Below, one piece after another: positions 1-64,000 of a stretch of 64,000 nt of DNA. The DNA lies in NCBI RefSeq assembly GCF_964194155.1, contig NC_135888.1, positions 61,504,001-61,568,000 on the forward strand, in the 5' to 3' direction. The notes below the pieces were generated by a model, which made no database searches, was not told where the DNA came from, and worked only from the letters and a program-made list of their open reading frames with translations. Each line of letters begins with the position of its first letter. Positions within the stretch are counted from its first letter, which is position 1. This DNA is from Cetorhinus maximus. Lineage: Eukaryota. Both the position numbers and the translations under genes were made by a program.

Positions 1-7
1 AGTCCAG

Positions 8-986
8 GAATCACAGAATCACAGAATCACACAGTGCAGAAGAGGCCTTTCGGCCCATTGAGTCTGCACCGACACGTGAGAAACACCTGACCTACCTACC
101 TAATCCCATTTACCAGCATGGCCCATAGCCTTGAATGTTATGATGTGCCAAGTGCTCATCCAGGTACTTTTTTAAGGATGTGAGGCAACCTGCCTCCACC
201 TCCCTCCCAGGCAGCGCATTCCAGACCGTCACTAACCTCTGGGTAAAAAGGTTTTTCCTCACAACTCTCCCTAAACTTCCTACCCCTCACCTTGAACTTA
301 TGACCCCTTGAGACTGACCCTTCAACTAAGGGAAACAGCTGCTCCCTATCCACCCTGTCCATACCCCTCATAATCTTGTACACCTCAATCAGGTTGCCCC
401 CTCAGTCTTCTCTGCTCCAACGAAAACAACCCAAGTCTATCCAACCTCTCTTCATAACTTAAATGTTTCATCCCAGGCAACATCCTGGTGAATCTCCTCT
501 GCACCCCCTCCAGTCCAACACATCCTTCCTATAAGGTGGCAACCAGAGCTGCACACAGTACTCCAGCTGTGGCCACACCCAGGTTCTATACAACTCCAAC
601 ATGATCTCCCTACTTTTGTAATCTATGCCTTGATTGATAAAGGCAAGTGTCCCATATGCCTTTTTCACCACCCCACTAACATGCTCCTCCGCCTTCTGAG
701 ATCTATGGACACACACGCCAAGGTCCCTTTGTTCCTCAGAACTTCCTAGTGTCATGCCGTTCATTGAATACTTCCTTGTCAAATTACTCCTTCTAAATGT
801 ATCACCTCACACTTTTCAGGGTTAAATTCCATCTGCCACTTATCTGCCTATTTGACCATTCCATCTATATCTTCCTGTAGCCCAAGATACTCAACCTTAA
901 CGTTAACCACCCGGCCAATCTTTGTGTCATCCGCAAACTTACTAATCCTACCCCCCACATAGTCAGCTATGTCATTTATATAAATG
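8..986 (-). mobile_element. 5'-truncated CR1 LINE (RT C-terminus, 3' UTR, microsatellite tail)
   Basis: IYIND...ISKFADDTKIG, QRDLGV, PQLEYCVQLW across broken ORFs; (ATTCTGTG)n tail at 8-31. Confidence 0.9.
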
Positions 987-1621
987 AAATTCAATGCAAG
1001 TACAACCTCTTGAGGTACTGGAACATGTGTAATACTATCTGGCAAAGGGAGATTGACTGAGGGTGTCTGCATTTGCTATATGCACACCCGGACAGTGCAT
1101 AAAAGTGTACTCATATGCCGACAAAATTAAAGCCCATCTTTAATTCTAGCAGAGGCTGTCGGTGAGATTGCTTTACCTTCACTAAACAAACCTAACAGTG
1201 GCTTGTGATCTGACACTATGGTGAAGTGTTGACTGTGCAAATATTGATGGAACCTTTTTAATCCAAATACGATAGGTAAGCCCTCTTTTTCAGTTTGTGA
1301 GTAACCTTTCTTGGCTGCAGAAAGGGTCCTGGATACATATCCAACGGTCTTTCAGATCCACCCTCCAACTTGTGTGACAATACTGCTCCCACTCTGTAGG
1401 GAGATGCATCACAAGTGAGTGTCAATTCTTTAGACGGGTCATATTGCATTAGCAGACATGATGAGCATAAAAGCTTCTTCATTCTTGTGAAGGCTTCCTC
1501 TTGCTGTGCCTTCCAGGGCCATCTGTGGTTCTTCTTTAATGGTAAGTGTAAAGGAGCTAAAACTGTAGTTAGATTAGGCAAAAATCAACTGTAATAGTTT
1601 ACCATGCCCAAAAAAGATTTG

Positions 1622-2330
1622 GGCCTGAATCTTCCGGTCGGCGTGCAGGGGCGGGCCCCACTCACCGATGTGTAAAATGACCCGTGGTGTCATAGGGCGG
1701 GTGTCCCGATGTCACCGCGCGTCATTCCGGTCCTCAGTTTGGCGGGTGCACTGCAGAGTCGACTGCATGCCTGCCAAACTGTCAAAGGCCCATTGAAGCC
1801 ATTATTAAACGAATTGAGGTGCTTGTCCGGGCTGCCCATCCAACCTTAAGGTTGGCGGGCAGGCAAAGAGCCCAGGTGGCCTTCGCATTTTTCATGGAAC
1901 TTCGCCCACAGGCGGAATGAGGTTTCATGAAAGGTTTATAAGTTTATTAAAAATTTTTATTAAAATTCATTGACATGTCCCAGCTCATGTGACACTGTCA
2001 CATTAGGGTACATGTCTGAAATTTAAAAAAAAAAATTTTTATTCAGCTTTTCAAAACCAAAGTAATCTCCCTGAGGCAGCTCCGTGCTTCAGGGAGATTT
2101 CTGCGCTCTTCCACGCGCATGCGTGAAAGAGCGCAGGCCCCAACTCCTTCTCCTCCCCCCGCCAACACAGGTAGTGCTGAGCACTAACGGGCGCGCGTCA
2201 CGCTGCGCGAGCCTTAATTGCCCCCCCCACACAAAATGGCGGAGTGCAGCTGATCACAGGCGGCGATCGGCTACGTGCCCGCCCGCGCCCGTTCCCGAAC
2301 CGCCCACCCGACGAGGAGAAAATTCTCCTC
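1622..2330. mobile_element. PIF/Harbinger-like MITE in Gypsy pol
   Basis: Degenerate TIRs and TSD TTG; removing it restores NVTELKSFLGMVNYY. Confidence 0.85.
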
Positions 2331-3277
2331 TTGAGCTCTGTGACGTTGGTAGGAGAGGGCACTTCCTTGATTGCCCTGACTTTCTCCTCTAATGGAAGCA
2401 ACCCTTGGGCATCCACTCGATGACCCAGATATGCAACTTCCTTTGCTTGGAAGGTGCACTTTTCTTTTTTAAAACGAATGCCAGCCTCTAAAAATCTCTT
2501 CAGAACCTCTTCCAGGTTTGCCACAAGCTCTGCTTCTGTGGATCCTGTAATCAGGACATCATCCAGGTACACTAGAACTTGGGGGAGTCCTTGTAGTGAG
2601 CTTTCCATGGTTCTTGGGAAAATCGCACAGGCAGAGGACACACCGAGGGGTAGGCGTGTATTCTTCTGCGTATTTTTGGTGACATAACTTCTTGATGTGT
2701 TGTCCAGCTCGAGCAGTTGATACACATGGCTCATGCCCAGTTTAGTGTAGGAGCTTCCTCCTGTGAGGTTAGCATACAGATCTTCAATCTTTGGGATTGG
2801 GTATTTGTCTAATTTCGCTGCCTTATTTACCATTAATTTATAATCCCCGCAGATGTGACTGATTTGGTCTGGTTTTATCATAGGGACGATGGGTGTTGCC
2901 CATTCTGAAAATTGGACTGGCTGCATTGTTCCTAATTTCTCCAAACAACATAATTCCACATCTACCTTTTCTTTTGGAGCGTAAGGCACAGGTCTTACCT
3001 TAAAAAACCGAAATACTGCTTCAGGGTCCACGTATATTTTGGCTTGTAGGCCTTTGATTTTCCCCAACTCTGTCATATTTTTTCAGCAACTCTAGAATTC
3101 CTCCAGTCCTGACCTGAAAAATTTCTGAGCAGTTTAGTTTGATTTTGTTCAACCAATCACGGCCCAGAAGGCTAGGTCCTTCTCCTGTTACAACAACTAT
3201 TGGCAGCTGGGCTGCTTGATGTCTGTAGGATACAGGTACAAAGGTGATGCCTTTCACTTGTATTGCTTCTCCTGTAT

Positions 3278-3990
3278 GGGCAGAATTTTCTGCCTGTCAG
3301 AAGGGGGTGGTGTGAGAGCGGGTGCAGGCAGGCGCTGACCCGATCGGCGCCCCCAGTTGGGTCCACACCACCATTTTATGTGGGCGGGCCAATTAAGGCC
3401 CGCCCAGCGTGACACACGCCCAGAAGCGCTGTGCGCTCCCTGTGCGGGCGTCAGGGGGTGGTTGCCTGAGTTGGGAGTGTGCTCTTTCACACATGCATGC
3501 GAAAGAGCACAGTAACCTCCCTGAGGCACAGAGGTGCCTCAGGGAGATAAGTTTTAAGGTTAAGTAGTTTAATAAAGTGGTGAAAAAATTTTATGACATG
3601 TTCCCTCATGTGAAACTGTCACTTGAGCTGGGACATGTGCATTCATTTTTTTCAAAAATTTTTTGTGAAAATTTAAAATCATTCACGAAACCTCACCCAG
3701 CCCATGGATGAGGTTCCATGAAAAATGCGAAGGCTGCCTGGGCTCTTCACCTGCCCACCAACTTTAAGGTTGGACGGGAAGCTCAGATAACTGCTTAAGT
3801 GGCTTTTCAGATGGCCTTAATATGCCTCTGACAGTTTGGCGGGTGCATAGCCGACTTGGCTGCGCGACGCCAAATTGAAAATCTAAATGACACGCGGTGA
3901 CGTCGGGATGCCCGCCCAATGTCACCCCGCGTCATTTTACGCCTCGCTTAGTGGGCCCCGTCCCCTTTCGCATAGCCGAAAATGCTGCCC
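3278..3990. mobile_element. PIF/Harbinger-like MITE in Gypsy protease
   Basis: TIR GGGCAGAATTTTC / GAAAATGCTGCCC (12/13); TSD TAT; removing it restores QIKTYTGEAIQVKG. Confidence 0.88.
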
Positions 3991-4095
3991 TATATGTTTT
4001 TATCTGAGCAACAGTTTTCTCCAAACTGAATGGCTGGATACCTGCTCTGAGGTATTTCAAGATGTATTCTCCCTCCACTGCGGTCCATGGCTCCT

Positions 4096-4596
4096 GGCTT
4101 GAATTTTGCGCTCATCAGGCGTGCGCGATTGGTGGGCCCAGAAGTGGTCGGCAAACGGGCCACCAACCGCGATTTCACGCTGGGTGGCCAATTGATAGCT
4201 AGCTAGCGCGAAATGTGCACTGAGAAAGGTTTAGCTCTGCCGGGGTGGGGGCAGGAAGAGTGCGGGCGCTGTTGCCACTGCGGGTCCTGGTGAGCGCTTC
4301 CACTGAGCTCCTGGAAGGCAGGCAGATGCCTCAGGGAGCTGCAGACCTCCACATAATTAAACAAATCACAAAAAAACTGCAAAAGATGTCCATGCAGCAC
4401 AATCAAGCACCTGAAAGCAGACCTCATAAAAATGCTGTCCCCAGATATTTCTTTTTATTTTATATCCTAAAGGAGATTTCATCCCACCCTTGGATGAGGT
4501 TTCATCAAAAATGCAAAGTCCACCATGCCGATTGACCCATCCACCAACCGTAAGGTTGGACAGGGCATGAAAAATCACTTACAATTGCACAATTCT
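4096..4596. mobile_element. Truncated related MITE at the degenerate protease active site
   Basis: Left TIR GGCTTGAATTTT and shared internal hairpins; flanks rejoin as LMEVHIGA (decayed DTGA). Confidence 0.7.
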
Positions 4597-5635
4597 ATGT
4601 GCACCTCCATGAGCAGAGGCTTTCCATTTATTTGAAATGTAACAGTGATTGGTTCAGTTTTCCTGGCCTTCAGATTGTGTAGGGAATAAAGGTCAGCTTC
4701 TGTAATGTCTGGCTCATCAACTATTGTGCACTTCATTTAACTGAACCTGTTGTCTGAATGGCTGCCTTGAACTAGTCCTGCACTGTTTAACAACATGCCC
4801 CTTTTTGTGGCAATAGTGGCATTCTGCCTCTTTAAATCTACAGCCTTCGGGTACATGATTTCCCCCACAACAGTAATGCTTTAACTTCTGGGTTACTGGT
4901 GATGCTTCCAGCATCTCTTTTTGTTTTTCTAGTGGTAGGGACCGTGTCCCGCTTCATTGTAGCCTCCCTGATCTTCACGCCACTCCAGGCGGTAAGTTCC
5001 CACCTAGCTGCGAAACGGCGCCATGTTGTACCCTCTGCACACCCTGCGAGTCCCTCTCAGCACTCTCCATTGCCAGCGCTATCTCCATGGTGAGCTTCAG
5101 GCCTATCTCAACTTCTGCAAGCAAACAGCACCGAATGGCGTAGTTGTTTATGCCGCAAGCTAAACGATCTTGCAACGTCATTTAAAGTATCACCGAAGTC
5201 ACAGCGCTCCATTAACTGTTTTAGCTTCGTGATGCATGTTGCGATCAACTCACCAGGTGCCCTTAATCGAGAGTTAACCTTGAATCTTTGCGTGTTCACT
5301 GAGGGTTTAGGCTGAAAATGTCCTTTTTCGAGGGCGACTAGCTTGGTGAAAGATCTGGAATTTGGCACGTTCGGAGTCGACAAGTTACGGATTATGTTAT
5401 ACATTTTGCTCCCACAGACACTTAGGAAAATTGCCTTCTGTTTCTCCACCGCCGTTATTTCATTAAATATAAAGTAGAAACCTAATCGTTCAAGTTATTG
5501 ACTCCAGTCTCGTCGGGTGAGTCGTACGGGCCAATCTGCTAAAGTTAGGCATTGCTGGTGAGTACACCTCTTTTCTTCCCTTAAAAAATCAAAATACTCA
5601 CAGTCACGAGGCAAGCTGCTACATCAGCACTATTT

Positions 5636-5648
5636 ATCCTCGTCGCCA
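5636..5648 (-). promoter_or_regulatory. Primer binding site (tRNA-Ser GCU type)
   Basis: TGGCGACGAGGAT, 2 nt after the LTR end; complementary to the recalled 3' end ...AUCCUCGUCGCCA of tRNA-Ser(GCU). Confidence 0.75.
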
Positions 5649-5650
5649 AT

Positions 5651-5855
5651 TGTAATAAACTTGAAGAGTGGAGGACAAGTTTCTTGTAAGAAACAGTGAA
5701 CTTTATTTACAGACTCCAGATGAGACTACATGCTTATTCCAAGACCAAGGCTAAGAAGCTCCGCCCCTAAGATTCCCCACGCTTAGGGCTGATTGGTCTA
5801 TACAGTCACATTATACCCATTACGGTAAGAAATGGTTTAACTTAAAATTACTATA
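5651..5855 (-). repeat. 5' LTR of the Gypsy element (~205 bp)
   Basis: Ends ...ATTACA on minus, followed by the PBS; AATAAA at ~5702; homologous to 13224-13426. Confidence 0.85.
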
Positions 5856-6059
5856 TTCCTCAACTTTTGATGTGGAATTAAAAACAGTGTCAACAACGAG
5901 GGCAACAGAGAGGTGTGGTTGTGTCTGATCCAATGCTTAGTTTCATTGAATGGTAGCAAGTAGAAAAGAGTGTAAACAGCAGCAGTTAAACTGACCAGCA
6001 ACTCTCTGCTCTGGGCCCAATGCACGTCTGCTTCTCTCTGGTGGCATCTGCTGAGACTT

Positions 6060-6515
6060 GGCAGGATGCTTTGGGTCTAGCACTAGCTCAGCATCCTTCT
6101 GGAGATTTAATAACAGCAAATCCATCCACAGTCTTATACATTCACTCCCACAACCAGCGGCACAGCATGAGTGCATTGTGTACCATCCACCATTGCAGAT
6201 TGCCAAGGCTTCTTTAACAGCACTCTCAAACCCTCGACCTCTACCAACTAGAAGGGCAAGGGCAAGAGGAGCATTGGAACACAACCACTGCCAATTAGAC
6301 ATCCAAGTCACAAGCCTGACTTGGTTATAAATCACTGTTCCTCTACTGTCGCTGGGTTAAAACCCTAGAATTGCCCCCCTTAACACCGTGGGTGGGTCTA
6401 CACTATAAGGACTGCAGCAGTTCAAGAAAACGGCTCACCACCACCTTCTCAAGGGCAAATAAGGATGAACAAATGCTGAGCTTGCCAACAACACCCACAT
6501 CTGTGAATAAATAAA
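6060..6515 (+). mobile_element. 3' fragment of a second CR1-superfamily LINE family
   Basis: Shares GTGTACCATC...CACCACCTTCTCAAGGGCAA...CCCACATC with 11433-11783, 40068-40715 and 62700-63455. Confidence 0.75.
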
Positions 6516-6769
6516 AGAAACAAGGAGCAGAGGTGGTGCAGATTAAAGTGGGGCTATTTGCAAACAGCACCAGGTCATATACATGTAATTTTACTGAACT
6601 GGAAGGCAAATACATGGCAAGAAATGTAGCTACTATGGGAAAATATGAGTTCCAGGTTTCCCAGACACAGGTAGGCCTCAGAATGAGGTATAGGAATGTA
6701 GAATACAATGCAGGGGAGTTATTCTGAGATTAGGAACAACATGTTGCCGTTCAATATGGTAGATCTGGA

Positions 6770-6986
6770 ACAAAAACAGAATTACCTGGAAAAACTCAGC
6801 AGGTCTGGCAGCATCGGCAGAGAAGAAATCAGTTAACGTTTCGAGCCTTCATGGCCCAAGGCTCGAAACGTTAACTGATTTCTTCTCCGCCGATGCTGCC
6901 AGACCTGCTGAGTTTCTCCAGGTAATTCTGTTTTTGTTTTGGATTTCCAGCATCCGCAGTAGCTTTTAGCTTTTTGTTTTTATCTT
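6770..6986. mobile_element. Penelope-like terminal fragment forming an 80-bp hairpin
   Basis: Arms 6770-6849 and 6858-6937 (2 mismatches); perfect 15-bp TSD TATGGTAGATCTGGA at 6755-6769 and 6987-7001. Confidence 0.8.
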
Positions 6987-7321
6987 TATGGTAGATCTGG
7001 ACTTTGCTTAATAAAACCAGTGAGAGTGAGTCCTCAGCCTGTTTAACATTTCCATAGACTCCAATGTATTGCTGTTTTACTGAAGCTGTAACTTTCCCCA
7101 TTGAAAACTTGTAATTGGACAACACTGAAAGTGCATTAATCCTTGATTCAAATATTTCCAGTTACACTGACAGCATTCATCAAAAATTAAACTTAATGGC
7201 CACAGGTTAGCTTTCATGTAAACGTCAAGGAGAGCTCGAACCAAATGACAATGTCTAATTAATTCCAGAGAATGTTACATAATGTTTTTTATGATTTCCA
7301 TCACATTTCCATCACTAAAGA

Positions 7322-7505
7322 CAGGAGTTTGTACATTCTCCCCGTGTCTGTGGGTTTCCATTAGATGCTCCGGTTTCCTCTTCACTGTCCAAAGATGTGC
7401 TAGTTAGGTGGATTGGCTACGGTAAATTGTCCCCCTGTGTGCCCATTGCCTGTCGGGAGAGGCTCTGACTCCCTGTGACCCTGAATTGGATGAAACAGTT
7501 CTGGA
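7322..7505 (+). mobile_element. V-SINE (HE1-like) core fragment
   Basis: GGAGTTTGTACATTCTCCCCGTGTCTG...TCCAAAGATGTGC...GGTGGATTGG resembles the recalled V-SINE core. Confidence 0.75.
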
Positions 7506-7884
7506 AAAGGGAGTGAGTGAGTGAATTAAATACAGAACGAGTTTTGAAAGCACATTAGCTGTATTGCGGCTGACCCCCATCTCCCACCAAGCTCATCAAT
7601 TAATGGAGATCTCAGTGACTCAGAATTTTACATCATTGGCTTTTGTTTAGGTTCAGTTCCTGGTCACTTTGTTTTGATTATGTTGTAGGAGTGTGCAAGT
7701 AGTTCAGATAAAAATAAAACTTTGTTTGACCTGAGTGGGTTTACAGAGAAATAACCACTTATATTTATATAGCACCTATAACATAATAAAGTATCCCAAG
7801 AAGCTTAACAGGACCACTACCATCTAGAAGGGCAAAGGCAGCAGATAGATGGGAACACCACCACCTGCAAGTTCCCCATCACTC

Positions 7885-8924
7885 CCCGGCCCCGCCAAGG
7901 TATTCCCCACCCGTCGACACTTATGGGAATACCCCCACCCGCACAGGAGTCCTCACCGGACAACCCCCGCCCGCAAGCTCAACTCTTATCACCGAGCCAA
8001 ACCCCCACGCCCCCATTTCCAAACCACATCTCCCGAAATTCCAACCCCCCCTGACCCCCCCAAATGTCCGACTGCTGCACCCTCCCTGGATGTCTGACAC
8101 CCCCCAGCCCCCATCCCCCCTGAATGTCCATCCCCCCAACCCCTCCTGAATACTTGGCCCGCTGCACCCTCCCAATGTCCGACCCCCTAAAGCAGGTAAG
8201 TTTAAAGGTCCCATTGAAGTTGACAGGCCATGGAGAAGGTAAGCACATAAATAAAGTGAAAAGGATTTTGGGCATGGGGGTGTTCAGTGGTCGGGTGGGG
8301 ATGGGGGAGGGGGTCGGACATCGGGAGGGGGTACAGCGGGCCAGATATTCGGGAGGGGTTGGGGGCCGGACATTCAGGGGGATGAGGGGAGGGTGGGTCT
8401 CAGACATCCGGGGGCGAATGTGGGGATTGGACATTCAGGGGTCTGGGGGGGGGTTGGAATTTCGGGGGGGTTGGGTTGGGGGGTCAGAGTCAGGCTCGCG
8501 GGGGTGGGGGAGTGGTTGTCAGGTGAGGGGTACCGTGCAGGTGGGGAGATTCCCATGGGGTGTCGACAGGTGGGGAATACCGTGGGGGAGGGTGGTTATT
8601 CAGGTGTGGGGGAGTCCCCTAGGGGTTGGGACTGTGGGGGAATTGGTCTGGGTCTTTACACTAGTTACCTAAAAGTTAGAAGAGGTTTTAATCCTTCTAA
8701 CTTTCCCTGAGTAACTATTGGTATAACCCTGGCAGAACCATCTGATGGCGATTTAAATCACATTTACAGATGGTTCCCAGCTCAGCGCAATTGGCCAGAA
8801 GAAGTATGCACTTCTGGGCAATTGCCATGCAAACCCTTACCTGGGAACCTCCCAAAGGGATTCCCCAGTGCATCTTTGGGGTACCCCCCAAATCCGACAC
8901 TGGGGAGCTCAGAGGTTACGGCCC
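7885..8924. mobile_element. GC-skewed non-autonomous DNA element with long internal inverted repeat
   Basis: C-rich arm mirrored by G-rich arm; ends GTTACGGCCC; end region homologous (inverted) to 59958-60240 and to 10370-10440. Confidence 0.65.
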
Positions 8925-9073
8925 ATTAGGTCATAGAGGGTTTTAAGGAGTGTCTCAAAGGAGGAAAGTGAGGTAGACGGTTGATGGGATAGAATTCCAT
9001 TGCTTGGAGCCTAGGCAGTGAGAGGCATGGTTACCAGTTTTTCTTTATTTGTTCATGGGATGTGGGTGTCACA

Positions 9074-9741
9074 GATATCTCAGAAGGCAGATGCATGCGC
9101 ACCCGACCCGATCAGGAGTAAAATAGCGCGATGATGTTGGGTGAGCGTCCCGACGCCAATGCGCACCCGTGAGATATTTCGGTCAGCGTGCACGCGCGAG
9201 AGTTGGCAGCGCACCCGCCAACGATTAAGAGGCCTATTAAGGCCCTTAATCAATTAATTAAATGCAATTTTCCGCTGCCCATCCAACCTTACATTTGGTG
9301 GACGGGCGAATCAGCCAGGTGGCCTTTGGATTTTTTATGAAGCCTCATCCACGGGTAGGATGAGGTTTCCAACAGTAATTTTTTTAAAAGTAAACATTTT
9401 TAGACATCGTTTTTAATATGTCCCTGTTCATGTGGCTGAGTCATATGAGGGGACATGTTTCTCTCATTTTTAAAATGCTTATTTCAGTTTCTACAACTCT
9501 CAGCTCCCTGAGGAAGCCCCCTACCTTCAGGGAGCTTTCAGTGCATGCTCCCCAGCACATGCACAGACTTCTACACTCACGGTCCTCCCGCCCCCACACC
9601 GGCAGCGCTGAGGTTCTCGGGGCGCGTTTCATGCTGGCTGGCCATTAATTGAAATCGAGGTCGGGGGGCCAATCGGGGATGGCGGACCGTTTCCCAGGCC
9701 CCTGCTGGCCATGACCGTCCTACGACGGGAAAATCCTGCCC
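9074..9741. mobile_element. PIF/Harbinger-like MITE, one end truncated
   Basis: Right TIR GAAAATCCTGCCC; same internal hairpin series as other copies. Confidence 0.8.
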
Positions 9742-10085
9742 AGAAGGTTGTAGTGCTGGAGGAGGTTACAGAAATAGGGAGAGGTGACACCATGGAGGGA
9801 CCTGTAAACAAGAGCGAGAATTTTAAAATCAAGATTTGCTTGACCAGAAGCCAATGTAAGTTAGCGAGCACAGGGATGATAGGGGAATGGGACTTTAGTG
9901 CGAGTTGAAAATCAGGCAGCAGTGTTGGATGACCTCCAGTTTATGGAAGCCATAATATGGGAGACTGGCCAGGACTGCATTGGAAAATAGGCAAGTCTAG
10001 AGGTAACAAAGTCATGAATAAATATTTTAGCAGTATATTGGTTGAGGCAGGGGTGAAGTCATGTGATTGTTACGGGGATAGAAAT

Positions 10086-10321
10086 TGTAGTATTAGGGAG
10101 ATCAAGGTTGAAAGGATTAATGTGAGGGACTGTGGAAACAACGCCACCCAGATGATGATGTAAGAGACACATGACCAAGAGCCAAGAGGAAAAATGCTTC
10201 TGGCTTAGACTGAGTAACACCTAGTGGTATAGACCTGTATATAGTTATGTTTATCCAATAAACCAATTATTGTTCAGACATGCTGGTGTCTCAGCAAGCC
10301 AGTCACAATCAGCAGACAACA
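10086..10321 (+). mobile_element. Solo LTR (236 bp)
   Basis: TGTAGT...ACAACA termini, AATAAA at 10257, perfect 5-bp TSD GAAAT. Confidence 0.8.
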
Positions 10322-10364
10322 GAAATAAGCAGTCTTCATGATGAAACTGAGATCTTTAACCTTA

Positions 10365-11419
10365 GGGAGGTAACTGTTACATTGCGCTGGGAACCATCCG
10401 AAAGTGTGATTTAAATCACCAACTTCAATGGTTCCACCCGCTTCCCTCCCCTACAGGACACACCCCATCACCCCCTCCCTAACCTCCAGCAACCCCACCT
10501 CCCACCACACCGACCTCAGCCACCGCCCCCCCGACCTTGGAACCCGACCCCACCCAACCTCGAACCCCCTGCCCAGACCTCGTACCCCCCCCAAACTCCA
10601 AACGCCCGCACCACCATCCCCGATCTCTGGACCCCCACCTGAACTCCGGGACCACCCCCTCACCAACCGGACCGAGGACAGCACCCCCCCTCCCCCATCC
10701 CCCATCATGTCCCGACCCGATGTCGGACCACTGACCCGACCCAACCTCAGGCCCCCCTGCCCCTGACCTGACCTGACCCCGGACCGACCCTGGACCCAAC
10801 CCCCCCTGACCTCCGATCCCCCCCCCCCGACTTCCGATCCACCCCACAAACCCCTAGACACCCATGCCCACCGCCCACCCCTCCAGGCACTCCCCTACCA
10901 AACCCAGCCACCCCCACCTCCTCCCCCCCCCCCAACCCCGAAACTCAGCCCCCCTGCCCTCAGCACCCCTCCAACCACAGCCACCCGCCGACCTCAGCCC
11001 CCCGTACCAACCTCAGCCCCCCTGACCTCAGCATCCCCTCCCCCCGACCTCAGTCCCCCCACCCAACCTCCGGACACCCACCCCCTCACACCACCCCCCT
11101 CCAACCTCTGGACACCGCCAACTCCCAAATCCTATTCAGTTACCTTAGACACTTACATTCTCCTGGCCTGTCAATTTCCCTGGCCCTTTACGCTTACCTG
11201 CTTTATGGCAGCAAGTGCTGTAAAAAAGGGGGCATGGCCTCCTTCAATCCGCTTGATCTAGATTTCGCTGGGGCCTGCGAGGAATCTTTCGATGCAGGCC
11301 CCAAGCAGCTCCGGCGAACGGAAGTGGCCACGCAATTTTCAAGACCAGGTAAGTGTACATTTATTTATTCTCATTTCTGCGGGCCAGCACTTGCCAACAC
11401 TAGTCAGAAGTTACAGCCC
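10365..11419. mobile_element. GC-skewed DNA element with ~700-bp C-rich low-complexity core
   Basis: GGAACCATCCGAAAGTGTGATTTAAATCAC shared with ~8735 and ~60110; ends AAGTTACAGCCC. Confidence 0.6.
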
Positions 11420-11432
11420 TTTATTTCCTTAT

Positions 11433-11783
11433 ACCATCTACAAGATGCACTGCAGAAACTCACCAAGACTCCTTAGACAGCACCTTCCAAACCCATGGCA
11501 GCTACCATCTAGGAGGACAAAGGCAGAAGATTGGGAACACCATCACCTGCAAGTTCCCCTCCAAGCCACACACCATCCTGACTTGGAAATATATTACCAT
11601 TATTTCACAGTTGTTGGGTCAAAATCCTGGAACTCCCTAACAGCACAGTGGGTGTACCTACACCACATGGACTGCAGCAATTCAAGAAGGTAGCTCACCA
11701 CCTGTTTCTCAAGGGCAACTAGGGATGGGCAATAAATTCTGACCCAACCAGCGAAGCCCACATCCTGTGAATGACTAAAAAAA
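11433..11783 (+). mobile_element. 3' end of the second CR1-superfamily LINE
   Basis: CCATCTACAAGATGCACTGCAG...GGGCAATAAA...CCCACATCC plus A tail. Confidence 0.8.
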
Positions 11784-12123
11784 ATTCCACTTACGGGTTT
11801 TTCGACGTGCTCTTGTGATCTTCTTTGATGTTGGGGGGGTGATTAAATAAAGAATTTAGGAAACACTGTGTAATGTGTATTGTCCATCTCTTGTTGCTCT
11901 GAGCCAAATGCATATAGTAGTACTGGAGTTACATGTAGATCTAACTGGGGGATGGATGAAGGATATGAATGAACCATTTGGGTTTTTATCACAATATGGC
12001 AAATTACGTGATTATCTTCTTGTGTTAGCCACAAATTATCAAAACTATTTCACAATTTGCCACCCAAGAGAGTTGCACTCACAACCTCAATTTTTCCAGT
12101 AGGTACTGTAACCACCAGCCTGT

Positions 12124-13032
12124 TGTAATATGCCTTTAAGGGATTGCATCATGGCATCACTAGAAGGAAATATGTCATGTGATCCAGTTTTAATTTCGCT
12201 TTTGTTTTTGAGCAGACAGTCACATCTCTGCTGCTGATGCGTTGAAGTTTTATACTCATGGGGAGAATTTTTAGATCAGTGAGCAGGGGCAGGGCCTGTT
12301 CGCTGATGTATTTAATGATGTGGGGTGACGGCGGGCGCGCAGCCGACTCGACTGCGCATGCGCTGACCTGTTAACAGTCACTTAAGGCCATTAATAAAGT
12401 AATTAAAACATTTAATGGACGTGTCTGTCCAACCTCAAGGTTGGTGGGCAGGCAAAGAGCCCAGGCAGCCTTCAGAAAAAACATGAAACCTCATCCACGG
12501 GCGGGATGAGATTTAATGAGGGATTTAAAATATTCCAGAAATTTTTAAATAAAAGTAATGGACATGTCCCAGCTCATGTGACAGTGTCACATGAGGGGAC
12601 ATGTCAATATTTTTTTTCCTCAACTTTATTCAATGTTTGAAACCTGAGCTGATCTCCCTGAGGCAGCACTTTGCCTCAGGGAGATCTGTGCGCTCTTTTG
12701 CGTGCATGCACGAAAAAGCACACTCCCGGCTCAGGGAATCCCCCCCGCCGCCTGCACAGGGGGCGCATAGCGCTTCCTGGCACACATCACGCTGGGCGGG
12801 CCTTAATTGACCTGCCCACATAAAACGGCGGCGTGTCCCCAACCGGTACCGTCGATCGGGAACCTGCCTGCTCACGCCTACTCCCGCACAACCCCCCTCC
12901 CCCCCGCCCAATGGGGGGAAGATCCCGCCCCATGTATATCTGTTCACATGTGCCTAGAATTAATAATTGAACCCACAACTTGTTTACTTGATCCCTTGAG
13001 TAATTGGTGTCTTTATATCATTATAATACACA
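12124..13032 (+). mobile_element. Solo LTR split by a MITE
   Basis: TGTAATATGCCTTTAAGGG start; both flanks match an uninterrupted inverted copy at ~61298-61541. Confidence 0.65.
12260..12930. mobile_element. PIF/Harbinger-like MITE
   Basis: GGGGAGAATTTT / AAGATCCCGCCC termini, TSD CAT, internal hairpins. Confidence 0.85.
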
Positions 13033-13223
13033 TTATACAGAGCAACATTTCCTAAGTGCTCGATTGACAATGGGTTAGGCGTAAACTGACAAACAACATT
13101 TATGAAATAGCAAAAGACCCAGTAAATGAAGTGAGCCTCTGATTTAATTATATCATTCCCAAATTTGAGCCAGAGAATGCAAGATTTGAATGCCTCTCTA
13201 GACAGTCACAGTGAGTAGAGACA

Positions 13224-13426
13224 TGTAATAAACTTGGTGTACTGGATATGTTTCTTGTTAGAAACAGTAAACTTTATTTACAGAGCTCCAGATGATGCTA
13301 CAATTTTGTACCAAGACCAAGACTAGAAAGCTCCGCTGCTAAGATTACTCACACTTTGGGCTGATTCGTCAGTACAGTCACATGATCCACAAAGCAGTAT
13401 GAAAGATTTCACTTATAATTACTACA
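13224..13426 (-). mobile_element. Solo LTR of the same Gypsy family
   Basis: TGTAAT...ACTACA termini; aligns along its length with 5651-5855; no clean TSD. Confidence 0.85.
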
Positions 13427-14038
13427 AGGCCGGAACTCTGGCTTTGAATGCTTGTGCCCAATGGGTGTAGGTGGGAAACAAATAAGTTATGGGAGTCTAT
13501 AAAACCCTACCACCTTTTCGCACAAGCCACTCAATTGACTGACATAAAGGTGGTCATGGCCATAGACAGAGGATCTTGTCATGGCCTATCAGAGTGGTAA
13601 TCAGGAAAGTGTGCGAAGATAAAATAATCCAAACTAATGGTAATGTACTGCTCCCTGGCCTGTCTATCTTTCTTCTAAATTTTCACATACGCTCTCCAAT
13701 TTGAACCACACAAAGAAATCTTTTTCATAAAATGACTCAGAGCAAACAAATTTAGATAGCTTTTGTTTTCTTAAATTCAAAGGAAAAACCAAGGTTTTGA
13801 AGGTGAAATTTTCAATTCACTCAGGGTGATGTGATAGGTGGGTTATTTTCTACCCCAGAATTGGGTAACAAAGGTGGGTTGAGGATGGGTTGGTCTCTGG
13901 GCTCCAGGTCCCATTGAACTGATATCACACTTCATAACCAACTGAGACTGGGATTTCAGTAGGGCTCAGGGCCTGTGTAGGACTCTTAACCAGGGGGTTT
14001 CACTCCCTCTAAGGACCTCACCCCGTACTTGGTATCAA

Positions 14039-14612
14039 TGACATGAAACAAACTATGGATACAATTTCCACTTTATGTGGAAAGCTTTTATTAACCCACG
14101 AAGCAATAATATATACTACAACACCAGTTGCTTAGTAAGACCCACATGCAGGAGCTCGTTCACTGGTAGTTGGTATGCTGAACAAATTCCTCCACACAAC
14201 TTTTTGTGACTGACCAAATCAGCACTGTCCTTGGGAGCTGTGGCTTTATACCCCTTTCTGATTCTGGTCTCTCGCCATATAAAGTAATGTCGTAACTCAA
14301 GTCACCTGATTGGATTATCAATCCCACCCTGACCATGCAAAGGTGCACGTGATCATTTCCTGCTCTCAGCAGGAGGTGTCTCCAGGTACCTGCCAGCAAT
14401 GGATATTATTTACATATCTTGGTAAGGCAAGAAGAAAGCCATTCACACTCACCCGAGAGACCATTGTCTAGGTTAGTTTCTGTAATCAGTGTCTGGTGGT
14501 GAGCCAACGCCCCAGTGGCATGTCCTGATACGTCTGTCTGTGTATCCTTGTCTAGTCTTTATTTTTTTTAAAGTTCCATATAAGCCTCAGAGATGATGCC
14601 TTCAGTCAGAAA
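14039..14612 (-). mobile_element. Candidate 3' LTR of a retrovirus-like element
   Basis: On minus: purine tract GAAGGGAGAAGA just before it, then CCAAT (~14310), TATAAA (~14245), AATAAA (~14087), end ...TGTCA. Confidence 0.55.
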
Positions 14613-14899
14613 TCTTCTCCCTTCATCCAATGTCCTCCACACTCCATGTTCCTGCCACCTGGTTCTGAGCTCAGGATGTTGGTCCACATCACAACTGGTC
14701 ACATTTTGAGACAGGTATAAAGATGATACATATTAAAAAGAAACAAAGGGAGGCCTTACAGCATCACAGAAATACACAAAACGTCAAAATGCCTTACAGC
14801 ATCCATCCTTCAGTGTATTATTTCACCTACAAACACAACCACGCTTGCAAATCAAAACCATTCACATCATTCCGTCCCATCAGTAACATTTTCACCCAC

Positions 14900-15400
14900 T
14901 GTTCTCTCCTACATTTGTGTCAACAACATAGATCATACAACAATAAGTGACTGTACAACAACCAGTACATGAGATATAATTCATACCCAAGGATGTATTG
15001 TGAGGCTAAGACTAAGGTCCCACCAGTGGCGATCATCACCATCATGTCTGGTATGTCTACCTTCATTTCCCTGTTCTTTTATTGAAGGGTATAAAAGTGT
15101 TTGTTGGAAGTGTTAACCCTCTGTAACAGTACTATAAAATATTTGGGCAACGGGGGTAAATCACACCCAAAATGGGCAACATACTCATGTAGCTGTCCTT
15201 TCAAGGCATCCCTTAAAGTAATATTTACGTCCATGAGCATAAACATTCAATAATACCCGTGCACCCAGTCTAACAGGTCGAACTGGGGTAAAACTAAAAG
15301 TCCCGTTCAGAATAGGACAAATTAGGCCCCCGTACTGGTTTTCCGGCGTACGGTTGGGATACAATATTCCCCCTTTCCTTTGTTTGTCTCATGTGTAGGG
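14900..15400 (-). pseudogene. Degraded env-like (fusion glycoprotein C-terminal) fragment
   Basis: Manual translation across frameshifts and stops: GKGEYCIPT / QYGGLICPILNGTFSFTPVRPVRLG / DVNITLRD...LPPLP...LLQRVNTSNKHFYTLQ / RHWWDLSLSLTIHPWV*IISHVLVVVQSLIVV* (hydrophobic, TM-like). Confidence 0.5.
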
Positions 15401-15474
15401 AACTCTGCTCCCCAGGTCACCATGATTATGCATTATGCATTGGACCTTCCCGATTCGAAGATGGCAAACAAATG

Positions 15475-15920
15475 AAGATCTTGCATTTACATAGTGCCCT
15501 TGGTAACCTTAGGATATTCCAAAGTGCTTTGCAGCCAATTAAGTACTTTTGAAGTATAGTCACTGCTGTATGTAGCAAATATGGTAGCAAGTTGGTGCAC
15601 AACAAGCTCCCACCAAGATCAGTGAGACCATGATCACATAATCTGTTTTAGTGATGTTGACTGAGGGATAAATATTGGTCAGCGCACTGGGAAGAATCTT
15701 TTGCTCTACTTCACATGCCATGGGATCTTTTGCATCCTGAGAGGGCAGACCAAGTCTCAGTTTAACGTCTCATGCAAATGTTGTCGCTCTGACTGTGTAG
15801 CATTCCCTTAGTTCTGCACCAAAATCTTAGCCTGGATTATGTGCTCATGTCCTTGGAGTTGGACTTGAACCCCATAACCTTCTGATTTAGAGATGTTACC
15901 GACTGAGCCACAGCTGACAT
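15475..15920 (-). mobile_element. tRNA-derived Deu-domain SINE (SacSINE1/AmnSINE-like)
   Basis: tRNA A/B boxes at the right end; CCATGGGATCTTT, GGGATAAATATTGG, AAGTACTTTTGAAG core; TTGCATTTACATAG tail. Confidence 0.8.
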
Positions 15921-16319
15921 CAAGGTTGGGATTTTACGGGAGGGTGGTGGCCATGTCCACCGGCTCTGAAGTCAAGGGCAATCCCGCCTAGGCAGTTTCT
16001 GAGCCCCAAATAGACTTTATGACTTTATTTCTGTCAGGCAGCTAATGAGCTGCCGTTGGGGCTGCTGTCTCCTTAAGGTACAGCTTCCTAAACCGTGGAT
16101 CGTGACACCCCCAGTAGGGTCGCGTGACAAGATTTTGAGGTTGCAAGGTCTGATGAAGCAATAGCTGCCATGGAGCTCAGACTGATTTCCGACAGCTGAG
16201 AAGCCCCTTTAAATCCTCACGTTTTTTTTTCTTGGTGGGTGTGGCCTAATGGACAGCCCTCTGAGGCCTGATTGCTGCTGCAAAAAAAAAAGCCTTTGAA
16301 AATGTAGGTGTCCCAGAGG

Positions 16320-16740
16320 GGCAGCGGAGGCTCAGGGTGACAAAGGCTCTGGAGAGAGATGGTGAAGGCTCAGGAGAGGGGAGGAAATGGTCTGGAGAGA
16401 GGCAGCTAAGGCTCTGGGGAGGGACAGTGAGGGCTAGGGGAAAGAGCGATGGGAGCTTGGGGGAGGGGTGGTGAGAGCTCTATGGGAGTGCAGAGAGGGG
16501 TCTAGGGAAGGACTGTTGATGGCTGGGGGAGGGGCACTGAGAGCTTGGGGGAGCAGAGATGAGGGGTCCAGGGAGGGGCAGCGAGAGCTCAGAAAGGGCT
16601 AGTGAGGGCCCTGGGAAGAGGTGGTGAGGGCTCAACAGAGGATGGTGAGAAGTTGGGGAGGGCACGCACAAGATACAATGGAGGGAGTGGGGCAGTGGCA
16701 GACAGTACGGCCCCCAGAGCTGCAGGCAGTAAGAGGTAGA
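16320..16740 (+). repeat. Degenerate purine-rich minisatellite (~22-bp unit) in a hAT-like remnant
   Basis: Recurring GGCAGTGAGGGCTCTGGGGAGG-like units; hAT-like start CAGCTTCCTAAACCGTGGATCGTGAC at ~16081. Confidence 0.5.
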
Positions 16741-17674
16741 GATAGAGTGATTGACACGGGTGTGTGATGACATCAAATGTGCAGGCATGCCCTATATTGG
16801 CACCGGCAATGGCTGCACACCAACGATATTTGTGGTGGAAGAAACTACTTGCATCGGCGGACAGAGCGCAAGTTGAGGGTGTATGTGCAAAGGCACCTGG
16901 CAGATCGATATCAGGAATTACATGCGTTAATAAATGAGCATGACATCAGCACTCACCAATGCTTGTGGAGTTCTTAAAGGAGTTCCAGCTATCCCCTCAA
17001 GGTGAAAGAATTTGGACTTGGTAATGATTTTGGCTTCGGGGAATCATTTGATTCGGGTCATATTGGGTTACCTGGCCACTGTACACCTCTCACCATTTTC
17101 ATTTCCACTCAAGTCCATGGCAATGAAAATTGGATAAGATGTATAATGAAATCAATGTCAATTTTATCCTATTTCTCATAGTTACAATTACCCCAACTTA
17201 GTTCTTGATATAGCCTAATCCAAACAAAAACTCACATCCCACCACCCACCCCCTCAAGTTTTACAATGCACTTTTTGCTTCAGCCTTTAGTCCTTGCAGT
17301 CTCTATTCTGCCTCTCCAATTAATTATGACAATATGTTCCGATGTGCTAGCACCAATTGCCCTCTGAGCATTCGTTTTTCCTGTGAGATTCTGGGTGATA
17401 ATAATGATATTCAATCACAACATAGCCTGTTCCTGTTCTCATCCAAATTTCACGTCTCAACAATTTTGAAAAGGGGCTCACTGGATAAGAATGGGAACAG
17501 CCAGTCTATTTCTTATCTCCCTCCTCTCCCCCATCCAGTGACAATGAGGCAAATCTGTTACACTCAGCTAGAACCAGGAAGCACAGCACAGGCACAGGAT
17601 CGAGCCTGGCACTGTTTGAGTTCCCATTGCTCAGGGCATCTCACTAGCTGAGCTATAGGAGGAACTCTTTAATC

Positions 17675-19110
17675 TCACAGAGTCACAGAATCTTAATGGC
17701 TCAGAGGGAGGCCATCGGCCCATCGTGTCTGCACCGGCTCTCCAAATAAACATTATGCCCTAGTGCCACTGCCCTGCCTTTTCCCTGTGCCCTTGCACAT
17801 TCTTTCTATTCAAATAATCATCTAATGTCCTCTTGAATGCCTCAATTGAACCTGCCTCCACTACACTTCCAGGCAGTGCATTCCAGACCCGAACCATTCT
17901 TTGTGTGAAAAAGCTTTTTGTCATGTCACACATGCTTCTTTTGCAAAGCACTTCAAATCTGTGCCCTCTCGTTCTTGATCTTTTTACGGGTGGGAACAGC
18001 TTCTCCCTATCTACTCTATCTAGCTCCCTCATGATTTTGAACATCTCTATCAAATCTCCTCTCAGTCTTCCTCTCTCCAAGGAGAACAGTCTCCATCTCT
18101 CCAATCTATCCTCATAGCTGAAGTTTCTCATCCCTGGAACCATTCTTGTAAACCTCTTCTGCACTCTCTCCAATGTGTTCACATCCTTCCTATAATATGG
18201 TGCCCAGAACTGTACACAATTTTCCAGCTGAGGTCTAACGAGGGTCTCATATAAACTCAGCATAACCTCCTTGTTCTTGTACTCTATGTCCCTATTAATA
18301 AAGCCCAGGATGCTATATGCTTTGTTAACTGCTCTCTCCACCTGTCCTGCCACCCTCAATGACCTATGCACATATACACTCAAGTCTTTCTGCTCCTGCA
18401 CCCCATTCAAAATTTCACCCCTTATTTTATATTGTCTGTCCATGTTCTCCCTACCAAAATGTATCACCTCACACTTCTCTGCGTGGAACTTCATCTGCCA
18501 CCTATCTGCCCAATGCACCAACTTGTCTATGTCCTCTTGAAGTTCCACACCATCCTCCTCGCAGGTCACAATGCTCCCAAGCTTCGTATCATCCGCAAAG
18601 TTTGCAATTGTCCCCAGCACACCAAGATCTAGATCATTAATGTATATCAGGAAAAGCAAGGGTCCTAATACCGACCCCTAGGGAACTCCACTACAAACCT
18701 TCCTCCAGCCTGAAAAATATCCATTGACCATTACTCTCTGCTTCCTATTTTTCAGCCAATTTTGTATCCACGTTGCTACTGTCCCTTTTATTCCATGAGC
18801 AATAACTTTTCTCACGAGTTATTTGTGTGGCACTGATCAAATGCCTTTTGAAAATCCATATACACCACATCAGCAGCATTACCCTCATCGACATTTTCAG
18901 TTACCTCTTCAAAAAACTCCAGCAAGCTAGTTAAACATGATTTCTCCTTTAAAAATGCATGCTGGCTCTTCCTTATCAACCCGTATTTTTCCATGTGATG
19001 ATTAATTCTATCCCAAATAATTGTTTCTAGAATCCTGCCCATTGCTGAAGTTAAACTGACTGGTCTGTAATTGCTGGGCCTTTATCCTTACAACATTATT
19101 TTGAACAAGG
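17675..19110 (-). mobile_element. CR1 LINE, 5'-truncated, with a 299-aa open RT C-terminus
   Basis: YMDFQKAFD, GSVLGP, LFLIYINDL, FADDTKL, LERVQKRFTRM; ORF 17760-18659; TTCTGTGA tail. Confidence 0.93.
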
Positions 19111-19915
19111 GTGTAATGTTTGTGTAATCTCAGTTTTGCTAAAATCTGAAATAATAAAGATTCATAGGGCCAACTAAATGTAATCTTGAATCAACAAAAA
19201 CAAGAATGATTTAATCATCGTGGTAACCTATTGCTTGCTAAACCCAGTAAGTTGCTGTGAAAGGAACACTAACTTGTCAAATGTGACCCTTTCAATAGAG
19301 TGCTTATATTTCCCTACTCTCCTGGGTGTAGTTATGTTGCTGGACTCGTAATCCAGAGAACCAGAATTCATATCCCACCATGGCAATTTAAGACTTCATA
19401 TTTAGTTTTTAAAACCATTTTGGAAATAAAAAGGGTGGGGAGGATTTTTGACCTGAGATGGAGGTGGGGTTCGAGGGGGGGTGCTGGTGTGTAATTCCGT
19501 GCCATCAGCTGGCATGTGGGATTGCCAGCATCACCCCACTCCCCATCCAGCACCCCACTCGCCCTGCAGAGCCATTTGTTTACCAGCATCATGACCGTCT
19601 CCATCCTCCCCAGCCTAAGCCATTTTGCTAGAGATGGCGGGAAACCTATGAAGCTAATTAAAATTAAAGCCATGGATTAGAGTCTGATTGGTGGGCTCCC
19701 TGCGGTGTTGGCAGCAAGGCAGCTGCCTTGGGGCACAGAGTGGGCAACCAGTCTGCCAGGAAGATTCTGAGTTCCCCCCACCACCACCCCCACCCACACT
19801 CCCCACCACTTGCCTACCTGGCCACAGATCTGGCCGCAGGCTGCTCTTTAGAGGGATTTGCCCAACACAATGATAGCCTCCCAGAAGGGAAAAAAAAACA
19901 GTTGAAAATTAAAGA

Positions 19916-20326
19916 AAGAAAGACTTGCATTTAGATAGCACCTTTCACAACCACCAGAAGTCCCAAAGCATTTTACAAGCAATGAAGTATTTTTTTTTAC
20001 TGTTATGATGTAGGAAACGCCGCAGCTTATATGCATACAGCAAATTCCCACAGCCAGCAATATGTGAATGACCAGATAACCTGTTTTTGTGATATTGTTG
20101 GAGGGATAAACATTGGCCAAGACACAGGATCTTTTATATCCACCTCAGCAAGTAGATGGGGCCTTGGTTTAATATCTCATCTGAAAGATGGCACCTACCG
20201 ACGGTGCAGTCCTCCCTCAGCACAACTCTGGAAAGTCAGCCTTGATTTTTAGGCCCAAGGTTTGGTGTGGGACTGAACCTGGAGATTTAGGGTCAAGTGT
20301 GCTATCTACTGAGCCATGGCTGACAC
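19916..20326 (-). mobile_element. Deu-domain SINE
   Basis: Same core and tail motifs as 15475-15920. Confidence 0.8.
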
Positions 20327-22065
20327 TATTGGCCTGCTGTACAAAACACACTGGATTGCTAATGTCCTTTAGGGAAAGAAACCTACTATCCTTATCTGAT
20401 CGAGCCTACCTGTAACTGCAGTCATACTCCAACGTAGATAATTGCTTTCTGAACTGGCCCAATATGCCATTTGGCTGTGTCAAACCACTACTGGGCAATC
20501 AACGATAGGAAGTAAATGCCAACTGTGCCAATGATGCCCACATCCCAAGAATTAATTGTTTAAAATGTGTTGGTTTGTATAACTAGAAACACTTGCTGTT
20601 TACTTCAAACTTTTAAAAGCTGCTGAATAATTAATATAACTTTTGATCCTTTTTTAACTGACATATTTGGCAATGAATAATTTACAACATTACAAATTAC
20701 TGGTGCTACGTTGATGCTGGGAACATTCTAGAGGTGGCCTATCAGAGAAGAAATTGAACACTGGGTAACTGGATCATAAAAGTGAAAATTTATTTTTGTC
20801 ATAAATTATCCATTGTTCGTTAACATATTTTTACCATGTTAGTTAAAAAGAGTATAAAGTTATACTAGTTCATAAGCAGTTTTTAATAGTGTGAAGTAAG
20901 CAATGTGTGTTTCTATTTTTATAAAACAACACATTTGAAACAATTAATTCTTGGGATGCTGGCAAAGCTGGCATTTAGTTCATGTCTCTAGGCACCCAAT
21001 ACAATTAAATCACATGCTGGTCAGTTCAGAAAGCAGTCTCCCACATTAGAGTGGAATTGGAGTCACATGTATGCTAAATCGGATAGGGACAGTAGGTTTC
21101 TTTATGAAAGGACATGTGTTAACCAGTCGGGTCTTTATGAAAACCCAATAGCTTCATGACAACCCAATAGCTTCATGGTCACTTTTTCTGATATCAGCTG
21201 TTCATCTCCCAGATATGTTAAAAATGGAATTCAGATACCCAGACTACCATGGTTAGTTTTTAGTATAAGGCCTGTTGTAGTATAGTACCGCAGCGTATAG
21301 CGGGTGTATTAGTGTTCATGAAATTAGTCTTCAATAGGCAGTGGCCAGTACACCAACTGATCGAAGTTTCCCAAAGTCTCCATCCTCTGACTGTTGTGAA
21401 CAGTGTAACCAGCTGAGTGAAACCGCCTGAAACCTCCATTGGCTGGCCACATGGTTAACAATTACAGGAGCCTATCAGAAAGTGGAGATTTGGGGCAGCT
21501 GTTTGTGCTGTGTGCATTTTTATTTACATTGTGAGAAGCTTCCTGCCAGTTCTCACCATGCTGCTTGATGGCTGCAATCGTGCCGTTACTTAATTGAAGG
21601 CGATTCCATGAATAGTGAAGCTGGAGTCATATGTGGGCAACTTCAACGAGGTAAGTACTGACCTGCATGAAATAGCTGTGTGCTCAGTATGTTTAATCTG
21701 TGCAATTAATGTGCATGACGATGATAAATTGTTTGGGTGATGTGCCCACTATCGGCAGCTGTTGAGCATGGACATTGTATGTGGTGGGATCCATACCTCT
21801 TATCTTGAACTTGGCTGAGATCAGCTAATTCAGCATACACTAGTGTTACAGCCTGGGGCTTCATCAGTGAATGGCCCTGTTCCACACCAGGGCAATGAAC
21901 TTACCAAGTGAAACATCAGGGAAAGTGTATGAGACAGCTTCTTTATCGGGGCCATGGTGTTATGTTTAGCTTTAAGGATCACTTTACAGCCAATATTTGA
22001 TGCAAGAAATCTTTGAAGAACAAAGTATATTTATGAGTACAGCCCAAATCCATCATATATTGTCA

Positions 22066-22500
22066 GTGTCGACGGTTCAATGGTGGCACTCATGTTTCCC
22101 AGTCAGTAGGTCAAGGGCTCATAGTCTCACTTCAAGAAGTTAAGACAGAGGCTTGAGCACATGATCTGAAGTGTCAGTCTGAAGGAGTTCTGCACTGTTG
22201 TAAGTGCTATATTTAAGATGAGACATTAAACCGAGGCCCCATCTGTCCCCTCAGGTGGTAACAAGAGATCCCACGGCACTATGTTGAACAAGGGCGTTGG
22301 AATTCTCCCCAGGATCCCAGGTAGTATTCATCCCTCAACCAACATCACCAAAACAGACAACCTAGTTGTTACCACAGTGCAGTTTGTGGTAACACGCTAT
22401 ATGAAAATGGCTGCTATGTTTCCTAAATTACAATGATTACACTTCAAAAGTACTTTAGTAGCTGCATGCTTTGAGAAGTCCTAAAGCAGGTGAAAGGGAC
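22066..22500 (+). mobile_element. Deu-domain SINE immediately downstream of the GPCR stop, antisense to it
   Basis: GATGAGACATTAAACCGAGGCCCC, AGATCCCACGGCACT, CACTTCAAAAGTACTT. Confidence 0.8.
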
Positions 22501-22521
22501 TGTGTTTTCTGCTCCATGTTG

Positions 22522-23179
22522 TTATTGGCAACTATCCATGCTTTTTGCACTGCATTCTGCACCCTGAACAGTTTTGGTGAAGGTCACTATGGAAACCATA
22601 TCATCTCCGATGTCAACCCGTACCCTCCAGCGCCGGCAGACCAACATCTTCTTCAAGGCTTGTTGAAAATCCCGGTTGAGGAAGGCATAGAGTAGGGGGT
22701 TGATGGTGGAATTGCAATATCCGAACCAGGTGATGACTTTAAATACACGGTTAATGGTGGCACTGTTGAGCTGTGAGCCACTGACAGCGATGCAGATGTT
22801 GAAGGCAAAGTAGGGGAGCCAGCACAGCACGAAGACCGATATGATGATACTCATGGTCCTGGTGGCCTTGTGCTCCAGCTGTAGGTTATCTTGCCGCCTG
22901 CTGTCGGGATGATAGTGGAGGTCGAGCGTTTGCGACATGACCCGTACTGCCTTCAGGCGGGAGGCTCGGTATATGAAGAAGTACATGGTGCACATGATCA
23001 GGAAAGGGATGTAGAAGGCCAGCGCAGAGGCCACAATCGCGAAGATCCTGTTGGTGACGAACACGCACTCCCTGTTGCTGTCAAAGTCCACGCCCGGGAT
23101 TTCGTTCCAACCCTGCATCACAGGGAGGAATGAAATCAGGGAGGAGTAGACCCAGATGGCGATGGTCATGGCAATGCAC
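22522..23179 (-). CDS. Aminergic GPCR, coding exon 3 (TM4-TM7, helix 8, C-tail)
   Basis: ttcccacag|G TGC ATT GCC ATG; ISFLPVMQGWN, AFYIP, EHKATRT, CWLPYF, NPLLY, NRDF; stop at 22522. Spliced CDS 275+177+658=1110 nt = 369 aa + stop. Confidence 0.95.
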
Positions 23180-23226
23180 CTGTGGGAATGGAGGGAAAAT
23201 TAAAATAGCTTAGGAATCAGATGTCA

Positions 23227-23910
23227 GGGGCTGAATTTTTCCACAAAGTTGTTCTGCCACTGGAAATGAAAGCAGAGCTCGACCCTGGTGGGTGGCAGGT
23301 CCCTGGGCAGGATTTTTTTGCAACGCCCAGTTAAGAGGTCACTGCCGGGATTGGAATCCAGCTGAGGATGGCGAACTGCCTCTCCGAGCTGTCGGCCCAA
23401 TCAGAGGGCAGACTGCACTGAGGCTCAGCAGCACCATCGTTACAGCTTGCCACTGCTGAGGCTGGAGGATGAAGGAGAGGACCCCTCCATGCCGAGGCAC
23501 CCTCAAAGACAAAGGAAGCTGTTTTGAACGCCGGGCCTGGGGCACCTTCCATCGGCGGTGCTGTAGCAGCGAGGTCAATCATTGATGCTGGGGGGGACCC
23601 TATTGGTACTATGGACTGGCCACACTCTATGCCAGGAACCCACTGGGAGACCGCCAGAGTTTACCTGGCAGTCTCACAATGCAATGGCAGCCACTCACTA
23701 ACACGTGTAAAATGCTGCAGGGAGTGGGAAGTACCCCTTAATTTTGCACTTAATTGGCAGCTGTCGGCCATGCCTCTGAGGGCCCTGTTGCTGGTAATAC
23801 ACTGTGGCAGAAAAAAGACATTGGGCTCCCCTCCCGACACTTTCCACTGCTAATTTACCAGGCCTCCTGTTTCCCACACCGTCTCCAAAGGGTTGGTAAA
23901 ATCCAGCCCC
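23227..23910. mobile_element. PIF/Harbinger-like MITE in GPCR intron 2
   Basis: TIR GGGGCTGAATTTT / AAAATCCAGCCCC. Confidence 0.75.
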
Positions 23911-24618
23911 CTGTCTTATTAGCACAGAGAGTTGGTTCAGCATTAATAATCAGGTGTTCCAAAAAAGTTAAGCAAACCTTTGCTCAATCTGGGAGGCACC
24001 AGTTTCTAGGGGTGGTCTCACACTGCCTGCCTAAGGATGCATACAAAACTACAGCGTTGGTGCCGATTAGTTATATCAGTTCAGTTAGTAGCGTGCTCAC
24101 ATTGCGGTCAGAAGGTCATGGGTTCCAGTCTCACTCTGGTCAATTGGTCCTGTTCATAATCTAAGCTGACATATTCTCAGTGCCACAAACAGCGGCGTGA
24201 TCATGACAAGATAATCTGAAAAATGGTGCTTTCAATAGTATAGCACTTCACAGCCTGTATTATGTGCTCAGGTTCCTGGAGTGAGACTTGAACCTGCAAT
24301 TATCTGATTCTGACGTGACAGTGCTAACAACAGAGCCACAATTGTCCTGTGTCAAAAATAAAAAGTCACTGCCAATGTGCAGACCACGTTTGCTCAGAAT
24401 TGATTCTTAAAAATATGTAAATCATTTTGTGAAGTGTTTCGAGGTGTTCCAACAGTGATAAAGATCCAAATGAATACAAGTCCTTATTCTAATAGAGCAA
24501 TCTGAATATTATTTTCTCATTGAGTGAGGTGGTTTTTGATTCCCAGTCCTGTTTTACTCAGTAGAAAAGGATTTTGTGAATGAATGCCTCCTAAAGCATG
24601 AGGCCTGGTGACCCTTAC

Positions 24619-24795
24619 CTGCTGCGGGACATACATTTGGGGTAGCGATAAGGAGTAGCCACAGAACAGTAACGGTCCAAGCTGATGAAACAGAGCGTCA
24701 CGATCGAAGCTGTGCAAAACATCACATCAAATGAGATCCACACCTTGCAGAACAAACGGCCAAAGATCCAGATTCCAGTCACTTCATAGATTATG
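24619..24795 (-). CDS. Aminergic GPCR, coding exon 2 (ECL1, TM3, ICL2)
   Basis: tttctttgctcag|C ATA ATC...; WIFGRLFCKVWISFDVMFCTASIVTLCFISLDRY with D3.32 and DRY; ends AG|gtaagg; 177 nt, phase 2-2, keeps frame. Confidence 0.95.
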
Positions 24796-24944
24796 CTGAG
24801 CAAAGAAACAGATACCTTTAACCTGGGGTCTTCAAAGTGATGAAGGGTTTTGACAGAGTCAGTAATAAGGCTGGCAGCTGGACACAGGTTTGCAGGAGAA
24901 TCAGAGGAGAGATAGGAACAAACCTTCTCTACACCTACCTTAAT

Positions 24945-25860
24945 AAATCATAGAATCATATAAATTTACAGCACAGAAGGAGGCCTTTCAGCCCATCCTG
25001 TCTGTGCCGGCTTTAAAAGAGTTACCCAGCCTAATCCAGCTCTTGGTCCGTAGCCCTCTAGGTTATAGCACTTCAAGTGCATATCCAAGTATATTTTAAA
25101 GGCAGTGAGAGTTTTTACATTTTGGCCTTGTATTGCAAACCCCCACCCTCTGGGTGAAACAATTGCTCCTCAACTCCCCTTTAATCCTTCTACCAATTAC
25201 ATTAGATCTGTACTGTCTAATTATTGACCTCTCTGCTAAAGGGAATAGGTCCTTCCTATCCACTCCACCTAGGCCCCTCATCATTTTCTGCACTTCACAA
25301 TCTCCTCTCAGCCTCCTCCCTTCCAAAGGAAACCCAGCCATTCCAATCTTTCCTCAAAGCTAAAATTCTCCATCCCTGGCAACACCCTCGTAAATTTCAT
25401 CTGTACCCTCTAGTGTAATCATGTCCTTCCTGTAATGCAGCAACTGACACTGTAGGCAATACTCTAGCTGTGGCCTAACTGGTGTTTTATACTGTTCTAG
25501 CATAATCTCTCTGCATTTATATTCTATGTCTTGGCAATTGAAGGGAGGTGTACATGAGCCTTCTTAACCAGTTGACCTACCTGTCCTGCTACCTTCAGAG
25601 ATCTGTGGATATGCACACCAAAGCCCCTCTGCTCCTTTACATTTCTTAGTATCCAACCATTTATTATATATTTTCTTGTCTCATTTGTCCTCCCCGAATG
25701 CATTACCTCACATTTGCCTGGATTGAATTCCTTTTGCCACCTTCCTGCCCACCTGGTCCATCCATTGATGTCTTTCTGCAGTCTCCAGCTTCCTGCTTCA
25801 CTGTCAAGAACATGCCCCAATTTTATATCATCTACAAACTTCTTAATCATGCCACCTACA
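24945..25860 (-). mobile_element. CR1 LINE fragment in GPCR intron 1
   Basis: KFVDDIKLG, FNPGKCEVMH, RRLRGD; ATTCTATG tail. Confidence 0.88.
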
Positions 25861-26194
25861 GTTAATACTAAAGATGAAGATCATTTTTTTGAATGCATTG
25901 AGAGGTTCTGATTTGTAATGTTGGAATGGATTGCTTGAAAGGGTGGTGGAAACAGCTTCAATAATGACTTTCAAAAGAGAATTGGATATATTCTTGAAAA
26001 GAGAAAAAAAATGTTGCAGAGCTGTGGGAGAAAGTGAGGAAGTGGGACTAAGTGGATCAATCTTTTAAAGAGTTGGCATGGAAATGATGGGCTGAATGGC
26101 CACTTCTGTTCTGTATGAATCTATGAAAAAATTTGCCTGCTTCAAAGGAATCACAGTTGATATTAACATTGACACTTCACAGCTTTTTAAAATG

Positions 26195-26521
26195 TATTCT
26201 TTCACTGGAAGGCTAGCATTAGTTGCCCATCCCTAATTGTTCTTGAGCTAAGGGGCTTGTGTAGCCATTTAAGAGTCAACCACATTGCTGTGGGTCTGGT
26301 TCACACCTATGGGTCCTCCCCTTACCAGATGTTTGTTTTTTTTCAACAACAATCAATGATAGTTTCATGGTCTCCATTACTAAGACTAGCTTTTAATTCC
26401 TGATTTATTAATTGAATTCAAATGCCACCAGCTGATATGGTGGGAGTTGAACCCATATCCCCAAAGCATTAGTCTAGGCTCTAGATTACTAACCCAGTGA
26501 CATTACTGCTATGCCACCATC
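26195..26521 (-). mobile_element. tRNA-derived SINE sharing its tail with the second CR1 family
   Basis: Head GGTGGCATAGCAGTAATGTCACTGG...GGGTTCAACTCCC on minus; similar copies at 52405-53560 and ~20945-21290. Confidence 0.7.
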
Positions 26522-26536
26522 TCACCTAGTACTTAC

Positions 26537-26811
26537 CTAAAGGGCATGACCAGGCACGCCACCAATAGATCTGCTGTCGCTAGGGACAGGATGAACATGT
26601 AAGTCACTGTTCTCAATTTCTTCTCCAAAGCAGGGCAAATAAACACTACCATGTTTCCCAGCAGTGTCACCAGGTCCACCGTGGTCAGTATGGTCCCAAC
26701 CAGCACCTCTTGGTGGGAGATCTGGATGTGAGAGGCATTCCCAACTCCGAGAGAAACCAAAGCAAACAGGCTGTGGTTGGAAGGATTGCTCACATTCCAA
26801 AGAGAACCCAT
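26537..26811 (-). CDS. Aminergic class A GPCR, coding exon 1 (N-terminus, TM1, TM2)
   Basis: ATCATGG start at 26811; MGSLWNVS...TLLGNMVV (TM1 GN)...SLATADLLVACLVMPF (TM2 LAxAD); ends TTT AG|gtaagt, phase 2. An acceptor tttttgtag sits 10 nt upstream of the ATG (exon starts 26821). Confidence 0.95.
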
Positions 26812-27045
26812 GATTCATTGTCTACAAAAAAATTGGGGAAAAGAAATGCTTTAAAAGAAAATTCATTCTGATATAAAATACAAATAGTAGCAGAAATTAA
26901 AAAGGACAATATCATAGTTTACTGTGATTATAAGTGAATGCTATTACTCTTACTAACACAATATTACTTGCAGATTCCTAATACATTATTACTAATATTA
27001 ATATTATTCTCAATAAAAGATAAACCAAAATAATGTTTTACTTAC

Positions 27046-27210
27046 CCTGACGTATTGTTCAAATAACACTTAAGGTGGATTATCTATGCTGCTAAAGTTA
27101 TGTATAAAGATAGTCAAGAGTGCAACCTCCACTTAACCGACTGATTTCTGAGAGTGTGAGGATGCAGTTCAGTTCAAAAACATAGTGCTATCTAAACCTG
27201 GGGTCTACTG
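27046..27210 (-). other. Candidate 5' non-coding exon of the GPCR gene
   Basis: Donor CAGG|gtaagt at 27046/27045 pairs with the acceptor at 26822. The 5' end is only inferred as ~30 nt downstream of the TATA box. Confidence 0.55.
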
Positions 27211-27239
27211 AGAAAATTGAACATTAAAGCGGAGGAGCA

Positions 27240-27492
27240 TTTATAGAGCAGAGTATTGCAGGGGAGCTGCGGTCCTCACCAATCAGAGTTGATCAGACAA
27301 CAGGCAGTCATCTCCACTCACACTTGAAAAGCGTTCCCCACCAATCAAGAGTTTAGGACGTCATTGCTGCAATAAAATCCACTTTAAGAGCCTGAATTTT
27401 CCCATATTGACAATGTACAGATAGCAGGGCTGCATTCTAAACTGATCTGAATTGTGATTCACAGTAAAGAACACAGCTGATCAGTGACGTCT
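27240..27492 (-). promoter_or_regulatory. Candidate Pol II promoter of the GPCR gene
   Basis: TATAAA (minus) at 27240-27245; CCAATCA at 27279 and 27341; CRE-like GACGTCA at ~27357 and TGACGTCT at 27485-27492; repeat-free region. Confidence 0.55.
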
Positions 27493-27687
27493 TGTCAACA
27501 GGCACAACCTTTGAGGAAACTGTGCTCACTGAAATAGAAACTATATATGATATTTTGATGGTGTATTATTCCTGGATAAGTTTGGCGCCTTATACTGTTC
27601 AGATCATGAACCCACGCATGAAACAATACAGCATCTACATTACTACAGTTTGGATGCTTTTGAGTCATTTCAAAGTTTACAAAAGAG

Positions 27688-28048
27688 ATAATTGCCTTTA
27701 TATAACACCTTTCCTGGCCTCAGAAAGCCCTGAAATGTTTTACAGCCAATTATGCAGTCGTGAAACATAGCCACTATTTTGCACTGAACAAGGTCCCACA
27801 AACAGCAATGACATAGACGACCAAATCATCTGTTTTAGTGATGGGGCTTGAGGGATAAGTATTAGCCAGGACATTAGAAGAACTCCTTTGCTCTTCTTTG
27901 AAATGTGGCCATGGGATCTTCCATGTCCATCCCCAACGGCTCTGTGTCTCCTCAGTACTGCACTGGAACGCCAGCCTGAATTACGTGCTTCAGTTTCTCG
28001 GCTTTCTTGTTGAGAGTTGAAAATGTATCGCTGACCCAAGGCTGACAC
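27688..28048 (-). mobile_element. Deu-domain SINE
   Basis: GCCATGGGATCTT core, CTCAGTACTGCACTG, SINE tail. Confidence 0.7.
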
Positions 28049-28190
28049 CTTATGGTGAAGAGCGTGGAGTTGTTCTGTTCTTCATGTTGATCTTAGAGTA
28101 ATAAATAGTTTTGACCAAGGAGAGGGAGCATTGGCCTGGCACAAGGCAGTCAAACCAGATCTGTCAATGTAACAGCTAGGTACAGAAAAC

Positions 28191-28596
28191 TTATTTAAAT
28201 TTATTTTGATCTACTGTTTTATCTCCACCATTTAGCCCATTTCGACCCCTTCTCCCCACCCCACCCCCACTAGGGCCATCTGCCACTTGCTTGTCCTGCT
28301 TGCTACCCTTAATGTCACCATTAGCATATTCCTTAGATAATATCACCACCGTCAACACCCCTTTGTCCTTTTGTCTATGACATCTTTGGCAATCTCTTCT
28401 TTGCCTCCACCTATCACTGGCCCTCTATCCAGCTCTACCTGTCCCACCCCCCTCTACCAGCTTATATTTCACCTCATTTCTCTATTTCCTTAGTTCTGAT
28501 GAAGAGTCATACGGACTCGAAACGTTAACTGTGTTCCTCTCCGCATATGCTGTCAGACCTGCTGAGTTTTTCCAGCTATTTTTGTTGTTGTTGTTG
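28191..28596 (+). mobile_element. Penelope-like 3' terminal (pLTR) fragment
   Basis: Ends in GACCTGCTGAGTTTTTCCAGC and (TTG)n; 14-bp TSD TAGGTACAGAAAAC/TAGGCACAGAACAC (12/14). Confidence 0.75.
28492..28530 (+). ncRNA. Minimal type I hammerhead ribozyme motif
   Basis: AGTT-CTGATGA-a-GAGTC(atacg)GACTC-GAAAC-GTT-AACT: intact core, helix II, helix I, palindromic helix III. Confidence 0.7.
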
Positions 28597-29189
28597 TAGG
28601 CACAGAACACGAAGTACTAGCTATTGTTCAGAAGCTGCAGAGGTGGATGTGATCCATGGAGGGAGGGGGTGGTAAGTGTTGAAGAACTCTGGGATCTGAG
28701 GGGCAGTAAAGCATCAAAACCAAAGGCAGGATAACTGTGAAGGAAACTGAAAGGTATTTTTGTCATCACAGATGACAGGTCAGAGGTAGAGGAGGTAGAG
28801 AGGGTAGCTGAGAATGATGTGGCAGGGGTAGGGGAGGGTAATTCTTTTTCCCACGGTTAGAAAGTAACAGGGGTTTCAAGCAGACCGAGACAGGTGGGAG
28901 AGTGGAGATGAGGAAGAGACTGGAGGTAGCCTTTTCAGGGATAGTAAATTCAAAGGTCTCCAGACCATGTCTGATCATGAGATTGAGGGCTGACCATATG
29001 TGGAAAGGGAGGTGATGTGCAGGGTGAGTTTGAGAGAAATAGATAGGGTAAAGAAGCTAATGGGGGGAGAGGAGGGTGGTTTTCATGATAAGTTTAAATT
29101 CAAAAAGAATCAGAAATAGCTCAGTGAAGATGCTGAGACTGAACAGCAGGGAAGAGATTTCATTGAAGAAAATCAGATCACGAGAGTAA

Positions 29190-29601
29190 GAACACTTTCA
29201 TTTATATTGCACCTTTCACAACCTCTGGAAACCTCCAAGTGCTTTCCAACCAATGAAGTGCATTTTGCAGTATAGGAAACGCAGCAGCTGATTTGCACAC
29301 AGCAAGATCCCACAAGCTGCAATGAGATAATGATGAGACAATCTGTTTTTAAGCTGTTAAAACAGGTGAACTCCCCTGCTCTACTTTGAATAATGCCATG
29401 GGATCTTTCACATTCATCTAAGAGGGCAGATGGGGTTTTGGTTTAAGGTCTCATACCAGAAATAGCACCTCCAACAGTGCAGAACTCTCTCAGTACTTTA
29501 CTGAAGTGACATCCTAGATTATGATCTTTAGCCATTAGAGTGGGCCTTCAACCCACTTAAACTCAGGGAAAAGAGTTCCACAACTGAGCCAAGGCCGACA
29601 C
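29190..29601 (-). mobile_element. Deu-domain SINE
   Basis: GCACAGCAAGATCCCACAA, GCCATGGGATCTTT, CAACTGAGCCAAGG. Confidence 0.78.
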
Positions 29602-29694
29602 TTAGTAGTATCCTTAAAGTGGACCTATTGTGGGCACTAGAAGGTGAGACATTCAAGCGTAGAGAAGGAGCCAAGACAATGGGACATGTTAGAA

Positions 29695-30843
29695 CATCAT
29701 GGGCAAACTTTTCGGCCTGAGGGTCACGTCTGGGAATGGGAACTGTATGGAGGGCCATAAATGCTCAAGGAACTAACAGTTAATATCTCTGCGTTACATA
29801 CAGAGGTCTTGTGGTTCAATGGGTAGCTTCCCTACCTCTGAAACAGAAGATTCAGGTTTGGATCCCACATCAGGAACTGATGACTAAGGAAGATGTGTGT
29901 TCAGAATGTAGCCAAATAGGTTGAGTATCAACTTGTAAATCCTTCCAACATACATGCCAATGCCAGGAAGTAAGAGTGGGAGGGATTCCTGGTCATCCAT
30001 GTGATGGAAAGAACATTGGAAGCTCGACCATCACTATCCATAGCTCCAGATAACAGCATATATGTGCATGTTGCCACAAAGCAACTTGGGGTGGAATTTT
30101 ACAGCCCCTCCCGCAGGTGGGATTTTCCAGTCCTGCCGAAGTCAATGGGCTTTTGAATGGCTCACTGCATTTTACAGCCCCGCCCCCACCACGATGGTTT
30201 CAAAAAATTCTGCCCTTGGACCTCTTGTGTGAACTGTAACACACCACCGCACTATTTATAAGTAGATTTTCAACAATGTCCATTTAAGCATTGTTTCTCG
30301 TGCTGATTGTACTCATTTTTTTGACTTATTTGTGGTATTTATTGCATTTTAGAAAATGATTGCACATCCACTTTAAGAAAAATCACATTACCTTACAAAT
30401 AGGCCCATTTATATATTATCATCCAGCAGAGCCAGGTTTTGGCCTTTGAGACCCAAAAATTGGACATTTGTCTAACTCTAAAATGTACACATAAACCCTT
30501 GCCCTCATCAAGTAATTCCTATTGCGATCAGACTATCTTGTAATGCGGAGCATATGGTCTAGCCCTCAATCACCCTAAGGTCAACAATACTTCCTTCCCT
30601 TGGACCACTGTCCTCTGAAACCTGCACCAAGTCAGCAAAAATCAGAGGATTTACTTATACTGTGCTGCTCTCAGTGCTCCCTCTCCTGTCACAGGGGCAC
30701 TGCTCTTCTTAAAAAATGCCTGTCCCCAGCCACCAATCATTGGCTTACCTTCAACTACTTCCTGTAATCAATGGACACCCCTGGATGGCCTAGCATGGCC
30801 GTAGGCGAGATGTGGCCCATGGGCTGTAGTCTTCCCGCTCCTG
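29695..30843. mobile_element. Non-autonomous hAT (Charlie-like) element carrying a tRNA SINE (~29805) and a mini-MITE
   Basis: Ends ...TGGGCAAACTTTTCGGCCTGAGGG / GGCCCATGGGCTGTAGTCTTCCCGCTCCTG; 8-bp TSD TGTTAGAA/CGTTACAA (6/8). Confidence 0.6.
30089..30215. mobile_element. 127-bp Harbinger-like mini-MITE
   Basis: GGGTGGAATTTT / AAAATTCTGCCC, TSD TTG. Confidence 0.75.
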
Positions 30844-31409
30844 CGTTACAATGTGAAGTCAGGTGGAGGCAGTCTCACTGGGTCAGCAGGAGAGGAAGGA
30901 GACATCAGAAGTAAGCCATATCTGATTAGGCTCAGGATGCCTGATTTGTTTGGCCAAGGTGAAACCATGATTGCATGCAAATAAGTGAACCTTTTGTGGG
31001 GTGTGATGTGAAAGGAAACTCACAAAGAGGGGGTCGATGGGGTGAATGTGGGAGAGAGTGAAATGAAGAGGCAGGTGAGGATATTAGATTCAGAGGAGCA
31101 AGGCAGATGGAAGTGTCAGCAGAAGGGAATGAGACAGTTGGGGTGACAATGGAGAAAAGCTTGTGTTGTGTGCAGCCCGAGATTCCCCTCTGGAGACAGA
31201 GCCCACTAAGTAAGGGTATGAGTCTGGGTTGCAGAGGGAAAGGAGTCCAGCAGAGGTGTATTGTGTGGCTTGAAAACAGGATAGCTGCGGAATAGTTTTG
31301 GAGAGTTTAGGCAAGGGAATCAAGGGGTGTCTTTGAATAGGGAATAAGAGATGAAAAATGCATGAGAGACTGTCTCAAAAGAGCTTGAATGAAATGGGAT
31401 GGAAGTTAA

Positions 31410-31950
31410 ATGACATCTGTACAGAGTACTGGAGAGACCCCAACTAGAATAGTGCATCCAATTCTTGGCATCATACCTCAGGAAGGTTATATTGGCTTTG
31501 GTGGGGGTGGTTGCAAGGTACAGAGCAGGTTCACCAGAATGACACTGGGGCTAGAAGAGTTAAGTTATGAGGATGGGTTGAATAGCTTTGGCTTGTATTC
31601 CCTTTATACAGAGGGCTAAGTCATGATTTGATTGAGGTTTTAAGGCTGGTTAAATGATTTGATAGGGTAGATAGAGAGAAACTATTTCCACTGCTGGCAG
31701 ACTCTACAACAAAGGGTTGTATCTTTAAAATTTGAGCTAGGCTGTTCAGGGGTGGTGTCAGAAAGCATTTCTTCACATAAAGGGTAATGGCAATCTGGAA
31801 TTTACTCCCCTATTGAGGCCGGGGTCAATTGATTCCTGTGAAATAAGGGTATTAAGAGTAACAGAATCAAGACAGGTAAATAAGATGCAGATCAGCCATG
31901 ATCTAGCTGGATTCCACCTGAGGGGCTGAGTGGCCTAGTCCTGTTCCTAT
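31410..31950 (+). mobile_element. CR1 LINE 3' fragment
   Basis: VQSRFTRM, LSYEDGL; GATAGGGTAGATAGAGAGAAACT; CR1 3' UTR. Confidence 0.8.
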
Positions 31951-32274
31951 GGATGACTGTGCATACTTGGAATCATGGGTTAGAAGAGAAAAGGGAATTG
32001 GCACCAGTGTATGTGAAGTTTGGTTAGCTTGCAATCAAATGAACAGAGTTTGGAAGTGTAAAGAGCTGTGCAGGAATGATAAGGTGAAGATTTTCAGATG
32101 CACATGAGATATGGTGCTGACACTTGAGCATTTACTAGTAAACTAAGCCGTACCTTCACAAGAGAAAAGTCTTAGATATCAGGTGACAACATCCTCAATG
32201 AGATCCATTTGGAGATTTAGACAAAATAACAACAATTCTGTCCCATTGACACCAGTCCAAGTTCAATATTAAGG

Positions 32275-32434
32275 TAATAGCAAAATAGTGCGGATGCTGG
32301 AGATCTGAAACAGTTTGAATTTGGCCAATATGAAGAGTCATATGGACTCGAAACGTCAACTGTGTTCCTCTCCGCTGATGCTGTCAGACCTGCTGAGTTT
32401 TTTCAGCTGTTTTTATTCTTATTTTTGTTTTTGT
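32275..32434 (+). mobile_element. Short Penelope-like terminus with a 5'-damaged hammerhead motif
   Basis: TGAAGAGTCATATGGACTCGAAACGTCAACT; perfect 13-bp TSD TTCAATATTAAGG. Confidence 0.75.
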
Positions 32435-32446
32435 TTCAATATTAAG

Positions 32447-34615
32447 GGATTGGATTTTTTGCCACTCTCCTGCCTGAAATCAGATGGGATGGCATGGAGA
32501 AAGGGGGGATATTGGACTGTGAGACCCACCGCTGAATCCCCTCACCCAGTCCATACCGGAACTGCTGCTGGCTGCCACGTCCCTACCTGCCCAATGTCAA
32601 AGCTCAGTGGAGGAGACGGAGGGACATGGGCTACACTTTCCTTGGCCTTTTCCCTCTTGCCAGTCTCTGTTCTCTTGGACTGCCAGGTGAACTATGGGGC
32701 ACTGGTGGGAATGGATTCAAATAGAGGGAAAGGTGACCAATCGAGGCCTCCTCAATCTCCAAATAATTAGCTGATGAAGATCTCAGTCTCTGCGCAGGCC
32801 TACAAAGAATGAACCAGGACAGTCTCTCTTCCTCTGGTCCCCTTTAATACCTCCTCCTATTTCTGCTACAACGTTACCTTGATTACCCTGAGGGGCCACG
32901 GTGGAGGCTCCCGCTTGCTGCTGGAAATCTCATCAGTAGATCACCATGTCTACCTAATGGTCCTTAATGCATAAACCCTGGTCTGGCGTCGGGACAGTAG
33001 GTGGAGATCCTAACTTTTATTATCAGGATGTAGGCATTGTATACAAGGCCAGCCTTAGTTGCCCATCATAGAGTAACAGCAAAAATAAAGTATAGGAGAG
33101 ACCTGGTGGTCATTCATTCAGAGCAAACAAAGGAATGGGTTTCTGAATTATTACCCTGGGAATCCAAACACAAAAATGAGAGATTACTCTAGAATCAAAT
33201 AAAATACTCAACTTGTACAGGAGACAGAAAGTTCTCTCCTAGACGGTTCCCACTGTGCAAGAGGAATGAAGAGATTGCAGGAAAGTCATAGGACCACCAG
33301 CTGTTGTGAACTGATGAATGTGTAGTAGAAAAGAAGGGAGAGCAAGGCTGGAATGGAGGAGATTGAAAATGATGGAGTTAATCAGCCAATAAGCATTCAG
33401 AGTGGGACAGGGACAAGGTTACAATAATGTTAGTATTAATAGGAGTTCAAATTGATGGAGTAAATGTACAGACCAACAAGATTTTCAGAGTTTAGGAAAC
33501 AGATGCATGCGCCTTTTTCCTCATAAACATACATAAATACATCTCCATCTTAGGATCTCCAGGAATTGCAAATATATCTCGAGGGATATTTAACATTTTA
33601 AATTCTCATCCTTGTGTTTAACTCCCCCTCTGGCCTCCCCCGAATCTGCATCTTTATAAACTCATCTGACCCGACAACCCTCCCACAGCTCAGTAATTAT
33701 TCTTTTTTTGGAGTTTAAAAAGTTGCTTCTTCCTTTGCAATGCTGGAATGAAATCAAATGTTTCATTGTAATTTGCAATGCATTGAGTATAACATTGAAA
33801 TAGCATTTATCATCAATATAGATTGGATTCAAAATTCTTCGAATGAGATGGAGATAGTCACTGGTAATTTATTTAAGAAACAACAACGCTGTTCTCCGAT
33901 GATGGGCCCTAATGGATTCTTCAACTAGTAGATACTTGTTTTTTCATAGCTGCTGAGTATTAATGTGCTCCATGTACTGGGGCACCACTTCAAGCAAGTC
34001 TTTTATCTCAGAGTGCAGGGTAGCTGTAATGACCTGAGTTGGCTTTATTAGTGATGTTATCTTCAAAAGAAGCCTGTGAAACATGTTTCTCCAATTCACA
34101 ACCATTATTCTGAAGAGATCTTGGTGTCAAGACATTAGGGATTGGAATATTCAGTGAGGGAGCAGCTACAAATGCTTACTGTTCATGTATTATGCCCCAG
34201 TGACAGCAATAAGGCATTGGGTTCTTTGCCACTACCCTGTCTGAAATCAGATGGGATGGCATGGGAAATGGGGGGATATTGGGCCGTGAGACCCACTGTT
34301 GAATTCCCTCTCCCAATCCACAACGGAACTGCTGCTGGCTGCCACTTCCCCTGCAAAGAATGAACCGGGACTCTCTTACTCTGGTCCCTTTAATGCTTCC
34401 TCCTTTTTCTGCTACAACATTACCTTGATCACCTTGAGAGGCCACAGTGGAGGCCTCCACTTGCTACTGGAAATCCCACCAGTGGATCATCATGTGTTCT
34501 TAATGGTCCCCATTGCATAAACCCTGGTCTGGCATCTGGACAGTAGGTGGGGATCCTAACTTTTATTACCAGGATGTAGGCATGATACACAAAGTCAGCT
34601 CCAGTTGCCCATCAC
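32447..34615 (+). repeat. Local direct duplication (32447-33068 vs 34213-34615)
   Basis: CTGAAATCAGATGGGATGGCATGG, GGAACTGCTGCTGGCTGCCAC and GCATAAACCCTGGTCTGGC are in both; copy 2 lacks ~210 bp. Confidence 0.85.
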
Positions 34616-35474
34616 TAGTTGTCCTCAGGTGTAGCTTTTTGAACTGCTGCAATTCTTTACCGAGGTTTGATACAACTTGAATAGCTTGCTAAGCCACTTC
34701 AAAGGGCAGTTTGGAGCCAACCACATTGTTGTGGGATTGCAGTCACTTTAGGCCAGATCAGGTAAGGATACCTGCATCCTCCAGTCTTTCACCAAAGTAG
34801 CCAGATATGCTGAGCTTTTCCAGCACTTCTTGTTTTTACTTCAGGCAAATTCTACTGCACAGCACTTCTCACAGTGAATCTATATGACTCATCTAATAGC
34901 TTCCTTGTAACCAGTGGAGTTAATGAGGGGGAATATTGAAAGTCTCAACCCATCCCACATTATAGGCATGGACACAGCATAGATCTGCTTTAAAATGAGC
35001 CGTTTTGCTAGAAAAATGGCCATTCTGGGCAATGAGATATCAAATAATAAAAGAGTTAGAAAGGGGAGATAGAAACAGGCTGTTTCCAGAAGTTGAGGGG
35101 TCTAGAATGATGGACCATGGACACAGGGTTAAATGTCTGAGATTTGGAAGAGAGCAGGAGAAACGTCTTCACAGACAGAATTGAAAGGCTGTGGAATTCA
35201 CTTCCAGGGTCAGAGGTTGAGGCAGAAACTATGTCAAAAATTCAAGGTTAGATTGGAGAAGTGGGCGAAGGGAAAGGGAGTGAAGGGATTTGGGAACAGG
35301 TTAAGTAAATATGATGAGGACTATTTGCTTGCGTGGAAGCTAACCACTAACATGGGCTAGCTGGACTGAATAGTCTGTGAAATGATGATTCAGAATTCTG
35401 CACTGCTTGACAGTTCCATTTGGAGTCACTACAGGATAGCTGACATGGGAACTGATAACTACTGCAGTAGAAGG

Positions 35475-36062
35475 TCCTGTACTGAGGTTGGAACTGAATC
35501 AGGGGTTGGTAGAGCAGAGGGAGCTTTATTCAGCATCCAGTCTAATTGGATGGCTTACACTGACATGGTGACTGAAATGCAAATTTTCCAATAATAAAAC
35601 CACTTACAGTGATTTAATCAATAATTCAAAATAGCCACATGTGTTGGCAATTGCAGATTGTTCAGCTTTGGTGGACCATCACAGAGAGGCTGCAGAAGAG
35701 AGGTACAAGAGTAATCCCAAATGCATAGGATATACCTGATGACAAAAGATCAGAAATACCTGGGCAATAAAATTGGTTCATGCTATCAGTGTCAAACAGA
35801 CTCATAGTGAATCACAGGCCAATCTTTTGTTTCACCATTTGACTTCTTTGGAAAAGATAATTGTTATTACACAGGCCTATGACTCGCTATGAGCCTGTTG
35901 GACACTGATAGCATGAACCAATGTTTTCACTTAGGTGTTGGAAAATGGAGAATTTTGCATTTCAGTCACCATGTCTGTATAAGCCACCTGGTCAGGCTGG
36001 ATGCTGGATAAAGCTCTCTCTGCTCTGCCAATCCCTGATTCATCTTCAACCTCAGTACTGAC
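35475..36062. repeat. Foldback-like element with nested long inverted repeats
   Basis: Outer arms ~35477-35590 and ~35947-36060; inner arms ~35772-35820 and ~35873-35922. Confidence 0.8.
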
Positions 36063-36367
36063 ATGAAAAGCAGATTATGGCCACAGCTTACTTATGGGCG
36101 TATTGATCTTTTTAAGGAAGGCTTGTGTGTTTCTAAAGAAGTGCAAGCAAAGACACTGAGCAAAAGATGGCTGATGAAGTAAAGTGACCACTTTCTGGAA
36201 GATCCCGACGTGGGTCTTATTGCTCTTTTTTACACTCACTCTGTGAAGGGTCATCAAAGCTGAATATTAAATTTGAAGCTCAGTCTGAGTAGCATCAGCA
36301 GTGACTCAGTGGTTTCTGACCCAAAGGTTTGAGGGTTCAAGCTCCACGCCAGAGGTGTGAACACGTA

Positions 36368-37019
36368 AGGCAAAATTTTGCCCTTGGCATGCAGAATCAG
36401 CAGGGGCGAGTAGGGGTGGTCGGGAAGCCAACCGCTGCCCGTGATCGACAGCGCACTACAATTTCACGTTGGCGAGCCATGTAAGGCCCGCCCAGTAAGA
36501 TACGCGAGCGCGGCACCGGGCACTGCCTGTGCAGATGGGGGGAGGAGGCCGAGCAGACCTAGTGCGAACTTTGCACGTGTGTGTGAGAGAGAACGCTGAA
36601 TAATCTCCCTGAGCCACGGAGCTGCCTCAGGGGGATGAAGAAGATATTGAAAAAATTAATAAACAACAGAAAAATAGAATAAAACATGTCACATGAGCAG
36701 GGACATAAAAACATAAAGTTTTATTTTATTTTTATTTGCTTTTGGAAACCTCATCTCGCCAACGGATGAGGTTTCCAAAAATGTTCAAAGGCCGCTTGGC
36801 CTTTTCACCTGCCCGCCAGCTGTTAGGTTGAACCGGCAGTGAAAAATTAACATCAATTGATAACTTAATGGCCTTAAGAGGCCTTTTAATTGTCAGTGGG
36901 TTTGCTGCCAGCTCCGGGGCGCACCGGCCAACCGAACCATCGCGCGGCTGCGCCTTGACATCACTTCACACGTGGTTGGGTCGGGCGCATGCCCGCCTGC
37001 CGAGCTAAAAATCCTGGTC
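36368..37019. mobile_element. PIF/Harbinger-like MITE inserted in a Deu-SINE (36295-37395)
   Basis: GGCAAAATTTT / AAAAATCCTGGTC ends, internal hairpins; SINE head and body flank it. Confidence 0.8.
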
Positions 37020-40000
37020 ATAATCTAGGCTAACACATCAGTGCAACACTGAGGGAGTGCTGCAACTATTGGCGTTGGGTGCTTTCAGGTGAGATACTAA
37101 ACTGAGGCCCTGACTGTCCTCTCGGGTGGAAGGAAAAGATCTCATGTCACTATTTGGGGGTGTGGAGCGGAGTTATTCTGGACAATATTTATCCGTCAAG
37201 CTGAAATCAGAACATTTGGTCATTTCATTTCACTGTTGCCTGTGGGACCTTGGACCTTGCTGTGTGAAAATTGGCTGCTGTGTTTGCCTTGATTGTAACA
37301 GCGATTACACTTCAAAAGTACTTGATTGGTTGTGAAGTACTTTGGGACACCCTGAGGTAGTGAAAGGTAATATAATAATGTGAACTCCTTCTTTCACTGT
37401 ACATCCTCAGCACAATCTCTATGGAGGGAAGCTGTCTCTGTTCCCCAAAATTCCATTTTCCTTTCTCATCTCTCCTCAACATCACTTAGTTGTTCAAAGT
37501 GTTGACTCTTCTGTTCTTCTCCGGCACTTAACCGAATCTCCTGTTTCTAACCTTAATCATTGAGTATAATCTTTTTTGACCTATATGTAATACTGTATAT
37601 TTACCAGAGACAGGGGCCCATAACTGTCACTCAAAGCTCCCACTGCCATTGTTAACAATTGAAAATAGTTGCCAAGATAGATCTTTTTAGCCATTAAAAT
37701 TTGAATGACTGGACAGTGAACTATATAATTTGTGATGTAGGTTTTTGTGGTAGGGCTTTGAATCTACAGCTTTTATGTTGTTATCTCTTCCAGCTGAATT
37801 CTGCTAAAGTGAAAGCATCTCTATAGTTGCCAGGAGACACAACTTAGTTGCTGTAGCAAAAACTGAAGGGAAGCAGTCACTCAGCATAGCTTGGTAGTGG
37901 TAATAGGACAGTGATATGGGATTAAATCATGAGATTGTCTATCCCCAGAAACTCATCTGATGAGCTTGCTGCTTTAAAGTGTTGGACTGAAATTGCTCTG
38001 TGCTGTGCTAGTGGGAAATGAATTAATGTTTAATGTTAGAACCCAGTTGCTTTTCAAGAAGGGTTCAATACAAGTGGATGGGTTGGTTAAAATAGCGGAT
38101 ATAGCCATTTCATATCTTCATTACTAACTGGGCAGATTTTAATTTCAATGTTTTGACTGTGAAATGATGCATCAGACATGTAGTCAGCCTCTGACTTAAG
38201 TGTTGCAAATATAGGATTTTCCTTCGTTGATAGCTCTGATGACTTATCAGCTTCATGGTAAAGATTCCATGGTGCACAAGATGTGTGCTGTGTCAAAACG
38301 TCTGAAGGTGCAGTAGAGACTAGCGGTACCTCTGAGATCCTGTGTAGCTTGCATTACATTAGATATGGATTCTATGAATTAAATCAAATTGATTGGGTTG
38401 GGTTAGATTGGATTGGGATGGTTTGGATAGGATTCACTCGAAAACTTGTATCAGGTTCTCAGAGGGGAATTTTAACCCTCAAAAACTAGTGGGTTTGGAC
38501 TGAGTGGAATGTAACAATTTTTAAAATTTCAGATCCAAACTCAACCTACCTTGAAACTGCCCATTTTATGGAAGGCGGGATGGGGCGGGGCAATCAATCC
38601 AGTCCCAGAGAGTCAATTACTCATTTAAATATTTTAATGAGGCTGTATACCTCAGATTTTATCTCTCTTCCAGTTTTAACACTGAATGGCTGGGTTTCCA
38701 GGCTGGAGAAAACAGAGCAGCTAAAGGGAGGTGAGCAATACTGAGCATTAGAGTTAAGGCCTTTCTAGTTCTGCTGGTGAGTCAGGAGGAGCAAGAGTGC
38801 TTCTTCCAAGCTCTTCAATCTACTGCTTCTCTCCACGATTTGACTCCCATCATCATAAGAATTCCCCCTCTCCATGGTTGGAACCCCCTCCCCCCTCCCA
38901 CCCAATGATATCACCTCTCTCTCGTGATCTCCCTATGATAGTAGCCCCTCCACTTCCCATCATGGCCCTCGAACTATCTGCAACCTCCCAAGAGGCCATT
39001 GAATGTTCTTAAGGCAGAGGTAGATAGATTCTTGTTAGGCAAAGGAATCAAAGGTTATTGGTGGGGAGGAGGGAACGTGGAAATCAAAACACAAGAAGAT
39101 CAGCCATGATCTTATTGAATGGTGGAGCAGGCTCGAGGGGCCGATTGGTCAAACCTGTTCTTATTTCTTATGTTCTTATGTAAGATCATCCCCTTAACCT
39201 ACAAGCTGCACCTTCTACCCCAGCGGGACAAAACTACCCACCGGTGTTCTCAGCCTTATTGCTCCTGAGGCCCCCCACCCCCCCCATTATAAACATTCCA
39301 TGAACTGCCTGTAGGGCAAGTATTTTTTTTCTGTATAAACATAGTTGCACAATTAAACATATTTATCTGTTAATATTTTTGTTTTACCCACTTGATGAAT
39401 AACATGTTACCGGTGTCGAACAATAATTCTGACTTCCACGTGCCTACACATAAGTAATGATCGGAACTCCCCCACCTCTGTGCTTTGCTTCCATTGATGT
39501 CTTTGCTGAAGTTACAGCTTCACATAGGTGGGTTTTATTAAATGGAATCAATGTTTCCAGTGCTGCTGAGGAAGCGGTGTTGTATTCATTGGAGCATCCA
39601 CACCAAAATGTCTCCAACAGTGTTTCACTGAGCTTGGTACGAGGGAGCTGCCTGGTGAAATGTCAATGAGCTCTCCCAACAGCTTTGACGCGACCGAGGG
39701 CGGCAGTTTAGTTTCAATATCCTCACTAAAGTGGCCCACTGGGATTATTCCACAGCGAGTTCTGGAAAATAAGTATTTGCTGAGTAGAACAGAAAAAAAG
39801 TGCCTTCAGCTGCAGTTTGATTGTCAAAGTCAACTTTTCCTGGCCGAAAGAATGTAAGAGCTCAAACGTACCCTTAGATTCCCCCTCCCTGCAACTGTCA
39901 CCGGGACAGGCTGACAAGGAGGGAAACCCTTCATAAGGCTGAGTAGGTTGGCAGGATAATTGCTACTTTTTCAGTAACAAAAATAATCAACACAAAGGGA

Positions 40001-40067
40001 TCGTTTTACAATATAAAAGATTTATACTTTTTAAAAATCTACCTTTCATCTCTTACATGCTATTTTT

Positions 40068-40715
40068 TACTTGTTGGAGGGATGTGGGCATCACTGGCAA
40101 GGCCAGCATTTATTGGCCATCCCTAAATGCCCTTGAGAAAGTGGCGATGAACTTCTTGAATTGCTGCAGTCCATGTGGTGTAGGCACGCCCACACGGTTG
40201 GTAGGGAGGAACTTTGACTCAGCAACACTGAAGAACGGCGATATAGTTCCAAGTCAAGATGGGGAGAGCTGGTACAGACACGATGGGCCGAATGGCCTCC
40301 TTCCATGCCATAACTATTCTGTGATCCTGTGGGTGATTTGGAGGGGAATTTGCAGGTGGGGGCTGTTCCCATGTGTCTGCTGCCCTTATTCTTATAGGTG
40401 GTAGAGATCGTGGGTTTGGAAGGTGCTGCCGAAAGAGACTTGGAGAGTTGCTACCATGCTTTTTGTAGATGATACACACTGCTGCCACTGTGCGCTTGTG
40501 GTAGAAGGACTGAATGTTGAAGGTGGTAGAGGGGGTGCCAATCAAGCGGGCTGCTTTGTCCTGGATGGTGTAAAGCTTCTTGAGTTCTGTTGGAGCTGCA
40601 CTCATCCAGGCAAGTGGAGAGTATTCCATCGCACTCCTGACTTGTGCCTTGTACAGGCTCTGGGAATTCATGAGGTGGATTACCCACCACAGAACTCCCA
40701 ACCTCTGAGTTGTTC
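40068..40715 (-). mobile_element. Second CR1-superfamily LINE, RT C-terminus and 3' UTR
   Basis: QRLGVLW, LYKAQVRSAMEYSPLAW, IQDKAARLIG in ORF 40219-40788. Confidence 0.85.
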
Positions 40716-40764
40716 TTGTTGAGTAGTCAATAAGAGCAACTGAGTATTCAGTTGTGAGGGGAAT

Positions 40765-41230
40765 TGAGTATTCAATTCCCCCTCCCAATAAACAATAACA
40801 TTCTACTAGCCTTCTTAATTACTCGCTGTACCTGCATCCTAACTTTTGCGATTCATGCACTAGTACACCCAGATCCCTCTGCATCTCAGAGCCCTGCAAT
40901 CTCTCACCATTTAGATAATATGCTTCTGTTTTATTCTTCCTGCCAAAATGGACAGTTCCACATTCTCCAATACTATATCCATTTGCCAGATCTTTGCCCA
41001 CTCACTTAACCTTTCTATATCCTTTTGTCCTCTTCACAACTTACTTTCCTACCTATCTTTGTGCCATAAGCAAATTTAGCAAACATACGTTTGGTCACTT
41101 CATCCAAGTCATTTATATAGATCGTAAAAATTGAGGCCCCATCACTGATCCCTGTGGCGCACCTTTCAGCACAAATTGCCAACCAGAAAATGACCCATTT
41201 ATGTCTATCTCTGTTTCCTGTCAGCTAACC
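40765..41230 (-). mobile_element. CR1 LINE RT fragment
   Basis: VHFGRKN, QRDLGVLVH; PQGSV and IYINDL remnants. Confidence 0.8.
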
Positions 41231-41412
41231 CAATGACGGAAGGAAGTTCCATCATAAGGTCACAAGTGGGGGTGTTTGCTGTTGATTGCACAATGTTCAG
41301 CACCAGTTGCGACTCCTCAGATACTGAAGTAGTCCATGTCTAAATGCAGCAAGACCTGGACAATATCCAGGCTTGGGCTGACAAGCAGCGAGTAACATTC
41401 ACACCACACAAG

Positions 41413-41575
41413 TTGCCATGGAGAATGCCTCTACCAATCAGAATCCATTGACAACCAATTAGCACTCTCTTCTCAGTATAAAGTTGTTCCTTCCCTGACA
41501 TTGGTATTCTTATGACTGTCCTGATGCGTGCAAGATGAAAAGCTTTGGCAAAATGTATTTTTTCAACAATATTCT
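41413..41575 (+). mobile_element. Short element with promoter-like motifs and a degenerate hammerhead
   Basis: GTTGCCATGG, two CCAAT, TATAAA, then TGTC-CTGATGC-GT(gcaag)AT-GAAA-AGCT-TT-GGCA. Confidence 0.5.
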
Positions 41576-42023
41576 GGGGTCAGTTAGAAGACCAAAATAG
41601 TATTTTCTCAGTCCCGTGATCCTGACTAGTTTGGTTTTAATTAGCATTGCCAATCTTAGGCAGTGTTTTATAAACACTTTAACCTGGATTCAATGTTTAT
41701 TCTCTGAATGGCATTCTCCTTGAACTATATTGGAAATGGTTCAGCTGATTTGGTATGAGGTCCTGTAATGCCACCTGCTGGTGCAGGAAGAAGACTGCAG
41801 GCAACATCAAACAGTTCGGTAAAGTTCTGTCAGTGGAGGCTTTAGCTTTTGAAATACATGAGCAATTCTGTCCAACATTTCGATCGCTAAAAAAGGTAGA
41901 GTAGTTTATAAAGCATTTTAAACAGCAGGACCTCTCTCTTTTGGTGGCACAGATGGTCGAGGTGAAGTGTAGGTCAGAAGGACCCTGGTTCAGTGACAGC
42001 AGGATGACAACAGTTAAAAAAGG

Positions 42024-43130
42024 AAGATCTGCCTTTATAGTATGTCTTTTAGCACCACAGAACACCCAAAGTGCTTTACAGGTAATGAAGTATACTTTTG
42101 AAGTATAGTCACTCTCACGATGCAGGATAGCTACCAATTTACACGCAGCAAGATCCCACACACAGCAATGTGGTAGTGATCCGGATAATCTGTTTTTCCA
42201 ATGTTGATTGAGAGGTAACTCCATTGTTCTTCTCTGAATAGAGCCTTGGGGCTGGGTTTTCCCATCCTGGATTGGGCTGGAATAGAGGTGGGCAGGAAAT
42301 AAAAATGGCCGAGACATCGAAGGGCCGGAGGTCCCACCTCCATTTCCTGCCTCACTGACTTTCCCGAGGGCGGAGGAACGTGTTGACTTCAGAACTCGCC
42401 CGTGCCGATTAAGAGGCCAATTGAACTTGCTGAGGGCTTATTAAAATCCTGTCTGCAAAAACCTTTGGTATATTCCCGGAGGGGCCTAGAATTCAACAGC
42501 TGACTGTGTCACACAGCTGCAAGGAGGCAAGGGCCATGTCTGGGACAAGTCATGGAGGTGAGGAGAGTTTCAAAATGTAAGCCAAAATGCTTTTCAAAGG
42601 TTAAAAGGCTTAACCTTTAAAGTTAAAGTTGCAGCAGCCCCACACAGGTCAGGGGAGGAGTCAGGATTATGAACTCTGCCAGCCCAGGGGTCACCACCCA
42701 CCTGGCATCAGGTGGGTACTGGAGCAGTGGACACAGCTGTTTGAAGCCCACCCGAGCCATCAGGAAAGCTGCAGCTGGAAATGCAAGCTACACCCTCAGG
42801 CATTGAAGACCACTGGAAATGAGGAGCAGCAGCCTGCAGAGGAAGGGCAGAGCACTGGGCATTAGGAAGCCAGAGGCCAGAGGAGAGGGACAAGGAGCAT
42901 GAAGGAGAAGGCGACACCACCCTGAGCACAACATCAATGGACAGAGGCACAGAGAGCTGTGGATGACTGAGAACCAGTGCTGAAAGAGATAGCAACTCTC
43001 CATTAAGATGATCACAGACATCACTGAAGTGGCAGCCTTGATTTTTGTGTTTGTGTCCTGGAGTGGGATTTACACCCATAGCCTTCTGATTCAGTAGCAA
43101 GAGTTCTACCAACTGAGCCACGATAGACAT
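42024..43130 (-). mobile_element. Deu-domain SINE split by a MITE-like insertion (~42248-43018)
   Basis: SINE tail/core at 42024-42245, head at 43020-43130; GGGGCTGGGTTTTCCC start of the insertion. Confidence 0.65.
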
Positions 43131-43353
43131 GTATGATCCTGAGCTAGGGAAAGGAAAATTAGCTCAGGACTCCTGGCTGCCACCCAGCTGCTGTTGGAAT
43201 GCCCCTGAGTGTAATCGTGGGGCAGGGACTGCACTGGAGTTGGTTGTGACTCACTCTATGATTGAACAGTAACATGAAGAATGACAAGTCAGCTAAGGTA
43301 TGGGATGGCATTGGTGAGCCATTCAATCAAATCTCGGTAAAGAACAAATTGAT

Positions 43354-43412
43354 AGCCAAGATTTTTCCCTCATCGGGGAGTGTGCCCGCCCGCTCAGCGA
43401 AAAATCCTGCCC
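43354..43412. mobile_element. 59-bp TIR-only Harbinger-like mini-element
   Basis: AGCCAAGATTTTTC / GAAAAATCCTGCCC, TSD GAT. Confidence 0.7.
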
Positions 43413-44009
43413 GATAAATCTCAGTGAAGGATTATAGTTAACTTGATTTTTAAACTGAAGAAAAGCAAGTTCCCAAATAAATGTACATAGTCCCAAAAAT
43501 ACTCAGACAACCTTTATTTCAATGTTTTTCCTTTACAAATTGTGATTCAATCCAATCCTTTAAATATTTACACCATAAACGGGGAATACAGCAGAAATCC
43601 CAATTCCCTTTATAAAATACTAAGCACTTTTCCTTCCCAAAGCTGACACACTGCTTTCATTGGCTTTTGCAGCACCTTATTGAACATTAGCACCTTGTGT
43701 ACCTTTGAAAGCAACACATGGAAGGTTTCAATTGCTATGATCCAGAATGCGAATCTGCTATTTAGTACAGATGTGCCTCTTATACCAGGCACCACAGGAT
43801 AGGTCACATCTGTTGAACCCTCTCAGATGAAGTGAAATATTGCCTTATTATGAACAATTACAGCCCAAATGTAGACATGGTCCACAGTGGAACATGGGCG
43901 CTTGTATAAAATTCTCTGGGCCATTATTTTAGAGCAACTGTTAATCCATTTAAAATAAAGTGACAGTTATGTCAAAATAACAAATAATATACCAACATTT
44001 GGATAAAAT

Positions 44010-44415
44010 AAAGAAAGAATATGCATTTATATAAGTGACTTCCACAGCCTCACAATGTTCCAAGGGTTTTCACACCCAGTGCAGTACTTGTGAAGTGTAG
44101 TCGCTGTTGCCATTGTAGACAACGAGGCAATCAATTTTATGCACAGCAAGCTCCCACAAGCAGCAATGAGATCATGAACCAACACTCTGTATTAGTGATG
44201 TTGATTGGAGCCAGGACACCGGGGGGGAACTGTCATGCTCTGTTTCGAATAGTGTCACAGGATCTTTTATGCGGGCTCTTTAGGACCTCTGCCAAAAGAT
44301 AGCAGCTCCAGTAGCTAGTGCAGCACCTCCCACGGCATTCCACTGCCATGTCATTCTGGAATATGTGCTCAAACCTCCAGGGTGCTTTTCAAACTAACAA
44401 CCTTCTGACTCAAAG
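44010..44415 (-). mobile_element. Deu-domain SINE
   Basis: TGCATTTATATA tail, GCACAGCAAGCTCCCACAA, CCTTCTGACTCA. Confidence 0.7.
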
Positions 44416-45389
44416 CTCAGAGGGCTAACCCTGAACCCCGGATTAAAAAATACAGAGCGCCCAAGGTGGGATCTGAGATGGAGTGGTTCATGAAATTACA
44501 TTGTCTGATTAATGAGGTGCCTGTTGCTGATGCTGTATAGATTTTGCATGTTTGTATTTCTGTGCAATATTCAGCCACTAGTCTTGCCCACAATAACCTA
44601 GGCTGCTCGTTTAATCCCCAAGTTGACATAATTTCCTCCACGTTTTTCCCAAATGTCTTTCTGAAGAGGGTCCTGCCCTCTGCTCGGATATCCAGTTGGG
44701 CAACCAAAGGATATTCTTCACTATGTAACTGAGGGCCAAACACTTGTTATGAATTAATTTTAGAAACTACACCTGCACCTGTCAGTGGCCTGCAAGCTTT
44801 AAGCAAGCTATGCATCATTCAAAAAAAAAATGTTCTTGTGGAGCAGGAGGGCTATGAATGCTCCCCAGCTCCACAGCAGTCACAATCACCCCTTCCCCAA
44901 CATCCTGAGAGGTAGTGCCAGCAAGGCAAGCCGGGGAGATTGCAATCTGGCTCAGGCAAACTGTCTGTGGAGGTCTGAGGATGAAGGATTCAGTTCCATG
45001 GATCCTTGGGCTTCTTGGTTCAGGGGCAGGTTGGCTAACTCACTTCCACCCCACAGCATCCTCCTAAAGTCAAACCCATCGCTAAACACCACAGTCTGGG
45101 CTCATAGTTTTAGAAGGGCAAGTTGGGTTTGGTGCCCAGTTAGGTGCCAACTACCTGTAGAGACTAAAATCCCATTCTTTCCCTCTAGGAGAGGAATGGC
45201 AAAAATATTAATTAATTCATCAAATATACAAATATATTTTTCATATTGGTGTTCAAAGCCTAGGAATGATTGTTTTTCCTCACCACACTGTACATTGTTG
45301 ATCTATGCCACAGCTAGGATTAGAACAACAGCTAATTAATTATTTGTATATTTTCCCATTGTGTTATTTGAAAGCAGCATGTATTTACA

Positions 45390-45895
45390 ACAATAATCTG
45401 CATTGACAGAGTGCCAATAACATCCCGAGGTGTTTCACAGCATCGCAATCAGACCAAAGTTGACACAAAGGCAAAGGAGGATATGTTAAGGGGCAGGAAA
45501 GGTGGAGGTTTTCGGGAGGGGAATGAAGAGGCAAGCTTTAGGGAAGGATTTCTGAGATGGAGTCTACATTCCTGAAGGCACGGCCATCAATGCTGGAGTA
45601 AAGTAGGCGGTGGATGCATGAGAGGCCACAGTTGGAGAATCGTTGAGATCGTGGAGTGTCATAGGTCTGGAGGAGTTTACAGAGATGATAAAAGTCGAGA
45701 CCAGGGAGGAATTTTAATACAGCGATGAGCATTTTAAACTCAAGTCATTGGTTGACCAGGAGCCAATGCAGGTTGCCAAGCACAGAGCTGATGTGGGATA
45801 GGATATGTTCAGCTGAGTTGCAGATGAACTCAAGTTTATAGTTGGAGGTCGGCAGGCCAGAAGAGCATTGGAATAGTCAAGTTTCATGGTAACAG
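45390..45895 (-). mobile_element. L2-type LINE 3' fragment
   Basis: CTGAAGGCACGGCCA, GAGCCAATGCAGG, GAGCATTGGAATAGTCAAGT; parallels 8925-10350. Confidence 0.65.
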
Positions 45896-48084
45896 CATTT
45901 TTTCAACTGTGTCTTATTTAATGGTGATTTTCATTTCAATGGGCGTTTTTTTAAAGGATGCATCAGGTTTACGGAGACAAACAAACCATCTGACCTGCAG
46001 CGAAATGGATACAGATGGGTTAATATTCTGAACCCATATAGCTATTGGCACATGGAAGGCTGCACTGCCCACAATTTTCTGCTCATTGGTATGAAGGGGT
46101 AAAAATGGCATTGTTAATATCAACCAGGGCAAGGAATGACAGCTGTCACCAAGCGCTCCTGGAGGTGGAGCTCTAACTTAATACCTTAAAGAAAACACAA
46201 TGGAAGAAAGCCTCAAAACAGAACACTGGGGCATTGTTGCTAAAATGAGCCTTAGTGTCAATCGAGCCAGGCAATGACGGAAATGCAAGCAAGTCTTCTG
46301 TAGATTACAGACCTTAGGGAATTTGTCAAATAATATTGGGGGATCCAAGAGTGCATCAGCATTCTGCCCTTCTGAGTTCAATCCACCATGCACTATGAAC
46401 ACTGGGTTTTGCAAACCCTGCATTTGATAGCTTTTTTTTGACTAACATGCTACTTGTGTGTTAATATTTGTAGGGTCGCTTATGTTGAAAATTTCGGAAA
46501 TCCCTTCCTTGTATCGTCATATCTAAGTTATATTTAAGTGGGTCCAGTAAGAACTTGTGAAGATATAAAATGGTGTGAAAGGATCACAAGGCAAGATATT
46601 TTTGTTCGGTTGTTGGCCATTGGGTCAGTATGGATTTGAGACTCACATCAAGGCTTGAGCTTACCTTAATTAACATTCCAGCATGAGGGAGATGCAATGT
46701 CAAACACTGGCCTGTTTTAGTGAGTTTGATAAAAATCCCACAGCACTGGGTAGACAGTTCTCCTAGAGTCTTAGTTAACATTGGTCCCTCAACCAAGCAG
46801 CACCAAAATACAGGTTTACTGCTTATTCAACTAAAGACTGAGGGGTATTGCTGGATCAAAATGGCTGCCCTGCTTGACTACGTGACAGCAAATGTATGTT
46901 GGGTATTCAACACGCTGTACCATACAAGTGGAAGCATTATTAAAATCTGCATGGCATTAACTAGAAGATTGAATTGTGAGCATTGTATCAAAATGTTTTC
47001 ACACATTAATTAACTTTAACATAAGCTTTGGTGTCAAACACATAAACAAATACTGGAAAACTGCAAGGAGCTTATTTACAAATTAGGGTTTCTCATTCAT
47101 GATACTTAAGGACCACATCAGAATGACGTTTTCACAGTCGGATTTACTTATAATGAAGGTAATTTTTATATTCAACGGCTGGATGATTATCCATTGGAAG
47201 AGAGAGAAACTTCTTTTTAGAAGCCATCATTTCTACAATGAGTGAGTTCATTGCAGGCAGTGAAAGTGAAAATTACGTTCACTGTACAGTGAGGATATTT
47301 GGATTACCAGACCACTAGTATTTGCATTCTATCCAGCATAGTTAGCACTGCCTCCATTTCCATCAGTTTCTCTCATGCTTCATCCTTGCCATGTCAGCAC
47401 CAAGAAACGTATAGAAAGACTTTAAGTAAAAGCCTCTACATCTGTACAAAGTACAAAATATGTCCACAATATAACAATATATTCAAACAGACAAGGAGGA
47501 CAGCAATGCTGAACACAACATCACCAAGGAAAGAGCAAATGTTAAGGAAGCATTTTCTGTCCTCAACATTTTCAGAAGACTGCAGAGTGCTCCAAAAAAA
47601 CAATTAAGTTTGGTACAACTCTGAGTCCCTGAGAGGAGACCCGTTCGAAGGGATCAGAGACTAGAGTGAGCAATTCAGTGTATCCGATCTGCCATTCCCG
47701 TAAAATTCCAGCTGTATATTTTAATGAATGGGACAGCTGAGGCTGCCATGAATCAGGCCCTTCATTTCTGATTCTCCAATCTCTATTGCTTAAGACTACA
47801 AGCTGGAAGTAGAGTCTCACAGAAACAATCCTCAAGTTTTTTTTTTGCTATTGTGAAAGCAGAGATTGCTTTTCCAATGGCTTTTCTGTTCCTCTGTCCA
47901 TTGCCTTGGGTAGACAATCTCTGTGATTGGTTGCTGGTCAACTTGCTTGTAAACATCTGAAGATGGGAGTCAATCTTTTGCAACAGATGCGAGAGAGTGA
48001 AATTGTGCCATGTGATGTAACTTAAGCATTGAAATCATTTGTGTGAAATTCCTTCAACCATTAAGGATTAACAAAGTGGGTGGG

Positions 48085-48120
48085 TATATATATATATATA
48101 TATACACACATGCATACATA
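48085..48120. repeat. (TA)n(CA)n microsatellite
   Basis: Read directly from the sequence. Confidence 0.9.
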
Positions 48121-49793
48121 CAGTAGTATAGAAGAGGGCAACGACAAATCAGCAACCTATTTGCACCCTGCCCATTGACTTCGATTGAACAGGAATTCAG
48201 ATGTAAAACAGGCTGCTGATTTGCTCTGGCCTGATTTGTAGTACCCACCAAGTTAAATTTCATCCCCACTGTCTCAACTCATAATAAAGGACAAGAGAAT
48301 TCCATATACATACAAATTAATCACTGTACACTAACCTCACACAGTATCATGAGGTTCTGGGATCGTTATCATAAGCGAATCTAGATCACTACTTTTTAGT
48401 TTGTTCAGCTTGTGGCATGGGAACTCTTAATAAAGGCCCTAGAGTGACCGCAAATTGCAACTTCAAACCTCATTATTCCTGCAATGTCTATTTCTGTGGA
48501 AAGTTTCTGGCATTGAGCTGATCCAATACAAATCATTTCAAGCCACAGGAAGCAAAAGTGGGACAATCATGTACGTTCCTTAAGGCTAGTAATCACTGCT
48601 GGTGATGAATGTAAAAGGTAGGATTTTTTAATTGCATCCATGGCTCTCCACTTGGGAAACTGTGAGTCAAGGGTCCAGGAGTCATAGATAGGGCTACAAT
48701 GCTGCAGTCCTGGGCCTGGAGTTAGTTATTCACCTGGCGCGAGGCACTGGAAATTAGACCCAAACGTGCACCCAATGTATCTGCTGCTCTCTGATTCTCC
48801 AACCATTCCAGGGTTGGACTGTGAACAGACGATGGCTCACTCATGTGACATCGTACCCACTTTTTCAATTGAGGTCTCAATTCACTTTCTTCTGGGGGGT
48901 TGAGGGGGGTGGGGCGGGGTGCAGTGGTGCAGAGGTATGGGGGAAATGGAGTAGTTAGCAGCTAAGACCTCTGCTTTCTAACAGAGTGGTGTCACCCGAG
49001 CGAGCTCGGTACTGATATTGCCAAGTGATCACTTCTGGCCTTGTATATTTTTATTTTGGCATTGGTATTATCAGCATCTGTGTAGAACTTCTACTTCACT
49101 TGAATTAATATTACTGTTTTTACTATTAGAGAGCAGCAGAGTTGCCAACCCTGCATTCTCCTGGAATTCGAGATTACGCTGCTGGGTATTTCTGGGAGCA
49201 ATCTGGAAAAAAAAATAATTATTGGGCATTAAATAAACTGTGTTTTGTTTTCATTTTCTTTGAACACTTTTATTAATTCTAAGAGATATTGGAAGTGACA
49301 GGGTGTGGGGCGGTCAGGGAGGGAGATATGTGTCGCTGGGTGAGGCAGTTAAAGTCAGTAGGTCCGTCTAATGAAACCTTCAGGAATATGGTCAACCAGA
49401 TTTAACAACCAAAGTGGGCAGAGGTTTAGTGGATTCACGTGACGTTCCTTTATCCGTAATTTTAACAGGGCCTTTAACTCATTCATTTTGAACAGGGTAA
49501 GGTGTCTCTGCTAAGTCAGCTGGGGAGCTGTCAGGCTATCTGTAACATGGATCCTTCCACTAACATAGCAGTCACTTCCGGCAACATCTTTTCACTTCAT
49601 CTGAACGCGAAGGGAAAACGGCTCCCAAGGACTTTCAGAAACATACTTGTACTGTCCGAGTTGGGGGACCTGGGGGCTGGAGCAGGAGGGTTTTCGGAGT
49701 GGGATGGGAAGGTGAGGTGGGAGGAAGGGGAAGAAAGAAGAAATCTGCAACTTTGAAAAATGTCAAGGAAACAATAGGAAACTCGATCTGGTG

Positions 49794-50366
49794 CTACAGG
49801 GGCGTGACATCCAGCACAGGCAACCTGTTTAATATGGGAGACGAGGCCCCGACTGAAATTTCCTCCAAGTAGGCAATGGCTGGGTTGTCGCAAGCAGTTT
49901 TCATCTTCATCTGTGGAGATTTCTCACTGCAACTGGCACCTTCCCGGGTCTCCGACTTGTCCGAACAAACGCAATGGTCCGTGCAGCAGAGGGCAGCGTT
50001 AGTTATCACACGGTCCATTGGCTTCAAGGAGTGCATCCAGACTGGGAGGAAGTCCCACGACTGCAGTTTCTTGGGCAGATAGCTGGGCCTGCGCGTTTGC
50101 AAGACGTTGGTGATGCCTATGAAGACAAGGATACCCACAAAGGGGGCACCCACTCCTATAAGAACCTGCCAACCAGCCATGGAGAGTCCAAAGATGAGCG
50201 AGGGCAGCAGAAGGAAGCAGATGATCAGATATAAAACAGCAAACCAGCGGTACTTGGCAGTTCGTTCTCCCAAGGTCTTTGCCATGCGGATGGGGAAGCG
50301 GGTGATTGGAAACGGGTACCACAGTATAATCCCAGCGATATTGAAAAAGAAATGGGAAAGAGCAAT
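49794..50366 (-). CDS. SLC34A1: Type II Na/Pi cotransporter terminal coding exon
   Basis: tttttgcag|ATT GCT: [18 protein letters not shown]...[12 protein letters not shown]...WMHSLKP...YLEE...DVTPL*. SAFQ, RTAKY, LLLPSL, MHSLKP and the absence of the long IIb Cys cluster favour IIa over IIb. IIc is not fully excluded. Confidence 0.9.
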
Positions 50367-51419
50367 CTGCAAAAAGAAAGAGTTTGAATGTAAATAGGTG
50401 CTCCTCATTACTTAGGCAAAGCCACCTTGAACTGATCCAAGAACAACACTGTGCAAGATCCTTTTCAAGATGAAGAAAGACTGCAAATGCTGGAAATATA
50501 AGAGGCCAATTAACATCCAGAAAGAGCAATGACATGTTAGTGTTTCTGGTGTAGAAAGATAGGGAATGCTAGATGGGAATGACCACAGTCTGTTTAGTTT
50601 GCCTTCTAGGACTTTGGATGCAATGACAGTGAAGAATAATTCTCTATCAATCAGTCTAGAATAGACATGGGGTCTAATTTTGTCTCAATTAAAGGCTTGA
50701 GGCAAAAGTGCTACTGACTGGGCTACAGCTACCTCTGTGTGGCTTGCTGCCTCAGTTGCATAGTTTCATGTGAACAGGCCTGAAGGCAATAATAGAGAGG
50801 GTTCCTGAGCAAATCACCTCGATAGCAAATCACTTGTCTCCATCGGTCATGCATTTTTCAATGACACCATGTTTCCTTTCACTGGACCAATCGGCTTGCT
50901 TAGCTTGTTCAACTGCATGATTCTTTACATCAAATGATCCTTTATTATTGGTCAGTTTGAAGATGCAAGGAAACGTCTGCAAAGTCAGTGATTGCCTGAA
51001 GGTCTCACATTCAGCCCTCAGTCTGCTCTGCACTAATTGCCTCAGCCAATGAAAAAGAAGGGAACTACAATTGGTCTCAGCGCTCTTTATCTAAGGAGAC
51101 TTAAAGTTAACTGAGCTTTCTGCTTTCCACTACCATCTATTGCCTTCTGCTGGGAAGTGTGCATTAGAACATGGTGTGATGGACCTCCATGGCTGAATAC
51201 TGGCTGAAGCACATTGGACAGACAGGTGAGCATGTGAAAGATGAGCACTTGGATTTGGTGTCAAAGGGCTGCCACTGTTCTATACAGCCATGGCCCAGCC
51301 TAGGTCAGCACCTCCATGAATGAAGCAAGTTAGGGAACATAGTCTTGGAAGCATTTCCACATTTGTATTCATCATCAATTACAAACAGCTATAACTTATT
51401 GACAAAGGTTTGGTCTTAC

Positions 51420-51544
51420 CTGGAATGCACTTGGTAGCATGTCACCTGGACTGGCCAAAGCTGCCAAGACTGCAGTGGTGGTGGTGCCAATATTGGATCC
51501 CAAGGTCAAAGGGTAGGCACGTTCAATACTGATCACCCCAATAC
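51420..51544 (-). CDS. SLC34A1: Type II Na/Pi cotransporter exon (exon 12 equivalent)
   Basis: gtctag|GT ATT: [42 protein letters not shown]|gtaaga; 125 nt. Confidence 0.95.
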
Positions 51545-52728
51545 CTAGACAACAGGAAAGAGCACCATAGGCCCAATTCAACACAATCCAACTGATCAAA
51601 CAGTACATACAGCAACCATTAACTTATCAAGTATTAAAATATCCAAGCTAAGAAGCCTTGGTGGTCAATAATTTAAGGTTTGAAGTCAGGGTTTGCCACT
51701 GGAGTTATACCGATTGTGCAGTGAAATTCTAATAGGACAGGTAGAAGGTTTCCTTTGGGAGCCATTCTGACAACAGGCTGACTTACATTCAGTACCTCCG
51801 GAATTCTCTGCTGGAAGTAATAGGGGAATGTTGCGTAATTGGTGTCACTGATGTCCTCACTGTGTACAAGGAAATTCTGTGTCTTCCTGGAGTCCAGGAG
51901 TGTTGGGAAGGGAGTTAAATTTTAAAGGTCTGCAAAGGTGTGGAATCAATCATTCTCAGAAAGATCAAACCATCTCTCAAACCTGTAAATTTAAAAATGG
52001 CACAGCCTTTCCATGACCCATGAAAATCAGAATGCTGTGGTAAGGGGCTGGGGGCAGGGGTGGGGGGGAGGATGAGGGGCAGGAGGGGTGGAGGGGGTTG
52101 CCGTTGTTGGGACCATGGGGGACTGCCTTTCCTGCCTGTGGCTCCCTCTTTGGGCTCTGATGGCCCCGCAGGCTGCTGGAAGGAAGCTGCCTCCATGAAG
52201 CTGCCGTTCTCCCCATGTGGCAGGATGCCAGAAGCTTTGCAAAATGGCCCTTAATAAGGCCTTTAAATATCAGGCAGTTGATCCGCCTCACAGCCCACCA
52301 CTGGGAAACATCCCCCAGCCGACGTAACCCCCGATTATTTCACTGGCCATCCCTGCCTTAAGCCCACCAATTGGAGATGGTAAAATTCTGTCCAAAATAT
52401 TATTTCCTTTGTTTATTCATGGGACGTGTGCCTCAGCGGCAAGCCAACATTTGTTGCCAACCCTTAATTGCCCTTAGACTGACTAGCACTGGGCCATTTC
52501 AGAGGGCAGTTAGGAGCCAACCACCTTACTGTGGGTCTGAAGTCACATGTAGGCCAGACCAGGTAAGGACAGCAGATTCCCTTCCCTAAAGGATATTAGT
52601 GAACCAGATGGGTTTTTACAACAATCAATGATAGTCCCATGGTCACTATTTACTGAGACAGCTTTCAATTCCAGATTTATTAATTGTATTTAAATTCCAC
52701 CAGCTGCCCTGGTGGGATTTGAACACAT

Positions 52729-53490
52729 GGCCTGAATTTTTTGGATGGTAGGGTCTTCCTCCCCACCATCCGAAGAGTCGGCGGGGAGCACCTCCCCGCC
52801 GACTCTGAGTGCCCCACAGCTATTTCACGCTCAAAGAAGCGTCAACTGGCTGCAGGCGGGATATCCGCCCCTCACTCAGGAGGAAGTCCCACCTTAGAAA
52901 GCTGTCAGCCAATCTGATTGGCCAGCAGCTCTCTAGACCCTGCAGGGACAGAAGCTGCAGTGGACCGAAGGGGAGCTTTAGGGAGATGCCTGAGCCTAAG
53001 CCCCGGGACCGGAGGACAAGGTAAGTTTAAGGGGTCCCAGGGTAGGGAAGGCCTCAAGGGGGCAAATAGGACGATCGGGGTGTCGGGGGGAGAGGCTGGC
53101 GGGGGTGGGGTGAGGTGTTGGGGGGAGGTCGGACCAGCAGCCACTGGACTTTAAAGGGGGGAGGGGGGTTGGTGGTGGTGGTGCCTGCAGTCAAAAGGGA
53201 GATTCTGATGGAGGTATCCCCACCATCCCCCTTCCCTGCCTGAGTAAATCCCCCCCCGCCAGCCTAAAAATTGAGGCTGGGTGGGAAACAGCCATTAAGT
53301 AACCAATAACTGACCACTTAAGGGCCTCAAGTGGAGCAAGGGCAGGCTTCCCGCCCGAGGCCTTGCCCGCTCCAGCATAAAATCGCTGCACGGACGAGAT
53401 GGGCGGGAACCCGGAGCGAATCCCATTCTTTCAATTTCACGCACCCCCCTGCCTAAAAACCCACTGGCAGGGGAGCGTGAAATTCAGGCC
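52729..53490. mobile_element. PIF/Harbinger-like MITE inside a tRNA SINE in an SLC34A1 intron
   Basis: Perfect TIR GGCCTGAATTT / AAATTCAGGCC, TSD CAT; the SINE resumes after it. Confidence 0.85.
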
Positions 53491-54180
53491 CATGTTCCCA
53501 GAGCCTTGCCCTCGGCCTCAGGATTACTAACTCAGTGACATTACCACTATGCCACCATCACCACAATTCTGTTACAATAAATAAACCTGCTACAATTTTA
53601 ACGAGATTAGGAGGAACCGAGAGACTTGGATTCATATGCAAATTTTTGAAGATGGCAGGGTGAGTTGATAAGATTGTGAAATCAGCATTCTGCACTTCAC
53701 AAATTGAGGCATGGGCCAAAATCTTCCGGATTTATAAAAATCACAAGCTTTGTATCTATTTCCGGGTCCCAACCCTGTCCGTGTCAGCGGTGCACTCGTG
53801 TGCATGATTTTATGGGAGGCGGCTAATTAACAGGGTGCTTTTGAGTTTACCATCCAATTTGGGCCAACAGGCGACCCAGAACCAGGGAGGCCAATCAGCT
53901 GAAAGAGCCGGCTGGCATTATGATCTGGCATGCATTGCCTGAAAGGGTGGAGGAGGTAAATTCAATAGTAACTTTCAAAAGAGAATTTGATATATGCTTG
54001 AAAAGGAAAGAATTGTAGGACCATGGGGAGTGTGACTAGCTCTAACAAAGCTTTATCAAAGAGCTGGCGCAGACAAAGTAGGCCCAATGGCCTCACTCCA
54101 TGAATTCATTCCATGATTCTTCCTCCAGTTTATGGATTGGCCACCAGGATGGCATGTTTTCTAGTTGTTGGTGAACTTAC

Positions 54181-54297
54181 CAATGAGGGGCGTGATGGCC
54201 GAAGTAAACACTGAGCTGCTTTGGACAACAAATGTAATGCCAGCTCCCACAACCATGGCAAGGTATCCTGCCAACCAACCAAATGGATATGGAAAAT
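54181..54297 (-). CDS. SLC34A1: Type II Na/Pi cotransporter exon (exon 11 equivalent, second QSSS repeat)
   Basis: gatttcag|AT TTT: (D)[39 protein letters not shown]|gtaagt; 117 nt. Not in the supplied ORF track on this strand. Confidence 0.95.
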
Positions 54298-55389
54298 CTG
54301 AAATCAAACAGAGAACATGCATTGAAATAGGTTCTATCTGCTATCCTTCAGAACATTAACTCTTTCCTGAGTTACTGCAACTTATTGCATGGCCTTTCAA
54401 GACTTGATAGACTCCTCAAACAGTAATGAGTCTCAATAACTATTTGATGGCCATTGACAATAACTGGAAATTCCTTTATAACCAGCTATCCTCAGTTGCA
54501 AATTAGCAATGTAGGATTTGTTTCTTCTTAATATGTTTTTATAACTAGTCCTCAGGTAAGGTGATTGTCCTCCACAATAGAATGTTTCTTTCAACATTCT
54601 TTGGGGTGTGGGTGTCACCAGCAAGACTGGCATTTATTGAGCATCCCTAGTTGCCCTTGAAGGTGGTGGTGGCCTACTTCTTGAACCGCTGCACACACTG
54701 TGGTCTTATGCATCACACACTCTGTCAGGTATGGAGTTCCAGTGTATTGACCCAGTGACAATGTTAGGTCGGGACTTGTTGTGACACATTTTCAGGCTAT
54801 TTTGCACATTAATGCTCAGTTACTACTAATTTTGACACCAAGAACTTCCAGCTTCTGCTACGGTGAGAACCTGTATTCCTTGTTGTCCTACACATATGAC
54901 CTTGTTAACTATCAAGAGTTGGGTAGGGGAATTGGGGGGTTGGGGTACATGGGCTGAATTGCTCTGGTCATTATATAGAGTGATAGTCTGTTCTTTTGTA
55001 TACAATTACAGTCACTTTATATGTAATGACTGCAGCAACTCTTGTTCCCATGTGTGCTCTTTGTCCCTAATGACTGAAGTTCAGCTTCTGCCTGTACCCT
55101 TGATATGATGAGACCCTTTGCTGAACTCCTGCATTGACGTGGATATTGATATCTTCCCAGATTTGATTTCTGTCAGGCAGCTTACAAGATTGATGCAAAT
55201 GGCCGCCCTATCCATTAGGCAATGCAACTTCCCACTCGCTATTAACTAGCAATGTTAATTCTTGGTGGGAGGCAAGCACACCAGACATATAAAAAAACAT
55301 TCTGCAGCCAATATCAGAAAGAGCGGTAGGATGGTTGGCTTTTACTGCTGTAACATTCCTACTGCTCTGGCAATGAGGATTGACACCTG

Positions 55390-56013
55390 GGGCAGGACTT
55401 TACGTCCCGTGGGAGGGGGTGCGCCTGACCCGATTGGGCGTAAAATAGTGCGCGATATTTCGGTCAGCGGGCATTCGCGAGAGTCGGCAGTGTGTCCGCT
55501 GACAATTAAGAAAGCTATTAATCCCATTAATTAATTAATCAGTATTTTTTGCTGCCCGTCCAACCTCACGGTTGGCGAGCGGGCGGATCGGCCAAGCGGC
55601 CTTTGGAATTTTTAGGAAACCTTATCCACGGGCGGGATGAGATTTCGAACAGTGATTTTAAAAAAATAAAACTTTTAAACATCATTTTTAATACGCCCCT
55701 GTTCATGTGACCTGTTTCTCTCATATTTAAAATCTTTAGTTTTGAATTTACAATTCTTCAGCTCCCTGACGAAGCTCTGTGCCCTCAGGAGCTTTCGGTG
55801 CGCGCTCCCCCACACATGCACAAACTTTACCTCTCGGCCTCCTCCTGCTCCCGCACCCCAGTAATGCTGAGCTCCTCAGCGCACGTTTCGTGTTGGCTGG
55901 CTGCTAATTGGCCATCCAGCGTGAAATTGCGGTGGGAGGGGTGCTGATGGCAGGCGGCGGGCCGCTCCCTGGCACGCCCACCATGCACGTCCAATGAACA
56001 GAAAATCCTGGCC
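55390..56013. mobile_element. PIF/Harbinger-like MITE in an SLC34A1 intron
   Basis: GGGCAGGACTTT / AAAATCCTGGCC, TSD CTG/TTG; close relative of 9074-9741. Confidence 0.82.
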
Positions 56014-56182
56014 TTGAGTATTACTTAAATTGGCCGAGATCCCTGGTTTCAGAGCCTGACCTGTGAGGCTTCTTATGGGCATTTTTGGAACGGTCAACAG
56101 TTCATGATGAAAATGTGCATGTTCCGTTTAAGATGCTAAACTGTGATACTCTGAGCTCAGTTTCAATAAGACAAAGAGTAAG

Positions 56183-56385
56183 GTATCACAGATGTTGGAA
56201 ATCTGAACTAAAAGCAGAAGCTGCTGGAAGAGCTGATGAGGTCAGTCAGAATCTGTGGTGAGGGTATGGTAGAGTTAATATTTCAGGACTATAACCCATT
56301 GGATGAAGATTCAGCGATCTAAAAGGTCAACTCTATTTTCAATATGGTGCCTGATCTGCTGAGCGTTTCCTGTTTTTATTTCACT
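56183..56385. mobile_element. Old Penelope-like inverted terminal fragment
   Basis: CAGATGTTGGAAATCTGAA...TGCTGGAA mirrored by CCTGATCTGCTGAGCGTTTCC; decayed hammerhead GGATGAAGATT...AAAAGGTCAACT. Confidence 0.55.
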
Positions 56386-56796
56386 TTAAATTTGGCTTGT
56401 TAAACTTCTTCTTAGAAGAAATGGCAACACTTAAGTATTTGTGTTAACTGTTTGCCTGGTACAGGCAAGTCTCCGAGAGAAACAATGGGGAATACAGCTC
56501 TTTATGTTGTGATATGGTGATATGTACCTTTAAGGGGACATATCAAACTGCTGTCAATCACTACTACTACTGACACAGAATGTGATGTAGTAGTCCCATG
56601 ACTGGTAAACAGTCTGCAAGCAGTAGCAGTGGAGATTAGCTGTACCATACTTAGCCTCCCAGTTAACTCTATCTATATGTAGTCTTATCTTCAAATAAAA
56701 AACCCACATTATTGTTTCACCAATCTTTGTGCATGATTGGCATGTTTACGAGGAAGAGAAGAAGAACATAGCACTTCATTGTAGTCAGCAACTCAC

Positions 56797-56964
56797 CAGT
56801 ATTAATGACTCTTTTGATGGCTTTCGCAACCTGCCCTCTCAGCATTGCATTCAGCAGCTTGACAATTAGTACCAGGCAAGTGCAGAGAACCACTAGGGAG
56901 CCAGCCAGCAGGATCAGGCCCACCACTAGATCGGACATGGTGGAGTTCACAAACAAATGGTTAC
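56797..56964 (-). CDS. SLC34A1: Type II Na/Pi cotransporter exon (exon 10 equivalent)
   Basis: tttccag|GT AAC: (C)[56 protein letters not shown]|gtgagt; 168 nt. Confidence 0.93.
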
Positions 56965-59401
56965 CTGGAAACAAGGCATAAACATTGCAGAATCAAGCAA
57001 TCATTCCCGATTATGGCAAGTGGTTCCTGCACTGACTAAAGATGGACGGCTCACTGAGCAACATCATCCCCAAGCTCTTGTCAATCCAATGGCCCATTTC
57101 CCATTCTGTGACTACAACTGCTGAAACACACAGGGAGTTCCACCATTGTCTAATTAAAGATCAGTTCACACACATAAACATACACAGAAGAGCAGTTCAG
57201 GAGTGGGTCTGGGAACCTTACAGTTTGATGAAGAGGGGAGGCCAATTCACTCAACTCTGAGTCAGTGCCATGTGTCAGCATGCTTAAGTCAGTCAGAGTG
57301 TTATTTCTGTATCTTGGCACACAGCATGTCGAAACAATGAGATTTTAATGAATTTAGTAGGTTGCAGTAGGAGATAATAGTCCCAGCAAGAGATTGCCAT
57401 GTTTATGAAGAAGTGATTCTCCAATTCTGTTGGTGACCTAGAGATTGGATTGGCTACACTTTTGAGTTCTGTTGGGTAATGAGACCACCCACATCATCAG
57501 TCAATGGCATACCACACAGATAGGAGTATAGGATCACACTGTTCCATCATTCATATAATTACATAGAATTTTACAGCACAGAAACAGACCCTTCAGCTCG
57601 ACTGACCCATTATGGCGTTTATGCTCCACACAAGCCTCCTTCAACCTTACTTCATCTCATCTGCTCAACATATCATATTACTCCTTTCTCCCACATGGAC
57701 TTATCCAACTTTCCTTTAAATGGATTGATGTTCAATTCAATTTGGTCTGTACCTCGGCTGCATCGATTCACCTTTGACAAATGCATCTTAAGAAGTCACT
57801 ACGAAAACTTGCATTGCAATCATTCCATCATACACTGCATTGGTGACATCTTTAACGTAAATGGTCATTTAAATAGGAAAGTGGGGTTTCCGAAAATGAA
57901 GTGGGATTTACTACTTTTTTTAACTGCAGCAAAATGTTCCCCTCTTCCTTGCTAACCTGGCGTTCTATGACAGACATGTTCCAGCATCCCTACTCTTCTA
58001 CTGAAGGCAGAAGCTGAGATGATTTCATTAACCATTCCTCTGTAATTCACCCTTCTGGGCATTCTTCATGTTTGAACTGTGAGTTTTCAGTAATGGGGAA
58101 CAGGTTGGAGGTCCGACAAAACAGGAATTTTGCTGAGGCCTATCTAATCCTTGCCTCACAATCCTCATATCCCATTCTCATGAAGCTGGCATTGAACCTC
58201 AATAGGGGCAGTAACTCTGGCTTTTCCTCACTGATTTCAGCACCTCAACTGCCAACTAGGCAAAATTAACTCTGCAGACCTGAGATCTGGATATTGCCTC
58301 TCCTTCTCTGTGAAATTCTCCCAGCGAACCATCGGAGGGCACCTGGAGGATGAATTTCACACAGTGTATGACAAAGATGTCCCTAAGTCTCAAAGTCTCT
58401 CATTGTTCTGTTCCAGACTCTGCTGTGAAGTCAGCAGAATCGCTGCAAGTATTAATAGTTTAGACATGTACGTTTGTGTGTTTGCATGTGTGTGCCTGAG
58501 GTTGGCCACTGACGCAGAACATGCCCCACTGGCCCGCCAAAACCCACATTTGCGTACACGCAAAAATGGCGACAAACTTAAGGTCTGTCGATATTAAAAT
58601 GAGCACAGCACAGAGCATAGCTGCAATTGCATTAATCACTCTATTGATTAAGTTTAAGTAATAATTACCAATAATAACTGTACTAATAACTAATGTATGC
58701 TATAAAATAACCAATACATATAGAATAATACCAACCTAGAATTGATTTTGAATGACTGCCATTGGTATTAGCCAATGAAGACAACATTATGCATTGAGAG
58801 TGGTGTCAATAGGGGTAGAGTTCAAGTCCAATGGAACTTATTTTTGCGGGCACAATTGCCAAACTGGAAATGATCATGATTGACATTTATCCATGAGGTT
58901 GGTAGGGTAACTGTTTGGAACAGCCCAGCCTCTAATTGGTTGATTTTGATGTCATTCATTTTGGAACCACCTCCAGATTCGTCAGCAAGTGCCCGCGAAT
59001 GGACGGACCTTCCCTGAGGCTGGGTCAAAGTGCTGCGAACTGCATGAGCTTCAAAATACCGGACTTATGGACGTCCAGTGCTGAAATGTGCTGAAATCTT
59101 GTCAGGTCATCCTAGTATGCCTGCATGTGCATGTATGTGTGTTTAAATGCATGTATTTTTGTGTGATCTTATGTATGGGAATGTATATGTCTTCATGTAT
59201 GTATGTGTTAATGTGCACATGTTGAGAACTAGATTAAACCATATTGTGACATGGCAAGGCACTAGACAGAAGTAAATACAACTCTTGATTATTTCTTAAC
59301 AACTTGATCACAAAATTACTGCCTGTTCCTTTCAAGAAAAGTATACATTTTCACAAATATGTCAACCAGCAGCAAATTCTGAAAACTATTTTCACACTTA
59401 C

Positions 59402-59522
59402 ATTTCTCAAAGTTTTCTTCATATGTCCTGTTGACTAAAGTCCAGGTGTGATTCTTGTCTTGCCAGCATGATTCAGGTGATGTGCACTTCTCCATACTGT
59501 CCACGGTGATGTTGTCCTGTAG
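59402..59522 (-). CDS. SLC34A1: Type II Na/Pi cotransporter, extracellular-loop exon (exon 9 equivalent)
   Basis: cttccag|CTA CAG GAC: LQDNITVDSMEKCTSPESCWQDKNHTWTLVNRTYEENFEK; ends T|gtaagt; 121 nt. An alternative in-frame AG gives a start at 59516. Confidence 0.85.
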
Positions 59523-59957
59523 CTGGAAGCAAGAGTTAGTTAACAGCACATACCAAAAATCTGCAAAAGGCTACAGTAACAGCCAGGTGGTTTAATCTTC
59601 CTTGCAAGTTCAATATGGAAACTCATTCAGCTGATCCATCCAGAATGAACATCTACAGCATCTAGCTGCCATTTTGAATGATTGCAAAGTTTTTGCCACT
59701 CCCCAGGAGTCTATTTTATGCATTGGTCCTTCTTTTTTGCGAAGCCAAACTTCTTAACTTCAGTTCTAAATTTTCACTGCATTAGTTTATGTTATCTCTT
59801 GTCCAATGTAGTTTTATGAGCTGAAAGTCTGGTCTCCACTTGCCACAACTGCCTGTAGTGGGGCTTGAAACACTATAACTTTTAACTCAGGGGCAGGCAT
59901 GCCACCACCATGGTCAAAGGCCCATTCCATCTCACATGGGTGAAAAGGTAAAGATAT

Positions 59958-61088
59958 GGACTGTAACTTCCAAGCTGCAGGGCAGTGTATCAGTGCGGGG
60001 TACCCTAAAGATGCGCTGAGGAAACCCCACCCTGGAGGTTCCCAGGTAAGGATTGCACGGCAATTGCCTGGGAAGTGCAAACATGCAATGGGCAATTGCC
60101 CTGAACTAGGAACCATCTGAAAATGTGATTTAAATCACAAACTTTGAATGGCTCTGACTGTCTTACATCAATCGTTACCCAGAAAAAGTTAGAAAAATTA
60201 AAACCACTTCTAACCTCTGGGTAACTATTGTACAGACCCACACTGACCCCCCCACAGGACTCACACAACATTCCTGAACCCCCAGTAGACATTCCCTACC
60301 CCCCTCCCCACCATGGGACTGCCCACCCTCCCCATGTACCCCACCCCACCATGGGCCTCTTCCCCCCCCATTGAACTCCTGACCTCCAACGGGACTCCCC
60401 CTAACCCCCGACAATCCTCCCCCCCAACAACATAGGACTCCCGAATGCCACGGGACGGTTTCTTCACCCCGCAGGAAATCCCCTATGCCCCCAAACCCCC
60501 CCATCACGGGACTGCCTCCCCCACTCCATGGGACTCCCCTTTGCCCCCAAGGAACTTCCCCCAACCCTCAACTACCCTTCCCAGACCTGGCCCGACCTGA
60601 CTCCCTACCCGCCGACTGTGCAAACGCCCCCTGCCATCTGCACGAACCCGCCCGACTGACGGACAACAATCCCCTTCCCCGACTGGCTGACACCCCTCCC
60701 AGACTGGCTGAACCCCATCCCTGACTGACTGACATCCCCCCTCCCCGACTGACCGATGATGGAAGCAAGAGTTAGTCCCTGACTGTACAAACTTCCTACC
60801 CCCCCAAAACTGGTCAAACCATCCCTTTCACCAGGCCTCACCAACCCCCAACTGGCTGGACACCCCCTACCGGGCCCACCCCCTCCTCGGACTGGATAGA
60901 AGCCCAAACCCACTGACCCCACCTTGACCGGCCAGACCCCATGAACACCCCCCGCCCCACCACCAACTGGCCAGACATCGCCCCCCATGTCCCCAACTGG
61001 CCGGAGATCCCAACCCCTAAACTTTTATGGTAAGGAAGTATGAGTGGAGTGGCAATCTGACTCTGATTGCCACTCCACAGAAATTCAG
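59958..61088. mobile_element. GC-skewed DNA element with C-rich core (family of 7885-8924)
   Basis: GGACTGTAACTT start; inverted homology to 8660-8920; 14-bp-arm palindrome at 61044-61078. Confidence 0.65.
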
Positions 61089-61297
61089 GTACATAAAATA
61101 CAATTATTTATCTCATTGTTGTTTATGGGACCTAGTTGTGCACAAACGAGTGGTTATATTCGCCTGTGACTTTGTTGCAGCCTGACCAAAATGCCAAGGG
61201 TCATCTTGTGCCATGTAGCATGTTCCAAGCTGCACACCATGCCATACCTGTACTTAATCTTGCTGCCAGGCTGTTTGACCACAGTTGAACACCACAT

Positions 61298-61541
61298 TGT
61301 GTTGTTACACTGATATAATGGCACCAATCACTCATAAGGGATTGGGTAAACACAACATGGGTTCATTTATTTAGGCTAGGCACATGAGAACAGACATACA
61401 TGGATAGAAGGCTTGATGACATCAGCAGCAGAGCGGTGTGTGCTGTGTTCTGCTCATGGGCCAAAGTGAAATTGAGACTGGATTACATGACACACTTCCC
61501 TTCTACCGATGGCATGCTGCTATCCCTTAAAAGCATATTAC
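61298..61541 (-). mobile_element. Solo LTR (family of 12124-13032)
   Basis: Reverse complement starts TGTAATATGCTTTTAAGGG and matches both flanks of the 12260 MITE. Confidence 0.65.
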
Positions 61542-62699
61542 AGCACTGTTCGCTTAAATTATAACAGTAACAACACTTCTAAAGCACTTTCTTGGCTGTG
61601 AATTACTTTGAGATATTCTGGGAGCTACATAATTGCAAATTATTTCTTCCTGCTCTAGAGACTGAAATGCCAGTGTTGTGAACAGCATGGAAAACATGCC
61701 TTGAATGTAATCCCAGAAAATGAGAACCAATTGGAAACAATACACTATATGGAATAAAATTACCCCTGAGATGTTGGTATGGTTATCGCCTGCCTAATTG
61801 CTCAACTTAGTACATTATTCAATGTATAAAATATATTAATTATATTATATGAAATCGATATTACTTCATCAGGTGAGTAGTTTTAACTCATCTAATGCAG
61901 GGCAGGAAAATGACAGTCTCCCTGGGTTGAATGTTCTGTAAATTTTCAGCTCAATGAGGTGAAATAAACACAAATGGCTTTGTCTGAATGTCCGTTATAG
62001 TTTTATCATGATAACAATGATTTAAATATACAAAGATAAAAAAACAGAGCAGCTTTGAATAAAATAAAATGCATTTTAATTATGTTCCCTGTTATTGTTC
62101 CCTTGATTCTTTGCCACTCTGACTGCCCTTTTTATTTTATTAGCTTTTTGCTATTTAATCCATTCTCATCAGTTTTTATCTTATAGAATCAGATAATTGT
62201 CTGTGTTGGTCATCAAAGAATTATCCAATCTAATCCCACTTTCCAGCCCTTGTCCATAGTCTTATAGGTTAACAGCTCTTCAAGTACAAATCCAAGCTTT
62301 TTTATTTTTCTAAAACCCAACATCAATGGCATTTGTCTTTCATTTGTTTATTTTTTTCTTCTCCTTTCTTTATCTTTCACTTTTTCCTTCCTTTTCTGAC
62401 TGTCTCTCATTTTCTTTCTCTTCCCTGATTCCCACTTTCCTGTTTTCTGATTGAGGCATCATGTTCGAAGGAAGGGAAAGGTCATTTCAAATGGTTAACG
62501 CCAAACTGCTCTACAAGACATTCTTTTAGCCAATAAATATCTGTGGGAATGAGGATTGATGTGGAGGCAAATCACGTGACAACAAGTCACAGGTGGGATT
62601 AGATCATCATCTGAAATTGTTTTTAGTGATAAAACAAGAAATGGATGAATAAGTTAGAGGCCAACAAAAGAGAAACTGCCCAGAGAATTGAGCTCACCT

Positions 62700-63455
62700 G
62701 TAACATTCGCGCCACACAAGTGTCAGGCAATGGCCATCTTCAACAAGAGAGAATCTAACCATCACCTATTGACATTCATTGCTGAACCCACTATCAACAT
62801 CCTGGGGGTTACCATTGACCAGAAACTGAACTGGACTAGCTATATAAATACTGTGGCTACAAGAGCAGGTCAGAGGCTAGGAATTCTGTGGCGAGTAACT
62901 CACCTCCTGATTCCCTAAAGCTTGTCCACCATCTACAAGGCACAAGTCAGGAGTGTGATGGAATACTGTCCACTTGCATGGATGAGTGCAGCTCCAAAAG
63001 CACTCAAGAAGCCTGACACCATCTAGGACAAAGCAGCCTGCTTGATTGGCACCACATCCACAAACATTCACTCTCTTCACCATTGGCGTACAGTGGCCAC
63101 AGTGTGTACCATCTACAAGATGCACTGCAGGAATTCACCAAGGCTCCTTAGGTAGTCAAACCCATAACCACTACCATCTAGAAGGACAAGGGCAGCAGAT
63201 AGATGGGAACATCACCACTTGGAAGTTTCCCTCCAAGTCACTCACCATCCTGACTTGGAAAGATATCGCCAATCCTTCACTGTCACTGGGTCAAAATCCT
63301 CAAACTCACTCCCTAACAGCACTGTGGGTGTACCTACATCACATGGACTGCAGTGGTTCAAGAAGGCAGCTCACCACCACCTTCTCAAGGGCAGTTAGGG
63401 ATGAGCAATAAATGTTGACCTAGCCAGCGATGCCCACATCCCGTGAATGAATAAA
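62700..63455 (+). mobile_element. Second CR1-superfamily LINE, RT C-terminus and 3' UTR
   Basis: INILGVTIDQKLNW...QRLGILWR, YKAQVRSVMEY, and the shared 3' UTR. Confidence 0.88.
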
Positions 63456-64000
63456 ACAAAGCTTGCTCAGGTTTAATAATATATAAGCAATAATATATAA
63501 GCAACGACAACACTATAGGCTTGTCAGTGTTTTAAGCTCATGACCTTATTTTTGCCCATCTCTACAATCACTAGGTTACAGTGCCCCCAAACTCTCTGTT
63601 TCTCTGACCGCAGCCTCTTGTGCATCCATCTCTTATTCACTCCACCTCTGCAGTCATGCCTTTAGCAATCCCACTCTGTGAAATTTCCTTCTTATTCATT
63701 GGTAATAAATGCTTGCCTTGTCACCAATGCTCACATCCCATGATCTCGATAAATGATGAAGCAGGCTCGAGGGGTTAAATGGCTTACTTTTACTCCTATT
63801 GCCTCTTTGAAAGTGGTGGTGAACCACCTTCCTAAAGCTCAATAGTCTATGTGGTGAAGGTACTCCCACAGAGCTGTTGCGTACACAGGATTTTGACGCA
63901 GCAATAATGAAGGAATGGTCATATATCAGATCACCTATCGCATGGTCAGATTAGTCTGCCCGCCCTTCAAAGTAATACCTCGAGCTGAAGCAATATTCGA

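Follow-up and report, generated by a model that had tools for sequence, protein, structure and literature searches.

The 64-kb stretch of the Cetorhinus maximus genome analysed here (the window) carries an intact shark gene for an aminergic GPCR on its minus strand. The coding sequence of 1110 nt, divided among three exons, specifies 369 amino acids and a stop codon without any internal stop, and each exon gave a Pfam 7tm_1 match above the cut-off (Table 1). A pseudogene or an artefact is ruled out by the open frame, the canonical splice sites, and the conserved homologues. Intron 1 is skipped exactly, with 26537 joined to 24795, in a 346-nt contig presumed to represent RNA of a related organism (record 19 of run X3). 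Contigs bridging intron 2 were absent among the matches listed for this run; the intron is placed on the basis of full-length homologues and of a paralogue that has an intron at this position and a middle exon of the same 177 nt. The structure given by the first-pass annotation, an open 369-residue frame in three exons with two phase-2 introns, was thus confirmed from the sequence and, for intron 1, by the contig.

Table 1 Features of the receptor gene, in positions of the window; probable, predicted, putative and candidate features were read from the sequence alone
Feature	Position	Strand	Details
Coding exon 1	26537..26811	-	275 nt; N-terminus, TM1 with D1.43, ICL1, TM2
Intron 1	24796..26536	-	1741 nt; phase 2, GT-AG; splits S92 (2.61, end of TM2); contains repeat remnants
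Coding exon 2	24619..24795	-	177 nt; ECL1, TM3 with D3.32 and DRY, ICL2
Intron 2	23180..24618	-	1439 nt; phase 2, GT-AG; splits R151 (4.41, ICL2/TM4)
Coding exon 3	22522..23179	-	658 nt; TM4-TM7, helix 8, C-tail, stop
Probable start of exon 1	26821	-	acceptor AG at 26822 just before
Predicted non-coding 5′ exon	27046..27215	-	donor G/GTAAGT at 27046; 224-nt intron to the acceptor at 26822
Putative promoter-like cluster	27239..27491	-	TATAAAT 27245-27239; CCAAT boxes 27283-27279 and 27345-27341
Putative CRE-like 7-mers	27363-27357 and 27491-27485	-	within the promoter-like cluster
Out-of-frame upstream ATG and overlapping ORF	26537..26818	-	ATG 7 nt upstream of the start; 93 codons, stop at the end of exon 1
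Candidate polyadenylation signals	21519..21697	-	ATTAAA 21697-21692; AATAAA 21524-21519

The region upstream of the start codon suggests a fourth, non-coding 5′ exon, and in the paralogue, too, an acceptor precedes the ATG by 16 nt. The 5′ end of the predicted exon (about 27215) was estimated from the position of the TATA box; zero contigs among the matches listed for run X3 cover this exon. The promoter-like cluster holds two of the three CRE-like 7-mers in the whole window.

The protein has the marks of a class A aminergic GPCR: besides 7tm_1, these are D3.32, DRY, CWxP (as CWLP), W7.40/Y7.43, and NPxxY (as NPLLY). The pocket includes A5.42/S5.43/A5.46, Y6.51, N6.55, K7.36, T7.39, W7.40, and Y7.43. 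Y2.40 and W3.28 are present as well, and D1.43 is so numbered by taking N53 as 1.50. The first-pass annotation had listed the motifs, the TM5, TM6, and TM7 pocket residues, Y2.40, D1.43, and a short ICL3, and all of them were found again, the ICL3 having 31 residues (5.64-6.30). The likenesses that it had seen to 5-HT4, H2, 5-HT6, and invertebrate Dop1 are real, but they form a mosaic.

Twenty-one pocket positions were compared between 35 family sequences and 183 other rows. Within the family, 20 of the 21 positions are identical; A5.42/A5.46 occur in all 35 sequences, and so do D1.43, Y2.40, and K7.36, which outside the family are found in at most 11, in 3, and in 11 of the 183 rows, respectively. 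The end of TM5 is atypical, with S5.65 (in none of the 183 rows) and K in place of Q/H at 5.68, and this counts against the preferred reading given below. When exon 3 was compared with a contig of a relative, 8 of the 19 differences listed, which are only part of all differences, were found to change a residue, none of them in the pocket.

The invariance of D1.43, Y2.40, and K7.36 and their rarity elsewhere would fit an endogenous ligand that is not among the classical amines (e.g., a diamine, a guanidine, or an acidic or zwitterionic amine) and is bound via D1.43, E2.65, and K7.36. The very long stem of the family, followed by near-stasis, points the same way in that it suggests a change of function. 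However, the core of the pocket is of the conventional arylethylamine type, D1.43, E2.65, and K7.36 are residues that we take to lie outside it, and the AlphaFold model made on the 35-sequence family alignment (mean pLDDT 47) is too poor to place the three. Such a ligand is regarded as improbable.

Orthologues with 64-93% identity were found in lamprey, sharks, chimaera, non-teleost fishes, eel and tarpon, amphibians, reptiles, and birds, and the database homologue searches gave none from mammals or invertebrates. The TM-core identity is 79-80% to the duck and lamprey orthologues and does not exceed 44% for the named receptors compared. The family amounts to about 70 database clusters, automatically labelled 'histamine H2 receptor-like' or 'octopamine receptor-like'; the lamprey cluster includes UniProt S4RNQ6. 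The first-pass annotation had described an ancient orphan absent from mammals. The absence agrees with the searches, whereas the age is backed only to lampreys, because the searches yielded no orthologue from invertebrates and several sister groups fit the tree tests. The receptor does fit no named vertebrate receptor, but it is not a one-off: it belongs to this 70-cluster family, a clade that has most likely been noted and tentatively named already.

Two paralogues of the family with the same introns are carried by the shark genome, the second one on C1 at about 231.3 Mb, and a FoxI-type gene lies beside each of them (C10:61.47 Mb for the window copy and C1:231.55 Mb for the other). The subclade that includes the window copy has members from cartilaginous fishes only. 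SLC34A did not serve to mark synteny around the paralogue: its other copies, at C1:116.8/117.3 Mb and C10:49.0 Mb, are far from C1:231.3 Mb. The map of the neighbourhood is incomplete, because the Pfam scan of 235 candidate frames (150 + 85; from 247 plus two known repeat frames) in the window and 100 kb on each side yielded just three frames above the cut-off, one forkhead and two reverse-transcriptase. An early vertebrate genome duplication is the likely origin of the two paralogues. Of these, bony vertebrates seem to retain the non-window copy alone, which in turn seems to be gone from mammals and most teleosts.

In the careful tree, the family formed a clade with a support of 100/100 on a stem of 1.32. 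The clades of H2 (vertebrate and invertebrate; 100/99), HTR4+TAAR (100/99), HTR4 (100/100), ADRB (100/100), vertebrate D1 (100/100), HTR6 (100/99), and Oct-beta (100/100) were all formed without it. The AU test rejected the joining of the family with vertebrate H2 (p = 0.015), HTR4 (0.012), TAAR/TARL (0.014), and, narrowly, D1 (0.047), although none of the four remains after correcting for the 11 tests, and the SH test gives no rejection at all. Not rejected were sister positions with all H2 (p = 0.43), HTR6 (0.37, represented by one first exon and one amphioxus row), Dop1 (0.37), an unnamed invertebrate clade (0.34), HTR4+TAAR (0.25), ADRB (0.22), and Oct-beta (0.19). These AU tests were short LG+G4 searches on 40 of the 60 rows, with the long family stem. 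It is highly probable that the family is a separate clade of aminergic GPCRs. This bears out the earlier statement that the gene fits no single named vertebrate receptor. The comparison of introns proposed with it revealed none shared with HTR4 or HTR6 of the shark genome, and nesting in HTR4 or HRH2 with shared introns, which was looked for, is opposed by the p values above and by the differing introns.

The H2 receptor is similar in several respects. Human H2 is the best PDB match (221 bits, vs 209 for 5-HT4), the core identity to shark HRH2 is 44%, and Y6.51, the short ICL3, EHKAT, and the LNRDF of helix 8 are common to both. In the FastTree tree, the family and the bilaterian H2 clade were sister groups (SH 0.83), a sister position with all H2 is not rejected by the AU test, and the clade of Rinne et al. 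is placed near HRH2 (PMC6504862). The receptor could represent a diverged sister lineage of H2 that still binds histamine via D3.32 and Y6.51, with N6.55 and T7.39 replacing the lost TM5 contacts. However, D5.42 and T5.46, present also in shark HRH2, are replaced by A5.42 and A5.46, N6.55 stands where H2 has F, and only 12 of the 21 pocket positions match. In addition, the careful tree does not join the family to H2, joining with vertebrate H2 was rejected, and an intact HRH2 already exists in the genome at C10:85.4 Mb, its coding region being intronless (L003, one open frame) in contrast to the two introns of the window gene. We consider a histamine receptor of this kind unlikely. The database labels 'HRH2', 'D5-like', and 'octopamine receptor-like' were discarded because both the pocket and the tree disagree with them.

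The best pocket match was given by the invertebrate Dop1-type rows (17/21); the counts were 16/21 for the shark TARL L006, 14/21 each for HTR4 and the beta-adrenoceptors, and 12/21 each for HRH2 and Oct-beta. The first place of the Dop1-type rows and the tie of the beta-adrenoceptors with HTR4 count against an indoleamine reading, and so do Y6.51, as in histamine receptors, and the PDB match to H2. Y6.51 is common to histamine receptors and contacts histamine in H1R (PMC12205060). The Dop1-type receptors share T7.39, but their identity is 38-39%, no supported grouping exists, and the S5.42 and S5.46 of D1-like, beta-adrenergic, Dop1, and Oct-beta receptors are both missing from the window receptor. 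Two of the only four pocket differences from these rows are S5.42A and S5.46A, and a Dop1-like pocket minus both catechol serines might serve a trace amine (phenylethylamine, tyramine, or octopamine). Sisterhood with Dop1 or Oct-beta is not rejected by the AU test, and TARL1, whose TM5 is similar, accepts phenylethylamines as well (PMC8890504). On the other hand, nesting in TAAR/TARL was rejected (p = 0.014), and the TM7 fingerprints of that group, NSxxNPxxYxxxYxWF or NSxxNPxLYxxxxxSF (PMC8890504), do not occur in the window receptor with its LNRDF. The Oct-beta rows have S5.42/S5.46 and Y6.55; for this reason and the 12/21 match, the label 'octopamine receptor-like' was rejected as lacking pocket support. 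A trace-amine receptor is rather unlikely, with a chance of about one in five.

The TM5 triad and N6.55 are identical to those of TARL L006 and close to those of HTR4 (C-S-A, N). 5-HT4 and TARL also share the ISFLPxMQGWN and AFYIP motifs and the same chromosomes, and they differ from the window receptor in W3.28 (R3.28 in HTR4), Y6.51, T7.39, and the intron positions. HTR4 introns lie at ICL1, between DR and Y of DRY, and at ECL2; the HTR4 pieces of the shark genome break at about 58, 123-133, and 178-181 of P0121 (DRY at 126). 5-HT6 shares W3.28, A5.42-S5.43, N6.55, T7.39, and TWxGYCNST, but it has T5.46 instead of A5.46, differs at Y6.51, and is 33% identical over the compared part; exon 1 of the shark HTR6 (L022) is open to ICL3, where its first intron lies, unlike the introns of the window gene.

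The family is nested in a group (support 96/83) of mostly Gs-type receptors, a status that we in part presume for its members. Gs status of members is documented in PMC10618075 and PMC12205060. From this position and the loop features, Gs coupling is predicted as probable; it would fit the shortness of ICL3, the presence of an aromatic residue after the proline in ICL2, and the small residue at 5.65. The ligand is predicted to be an endogenous non-catechol amine. An indolethylamine acting through Gs is the best guess, because the H2 aspartate and the catechol serines are missing and TARL, 5-HT4, and 5-HT6 match at TM5 and 6.55; that an indolethylamine is the best agonist is given slightly less than an even chance. 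TARLs and HTR4 respond to tryptamine and its derivatives (PMC8890504, section 10), and a polar 6.55 occurs in 5-HT4/6 (PMC10618075). The amine would be salt-bridged by D3.32 and its ring caged by W6.48, Y6.51, and F6.52. TM5, with A5.42/S5.43/A5.46, lacks both catechol serines seen in D1/beta receptors and also the D5.42/T5.46 pair typical of H2; a ring hydroxyl would be accepted by N6.55, together with S5.43 or Y6.51, in the manner of 5-HT4/5-HT6. The agonist, most likely serotonin or tryptamine, would then raise cAMP through Gs.

Rinne et al. (2019) named, in silico and tentatively, an orphan amine-family clade near HRH2, GPR187 in the main text and GPR181 in the supplementary table (PMC6504862). 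Their clade includes ENSPMAP00000006842. The paper counts 142 clades without human orthologues, and its table gives for this one two lamprey genes, gar, coelacanth, amphibian, two reptile, and five bird genes, with no mammal or teleost. The species spread found here (two lamprey genes, gar, coelacanth, amphibian, sauropsids, no mammals) fits this clade. By species spread, not by accession, the shark-receptor family is very likely GPR187/GPR181, a clade probably flagged already in 2019. That table contains no cartilaginous fish, the eel and tarpon members are further additions, and the parts of the paper considered hold no paralogue, intron, synteny, or pocket analysis. New here is the finding that the shark carries two paralogues whose introns agree and that each has a FoxI-type gene as neighbour, together with the placement of the window copy in a subclade confined to cartilaginous fishes. 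Our literature search found no functional study or characterised orthologue of the family. Taken as a whole, the reading of the window gene as a shark member of a vertebrate-wide separate clade, likely GPR187/GPR181, with a predicted Gs-linked serotonin- or tryptamine-like ligand, has about an even chance.

Vertebrate monoamine pharmacology has been built from the receptors of mammals. Orphan GPCRs that some lineages have lost are common. About 70 database clusters bear labels such as HRH2, 'H2-like', or 'octopamine receptor' without pocket support, and orthologues are present in Xenopus and birds. It is possible, though doubtful, that the family is a free-standing monoamine receptor class as old as H2, 5-HT4, 5-HT6, and D1 and kept only by non-mammalian vertebrates, either an additional serotonin class or the receptor of a new vertebrate amine messenger, with sharks having a second copy lost in bony vertebrates. 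That the pocket is near-unchanged between lamprey and birds implies a single conserved endogenous ligand, together with a signalling route that is apparently missing in mammals and most teleosts.

The receptor gene is real and intact. Its three coding exons splice to 369 codons and a stop, both introns are GT-AG and in phase 2 (at S92, 2.61, and R151, 4.41), and all three exons match Pfam 7tm_1. The first-pass annotation, which had described an intact, intron-containing receptor, was thus borne out, and every residue that it had listed was found in the gene. One 346-nt contig of the sequencing run X3, RNA of a related organism by automated guess, aligned at 26742-26537 and then at 24795-24656, which is the exact intron 1 junction. 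The intron 2 junction was not seen among the X3 contigs listed.

An in-frame stop codon lies directly before the ATG. The acceptor, donor and TATAAAT upstream (see the table), together with two CCAAT boxes and two of the three CRE-like 7-mers in the window, suggest a putative non-coding first exon and promoter. It was also found that an out-of-frame upstream ATG, in fair Kozak context, opens a 93-codon frame whose end coincides with the final three bases of exon 1; this ATG could dampen translation. The Heterodontus database model P0037 includes at intron 1, as part of the spliced protein, a LINE-like piece similar to the one in intron 1 here; this insert is probably an annotation error.

Features in and near the window (window coordinates unless a contig or locus is named)
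Feature	Position	Strand	Remark
Receptor coding exon 1	26811-26537	-	
Receptor coding exon 2	24795-24619	-	
Receptor coding exon 3	23179-22522	-	
Upstream ATG frame	26537-26818	-	
Predicted splice acceptor	26822	-	sequence alone
Predicted splice donor	27046	-	sequence alone
TATAAAT	27245	-	sequence alone
LINE-like piece in intron 1	25524-25880	-	retroelement remnant
Reverse-transcriptase frame	2198-3082	-	retroelement remnant, reverse-transcriptase match
Reverse-transcriptase frame	17760-18677	-	retroelement remnant, reverse-transcriptase match
SLC34A sodium-phosphate cotransporter exons	49794-50411, 51399-51623	-	same strand, 23 kb upstream of receptor
Forkhead gene	L049:7214-7876 (C10:61.471 Mb)	-	55 kb downstream of receptor

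The receptor had been said to fit no single named vertebrate receptor, and the phylogeny agrees. In a FastTree tree of 207 rows, its family was weakly supported (0.83) as sister to the H2-like receptors of vertebrates and invertebrates. The more careful tree (IQ-TREE, LG+C20 PMSF, 60 of the 207 rows) recovered the family as a separate clade (100/100; stem 1.32) in an open polytomy inside a 96/83 group, of which the other branches, each supported without the family, were H2, HTR4+TAAR, ADRB, D1, HTR6, Oct-beta, Dop1-type and an unnamed invertebrate clade. Tree labels come from PDB matches for HRH2, D1 and HTR6 and from database names; the loci labeled ADRB, TARL and TAAR are presumed to be such from known motifs and the tree. 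The long stem makes the family hard to place. AU tests (40 rows, LG+G4, short searches, uncorrected p) rejected four of 11 constraints, namely the family with vertebrate H2 (0.015), HTR4 (0.012), TAAR/TARL (0.014) and D1 (0.047), and the SH test rejected none of the 11. The seven other constraints, each making one group sister to the family, were not rejected: all H2 gave an AU p of 0.43, HTR6 and Dop1 0.37 each, the unnamed clade 0.34, HTR4+TAAR 0.25, ADRB 0.22 and Oct-beta 0.19. An invertebrate clade with no clear name (P0124-P0131, P0140, P0205; 98/91 in IQ-TREE), apart from Oct-beta, Dop1 and Dop2, includes 'orphan GPCR 46' of Platynereis and a 'beta-2-like' protein of Limulus, and carries S5.42/S5.43/S5.46, Y6.55 and T7.39.

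Intron positions also set the family apart within this genome: the HRH2, D1-family, beta and TAAR loci are each a single open frame, HTR6 exon 1 extends to ICL3, and HTR4 breaks at ICL1, between R and Y of DRY, and at ECL2, so that none of these loci shares either family position. The D1-family loci include four intronless genes (L005, L007, L008, L011), one on the small contig C2970. At L027 (C1:160.46 Mb), an HTR1A-like frame, TM7 reads NWQGY versus NWLGY in related receptors, which is a variant or an assembly error.

Orthologues at 64-93% identity (queries: exon 3 and one full-length relative) were found in sharks, skate, chimaera, lamprey, bichir, sturgeon, bowfin, gar, tarpon, eel, coelacanth and lungfish, and in amphibians, turtles, lizards and birds. 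The nearest relatives point to a shark as the source of the window. With a profile built from 35 members, 567 of 7994 scored candidates matched. Among the best 120, which were examined, 71 were family members (partial models included), full-length members scored at least 570 bits versus 282 bits for the top non-member, and mammalian and teleost HTR4 appeared further down. Mammals, non-elopomorph teleosts and invertebrates had no named member in these best 120 of 567 matches; the absence from mammals claimed in the first-pass annotation therefore holds as applied to predicted proteins. Members without a species label cluster with sharks, lizards or birds. When 1.84 billion 50%-representatives were scanned with HMMER, the best 150 contained no extra member.

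A second copy, open and with a last exon 73% identical, lies at C1:231.34-231.38 Mb; both intron positions are identical, and the middle exon is 177 nt in each. The family tree places the window gene with a single gene from each of Heterodontus, Scyliorhinus, Hemiscyllium, Heptranchias and Callorhinchus (98/97), and this paralogue has so far been seen only in cartilaginous fishes. The C1 copy is joined by second shark genes at 96/90, and its grouping with the whole set of bony-vertebrate genes is weaker (82/95; 99/95 in the 60-row tree). Lampreys have two family genes. Of the two closest paralogues of the neighboring forkhead gene, one is separated from the second receptor copy by about 175 kb (C1:231.55 Mb) and the other is at C21:66.4 Mb; the forkhead genes on C10, C1 and C21 we take to be FoxI-type (FOXI1, FOXI3, FOXI2). 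Both regions also have flanking gene pairs (C10:71.9/72.0 and C1:226.1/226.2 Mb) that are presumed, with the tree as a guide, to be TARL and alpha-1-type. The simplest reading is that the two copies arose by early genome duplication. The SLC34A neighbor was assigned from one frame with a below-cut-off Pfam Na_Pi_cotrans match, and its last exon presumably belongs to the same family; three further genomic copies, of which two are separated by 0.5 Mb on C1, lack the C10/C1 pairing of the receptors.

The family has probably been named in silico already. In the available part of Rinne et al. 2019 (PMC6504862), a cluster near HRH2 with two lampreys at its root, and with gar, coelacanth, amphibian and seven sauropsids, is named GPR187; the supplement gives identical counts under GPR181, and GPR187A/B there denotes another family. 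This cluster agrees with ours in species spread and, going by the weakly supported FastTree placement, in tree position. Neither a follow-up on GPR187 or GPR181 as an amine receptor nor a characterization of the clade was among the literature matches listed, which largely leave aside subscription literature, including work on histamine-receptor evolution that may cover the clade. For chicken, the available parts of Lagerstrom 2006 (PMC1472694) name HRH1, HRH2 and three HRH3-like genes only, and those of Goulty 2023 (PMC10244343) do not mention the clade. On whether an orthologue was already characterized, the literature listed gave a probable name and no characterization. The gene is a real, uncharacterized orphan amine receptor.

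At 21 pocket positions, the family is matched by Dop1-type invertebrate rows at 17, TARL (L006) at 16, HTR4 and beta-adrenoceptors at 14, vertebrate D1 at 12-13, and HRH2 and Oct-beta at 12. The Dop1-type differences include both catechol serines; TM5 serines have a role in catechol binding. The A-S-A and N6.55 of the family are identical to those of TARL and resemble the sets of 5-HT4 and 5-HT6. Tryptamine derivatives elicit responses from both TARLs and HTR4 (available part of PMC8890504). On these grounds together, indolethylamines rank first as the predicted ligand type, with somewhat less than an even chance. TARL1 also responds to phenylethylamines (same part of PMC8890504), which would favor a phenylethylamine-type trace amine, second in rank and unlikely. 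Histamine, slightly less probable still, is contacted in H1R by Y6.51 (available part of PMC12205060), a residue that the family has, whereas the H2 pair D5.42/T5.46 is missing from it; an unrecognized amine comes fourth and is the least probable. Gs coupling is predicted with fair confidence from tree position, the 31-residue ICL3 and the P-Y of ICL2; S5.65 and K5.68 in the family are atypical. Finally, 20 of the 21 pocket positions are invariant in all 35 family sequences, as are D1.43, Y2.40 and K7.36, and such a pocket would suit a single, unchanging endogenous ligand better than a role in chemosensing.
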